Assembly (NCBI GenBank): GCA_964016885.1
Contig: OZ024740.1
Location: 267,530,001 to 267,594,000 of the forward strand
Length of the DNA stretch: 64,000 nucleotides
Source of the DNA: Eledone cirrhosa
Lineage: Eukaryota
Reading direction: 5' to 3'
The translations under genes were made by a program, and so were the position numbers. Positions within the stretch are counted from its first letter, which is position 1; each line of letters begins with the position of its first letter. Of the stretch, positions 1-64,000 are shown piece after piece. The notes beneath the pieces are model-generated. The model did no database searches, was not told the DNA's origin, and saw only the letters and a program-made list of their open reading frames with translations.

Positions 1-12845: not shown

Positions 12846-13347
12846 TGAAGGTAGGCTGAAAAGTTCATAGACTGATTATGAAGGAGTGATGTTAGTGCAG
12901 TGGAATCTTGCATACATTAATTTCAACTCATCTTATTAATAACTGCATTGTTTCTTTCTAGGAACTATGTTGAAAAATAAATCTCATTTGGTCATTCCAT
13001 GAGAGAATCTTGGTTAGCTTATGAAGGAGTGTTGCTTGCGCTGTGAAATCTTGCGGGATTTGAACTCAGTCCGTAAAGGGACGTTAATTAATACATGTGA
13101 ATGCGTGAGCGTGTATATGTTCATGTGAACTTGATCATGTATGTATGTGTGTGTCCATGCATGCATCTTTGTGTATGTGCATGCTTACATGTATATGTGC
13201 ATGTGTGTGTTTATAATACATTATTTTCAACTCATCTTATTAATAATTGCATTGTTTCGTTGTAGGGACTATGTTGAAAAATAAATCTCATTTGGTCATT
13301 CCATGAGAGTATCTTTGTCACTCTTGAACTTTTTAGCTAATCCTCAT
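12846..13347. mobile_element. Mariner-type MITE, internally duplicated and carrying a 166-bp templated insertion
   Basis: Termini resemble 44318-44512 (TGAAGGTAGGCTGAAAAGTTCA ... TGAACTTTTTAGCTAATCCTCA); the internal segment is present twice. Confidence 0.75.
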
Positions 13348-13766
13348 ATGTAAGCAGGAACAGGCAATAGCATTAGAATATCAGATGAAGCACCTCGTAT
13401 TTAGTACAATTCTATGCATTCTGATTGCAAACCTGTGTCTTTCATCTTTCTGTGGTCAATAAATAATGTACCGCTCTAGAGTGATGGATGAGTAGAATTG
13501 TTATAGCATTAAATACGGTGCTTTGCAGTATTTGTTTTAGCTCTATCAGTTCTGAGTTCATGACATGGTCTCCTACTATTGCTCAGTTTAATACCAACAC
13601 CTGATGCTTGGGTGCTTTTTATCAGAGTTAAAAATATCGTAAGCATCTGGGCTATGTCTCCTGTGTGAGGCTATATTCCTCCATACCTGAAAGTCACTGA
13701 AAAGGTTCACAGGCTCTTCTTACTAAGTAATAATTAAAATGTTAGCCATTGCTTAAGCATTTTAAT

Positions 13767-13899
13767 TAATTGTTTCTACTTTTGGCACAAGGCCAGCAAT
13801 TACCCAGTGCATTACTGGTACTTTGTTTTATCGACCCTGTAAGGATGAAAGGCAAAGTTAACCTCGGCGGGATTTGAACTCAGTCCGTAAAGGGACGTT
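13767..13899 (-). mobile_element. SINE family B, 5'-truncated
   Basis: Near-identical to the corresponding part of 43796-43980. Confidence 0.85.
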
Positions 13900-14815
13900 A
13901 ATTAATACATATGAATGCGTGAGCGTGTATATGTTCATGTGAACTTGATCATGTATGTATGTGTGTGTCCATGCATGCATCTGTGTGTGTGTGCATGCTT
14001 ACATGTATATGTGCATGTGTGTGTTTATAATATATCAAGGATATTTTTAATTCTGTAATAATTTCTGTAATAGATGCCTGAAAATATTTACTCATGAAAG
14101 AAAATATTTTTCTTTTCCTTTTTTTTTCATCACTTGTACAGAGGAAAGAGCATTGCCTAAGAGCCTTTATATAATCTCTGGAGAGAGATAGAGAGAAAGA
14201 GAGAGAGAGAGAGGGGCTCTTTAAATCTAGAGTAATGGCTTAAATGCTTCCAACTGAATGGATTCCGCTTGATACATCTAAGGGTTAGACTAGTTGTGGG
14301 CAAACTTCAAACCACACATGGCTCATTTGGCTTTCTGAATGGCATGCCTAATTTCAAAATTGCCTTGAATTTTTTAGTAGTGTGGCCTGCCTTATGATGA
14401 GCCACATTCTATGTAGCTCACTGCTTGAAAAATTTTGCTCATGCCTGGATTAGACAGTAGCATTAAGCCAAGCAATGGATTAAGTTTGTCAGCCATGTAA
14501 GTCATGGCAGGTTTTGAATTCAGAACACAAACAGTCAAAATAAATACTATAAGATTTCATCACATGCTCTAATGCTTTTGCTAATTCACTGTCTTCTTTG
14601 TTTATTATAGATGTTGCTGTTGTTCTTTAGTTCCAAGCCAGGAGTACACCTATGATCAATGGCATTCCAGATATGACTATTGTGTCTTTTATTTAGGCAT
14701 CATGATTTAAAAGTATGTTATTCAATGTAGTATGTAGTCTTAGATATCAGCTTCAGATGATAAGCTGAGATTTAAGGGAAATTTGGTTGCTAATTCTAGC
14801 AGGTTGCTTACTTAA

Positions 14816-15037
14816 CCCTTTAGCATTTAAACCAGCCATATCTGGCCAGAATTCTCTCACCTCTTTCTGTTCAAACTGGCTGTAACTGGCTGCTCATACT
14901 GATGTTAAGGTATTGTTTTTCAAAATAAATAATATCAAAATCTCATAGATTCGATATTATATGAGATAATTATGTGCGATAAAATGTTAACTGTGGAAAT
15001 ATAATAGTATATATAGAGTAATGTAAATGCTAAAGGG
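14816..15037. mobile_element. piggyBac-like (TTAA) MITE
   Basis: TTAA TSD on both sides; perfect 14-bp TIR CCCTTTAGCATTTA / TAAATGCTAAAGGG. Confidence 0.85.
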
Positions 15038-15649
15038 TTAAGTAAAGATTCTTCTGTTGGCCTGTTGTAGTTATTTAACTTTAAGACACCCCTTGCTAAG
15101 CTATCTTATGATTTAAAATATTTCAGTGATGGCAATAATCTTTTTTTCTATGAATCACATTTTTCCTGTGATTGCATTATCTAATGTGTGTGAGTGTGTT
15201 TGCTTTATAAAAGATGGCTGGGTGTGATTTAAAGGAAATTTGACTACTATATCTAACAGGTCAACATAGAAGCTTCTTTGTTGGCTCTTACATTTATAAA
15301 GATGAATTAATGTCAAATATTTGTTAATAAAATGTAAAGGAATAATAAAAAAAGCACCAACAATGAAATAACATTTATATTGAACTATGTAAACTACAGA
15401 AATCCACTGCGGTTGTCATGTGTCTTTAGAAAGTCGTACTTTACTTCAAACATAATTACATCTGAATCCTCAATAAAAATGTTTGTTTTCCACACTCTAT
15501 AATCTCTTCCTACTCACCAGCCAGATTCTCTTCTCTTTTATATAGAACCATTCTAATCTAGTAAATTTCAGTAATGGTTTCTTCATTCAAAATATTCATG
15601 GAAGTATTATGACATCATTTAATCAAAAATGTTATGTAAACATAAATAT

Positions 15650-15847
15650 AAATTGCCAGGTGAAAGGTTCATAGGCTGACAATGAATGGGTGATGCTAAG
15701 GCTGTGAAATCTTGCATATATCAATTTCAACTTTTGTTATTAATAACTGCATTGTTTCTTTCTAGGGACTATGTAGAAAAATAAACCTCATTTTGTCATT
15801 CCATGAGAGTATCTTGGTCAACTTATAAACTTTTCAGCCAACACTTG
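15650..15847. mobile_element. Mariner-type MITE (decayed copy)
   Basis: Colinear with 44318-44512. Confidence 0.7.
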
Positions 15848-16721
15848 TGTATCCCACATCCCCTTACTATGTAATGGTAGGTGGTAAAATCCAGTGGAAT
15901 GAGAACTTTCAATCCTTTCATTTATGTATTTGTATGCGTAAGTTTGTCTTTTATTGTGGACTCAGTTTGGTCAAATAATTAATAAGTTTGATTCTCTATT
16001 ATTAACACTAAGTAGCAGAAAAACCACCCTTTGGGTGGTTTTCTGCTAACATGTGTAGTATGCATATTGATATTATATGCAAATATATATGCATTAGATA
16101 TGATACATCAAATAAAACCGTAATTGACAATATGCACAGAAATTGAAGAGAGACTGTGTTACACTCTCTTCTGTAATCAGTAAAGTAATCGATGATACAT
16201 TTAAAAAAGATGATATTATATATAAACTGCATTACAGTGAAATGTAATGAAAATGAAAAAGGAGCAATGGAAATATAAACGTTATGATATAACGATGCAA
16301 ATATATGAACATTTATATAAACTATATGATATAGCTAATGGACGCTAATTGGAAGTGTAGATATTTGAAAATTTTTGAAAGAAGTGAATCTTAAAATAAG
16401 TAATCATTATATATAAGAATATTTATGTTTAATCAACAGCTTCAAAATTTAGTAGATAAATTATGTAATATTCATTCATTATTTATTTAAAGTACCAGTA
16501 ATGTACTGGATAACTGCTGGCCTTGTGCCTAAATTAGAAACAATTATTTATTTAAAGTAAACTAACTTATTTTACTAACGGGATTAAAAAATATATCAGG
16601 ACACAGTCCCTTTATTATATTCTGATTTGGTTTGTTTGGTTCTTCTTTGTTTTCTATTAATTTTTGGAATATATATACTCAATAAAACCCTATTAGTTTT
16701 AAAAACTCCCAACATACTGAC

Positions 16722-17090
16722 TTTATGTATCTCATCATCAGAGTGGATCAAATAGTTATAGTGAAACACCTGACACATACCAAGAGAGTCAACAGAACTG
16801 TAAATGATGGTATTATGGTTGTTTAGCTGCTGGCCATTCTTGATCCAAAAGTATTTTGATAAAAGGGATTTCAGCCATAACCATTCTGTCTTTTTCATGT
16901 GTGAGGAAACTATGATCACATTAACCAATGCGTTATTTTCTAAGATGGTAGGATGCAATTTGAGGGAGATTTTACAGCCATTTCTAGCAGTGAGAGTGAC
17001 CACATAAGGTTCCCTTGTTGGCTTGTAAATAGGTATCCCTGACTGGTACATTACTAATGAAATCATTGTATAATTAAACTGCTTCTGGTT
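16722..17090 (-). CDS. Candidate internal coding exon of an unidentified host gene (123 codons)
   Basis: Non-repetitive open frame NQKQFNYTMISLVMYQSG...YLIHSDDEIHK bounded by acceptor TTGTTTTGTTTCATAG and donor AAA|GTCAGT; 369 nt, phase 0-0. An alternative donor TTG|GTATGT would end the exon at 16781. Product not recognised. Confidence 0.6.
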
Positions 17091-17207
17091 CTATGAAACA
17101 AAACAACACCTTTTAAAAGGATCTGATTTAAATTAAAATATTCTAACAATTTTAAACAAAAGTTTTTTGTTAAATTGTGTTAGAAATGCCAGCTTAATAA
17201 CGAAATA

Positions 17208-17365
17208 CCATATATTCTCAAATATAAGTTAACCATCCCTATCTTATGCCTGAGAAACTGGTAAAAGTCCAAACTCCATATATTAGCTGAGGTAGATAAC
17301 CAAAACATTGCCCCACATCAATTTTTTGGTCACATATTCCTCGGCTTAAATTTGAGTATATATGG
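17208..17365. mobile_element. Tc2/pogo-like MITE
   Basis: TA|CCATATATTCTCAAATATAAG ... CTTAAATTTGAGTATATATGG|TA. Confidence 0.75.
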
Positions 17366-18132
17366 TAATTAATAATTTTAGGAAATGCCTCAAAATTCTT
17401 CATTAATTGAATTGAATACATTAGAAATATGGTCCCAAAAGAGTTAATGGATGTTTTATAAAGATCCTGTAAATCTGAGTTCAAGCCATCCTTAGGACAT
17501 TAGAAGGCAATCTAAGTAATACAAATATGAAATTTCAGATCATAGTACTAAGTCAACTTTAGGAAACAAGTCAACTAGTTCTGGTTATGACTTTCATGCT
17601 GTGGAAGAAATCATACAGCTACAGAAACAATATCATATACTAGCATTATTAATATAATTGTGTAAAACTGATATATTTATAAGATATTTCCAAATCATAA
17701 AAAAATATTCTTAATATGAACAAACCAGCAATGGTTTTTTAAAACAGATTTTTATAAATTGTAATAAATGGATTAATAGATATTAATAAATTTTAATAAA
17801 TAACTTAATGGATATTAAATCTAATAAATTGTAATAAATTTCTTTTAATATAATCTAAGAATCTTAACCTTTTAATCCACTCATTTCAATATTTCCAATG
17901 AAAGGTATTAATATTTTCAAATATTGAAAATAATCAGAAATTTGAATGGAGTAAGTAATATAACTAACTTTCTCATTGTGAAACTGGTGTTTGGGATATG
18001 GGTTAACAGAGGTTGTTACCTAAATCTATGATGAAAGATTTTTAGATAGATATCACATTTTCAAAATAAATAATTATTTCATTGAACTAGCAGCAGCTTT
18101 AGGCAACTTGGTATCAAAGGGTTAAAGATACT

Positions 18133-18365
18133 GAAGGTGTGTGGCTTAGTGGTTAGAGAAGTGGATTCACAATCATGAGGTTGTGAGTTTGATTCCCAAG
18201 AAATGCGTTATGTCCTTGAGCATTTTATTTCATGCTGCTTTTTTGTCAGGAGTTGCAACTGGTAGATAGTATCAGCAATGGAAAGACCAATGGAAATATT
18301 GTTTCCTTGGTCTTATTTGAAAAGTCTCACTCAGTAAGAAAATGAGGTCTGAACCTTGTTAATTG
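18133..18365 (+). mobile_element. CORE-type SINE
   Basis: TGGCTTAGTGG A box; colinear with 2248-2500. Confidence 0.75.
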
Positions 18366-18761
18366 TTTAAAGAAAAATGATACTTTATGTAGAAAACTTT
18401 AATATAAAAGTTTCTTCATGCATCATGATAAAATACACTTGTTATAGCAACAGATCATATGTAAGCTATATGCACGTCCCCAGCATATCTGAGAGGTCAG
18501 AATCCCTGCTTCAATATACAGTCTGTGAAGACACATGAAACTCATGTTATCAGGGAAAATGGACATGAAATGAGAATGATGATGATGTGTATTGTTCACA
18601 TATATAATTCTGTTATATATTTATTATGCAAATTCATTTTGTCACTATAAATCTTGTTACTTGGTTCATTATTCATGTGAGATCTTTTGTAATATTACCT
18701 CAGTTGCAAACTCCAGAGAAAGTCACACACACATACACACACACACATATATATATAGAAT

Positions 18762-18916
18762 TAGAATTGTTTCATTTGTAAGAAATCATCTTGGTGATTT
18801 CTTACAAATGAAAAAGTTCTAGTCCTGGAGAAATCTATTCTCTAAAATAAGGATGCTAACGTATTGAGTAGTTTTTTAAACTGTGGTCACCTCCAAATAT
18901 ATATAAGGAATCCACC

Positions 18917-18920
<4 letters not shown>
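18762..18920 (+). mobile_element. Decayed hammerhead-bearing Penelope/retrozyme-like insert with 5' inverted duplication
   Basis: Homologous to the reverse complement of 21683-21811; 18762-18821 is a palindrome; core degraded (TTGGTGA...GAAA...GGA). Confidence 0.6.
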
Positions 18921-18966
<46 letters not shown>

Positions 18967-20469
18967 ATGTGTGAGATCCTTGGTAGAGTTAGATATATTT
19001 GGAAAAAAAGGAAAAGAATGACATCACTTGTTTCTATATCAATTTAATTTTATAATTTTACAATTTTATAGTTTTATAATTTTGCTATGTAGATCTAGTA
19101 AAATTACAAAATGATATAGTTGTAAAATTATAAAATTAAATTGTTATTGAATACCAGCTACAAGTAAAGTCATTCTTTTCCTTTTTTCATATATATATAT
19201 ATTTATATATATATATATATACGAGAGAGAGGGAGAGAGAAGGAAAGTGAGACTATCGGCTATAATAGTATCATCTTTTAGTTCAACTGTCAGTTGACAA
19301 GTTAAAGATCACTTGTAATAACAATTGTTAATAAGGTCCAGTATTCTTGTTTCTATTTCTCTCTTTCTCTCATATTTCTCCATTCTCAATGGTCTGCAAT
19401 GAACTATTTCTATGGTTCAACAGCACAGGATATCAAGTTGTGGTATTAAGATATTGTAAATTATTTCCCACAAGAGGATATAATTATTAAAAGATGGGAA
19501 CAGAATAAAGAATGTGGAGTGGGGAATGTAAAATAAATGGAAACAAAATTATAACTAAGAAATTAAAAGAAATATAAAAAATAAAAAAAAGGAGGTACAT
19601 AAATAATGTATGATTTTGAATAAATATTCTTTCATATTTCCATCATACTTCAACTAAATACAAATATGTCACACACATGTGTATACATAAAAATGTATAC
19701 ACAAACAGATGCACATTGACACTGAAACACATACACAGACAAATACATTTATACATAAGCAAATCCCAATGAGAGAAATACTATTGAATCTCTCGATGAT
19801 AAAAATATATCGTTGGAATCATTTCCATCTTAAAAGGCTATTTAATTCTTAAAGGATATCATCACCATTCTCAAAGATTTAATTGAGGAACCAGAAATTA
19901 CTATTGATCAGAATATTAAACATCGTAAATGCAAGAAATCAATATGTAATTTTCATAACTAAAACTTCTTTCTTGCATTTTTAAATATCCCAAAACAAAA
20001 CAAAAAGACAATTAAAAATAGCAAAACAAATACTCATTGAAATACAAGTTCTACACAGCAGTATCATGTATATAGTATTGCTAATACTGTATATATGTCG
20101 TTACAGCTCACACCTACGTAGGTTTAGCTGATCTACTATGAGATGCAAGATTTCTCGGGTGTTTTAATGATTGGGAGCCCCAGGTCATATCATGAAAAGC
20201 ATCCTGAAATGAAATGCCTTACCCAAAAACATGAAGCACCATCCAATCCAGTAATCGAGCCCATGACCTTATGATCATGCATCCAACACCTTAACATGAC
20301 CATGGCTAAAGAAAGCTTTCTCAAATAACTACTCCTCACAAAGGAGATGATAAAGGAAAAAGCAAGTGAAGGGATGCTGTACTTGAGAGGACCTGTCTAA
20401 AGAATGTAAAACCAATGATAATGATGATTATTAGAAAATGATTATTCAGTTCACTATTGCTATACAAAG

Positions 20470-20635
20470 TTTCTTTCCATTGCTGATACTATCTACTGGT
20501 TGCAACTCCTGGCAGAAAGAGTAAAATGAAATAAATTGTTTTGCTGAAGGACATAACACATCGCCCTATCCCGGAATGAAACTCATAACCTCATGATTGC
20601 AAATCCATTTCTCTAACCACTAGGCTACATGCCTT
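20470..20635 (-). mobile_element. CORE-type SINE (partial)
   Basis: Reverse-complement match to 2248/18133 copies. Confidence 0.65.
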
Positions 20636-21610
20636 TGACCCTTCCAATTAATATAAAGTTTACTTTGTGAAGTTTTCTCCCATTTGCACACATTGACATT
20701 TATCACCTGTAAACTTTTTTATCACTTAGCTAGAACAAGAGCAGTAACTTTTCAAGATTTTTAGAACTTCCAAAACTGGTAGGTGAGAGGAAAATATCTT
20801 CAAACCAGAAACTTGGCTTGTGTGTTTGCTATGTTTGTAATAGAGGGGAGTCTGCTAAAGGCACTCAAGGACCAGGGGTGGGTTTAGAATTTTTAATCAT
20901 CAAGTTACTACTATATAAACCTTGATATGAGAAGAAAAGAAAGCAACTGCATAACTTGGCACAATTCAACATTACATCTAAGAGATGAATGGCATTTTGA
21001 AACAAAAATCAACCTGGTAACTCTTGTCATGAACAGCACAGCACATCTATGATAGCCTTTTCTTATCCTAGGGTGTAGGATGTGGAACATTGCATATATC
21101 TTAAAATATCAAGGAGCTGTTTGAGGGAGGAATTTTTAGCACTAGAAATTAGCAGGTCTTTGTAGAATTAAAAATAGAAGCTCCCTTATTGGCTAACTCA
21201 CTTAATCTATTACGGAGCCTGAAAGTAATAAGACATTATTTAAAAAAAGAAACAAGGAATGGCTCCCTAATTCCTTCTCACATAGCTCAATGATCAGGCA
21301 ATAAGGCTACCTATAAAAAGCAGGTAACTTAAAGTATCAGTTTCTAAAAGTACCTATCACTTCCAAACATATATAGAGTCACTCACTCACTCACATTCCT
21401 TAATCCCATCAACCAAACCTAACAACAAACACAAGGTAAGAAGTAGTAAGTAGAGTGGGTGGATAGAAAGATCAAGTGAGGTGCTCTTATAGCATTAGCA
21501 TTGTATTTAGATATGAAAACTGTTTAGCCTGGAACTGAAGCTGCTGACAGTTCACAGATGCCAAATCTGGCCTAATGCCATTTCAAACAGGAGCAACATA
21601 CATGAGCATA

Positions 21611-21683
<73 letters not shown>

Positions 21684-21759
21684 AGTTATTCCGGGTTCAA
21701 TCGGGGCTAACCACAGTAAGTAAGGTACTCAATAGATAGCAGAGTATAAATGTTTTAAT

Positions 21760-21824
21760 ATAGAAAAGCTTCTACAGGACTAGAACTGTTTCATTCGTGA
21801 GAAATCATCAGGAAGCTTTTCTAT
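21760..21824 (-). ncRNA. Type I hammerhead ribozyme motif
   Basis: Minus strand: AUAGAAAAGCUUC-CUGAUGA-U UUC UCAC GAA U-GAAA-CAG UUCUAGUC CUG-UA-GAAGCUUUUCUAU. Perfect 13-bp helix I, intact core, GUA cleavage triplet at 21775-21773. Confidence 0.8.
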
Positions 21825-22120
21825 GGCATTTGTTTATCGTAAATTCGTGAGCTGATTTTCCGATACTCGATTATTCTATTATATATATATATATATATAT
21901 ATACAGAGAGAGAGAGATTTGAAAGAGTTGAAGTCAGTGTTGAGGCATATGTACAAACTTTATTTGCCTATTACAATTGTTTCAATATGATGGGGGCCCT
22001 GACTCTTTTTCGACATCTCAGATATGTGCAAAGAAACATCTAAAGTGTTGACAGATATCTGGAGATCTGTTTATATACTTATTGGTAGGTTTCAGGGGGA
22101 TACACATAAACGTGTGTGTA

Positions 22121-22450
22121 TCATCATCATCATCATTTCATTTTACGTCCGCTTTTTCCCTGCTTGCAAGGGTGGGACGGGAACTGATTCTGGCTTGATT
22201 TCTACAGCTGTATGCCCTTCCTAACACCAACCTCATTTACAGTGAGTGCTGGGTGCTTTTTTGCTGTGGCACCTCTATGACCACTTTGCAGTGGAATGAT
22301 ATGGAGCCCAGTCCCTATCATCTCATTTCTACAGCTGAGTAAACTGGAGCAATGTGAAATAAAGTGTCTTGCTCAAGGAAACAACACATCACCTGGTCAC
22401 AACCTTTCAATTGCAAGGCCAATGCTCTAACCACTAAGCCATGTGCCTCC
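22121..22450 (-). mobile_element. CORE-type SINE with RTE-like 3' tail and (GAT)n end
   Basis: A box TGGCTTAGTGG, CORE-like CCTTGAGCAAGACACTTTA, tail GGTGTTAGGAAGGGCAT...GGACGTAAAAT(GAT)n shared with the RTE 3' UTR. Confidence 0.85.
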
Positions 22451-22587
22451 ATATATATATATACATATATATACATATATATACATACATACATATACAT
22501 ATATATACATACATACATATGCATACATACATATATATACATACATACATACACATAAATACATACATACATATATATATGAATATA

Positions 22588-22643
<56 letters not shown>

Positions 22644-22814
22644 TATGAATATAAATATAAATATATGTATATATATATATAAATATATATAAATATATGA
22701 ATATATATAAATATATGAATATATATATATATATAAATATATGAATATATATATATATATATGAATATATGAATATATATATAAATATATGAATATATAT
22801 ATAAATATAAATAT

Positions 22815-24702
22815 ATCATCATCATCATCATCATCATCAGGTTTAGCGTCCGTGTTCCACGCTTGCATGGGTTTGGACGGGGGTTTTCCCACTTGAGGCA
22901 AGAGTGGTTGTCTTGCTCGCATAGGACTGTCTGGCGGGTTTTCTACAGTTGGATGCCCTTCCTAACACCAACCACATTTACAGTGTGGGGCTGGGAGGTT
23001 TTTACCGTGTTGCCTACACGGCCACATTACAGCGTGGACTGTCTGGCGGGTTTTCTACAGCTGGATGCCCTTCCTAACACCAACCACATTTACAGTGTGG
23101 GGCTGGGAGGTTTTTACCGTGTTGCCTACACGGCCACATTTACAGCGTGGACTGTGTGTTTTTTGTCGTGACACCTACACGATCTCATTTGTTTCGGCCT
23201 GGATGTTGTGGGACCAACATAACTTTACATTGAAAGGGGCGGTGTGGGTGGGGTGGAGGGTGGTGGGACGGGGGTGTGTTTTGATAGAGATGCCTACTGA
23301 CTGTAGTAGGTTTTTACTTTGTATTTAGGTAAGGCGGGTCTTCTCTATTACTGAGTACCGCCAAAGGTCTCGGTCCAGTGACATTGTCTTGGAGAGGTGT
23401 AAGCGTGTGAGGTCGGAATTTATCAGCTCGTCCCATGTTTTTCTGGGTCTGCCTACTCCGTGGCTACCGTCTATCTTTATTGCCCTGCACTTTGTTATAC
23501 AGCTGTCGTCTTTCATGCGCATCACGTGACCGTACCAACGTAGCCTTCTCTCGAGTAAACAACATCTGATCCCTCTTATTTCTAATTTTTTCCTTAGTTC
23601 GTTTATGCTTTGCCGTTCACGTATATTACTATTGCACATCCAGCGGAGCATGCAAGCTTCGTTCCTCTCTAGTCTGCGTATATCCTCTGCACACAATGCC
23701 CAGGTCTCACTGCCATGCAGCATTGCTGTTCGTATGCAGGCATCGTATAACCTGCCTTTCATTTTTAGGGAGAACCCTCTAGCGGCTAATAGTGGTATAA
23801 GCTCTCTGAACTTTTTCCATCCAGTTCTGACTCTAGCTACTGTACTTTCAGAGCACCCTCCCCCACTGCTGATTTTGTCACCCAGATAACGGAAGCTGTC
23901 CACTATTTCTATAGAACCCTCTGCGCAGTTGAAGGAGCTAGTATTTTGTGGGCACTTGCTGCTACTTATTGCACCAGAGCACCGGCCACATGTAAAATCT
24001 ATGTTCTTAGTTAGCTTACCTGTGATCCCACTACATCTTTTATGCACCCATACTTTGCATTTGGGACATAAAATGGAGTTTCTACCTACGCCTTTCCTAC
24101 ACACTGAGCATGGCCATTTCCCCGATGGGACCGCCGCCTTATTTTCTTTCCTACAAACTAGAACTTTAGTCTTAGCCAGGTTAATTTTAAGGCCTTTTGA
24201 TTCTAGGCCGTGCTTCCACGTTTGGAATTTCTTCTCTAGTTCGGTCATTGATTCAGCTATGAGCGTTAGATCATCTGCGTATAGGAGTTCCCATGGGCAG
24301 CCGGTCTTGAACTCCTCTGTTATAGCCTGAAGGGCAATAATAAATAGTAGGGGGCTAAGAACAGAGCCCTGATGGACACCAACTTTTACGCTAAACTCTT
24401 CACTATATTCGTTGTTAATTCTAACCTTACTGACTGTTTCTTTATACATGGCTTGTATAGCTCTCACAAGCCATTCGTCAACACCTAGTTTTCTAAGAGA
24501 CCACCAGATAATGGAACGGGGGACTCTGTCGAAGGCTTTCTCCAAGTCGACGAAAGCTAAGTATAGGGGTTTACTTTTAGCTAGGTACTTCTCCTGTAGT
24601 TGTCGTACAATGAAAAGAGCGTCTGTGGTACTTTTGCCTGACACAAACCCGAACTGCATTTCATCTAGATCAATTCTCTCTCTGATTAGTTGCGCTATTA
24701 CT
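22815..24702 (-). mobile_element. RTE-clade LINE, 5'-truncated (~1.9 kb), young
   Basis: Uninterrupted RT frame; 3' UTR with a duplicated ~113-bp unit; (GAT)n tail; highly similar to 53003-55005. Confidence 0.95.
23325..24659 (-). CDS. RTE reverse transcriptase (partial ORF, no endonuclease) with inserted PHD-type finger
   Basis: Motifs [58 protein letters not shown]. The ORF start is an internal Met of a truncated element. Confidence 0.92.
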
Positions 24703-24905
24703 GTATATATATAAATATATATAAATATATGAATATATATAAATATATGAATATATATATATATATATATGAATATATATATATAAATATATGAATATAT
24801 ATATATATATATAAATATATGAATATATATATATAAATATATGAATATATATATATAAATATATGAATATATATATATAAATATATGAATATATATATAT
24901 ATATA

Positions 24906-24939
<34 letters not shown>

Positions 24940-25222
24940 TATATGAATCATCATCACCGTTTTACGTCCGTTCTTCCATGCTAGCATGGGTTAGACGTAT
25001 ATATATATATGAATATATAAACTATATATATGTGTTTGTGTCTATATTATATCTGTATTTTTGACCGTTGGTCAGTCAATGGCAACATTGAGGACCGAAT
25101 AAATTAGATTACCGATATAAAAGGCACAGAAGCGAAAAGCGAAAACCAACCAAACAGTGAGAGTGTTCCGTTATTAATTCTGGCAATATTACACAAATAT
25201 GACCCTCCCCAAGTATAACAAT

Positions 25223-25255
<33 letters not shown>

Positions 25256-25280
25256 GAATATATATATATATATGAATATA

Positions 25281-25329
<49 letters not shown>

Positions 25330-25348
25330 ATATGAATATATATATATA

Positions 25349-25386
<38 letters not shown>

Positions 25387-44512: not shown

Positions 44513-47500
44513 TGGATCCACAATACCATATATTGTTACTTTAGGGTGTATGATTCTTTCTTCGATTTACACTAAGTTAATTATCTGTAAACTTATAATG
44601 AAATAAGTGCTAACTTGAAGTGGCACACATGATCATTTTAATTAATTAAGACTATATTAACTGGGAGGTAAACAAATATTGGTGAACAATTACTATTACC
44701 AAATTAATATTACCAATTAATATTATCAAACATTGGTGAACAATGCTTAATAATACCAAACAGATGCAAGGTGCCATAATCAAAAACAAACAATACTACT
44801 AGTATTTTATAAAATGGATTGATGTACCAAAGTCTCAATTAATTAAAACTAAAATCAGGCAATGTGGTGAAGAGGAGGAGGAGAACAATTTTATAAAAGG
44901 TAAATAAGGAATGCTATTAAAAGGCCCAGATTAGAACTACTAGGAATTAGATGATAGATGTAAAGCTAGAGTTTAAAAAAAAGATAATAAAAACAAACAA
45001 TTGAATACTAATTTTTTTGTCTACTAGAAATCAATCACTCTAAGCAAGAGCCACAGGCTATTACTTTAGAATGGGTTAGATGACAGGGAGGGGTGGTATT
45101 AATTCCACAAAATCTCTCTATATATATGCAAATTTTAGAAACCTATAAAAGATGATGATAAAATAACTGATAAAAAATGTTAATGATATACAATGAGATG
45201 ATAATAAAAAGACAAAAAATAGATGACGATAAAGGAGCTAATAAATTAAAATAAAGTAAGAGGGTAATAACAGAACCAATAAAAAGATTAAAATAAAGGA
45301 AACAAACATAAAAAAGAATAGATATTAATATAGTGTTTATGCTGTAAATGGGATTCCAATACAAGTTAAACCAGTTTTTTATGTTTGATGGTACTTTTTG
45401 GATTTTTGGTAAATGCATCTAACATAATTCTCTAATCTGGGATGCCACATGCTGTGATATGTTCTCTGCCTCCTCACCTGTAATGTGGAGGAGAGAGAGA
45501 GATAGCTGTATACTGGGACTTGACCAAATGATTCCTTTTCATGCCAGTCACCATTGAGGTTGCATATATCCTCAGTTCCTCAATTGCCGTTTTCTTCTGC
45601 AAAATCAAGAGGAGTGTATCCTGCCTGAGACATCCTACCACATGATATAGAGTCACTGATGCAACAGGTGCTATTGGCTGTTCTCCATGATATTGCCTTC
45701 ACCCTTTTGTCTATGGGACACAGCTGAAACATACCACCTAGACTAGGGTGTAGAGACTGCTGCTTCTTTCCTCCTCTCCCTTACTATCACTATTTAGAAT
45801 AAAATAGTATAGTTAATACAAGGGATTTTGAGATATGTAAAAAAGCATCCAATGCAGTAGAAATATATAAAGAGGGAAAAACCCCTGAAATATCATGTTG
45901 AAAAGAGGGTTGTAGCCCTGGAATATGTTGAAATATACTGGGTAAAACATTACTTTGTTTTGCTTTATTTATCACTCTTTGCCTTTTATATATTTATACT
46001 GCATTGTACCAGCTTTCTGAAACTTATCAGTCTTTATCACTATTTAATTTTTCCTTTCTATTGTATTATTTTATTTATTTTCATTTCCATGAATAAAATT
46101 ACACATCTTTCTAGATTTAAAAAAAAAAAAAAGAGGGGGTTTAGCTGAAAACAGCAAATATTCCCCCCAGAATCAGATTAGTTGTATTTAGAGACCCATC
46201 TCTTTATATATTATATCTCTCAACAGGAACTTGGGGTTAGTTTCATTTTCTAAAAGTGCAACACAAAAATTATTGGACAGAGTATTAGATATATTGCTTT
46301 CTTATTCTTGAGTTGCTGAAACATTCATAGGCTGACTATGAAGGAGTGATGCTAGAGCTGTGAAATCTTGCATGCATTAATTTCATGCATTAATTATTTC
46401 ATTACTAAGATAGTAACCTGATGTAAAGTTCTTATATTAAATTATGTTGGAAGATTTTTATTTAAATTGAAAACCTTTAAAATGGGTGGTTTTATTTCAT
46501 AGAACCAGAGCCAGTTTTGGCAGGGTTGTTAAAATAAAGGTTAAAGAAAATGGACAATATTAATAATGTAGTCTTTATAAAGAAAATATAGGATAGCCAT
46601 GGCCGAAAATACTTTAATCATAGGTTTGTGCAATATCAGGGCTAAACAACAAAAATAATCAAAGATACCAATGAGTTAGTATCAAAGCTCACTTTTCAGT
46701 ATAAGGTATATTTGTAGATAATTCCAAAATAGAAAAATGGTTCTGCCAAATGCATGCAACACAGAACAGTGCATATATTCAAAGAGAGATTGAGTAAATA
46801 ATTAATGAAACTGGATATTGACTAATTATAATAAATATTAAGTAATAATGATAATGATTAATGATGTTGGAAGACATAATTATATGTTAGATACATACAT
46901 ATGTATGTACATACATACTACATACAATCATACACTAACAACATTCTGTAGTACAAGAAAACAGTCAGAAATTGAACTATCCCTTTGATTCTTTGAGTAT
47001 AACAAAATATATTTTTAAACTCGTAGACTTAATTAAATTCAGTGCACAGGATTGATTCAAATTTTTTCTGCAGCTTCATATGTACACATTTCAATGATTT
47101 ATTAAGAAATAGAAATATGAATGAAAATAGAATAATTGACCATGCCTAAGGACAGAGAACAGTGTTGCATTGTTAGATCAATTTTTCAACACTTTAGTTT
47201 CTTCCATCACCATGTACAGCACTCTTCTTCTAAGTGGCTGAACACAAAACCAATTATAAATGGTGGTAAACATGAAACTATAGTATTGTTCAATATGCCA
47301 AATTATTTTTACCACAGGAACAAAGAATTGGGATCTTACAGCCTGAGGAAGTAAATATGAGGATAAAACAATACAACAAATTTATCTTAGGTAAATAGAG
47401 TTAAGTGTCTTGTCCAAATATATATTGTAATGATGTAAAGCTTGAGGTGAGATATGAACTTATAATCGACCATATTACTCTATTTGGTGTGTCTAAGGAA

Positions 47501-48248
47501 AATAGTTCAAATTTCTATTATTTATTATCTAAAAGCAAGAAATCACAGAAATTATCATACACATTCAGGTTTTCCCTGCTTTGATATAATTTTATTTTTG
47601 AATTTTTATTTTCAATTTTGATTTCAATGGTTTTTCACATAAACATAATTAGTTAAGATAAATTTAATGTAGAAATAATTATAGTTTATTAATTATAAGC
47701 CTTCTCTGAAAACCTGAAAAAATATTATTAAGAATGGCCTCACTAATCTGATTAGCACATTCTCAATAATGAACTACTTCATTCCATCCTTAAAGAACTT
47801 TTTTTATTTTAAGCACCTTTTTTTATATTTTAAATTTATACACGGCTAGTGATAAATGATAAAAAAAAAGGTCAACTTTTCACAGTGAGACCTATAACTT
47901 AAAAACTTTAGTCATGCTTAAATTAAATTCATCTTAAACAATTACTGTATGAAAGAGTTAATTAGAAACACACAGAAACTGTTTAATTTTACTTTATGTC
48001 ATTATTTATTTCTTAATATCAAAATTTTTGTTGCACTGTCTGTAACCTGGTTACTTGAACTGTGTCAGGAAAGAGGTTGTAGACAGAAATTTTGACACCA
48101 AGATATAAATGGTATATATAAAGTAAATTTAACAGATTTAATGTGTTTCTGAATGGCTAAAATGTCTCTTCCATGTAGAAGTTGTTTTAGTCTCAACACA
48201 CAATCTCAGATCAAGTCAAGTGCCAGACAAGTATAACTTTAAAATTTA

Positions 48249-48436
48249 CCATATATACTTGAATATAAGCTGAAGAAACTGTGACACCAAAATAAAAATC
48301 GATGGTAAAATGGGAAGTTGGGTTATACATGCCATCTAAACAATGTGTTGATTAACTGCCTCAGACATAAAATGGGTGCGTGTGTGTGTGTAGGGGGGGG
48401 GGGGGGGGGGGGCAACTTATATTCGAGTATATACAG
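48249..48436. mobile_element. Tc2/pogo-like MITE
   Basis: TA|CCATATATACTTGAATATAAG ... CTTATATTCGAGTATATACAG|TA. Confidence 0.78.
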
Positions 48437-50389
48437 TATCTTAAATTTTCGAGTATATGCTGTTATGCATAAATATTCAATATATAATTAGTCTAGTCAT
48501 TTCTTCTGATCTTATAAAAAAGAAATGGAAAAAAGGAAAACATGTCTTTTAAGGCCTGATAAACCTTTTAAAGAGACATTAGGAAGAGTATCTAGCCATA
48601 GAAATCATACGAAATATTGAATTTACGAGGAAGATGGGTCAATCCAATCTGTCTGGTCATGGATTGTGACAAACTATCCAACCCATGCTAGTGTGTAAAG
48701 TGGTCATAAAATGATGATGATGAGGAAGATGATGAAAATGAGTTCATATTTAACATCATGGTACTGCATGAAAACATATTAGCAAATCATTCTTGAGAAG
48801 TATATCTACATGAATTGGAGCAGGTAGAATTAAGAGCATAATCTAAAATATAGAACAAAATGCATGTGATGGACTTGGAATGAAATATCTCTTAGTTGAT
48901 AATTCAAAGCTATATCCATTTTTTAAAAATTCCTTTACCAGTGTCAGTCTTAGACTATTGCTATGCATGAATTATGTCTAATTTGAGTAGAAATGAGCAT
49001 AACACATTCTTCCTTATAAGTGAACTGTCTTGATGTTTAGCTTAACTTTCACCATAGAATGCCATGATAAAATACACCTAGTACATTCTGTTAAATTGCT
49101 GACATTAGGAAGGGCCTCTAACAAGAGAAACCATGCCAAAACTGGAATATATGTAAACAAGACATGTCCCTCCACCCCTTACATGTCTGGAATGACAGTA
49201 GCTCTGATTAAGTATTAACTTGGTTTGTGACAATCCATCCAACCCAGGCCAGAATAGAAAAATGGAAATAATGTTCATAATGAGTTATGTAGTCAAGTGA
49301 CATTTTTTTCTTGGACAAGAACACCAAGTTATTTGAACCTGTTACAGTGAGTTTCTTTTCATAGAGTTACAGTTTATAGTTTGGTGAATTGGGTCATTTA
49401 GATTCATGTGTCTCTGATCGAAATAAGTGAAGTGTTGTGATTCAAAAACCACAAATATCTTAGTCAGCCAGCTGACATCCTAAAACTTGGTCAGCAGTAG
49501 CAGTAGAGGATACAGCAGCTTTCAATAAATACAATAAATGCAAGTACATATATCCATTAGCTTATTTCAAACCAAATAATACCCTGATCAATAAACATAC
49601 TAAATTTAAACTCTAAACTATTCATCACAAACAGCTAAAATAGAAATTGTCTTTGTTCTGGTTTTTGCTTTTTAAAAATCAAAGATAGTGAGTGACTAAC
49701 ATTGGGAAGTTGCTTTATTTCAAGCTGACAGCTAACGTAGTGCTATATGGTTTGATATAAAATACAATCTTCAACAGATCTAATGAATTCCTTTTCTAAT
49801 GTCAAACTAAATCCTTTCTGTCTATATATTCACCAATGATTATTTTACAGCTACTTCACTGGGTTAGCTGAGTCCTGATGGATCTACTCTTTTTTTCTCT
49901 TCTACCCAATAGCTCTGCTCTATTTAATCATATACTTAATTAAGAATTGCATCAGACCTAATGTAATTAATTTCAAAACAAAGTCTTTGATGTATAGTCA
50001 AAAATAATTTAAGGAAAAAACTGTGAGCAACACCTTTCTCTGCATCTTTTTATGACTAGCTAATGATATTAATGCATTTCTATTTTAGTAGATGTAACTC
50101 AAAAGTTAATATTTTCTGAGCTAATCATAGAGAATAAATGTAGGATACCACATCACCAACTTTACTTTCAGCCTATTACTGGTATTTATTTCATTCACCA
50201 GACTCAAATGGAAGTCACAAGATTTTAAAACACAGAACTTCTGGGCATAAAAGAACCCTACAGTTCTTCACTATCATCATATTCCTACAACTGATGCAGC
50301 TAGTAATTGAGGTGCCACTACAGATGCTACTACAGTCAGTCATTGCCACTGGTCTCTATTATCTGTCATGCATTGAAGGATCTTGGTGT

Positions 50390-50560
50390 TTTCAACAATC
50401 CAGTCTTTGATGATATCAGATCAGGATTTTCTTTGACTACATCTTCTTCATCCTCCCTTGACTACTCTGAAGGAAAGTTTTAGACAAGGAGTTATGGCAA
50501 GTTTCCATTTTTTCACCATCACAAGGAGAGTTTCTTGTCTGCCAGCTTATTTGTTAACTT
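50390..50560 (-). mobile_element. Ancient RTE/BovB-like LINE C-terminal remnant
   Basis: Minus strand reads HNSLSKTFLQ..VKGG*RRCSQRKS*SDIIKDW, a decayed form of the RTE motif SKTILQG.VEG.RRRGRQRK.W.DNIKEW. Confidence 0.55.
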
Positions 50561-52008
50561 GCTGATCTTACTTCTACCTAAAATTCCAAACTTTGGTTTC
50601 TTTAAAATATATAGGTAGAAGGACAAACACTGATGGGATAAGGTTTGTATAACTGCTCAATGACTGTGAACTCAAATTAATTGCTGGTATTTCCCTTGTC
50701 TTCCTGGACAGACAACTTTAGTTTTTAGTGACTCTTAGATGATGGGGTAGCAAATTAACTAAGAAATTTTATTTGCATTAGACCAGCATTTTACCCAGAG
50801 GGAGATTTATCTCTGATCCACTTCAAAACAGAAACTTGAGCTAAACACCAGCTTTTAAAAACCCAGGAGACTTTTATTTACCTTTTACAACATATATATG
50901 TATAGTGAAAAGTAAATATATACATATCATCATCATTTTTATCCATTTGTCCGTTTTTCCACACTTGCATATATAACCAATCTCACAGACATTTACAAAG
51001 CACTAAGGGGATAAAGTTAATATAAAAAGAGGTGTGGTCATGCCAGAGTTGGAGATCAAATGCTATAAAATACCTTATAAAATAGGGGGAAGACTCTTAA
51101 AGATGGAAAATGAAATAACCATCAGCTGCTACAAGGAAATATATATATATATTTGCTGGACTGGCAATCGCTCTGTTTAATCAGCTCTTAAATATTGCTA
51201 GAATTCCATAAGAATTCAACTTCTATAATTTTCAGCAAAGGCAGGGGAAAGTGTGGTCTTGATAAATGCCAACAAGCAAGAAACAGACTGTTGATCTCTC
51301 TCCCTTTGTTTTTGCTGAGAATAAGTAAGTAACCCAGTCACTACTTTAAAACTCATGGTGAATGGTCTTCAAAATGTTTTTAATTAAACATACAGTATAT
51401 TGCCAAATATACTATACATACATTCATGCATACATCGATATTAAAGAGCACCAATACTTTATATATATATATATATATATATTTCTCCATTTCAGTTGTA
51501 GTTTTCTACTGAAAAGAGGATAAGAGATGCATATTGTTACCAAAATTCTAATTATATGTAACCCGATATTGGAAAACCTCAAAGTAAGATTGTGTGAATC
51601 AAACTACGCTTCTCTGATAAAGTAAACCATATTTTAACTATATTTGGCATTCAACAACATCTACAGCCATTTCACTCTTAATATCCTCTAATGATTTAGC
51701 AGAAAATATTTAAAATAGGGTTTGTTAATTCAAATATTTATAGTGTCTTTACTTCATTTTGAAGATTTGCAATGTTAGAGTAAAAATTTAGATTTTTCAT
51801 ATGATGCAATCATGGTGTTGTTTTGTGCTTTCCAAGAATGTTTGGTTAATATAGTTTCAGGTAGCACATGATGTTAAGAGTAAAATAACTGGAATGGTTC
51901 GAGGTACTAATAACATGAGTAACTAACCATCTAGCATACCAAGAGTTTAAAGGGGTGCTGAAAAAAGACAAGACCATTATTTATAATTTCCATTTATTAT
52001 CTTAGTAA

Positions 52009-52438
52009 AGGGTAGTGGATTGGCAGTATCAATAGAGCATCGAACAACATTCTCTGCAGTATATAGTTACAACCCTTTACATTCTGAGTTCAAATCATGC
52101 CAAAGTTAGCTTTGCCTTTTATCCTTGCGGGGTCAATAAAATAAAATACTAGTAACGTACTGGAGTTGATTTAATTGATTTTCCCCTCACTCCAAATTTG
52201 TTGGCCTTGTACCTAAATCAGAAACCATTATTTTAGTCATAGTCAGGGTGGTGGATTGGCAGTATCGGTAGAGGGTCGGACGCCATGCTTTCCAGCATAG
52301 TTACGTCCCTTTACGGACTGAGTTCAAACCCCGCCAAGGTTTACTTTGTCTTTCATCCTTACGGGGTCGATAAAAAATAAAGTACCAGTAATGCACTGGG
52401 TAATTGCTGGCCTTGTGCCTAAAGTAGAAACAATTATT
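52009..52438 (+). mobile_element. Two SINE family B copies in tandem (52009-52230, 52245-52438)
   Basis: A/B boxes and core in each; TSD ATTATTTTAGTCATA at 52227-52241 and 52433-52447. Confidence 0.88.
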
Positions 52439-52796
52439 TTAGTCATATATTCTTTCCAGCATCTGTATTTCTTAATGGAATAGACGTAAGGGACAAACTA
52501 GTGCACAGCATGGGGAATGAAATCATTCGGCAAGGATTGGTAAAAGTGAGGGGATATATTGAGACAGTTAAGTGAAGAGTCATCATAATAGTAGTGCTGG
52601 TGGAATGAAGATGAGGAGTAGTAATGGAGATTCTTGACAATTTTATACTATATTGGTACCTAGAGATCAACTTAATTGAGGCATTATTATCTCAAAGGTA
52701 AACACTTTTACTGCTGTATGATTAATGGTTTCAAGTCCCTTTCCCCACATATAAATACTCACACAAATATACACATATACATGTTTGTGTGTGTGT

Positions 52797-52844
<48 letters not shown>

Positions 52845-52930
52845 AAAAGAATGAAACAAAATTTCATTTGTCACTCTTAGTACAGCTGATACCTAAATAT
52901 AAGTATGTATACGTACATACATATATGTGT

Positions 52931-52968
<38 letters not shown>

Positions 52969-53002
52969 GTATGTATATGTATATATATATATATATGTGT
53001 GT

Positions 53003-55005
53003 TCCGAAGGACTGGCGTAGCAGCATCATCGTTAACTGTTACAAGGGTAAAGGAGACGCCCTAGATAGGAGTAACTATAGAGGCATTAAATTAATCGACC
53101 AGGTCATGAAGGTCACGGAAAAAGTAATAGCGCAACTAATCAGAGAGAGAATTGATCTAGATGAAATGCAGTTCGGGTTTGTGTCAGGAAAAAGTACCAC
53201 AGATGCTCTTTTCATTGTACGACAACTACAGGAGAAGTACCTAGCTAAAAGTAAACCCCTATACTTAGCTTTTGTCGACTTGGAGAAAGCCTTCGACAGA
53301 GTCCCCCGTTCTATTATCTGGTGGGCTCTTAGAAAACTAGGTGTTGACGAATGGCTTGTGAGAGCCATACAAGCCATGTATAAAGAAACAGTCAGCAAGG
53401 TTAGAATTAACAACGAATATAGTGAAGAGTTTAGCGTAAAAGTTGGTGTCCATCAGGGCTCTGTTCTAATAGTAGCCCCTACTATTTATTATTGCCCTTC
53501 AGGCTATAACAGAGGAGTTCAAGACCGGCTGCCCATGGGAACTCCTATACGCAGATGATCTAACGCTCATAGCTGAATCAATGGCCGAGCTAGAGAAGAA
53601 ATTCCAAACATGGAAGCACGGCCTAGAATCAAAAGGCCTTAAAATTAACCTGGCTAAGACTAAAGTTCTAGTTTGTAGGAAAGAAAATAAGGCGCCGGTC
53701 CCCTCTGGGAAATGGCCATGCTCAGTGTGTAGGAAAGGCGTAGGTAGAAACTCCATTTTATGAAATGCAAAGTATGGGTGCATAAAAGATGTAGTGGGAT
53801 CACAGGTAAGCTAACTAAGAACACAGATTTTACATGTGGCCGGTGCTCTGGTGCAATAAGTAGCAGCAAGTGCCCACAAAATACTAACTCTTTCAATTGC
53901 GCAGAGGGTTCTATAGAAATAGTGGACAGCTTCCGTTACCTGGGTGACAAAATCAGCAGTGGGGGAGGGTGCTCTGAAAGTACAGTAGCTAGAGTCAGAA
54001 CTGGATGGAAAAAGTTCAGAGAGCTTATACCACTATTAGCCGCTAAAGGGTTCTCCCTAAACATGAAAGGCAGGCTGTATGATGCCTGCATACGAACAGC
54101 AATGTTGCATGGCAGTGAGACCTGGGCATTGTGTGCAGAGGATATACGCAGACTAGAGAGGAACGAAGCTTGCATGCTCCGCTGGATGTGTAATAGTAAT
54201 ATACGTGAACGGCAAAGCATAAACGAACTAAGGAAAAAATTAGAAATAAGAGGGATCAGATGTTGTTTACTCGAGAGAAGGCTACGTTGGTATGGTCACG
54301 TGATGCGCATGAAAGACGGCAGCTGTATAACAAAGTGCAGGGCAATAAAGATAGATGGTAGCCACGGAGTAGGCAGACCCAGGAAAACCTGGGACGAGCT
54401 GATAAATTCCGACCTCACACACTTACACCTCTCCAAGACAATGTCACTGGACCGAGACCTTTGGCGGTACTCAGTAACAGAGAAGACCCGCCTTACCTAA
54501 ATACAAAGTAAAACCTACTAGTCAGTAGGCATCTCTAACAAAATACACCCCCGTCCCACCCCATCCACACCGCCCCTTTCAAGGCAAAGTTATGTTGGTG
54601 CCACAAAATCCAGGCCGAAACAAACCCGAAACAAACGAGATCGTGTAGGTGTCACGACAAAAAAACACACAGTCCACGCTGTAATGTGACCGTGTAGGCA
54701 ACACGGTAAAAACCTCCCAGTCCCACGCTGTAAATGTGGTTGGTGATAGGAAGGGCATCCAGCTGTAGAAAACACGCCAGACAGTCCACGCTGTAATGTG
54801 GCCGTGTAGGCGACACGGTAAAAACCTCCCAGCCCCACACTGTAAATGTGGTTGGTGTTAGGAAGGGCATCCAGCTGTAGAAAACCCGCCAGACAGTCCT
54901 ATGCAAGCAAGACAACCACTCTTGCCTCAAGTGGGAAACCCCCGTCCAAACCCATGCAAGCGTGGAACAGGGACGTTAAACGATGATGATGATGATGATG
55001 ATGAT
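53003..55005 (+). mobile_element. RTE-clade LINE, 5'-truncated (~2 kb), two frameshifts
   Basis: PKDWRSSIIVNCYKGKGD...NYRGIKL...QFGF...YADD...; net +4 at about 53468 and -4 at about 53762 versus the 22815 copy; duplicated UTR unit; (GAT)n tail. Confidence 0.95.
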
Positions 55006-55202
55006 ATATATAAGCACACATGCACATAATAGATGGTCGTTTTACACTGGAGTGAATTGCAGTTAAATGAAATAAGTACTCAATTTTATTATGTTGAATG
55101 GAATGAAGGAATATTTATTCAAAGCTTAGGTGGCATGTGTTGCTATTTAGAGTTTCTTGTTCTTTATATATATAAATGTGTGTGTATATATATGTATGTA
55201 TG

Positions 55203-55233
<31 letters not shown>

Positions 55234-55426
55234 TCACGTATATATATATACACGTATATATATATATATATACACGTATATATATATACACGTATATATA
55301 TATATATGTACGTATATATATATATATAACGGTTCTTATATATTTGATATATATTTATCCTTATCGAGCCCTCTTTGGATTTTAGTCTTCAAATTTATTA
55401 TTATTACTATTATTATTATTATTATT

Positions 55427-55608
55427 GGATTGGCAGTATCGGTAGAGAGTCGGACGCCATGCTTTCCAGCATAGTTACGTCCCTTTACGATCTGAGTTCA
55501 AATCCCGCCGAGGTTGACTTTGCCTTTCATCCTTACGGGGTCGATAAAATAAAGTACCAGTAATGCTGGCCTTGTGCCTAAAGTAGAAACAATTATTATT
55601 ATTATTAT

Positions 55609-55610
<2 letters not shown>
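55427..55610 (+). mobile_element. SINE family B within an (ATT)n tract
   Basis: Full head, core and tail; (ATT)n on both sides. Confidence 0.88.
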
Positions 55611-55662
<52 letters not shown>

Positions 55663-55681
55663 CTATATATATCTATCTATC

Positions 55682-55712
<31 letters not shown>

Positions 55713-55721
55713 CTATCTATC

Positions 55722-55766
<45 letters not shown>

Positions 55767-55791
55767 GTATGTTTGCCCTCTGCCCTTTGAC

Positions 55792-56255
55792 AAAACCTGT
55801 CAAAGGGCAAAGGAGCTCTTAAGAGTCAATGGCCATCGAAAATCACCGGGAGAGATGACCCCTTAGCCTTTGTCAAGGCAGAATTCTAGAAGGAAAACTC
55901 TGATATAACACCTGCAACCCTGATGGTATCCAATGATGTTGACTTGTTATTCTTTTTGGTAAATATCATCTTGGTTAAGAGAGTGGGACTGGCTTTGTGC
56001 AGTGCCTTTGCTCACTATAAATGCTTCACGGCACAGGCATTGCTTTATATCTGGAGATCTCTCTGCACTTGTCGTTACATGGTGCCAAGGGCCCAGCACT
56101 ATGTGTCAATAATTGTCACAGGTGTAGTGTTTGTACCAGAGTTTTCAAGTCGCTGGCTGGACTAAAAAGTCACACTCGTTCAGTGCATCGGTGGGGGTTC
56201 TCCTACATGGATATAAAGTAGTGGCCGTACTCGAAAACGAGTTGGCAGCCGCCAT
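55792..56255 (+). mobile_element. Non-autonomous RTE-derived element (copy 1, 5'-truncated)
   Basis: Close match to 59365-59809; encodes a C2H2 remnant [22 protein letters not shown] typical of RTE/BovB ORF ends; abuts (TA)n. Confidence 0.7.
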
Positions 56256-57004
56256 ATGTATATATATATATATATTTATATATATGTATATATATATGTA
56301 TGTATATATATATATGTATATATATATGTATATATATATGTATGTATATGTATGTATATATATATATATATGTATATATGTATATATATATATATAGATA
56401 TGTATATATATGTATATATGTATATATATATATATATGTGTATTTTGTAATTTGATAAATAGCTCTGATTACGGAGTTAATTTAATTATTTTAGTTATCT
56501 TGGCTCTTTTGCTCATCGAGCAAAACTTGTTAAGGCAGACACCACACACACACACATATACATATGAATGTGTGTGTATTTCATTATTATATTGTCCCAA
56601 AATTCCCTATGGTCGAGTTAACCACGAGAGTATTAACTGCTTTTTCTAGCAAATACGTTATTCGCTCACTGTCCACCTTACTACCTTTCTGTGACCACTG
56701 TATCATGTGTTTATCTCTCTCTTCGCCTCTCGAGAAATTCTCACTTGCTACGAAAGAAAGAATCCTTTTTTTTTACCACTGTATCACGTGTTAATCTCTT
56801 CCTCCACCTATGAGACTTTCTCACTTGCTATAAATGCGCCATTTTTTCTGAGGGGTCTCTTGATAAGCCATATCAACCTCACAGCAATGATGCACTTTTA
56901 AAGTGCAGAATTCGGTGCACACGGATCGGCAAAACTGAAGTCGGGACTTTGAAGAAAAAAATAGGTATATTTTTGTATTTTATTTCCTCATATTTTGTAA
57001 TTTG

Positions 57005-57051
<47 letters not shown>

Positions 57052-57090
57052 AGAAAATGATGAAGTTTCATTTACATGTACTTAGTTTTT

Positions 57091-57170
57091 TACAGGTGTT
57101 TCACATAGGATTGGCTCAGAATCACGCATAGAAGTTATGGACCTGACCCCATTATGAATCTGCTCATCAG
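57091..57170 (-). ncRNA. Decayed hammerhead core with long helix II
   Basis: CUGAUGA-GCA...UGU-GAAA-CACCUG-UA; internal UCAG/CUGA and CAUA/UAUG pairing; helix I not formed. Confidence 0.4.
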
Positions 57171-57250
57171 ACTGGTGATTTGATGAAAAATGCAGTGTTA
57201 CTTTAGTACCACCACCAGTAATTCACTGAATCACATTCACTGTGTGTGTA

Positions 57251-57302
<52 letters not shown>

Positions 57303-58214
57303 GTAATAATAAATTTTAATGTTATTTTAATAAATATATATATACATATACATATATATATATATAAATGATGTGTATGAAACTAGAATTTTCAAATTTA
57401 CTATGCACCAAGGAATTAATATGATGTAGGAAGCTCAGGCACAGAGAAAAACTGCAATTGAACCCCGGAACTCCATATCTCCCAGGAGATATGGAGTTTG
57501 ATTCTTCATAGTAGCTACTGTAAACATTTTTCCATCTCTAAGGGTCTTTTTACCTAACTTTTATAAGCTATTTTAGATCAAATGACTATAATTTCAGTTA
57601 CTTGCTGTACCTGAGCTTTGTACAACTTATAAATATATATTAGTTTATTACAGTTGAGTCCATAGCATGACATTCTGAAATTTCTTGTGTACTACTGAAA
57701 AGAAACTCTAGAGATTCAGGTCAGCCAACCATAATAAACATTTAATCTCTTCTCCACTATGGTATTGAGGACTCATTTTCGTGCTTGTCAATACTAAATG
57801 TATATATAATATACATGAAATTATTTGCAACAATCATTTCCTTGTTTATAGCACTTTACCCTATTATATACATAATGCATTAGTGGTTGTAGTAACAGTA
57901 GTGGTGTCGCAAATGTTGATGATGGTTGCAGTAATGAGGAAGGCAGTCTTGATTGTGTCAGTGGTGTATGAGATGATGTTATGGGTGAATATAGAAGTAA
58001 ATGCGGCAATGGTGCTGATTGTAATGCATAATAATTGCTGTTGATATTAAGTGATTTCAGCCAAAAACCCATTCAAGCTGACCTTATGGCACTGGACATA
58101 GCTGACTGAACATTTGGCAGTTACCCATAGGTTCAATACAACAAACAGAAAACCTGGTTTCAACTTTGTTTCCAACCTTCATAGATATTGGCATGAATAT
58201 TTTGGAAAATTTAG

Positions 58215-58420
58215 TTGTTCTTCTTTAGCCCCAGGTCAACCTTCATCCAGAATACCAATGATCAATGGAATCCCAACTGCAATCAGCTTGCCTTTATTCT
58301 ATGCACATTGAACCCAGGTCTGCATTATCAAGTGTACCTATTTTTAAGAGAGTAGGGGGTGATTTGATGGGAATTTGGTTGATATTTCTAGCAGGTCAAG
58401 CAACATTATAGCGGATCTCC
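58215..58420 (+). repeat. Old dispersed repeat family (unclassified, probably SINE)
   Basis: Motif GTGATTTGA.GG.A.ATTTGG.TG.TATTTCTAGCAGGTC recurs at about 570-770, 14620-14810, 15070-15290 and 21040-21195 (+), and about 12005-12180 and 58510-58710 (-). Confidence 0.6.
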
Positions 58421-59223
58421 TAACCTCCTTGGCTTGTCAGGAACTTATTCAATCAGCTATGGCGAACAGAGGTTATACAGGAATTATATCAAGTTGTCAA
58501 ACAGAACCAAAATATCAAGCTAAATGGGGAAATATCATTGTGGCCATTTAGCCTGTTAGAAACACCAGTCAAATAAAAAAAAAAATATGGAGGAAAATGT
58601 TATATAATGTAATCCTAGCTCTTCCTTAAAATAAACACATAATCATTATAGCTGGAATGTCTTTGGTCATAGATCTGATCAGATAATTGGGCAGAACTGG
58701 GTCTAATCAACAATTAGAACAAAGTACCTTTGTGGCTATGAACTCAATACATAGAGCTTAGTACTAAAACAACATAGCCACTAAAGCAGACTGTTTTAAT
58801 TTTACATTGTGGATGAGGGAAGGGAGTTTCTACATTGAAATAAATATAAAATTGGTCTCTTCATTTTTCTTTCTACTTTTTAACATATCTATAAAATGAT
58901 TCTGCCACAATCTGCTTGTTGCAAGCCACAGTTCTTCCCTAGCACAATTTTCTTACAATTTTTGCACTCTATTTCACACTGTTTTGCTTCTTTCCTTCCT
59001 TAATATTTTCCTCCCTGTTCCCTTACATCTTTTTAATAACCCCCGACACATCCATATACAAAGATACACACATACTAACCTACCTCCTATTTTGAAGGCA
59101 ATTGCTTGCTAAATTGAACTGCTGGAGTTCAAAGTAATTGAATGTAAATGAAAGAAAACTTTATAGTTTGGAATTCCATGTGTTTGTGTGTGTGTGTATG
59201 TATATATACAAGTATATATATGT

Positions 59224-59809
59224 CAGGTCACCAGTTGGTGCTACTGGTAACATGTATCCCAGTACAACCTGTCACATGGTCGAGTCATTGGCGACTAAAC
59301 TGGCAACCCCACCAAGGTTTCTTGGTGAGGAGGGTGACTTTGGACATCCTGCAGGACTAAAAACAAAACCTGTCAAAGGGCAAAGGAGCTCTTAAGAGTC
59401 AATGGCCATCCAAAATCACCGGGAGAGATGACCCCTTAGCCTTTGTCAAGGCAGAATTCTAGGAGAAGGAAAACTCTAATATAACACCTGCAATCCTGAT
59501 GGTATCCAATGATGTTGACTTGTTCTTCTTTTTGGTAAATATCATCTTGGTTAAGAGAGTGGGACTGGCTTTGTGCAGTGCCTTTGCTCACTATAAAAGC
59601 TTCACGGCACAGGCATTGCTTTATATCTGGAGATCTCTCTGCACTTGTCGTCACATGGTACCATGGGCCCAGCAAGTGTAGTGTTTGTACCAGAGTTTTC
59701 AAGTCGCTGGCTGGACTAAAAAGTCACAATCGTTCAGCGCATCAGTAGGGGTTCTCCTACATGGATATAAAGTAGTGGCCGTACTCGAAAACGAGTTGGC
59801 ACCCACCAT
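59224..59809 (+). mobile_element. Non-autonomous RTE-derived element (copy 2, longer 5' end)
   Basis: Same body as 55792-56255 with a ~25-bp deletion; extra 5' part containing GGCGACTAAACTGGCAACCCC. Confidence 0.7.
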
Positions 59810-59817
59810 ATATATAT

Positions 59818-59852
59818 AAAGTAAGATAAAGTTAAATGTACACATACAAGTA

Positions 59853-59896
<44 letters not shown>

Positions 59897-59931
59897 TACT
59901 TGTATGTGTACATTTAACTTTATCTTACTTT
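59818..59931. repeat. Perfect 114-bp palindrome centred on (TA)14
   Basis: Arms AAAGTAAGATAAAGTTAAATGTACACATACAAGTATGTGTGTG and its exact reverse complement. Confidence 0.93.
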
Positions 59932-59968
59932 TTATATATAAACATATACATGCACAAACATATATATA

Positions 59969-60065
59969 CAGGGTGTCCCTAAAAAATATATACACACTTC
60001 AACAGCATTCTAATAAATATTGCCTGTACAGCTAATCAAAATGTGTATACATTTCTTTGGGATAC

Positions 60066-60069
<4 letters not shown>
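59969..60069. mobile_element. Tc1/mariner-type mini-MITE (~100 bp)
   Basis: TIRs CAGGGTGTCCCTAAAAAATATATACACA / TGTGTATACATTTCTTTGGGATACCCTG; TA on the left. Confidence 0.7.
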
Positions 60070-60120
<51 letters not shown>

Positions 60121-61169
60121 TAATTTGACATATTCCCTGTAAAGTGAGATTTGGACTTAAATTTAATATTAGAGAGAGATTGAAAGGTTTGAAATGACCT
60201 TCATGTCTGCGCAGTGATGTTTTAAGGTGGGGTGCTGTGTGCGCATAACTGGCTCCACCTTTTACACAAGGGGTTCATCTGTCATGGCCAGGCAAGCCGG
60301 GACTGTGACAGTGAGGTCCATAGGTTGTAGTTTTTACTTAGCAGTTGCCAACCAAGGCTAAGGAGTATGCCTCTCTTATCATGCTAGTTTGGTTTGGCCT
60401 CAGAGTTTTCGTTCTCCTAGACAAGCTACCTAGCAGAGACATTATAGCATAGGACGAAATGCCTTACATGTATTTGTTTTAGCCTTCAACATAGCACACA
60501 GAGTTCAAATCCTGCCTAGGTCAAATTTGCCTTTCATTATTTCAGGGTTGATAAGCCCTTGTGGCCAATAGAGAAGCCATTATTTCAAGAGCAATAAAAT
60601 ATACTATGAGACTAATCTGTCGTAGGGATTTGGCATTGGACAAAAATGCCTTGTGGTATTTATTCTGCTTTTCTTTGTTCTAAATCCTTATGAAGTAAAT
60701 ATAATGAATTAGCCTGTTTAACAATTGGTGCCTTTATGGAGTTTACTCTGTTTCAAGCATTCAAGCCAGGTCACTGGTTTGAGGATATCTCTCTCCATTT
60801 CTTCTCTCACTAATCTTAGAGGCTCTCAAAATATAAAGGATCATTGGTGAGGCTCTCTCTCCTCCCTAATTACATAGTAAGAAAAATGTATGTATTTATG
60901 CATGAGTACATCCTTAAAAAGGCTAGCTGAATACAAGCTGAAACTACTAGACATTGCAGTCAGGTTTTTAGCTTCTCTCTCTCTATATATATATATATCC
61001 TATGTACACTGGAGCTAATGGTATTGACCATAAAATGCAGAAACCCTGATGACCTCCACTGGTAGACTGATGAGAAGGGACTGTACTGTGTTTCATTCAT
61101 TTTTTCTGTTGTATTTGCCCACTGTGTTTGATTCAGTGTACAATCTTATACATGCATGACACTTTTTCA

Positions 61170-61170
61170 A

Positions 61171-61225
<55 letters not shown>

Positions 61226-61448
61226 CATACTTATATACATACATATATACATACATACATATATATACATTCATACATACTTATATATACATATATACAT
61301 ACTTATATATACATATATACATACTTATATATACATATATACATACTTGAATATACATATATATACATACTTGAATATACATATATACATACTTGAATAT
61401 ACATATATATATACACACACACACACACATATATACACACACACACAC

Positions 61449-61541
<93 letters not shown>

Positions 61542-61594
61542 CACACACACATATATACACACACACACATATATACGCACACACACACATATAT

Positions 61595-61629
<35 letters not shown>

Positions 61630-61636
61630 CTCACAT

Positions 61637-61675
<39 letters not shown>

Positions 61676-61680
61676 CATTA
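61170..61680. repeat. (TA)n/(TACA)n/(CA)n compound microsatellite
   Basis: Read directly. Confidence 0.92.
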
Positions 61681-61736
61681 ATACATGAATGTGTGATTAT
61701 GATTATACATATACTTCTGACATTATTTGCTATCAT

Positions 61737-62129
61737 GGATTGGCAGTATCGGTAGAGGGTCGGACGCCATGCTTTCCAGCATAGTTACGTCCCTTTACGA
61801 TCTGAGTTCAAATCCTGCCGAGGTTGACTTTGCCTTTCATCCTTACGGGGTCGATAGAATAAAGTACCAGTAATGCACTGGGTAATTGCTGGCCTTGTGC
61901 CAAAAGTAGAAACAATTATTTGCTATCATCATAGGGCGGTGAATTGGCAGTATCGGTAGAGGGTTGGATGCCATGCTTTGATGCATAGAGTTACGGCCCT
62001 TGCCATTCTGCGTTCAAATCCCGCCGAGGTTAACTTTGCCTTTCATCCTTACGGGGGGTCGATAAAATAAAGTACCAGTAATGCACTGGGTAATTTGCTG
62101 ACCTTGTGCCAAAAGTAGAAACAATTATT
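61737..62129 (+). mobile_element. Two SINE family B copies in tandem (61737-61920, 61933-62129)
   Basis: A/B boxes and core in each; ATTATTTGCTATCAT is present before, between and after them. Confidence 0.9.
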
Positions 62130-62213
62130 TGCTATCATCATGAATATAGTGATTATGACTACAACTATCATCCATCATGCTCATCATTACTAACATCGTT
62201 TGTACTCTCGTAG

Positions 62214-62245
<32 letters not shown>

Positions 62246-62399
62246 CCATCATCATCATTAAACCACAACCAGTGCCATTTATAACCACCTCCATTGCTAA
62301 CATCAACACCACCAACACCGCTACCTAGGAGATCAAACCAGTGTAAATTTATGTTAGATGACAATCGCTACTTTTATATAAATGTTCACTTATTTTCTT

Positions 62400-62469
62400 C
62401 ACTCTCTCTCTGTCTCTGTCTCTGTCTGTCTCTCTCTCTGTCTCTTTCTGTCTGTCTCTTTCTGTCTGG

Positions 62470-62509
<40 letters not shown>

Positions 62510-62619
62510 GTCAGTCTGTTGGCCACTCTCGTTGTCTCTCTGTCTGACTCTCTCTCTCTCACACTGTCTCTGGTTTTCTCTCTCTATCGTGCTGTCTTTG
62601 ACTGGTTCTCCTTCTGTCT

Positions 62620-62660
<41 letters not shown>

Positions 62661-62718
62661 TCTCTCTGGTTTTCTCTCTCTATCGTGCTGTCTTTGCCTG
62701 TCTAACTCTCTCTCTCTC

Positions 62719-62756
<38 letters not shown>

Positions 62757-62813
62757 TGTCTCTGGTTTTCTCTCTCTATCGTGCTGTCTTTGACTGGTTC
62801 TCCTTCTGTCTGG

Positions 62814-62844
<31 letters not shown>

Positions 62845-62899
62845 TGTCTCTGGTTTTCTCTCTCTATCTTGCTGTCTTTGACTGGTTCTCCTTCTGTCT

Positions 62900-62958
<59 letters not shown>

Positions 62959-63000
62959 TGTCTCTGGTTTTCTCTCTCTATCTTGCTGTCTTTGACCGGT

Positions 63001-63049
<49 letters not shown>

Positions 63050-63200
63050 TGTCTCTGGTTTTCTCTCTCTATCTTGCTGTCTTTGACTGGTTCTCCTTCT
63101 GTCTGGCTCTCTCTCTCTCTCTCTCACACTGTCTCTGGTTTTCTCTCTCTATCTTGCTGTCTGTCTCTCTCTCTCCGTCTCTGTCTGTCTCTCTCCCTTT
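62400..63200. repeat. (CT)n-spaced minisatellite, about 7 units of ~85-110 bp
   Basis: Constant core CACACTGTCTCTGGTTTTCTCTCTCTATC(G/T)TGCTGTCTTTGACTGGTTCTCCTTCTGTCTGG with variable (CT)n. Confidence 0.92.
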
Positions 63201-63826
63201 CTCACTCTCTATGTGCATCTCTTTGTTTTTATTTTCTGTCTTCCTCTCTCCTTTCTTTTTCTCTATTTCCATTTCTCTATTTCCATTTCTCTACTTCTAT
63301 TCCCCCCCCCCCTCTTCATCCCTTTCAATGTATTTTTCTTATTCTCTATGCATCTGTTTATCTACCAATTCTCTTTTCCTCCCCCCAAACCCCACTCCCC
63401 CACAATACCCCCCCCCCCCTTCAAATGTTTCTCACACTTTATGTCCTTTCTCTGTCTATATATCATTCTCTCCCACTCTCTCTCTCTCTTTTTTTTTTTT
63501 GGCTCTCCTCTGACTTTCTTAACATTTCTCCTTTCTAATTTCATGCCTTCTATTTATCTTTTCATCTTTCTCTAACTAACAAGTGTGTATATATGTATAT
63601 GCACGTATCTGAATATATTCATGTGTATTTTTACATACATATGTATGTTAGTGTATTAAATATGTGTGCATGCATGCGTGTCTGCTTCATCAAATCTAAC
63701 CTGGGGTTAAAAAGCAGTAACAGAAAGAACTAACAATAAGGGATCTTCTATATGGTTACTTATGTCAGAAGTAGCAACAAAATCACCTCAGTTTTCATGC
63801 CAACATATTGTATGATGTCAGTTTAA

Positions 63827-64000
63827 CCATTTAGCATTTAAACCAGTCATATCCGGCCAGAATTCTTTCACCTGTTCAAACCGGCTGCTCATACTGAAAT
63901 TAAGGTATTTTTCTCAAAATAGATATCAAAATCTCATAGATTCAATATTATGTGAGATAAAGTGTTTACCATGAAAATATAATAGTACATATAGAGTAAT
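63827..64000. mobile_element. piggyBac-like MITE (cut by window edge)
   Basis: TTAA|CCATTTAGCATTTA; colinear with 14816-15037. Confidence 0.8.

What the first reader, a model, noticed from the sequence alone, without database searches (positions are those of the whole stretch)
21760..21824. Best-preserved hammerhead: 13-bp helix I, intact core, GUA site
Seen: all conserved core nucleotides are present, helix I is perfect, and helix III (ACAG/CUGU) has a loop containing CUAG. It lies in a ~200-bp insert (21683-21880) bounded by (TA)n. It is on the same strand as the candidate host exon. Inference: if that gene spans this position, an active ribozyme would cut its intron co-transcriptionally.
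Basis: partly seen in the sequence, partly recalled or inferred. Interest (0 to 1): 0.75.

Follow-up and report, generated by a model that had tools for sequence, protein, structure and literature searches.

The report
Penelope retroelement stub with hammerhead ribozyme
The self-cutting RNA motif is really there, but it lies in a 135-base leftover end of a very abundant jumping gene of a known kind, and its unusually long stem likely arose by accident of insertion, so it is probably not a switch for a host gene.

Summary
The type-I hammerhead at 21824→21760 (minus strand) is real: intact core, GUA site, 13-bp helix I, 4-bp helix III. Helix II is weak (3 bp, with U·U where G10.1-C11.1 is usual). 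It is not special. The 44-nt core occurs exactly 830 times in the genome and a downstream 29-mer 12,522 times. Longer copies join it to an RT/GIY-YIG ORF carrying Hydra-clade Penelope-like element (PLE) motifs. The family's own helix I is 6 bp. The extra 7 bp exist at this locus alone as an exact match and are likely the remnant of the PLE's usual 5' inverted arm. The '200-bp insert' is a chimera: a 135-bp PLE stub plus 55 bp of a second repeat. No host exon was supported; the best splice-signal candidate lies in an old repeat, and no RNA data were available. Side result: most sampled arms end at the start of helix I, about 30 nt after a TATA-like box, rather than at the cut site, which suggests copying of uncleaved RNA. 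The scan noted Hydra-type stubs before on other DNA. Ordinary; new family member.

The parts
21683..21817 (-). 135-bp 5'-truncated terminal-repeat (pLTR) stub of a Hydra-type Penelope-like element: hammerhead plus downstream tail
   Evidence: 94-98% identical genomic copies; 94.1% to the pLTR in front of an ORF in L074, 90.2% to that in L108, 98.4% over 62 nt to the one behind an ORF in L118; fixed 3' end against (TA)n
21812..21817 (-). Native 5' strand of helix I (6 nt); likely first nucleotides of the element's transcript
   Evidence: Native flank in 30 of 30 loci L031-L060, which were found with that flank; 306 exact genome matches; TATA-like box 30-31 nt upstream in the three long copies checked; 23 of 50 inverted arms end at -6..-4. 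Start site is inferred.
21818..21824 (-). 7-nt extension of helix I; reverse complement of 21760-21766, likely remnant of the 5' inverted arm
   Evidence: Exact 29-mer occurs once in the genome; 5 of 7 other loci with a similar joint are inverted arms joined at the same 6 nt and skipping the core
21805..21811 (-). Hammerhead core C3-A9 (CUGAUGA)
   Evidence: Sequence
21793..21804 (-). Helix II: U·U at 10.1/11.1, 3 bp, 4-nt loop
   Evidence: stem letters kept in 46 of 52 scorable copies while the loop takes 13 forms; same U...U closing in several published Hydra-clade hammerheads
21774..21792 (-). G12-A14, helix III (4 bp) and 8-nt loop with palindromic CUAG
   Evidence: loop unchanged in 44 of 52 scorable copies
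21772..21773 (-). Predicted cleavage site (GUA|G)
   Evidence: Position in the hammerhead fold; cleavage untested
21760..21772 (-). 3' strand of helix I (first 6 nt are the family's native partner)
21828..21882 (-). 55-bp fragment of a second, unrelated (TA)n-associated repeat with a 600-bp tandem unit
   Evidence: 40 of 40 scored matches, most 100% identical over 55 nt; unit shown; no Rfam hit
21614..21682 (.). (TA)n/(TG)n tract on the element's 3' side (likely insertion target)
21879..21917 (.). (TA)n then (GA)n tract on the other side
18754..18900 (+). Older, degenerate inverted pair of the same family with a broken core
   Evidence: About 84% identity in both orientations; sequence

Best explanation
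This is the hammerhead motif in a 135-base stub of the terminal repeat of an abundant Penelope-like retroelement family with Hydra-clade protein motifs, and its 13-bp helix I likely arose by accident when the element's inverted arm was joined to the forward arm. Shown: the family, its ORF, its tandem and inverted layouts, the 6-bp native helix I. Inferred mechanism: the element is transcribed from a TATA-like promoter whose start falls on the first base of helix I; its RT/GIY-YIG protein cuts (TA)n and primes cDNA from both DNA ends at two internal RNA sites about 55-60 and 128 nt past C3; both cDNAs usually run across the uncut ribozyme to the RNA 5' end and are joined head to head. Here the inverted arm stops at the 3' strand of helix I, which equals the 5' strand read backwards, so joining or a later deletion at that 6-nt match gave a perfect hairpin. 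A junction with a second repeat then left only 7 extra bases. In the active element the ribozyme likely trims precursor or tandem RNA, weakly or with protein help. In this promoterless stub it is likely a passenger.
For: Copy number: 830 exact 44-nt cores; 12,522 exact tail 29-mers. Link to an ORF: ATG 136 nt after the cut site in L108; ORF then 3' UTR then hammerhead in L118, and ORF-repeat-ORF or repeat-ORF-repeat in L116 and L120. Protein motifs RWR, DKT, YRDDG, CxCx5C, IVY..YIG, CxxC before E, CxH after N match the Hydra definition (PMC8557442 section 11) and the published Hydra proteins by eye; weak Pfam GIY-YIG hit, E 7e-4, below its cut-off. Inverted arm in 50 of 90 position-ordered copies. 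The extended helix is locus-specific: 1 exact match against 306 with the native flank and 111 perfect palindromes centred on AGCT. 5 of 7 other similar joints are core-skipping inversions, with helix I of 14, 6, 5, 6 and 22 bp; L004 is another, with a broken core. The fold is kept across subfamilies: one C-G to A-U swap in helix I in 12 of 65 distinct rows; variable loop II on a constant stem. 5' ends: 34 of 90 forward arms and 35 of 50 inverted arms end at -9..+2 from C3, only 5 of 90 and 1 of 50 near the cut. This agrees with uncleaved RNA being the main template for an anole PLE (PMC11167929).
Against: No tree with published Hydra proteins was built; clade assignment rests on motifs and by-eye comparison. 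The covariation is one inherited event counted many times, and 489 of 500 shuffles reach the same number of covarying pairs. Arm borders come from BLAST against five reference copies and are approximate; diverged subfamilies inflate the 14 'downstream' calls, and two pairs of loci look duplicated. The start site is inferred only, and D. virilis Penelope has a TATA-less internal promoter (PMC2377424 abstract). The pile-up of ends could instead reflect joining at the AGCT palindrome or RT pausing at helix I. All ten long loci examined have split or frameshifted ORFs, so current activity is not shown.
Confidence: 0.88

Rival explanations
1. An accidental but active intronic cutter: the inversion made a ribozyme that folds better than its parent, a host transcript crosses it on the minus strand, and it is cut co-transcriptionally with some effect on that gene.
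For: Helix I pairing probability is 0.93-1.0 in four window contexts, against 0.00-0.04 in three of four native contexts and about 0.55 in the fourth. Core and GUA are intact. Domesticated intronic type-I hammerheads exist in amniotes (PMC6155905 passages).
Against: No supported host exon: 288 non-repeat reading frames gave only two sub-threshold Pfam hits; the best splice-signal candidate is in an old repeat. Helix II is weak. Metazoan PLE hammerheads tested so far cleave poorly or need protein. The copy is young (98.5% to a sibling), so no selection can be read from it.
Confidence: 0.06
2. A solo monomer of a non-LTR retrozyme of about 200 nt that spreads through circular RNA.
For: Size, type-I hammerhead and palindromic loop III fit retrozymes; animal retrozymes are proposed to derive from PLE repeats (bioRxiv 10.64898/2026.07.22.740005, part 1 read).
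Against: The 200 bp is a chimera of two families. No head-to-tail array of a hammerhead monomer at this locus or among the hits. The same repeat flanks an RT/EN ORF.
Confidence: 0.03
3. The unique junction (13-bp helix plus second repeat) is an assembly or read-chimera artefact in a repeat-rich TA tract.
For: Two high-copy repeats abut within 200 bp between microsatellites.
Against: The same kind of joint occurs at other loci with different flanks, so it needs no artefact. The window lies on a 443-Mb contig.
Confidence: 0.03

Closest known systems
Hydra-clade Penelope-like elements and their hammerheads (Craig et al. 2021, PMC8557442; passages, section 11 and supplement Files S1/S2 and alignment excerpts read)
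   Same: Single ORF with C-terminal GIY-YIG; DKT and CxCx5C motifs; (TA)n insertion; 5' truncation, inverted copy and tail; type-I hammerhead. The U...U closing of helix II is in Penelope-1 to -6, -8, -9, -14, -16 and -18_HM. Helix III ACAG/CUGU with GUA is in Penelope-1_NV, Penelope-1_SK and Hydra-1_aMil.
   Different: RWR instead of RWK; 8-nt loop III where the listed Hydra hammerheads have 1-3 nt; tail about 70 nt rather than 30-40. The hammerhead differs from that of Hydra-1_Obim, so this is another family. The window copy has no ORF.
PLE minimal hammerheads (Cervera and de la Pena 2014, PMC4209133; parts 1-2 of 4 read)
   Same: Type-I motif in terminal repeats, mostly as solo or opposite-strand pairs from truncated elements; palindromic loop III.
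   Different: Here helix III is a full 4 bp, helix II is short, and G10.1-C11.1, which that paper calls highly conserved, is absent.
Poseidon element of Anolis (Frangieh et al. 2024, PMC11167929; parts 1-2 of 4 read)
   Same: Two fixed 3' ends defining a tail; AT-rich targets; unprocessed RNA as main template fits the arm ends seen here.
   Different: Different clade; there the ORF starts inside the ribozyme, here 136 nt after the cut site. No biochemistry here.
Domesticated intronic type-I hammerheads of amniotes, e.g. RECK (PMC6155905, passages read)
   Same: Single type-I motif that could cut a host pre-mRNA.
   Different: Those are conserved across species in known introns; this one is a young copy of a high-copy repeat with no supported host gene.

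Membership tests
Type-I hammerhead ribozyme | Conserved core CUGANGA / GAAA / UH around three helices, helix I open | tested here: met
Type-I hammerhead ribozyme | NUH cleavage triplet | tested here: met
   GUA; the two letters before the cut are TA in 50 of 52 scorable copies
Type-I hammerhead ribozyme | G10.1-C11.1 pair of canonical motifs | tested here: not met
   U·U here and family-wide; same in several published Hydra-clade motifs, so it is a variant, not the canonical form
Type-I hammerhead ribozyme | Match to an Rfam hammerhead model | tested here: not met
   No hammerhead family among 4 hits at E<=10 for 21690-21875; none among the 150 of 252 rows shown for the window
Type-I hammerhead ribozyme | Helix I - loop II tertiary contact | not testable with these tools
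   Loop II varies freely (13 forms in 52 copies), which argues against a sequence-specific contact
Type-I hammerhead ribozyme | Mg2+-dependent self-cleavage | not testable with these tools
   No experiment; no RNA reads available
Hydra-clade PLE (family level) | Single ORF, RT followed by C-terminal GIY-YIG endonuclease | tested here: met
   L108, L109, L110, L113; PF01541 E 7e-4, below cut-off; 437 relatives at E<=1e-10, best 36-52% identical. All ten long loci examined are split or frameshifted.
Hydra-clade PLE (family level) | RWK motif and DKT in place of DKG | tested here: met
   DKT exact; RWR as a conservative variant
Hydra-clade PLE (family level) | CxCx5C linker; CxxC and CxH beside the conserved E and N | tested here: met
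   CxH read from the L108 DNA, CxxC at that place in L118
Hydra-clade PLE (family level) | Absence of the CCHH motif in the endonuclease | tested here: inconclusive
   Not seen by eye in L113; no alignment with CCHH-bearing PLEs made
Hydra-clade PLE (family level) | Insertion in (TA)n, pLTR tandems, inverted 5'-truncated copy, tail | tested here: met
   (inverted arm in 50 of 90)
Hydra-clade PLE (family level) | Length under about 3 kb | tested here: inconclusive
   ORF about 2.1 kb plus a microsatellite-rich 3' UTR; no intact full unit measured
Hydra-clade PLE (family level) | Placement in the Hydra clade on an RT tree | not tested
   Published proteins were only read in the supplement
Non-LTR retrozyme | Head-to-tail tandem monomers each with a type-I hammerhead, no ORF | tested here: not met
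   Single stub; repeat flanks an ORF elsewhere
Domesticated intronic hammerhead | Lies in an intron of a host gene, sense strand | tested here: inconclusive
   No supported exon in the window; exons outside the window not examined
Domesticated intronic hammerhead | Conserved at the orthologous site across species | not testable with these tools
   G000 has no relatives in the collection

The most novel reading that the evidence does not exclude
Because helix I is its own inverted repeat, Penelope inversion junctions repeatedly build new hammerheads with long perfect stems (13, 14 and 22 bp seen) that escape the parent's competing folds. This copy would be such a constitutively active monomer inside a host transcript, a mechanistic route from retroelement ribozyme to domesticated intronic ribozyme caught at its first step.
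Probability: 0.04. Interest if true: 0.55.

Novelty: new member of a known kind. Interest (0 to 1): 0.15.

Why it matters
As found, little: PLE hammerheads, solo stubs, inversions and (TA)n targeting are published, and an octopus Hydra element is already listed (PMC8557442). Two modest points are usable. First, with over 12,000 exact tail matches and young copies, the family allows a direct test of what PLE hammerheads do in vivo: arm ends pile up at the start of helix I, not at the cut site, which points to uncleaved, probably capped RNA as template. Second, it is a caution for ribozyme scans: a long perfect helix I in a PLE stub is a likely inversion scar, not a sign of selection.

Tried and rejected
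Rfam: no hammerhead hit; none for the second repeat. Expression: no RNA holder listed for window 19300-21590; this is no evidence either way. Junction check: contigs of three runs of one sample, laid at 99% likeness, show no cover at 21819-21826 and no bridging piece; at 90% the cover there comes from other copies. The tool states that such a hole proves nothing, so the junction is simply unverified in reads. Host exon: Pfam scans of 138 minus and 150 plus reading frames of 38 aa or more outside known repeats gave two sub-threshold hits; shorter exons would be missed. The candidate 45478-45596 had no PDB or protein match (the Atlas gave no answer) and is part of an old repeat. Idea that copies are truncated at the cut site as a footprint of cleavage: not supported, 5 of 90 forward and 1 of 50 inverted arms. 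The window's inverted remnant ends at the cut site, but this cannot be told from joining at the 6-nt match. A family search with PF26215 was not possible. Earlier-findings look-ups near the window and by sequence were empty. Literature: 'hammerhead ribozyme' plus 'octopus' gave 5 papers, 4 listed, only the Craig paper relevant; I found no kinetic data for U10.1·U11.1 hammerheads (listing; PMC2837043 passages). Subscription journals and Repbase were not searchable, so the family may already be catalogued. Supplements of the bioRxiv preprint were not seen and include few invertebrates by its Methods.

Full report
Observation. On the minus strand, 21824-21760 reads as a type-I hammerhead: a perfect 13-bp helix I, CUGAUGA, a short helix II, GAAA, a 4-bp helix III with an 8-nt loop containing CUAG, and GUA, with the predicted cut between 21773 and 21772. 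A descriptor needing helix I >=6 bp and helix III >=3 bp finds it once in the window and 0.015 times on average in 200 locally resampled windows. Rfam has no hammerhead hit there. Predicted pairing is about 0.06 for helix II, 0.5 for helix III and 0.93-1.0 for helix I.

It is a repeat. The window lies on a 3.0-Gb assembly. Its size, TA-rich repeats and SINE content suggest an octopus-like cephalopod; that is my recall, not a tool result. The stretch 21683-21817 has copies at 94-98% identity (2,509 first-look candidates, 40 scored). The 44-nt core occurs exactly 830 times and a 29-mer of the tail 12,522 times. The 55 bp at 21828-21882 belong to another repeat with a 600-bp tandem unit, so the '200-bp insert' is a chimera.

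The family is a Penelope-like element with Hydra-clade motifs. In L042 and most of the 29 further loci the repeat continues into an ORF; the ATG is 136 nt after the cut site in L108. L118 shows ORF, 3' UTR, hammerhead; L116 and L120 show tandem layouts. The protein has RWR, DKT, YRDDG, a CxCx5C linker, IVY..YIG, CxxC before the conserved E and CxH after the N. These match the Hydra definition (PMC8557442 section 11) and, by eye, the published Hydra proteins (supplement excerpts). Pfam GIY-YIG hits weakly (E 7e-4, under cut-off), and 437 relatives score E<=1e-10. All ten long loci examined are split or frameshifted, and no tree was built. The paper's hammerhead table shows the same U...U closing of helix II in many Hydra magnipapillata families and ACAG/CUGU with GUA in Nematostella, Saccoglossus and Acropora families. 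Hydra-1_Obim has a different ribozyme, so this is another family.

The 13-bp helix is locus-specific. Long copies have a 6-bp helix I (30 of 30 loci selected by the native flank; 306 exact genome matches). The 29-mer with the 7-nt extension occurs once. PLEs often carry an inverted 5'-truncated copy (PMC8557442). Here 50 of 90 position-ordered copies do (90 of the 100 listed places, of 12,522; two already held and the last eight were not fetched), and 111 loci are perfect palindromes centred on the AGCT of helix I. Eight loci have four A's before the native strand. Of the seven besides this one, five are inverted arms joined at the 6-nt strand and skipping the core, with helix I of 14, 6, 5, 6 and 22 bp. 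L004 is another, with a broken core. Because the two strands of helix I are inverted repeats, such a join or a later deletion gives a long perfect stem automatically. This is inference, but it needs no selection.

The fold is kept in the lineage. Across 65 distinct copies 95% of cells pair, and one C-G pair of helix I is A-U in 12. That is probably one event, and the count of covarying pairs does not exceed shuffles (489 of 500). So the ribozyme likely matters to the element, and an intact core in a young copy is the norm.

How it likely works. A TATA-like box lies 30-31 nt upstream of the first base of helix I in the three long copies checked. Forward arms end at -9..+2 from C3 in 34 of 90 copies, read further than -25 in 16, and end near the cut in 5. 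Inverted arms end at -9..+2 in 35 of 50, 23 of them at -6..-4, and near the cut in 1. The outer ends fall at about +54 to +61 for inverted arms and at +128 for this forward arm. I infer a transcript starting at helix I, two internal RT start sites, priming from both ends of a cut in (TA)n, and copying across the uncut ribozyme. This agrees with the anole Poseidon element, where RT starts internally, unprocessed RNA is the main template and the hammerhead needs the element's protein (PMC11167929, parts 1-2). Against it: borders are approximate, joining at the AGCT palindrome or RT pausing could give the same peak, and D. virilis Penelope has a TATA-less internal promoter (PMC2377424 abstract). 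Metazoan PLE hammerheads tested earlier cleaved weakly and not as monomers (PMC4209133).

The host-gene idea. In its favour, the window copy is predicted to fold helix I in every context tried, whereas a native copy is predicted to misfold in three of four. But the stub lacks the promoter region, and no host gene is supported. 288 reading frames gave two sub-threshold Pfam hits. The one stretch with strong splice signals (minus 45478-45596) has no protein match and lies in an old repeat. The recognisable coding sequence in the window is RT- and transposase-like (read by eye). A long intron with exons outside the window remains possible. Domesticated intronic hammerheads are known in amniotes (PMC6155905 passages), but they are conserved across species, which could not be tested here.

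Earlier notes of the scan describe Hydra-type stubs with hammerheads in this and other genomes; I had reached the Hydra assignment before reading them. Verdict: real motif, ordinary origin, new family member of a known kind. Interest 0.15.

Noticed in passing
window 18754-18900: Older degenerate inverted pair of the same PLE family, about 84% identical, core broken.
   Followed up: partly
window 31721-31771 (-): A second, weaker type-I hammerhead-like match of different sequence (6-bp helix I), resembling other Hydra-type motifs in layout; probably another PLE family.
   Followed up: no
window 21828-21882; L064, L069, L071: Second (TA)n-associated repeat with a 600-bp tandem unit and very young copies; no Rfam hit; identity unknown.
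   Followed up: partly
window 21726-21746 (-): 5-bp stem with an 11-nt loop just past the point where inverted arms begin; earlier scan notes propose such a hairpin as an RT start signal. Not tested here.
   Followed up: no
window 45478-45596 (-): 119-nt exon-like stretch with good splice signals inside an old dispersed repeat; possible exonisation, no support.
   Followed up: partly
window 23328-24700 (-), 33400-34470 (-), 52980-54500 (+): Truncated copies of a LINE-like reverse-transcriptase element, the first with a long open frame (read by eye).
   Followed up: no
window 25713-26894 (+): Mariner-like transposase split by one stop (read by eye).
   Followed up: no
window 36092-42264 and 3820-9790: 6.2-kb (AT)n-rich tract and a 6-kb array of 37- and 42-bp minisatellites with extreme GC skew.
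   Followed up: no
L140: Mirror image of the window copy: the inverted arm carries the core and the forward arm starts at the cut site, joined through helix I.
   Followed up: partly
L108 6548-7001 (reverse strand) and L110 5117-6640: ORF fragments that look like other Penelope-like clades next to the Hydra-type copies (read by eye).
   Followed up: no
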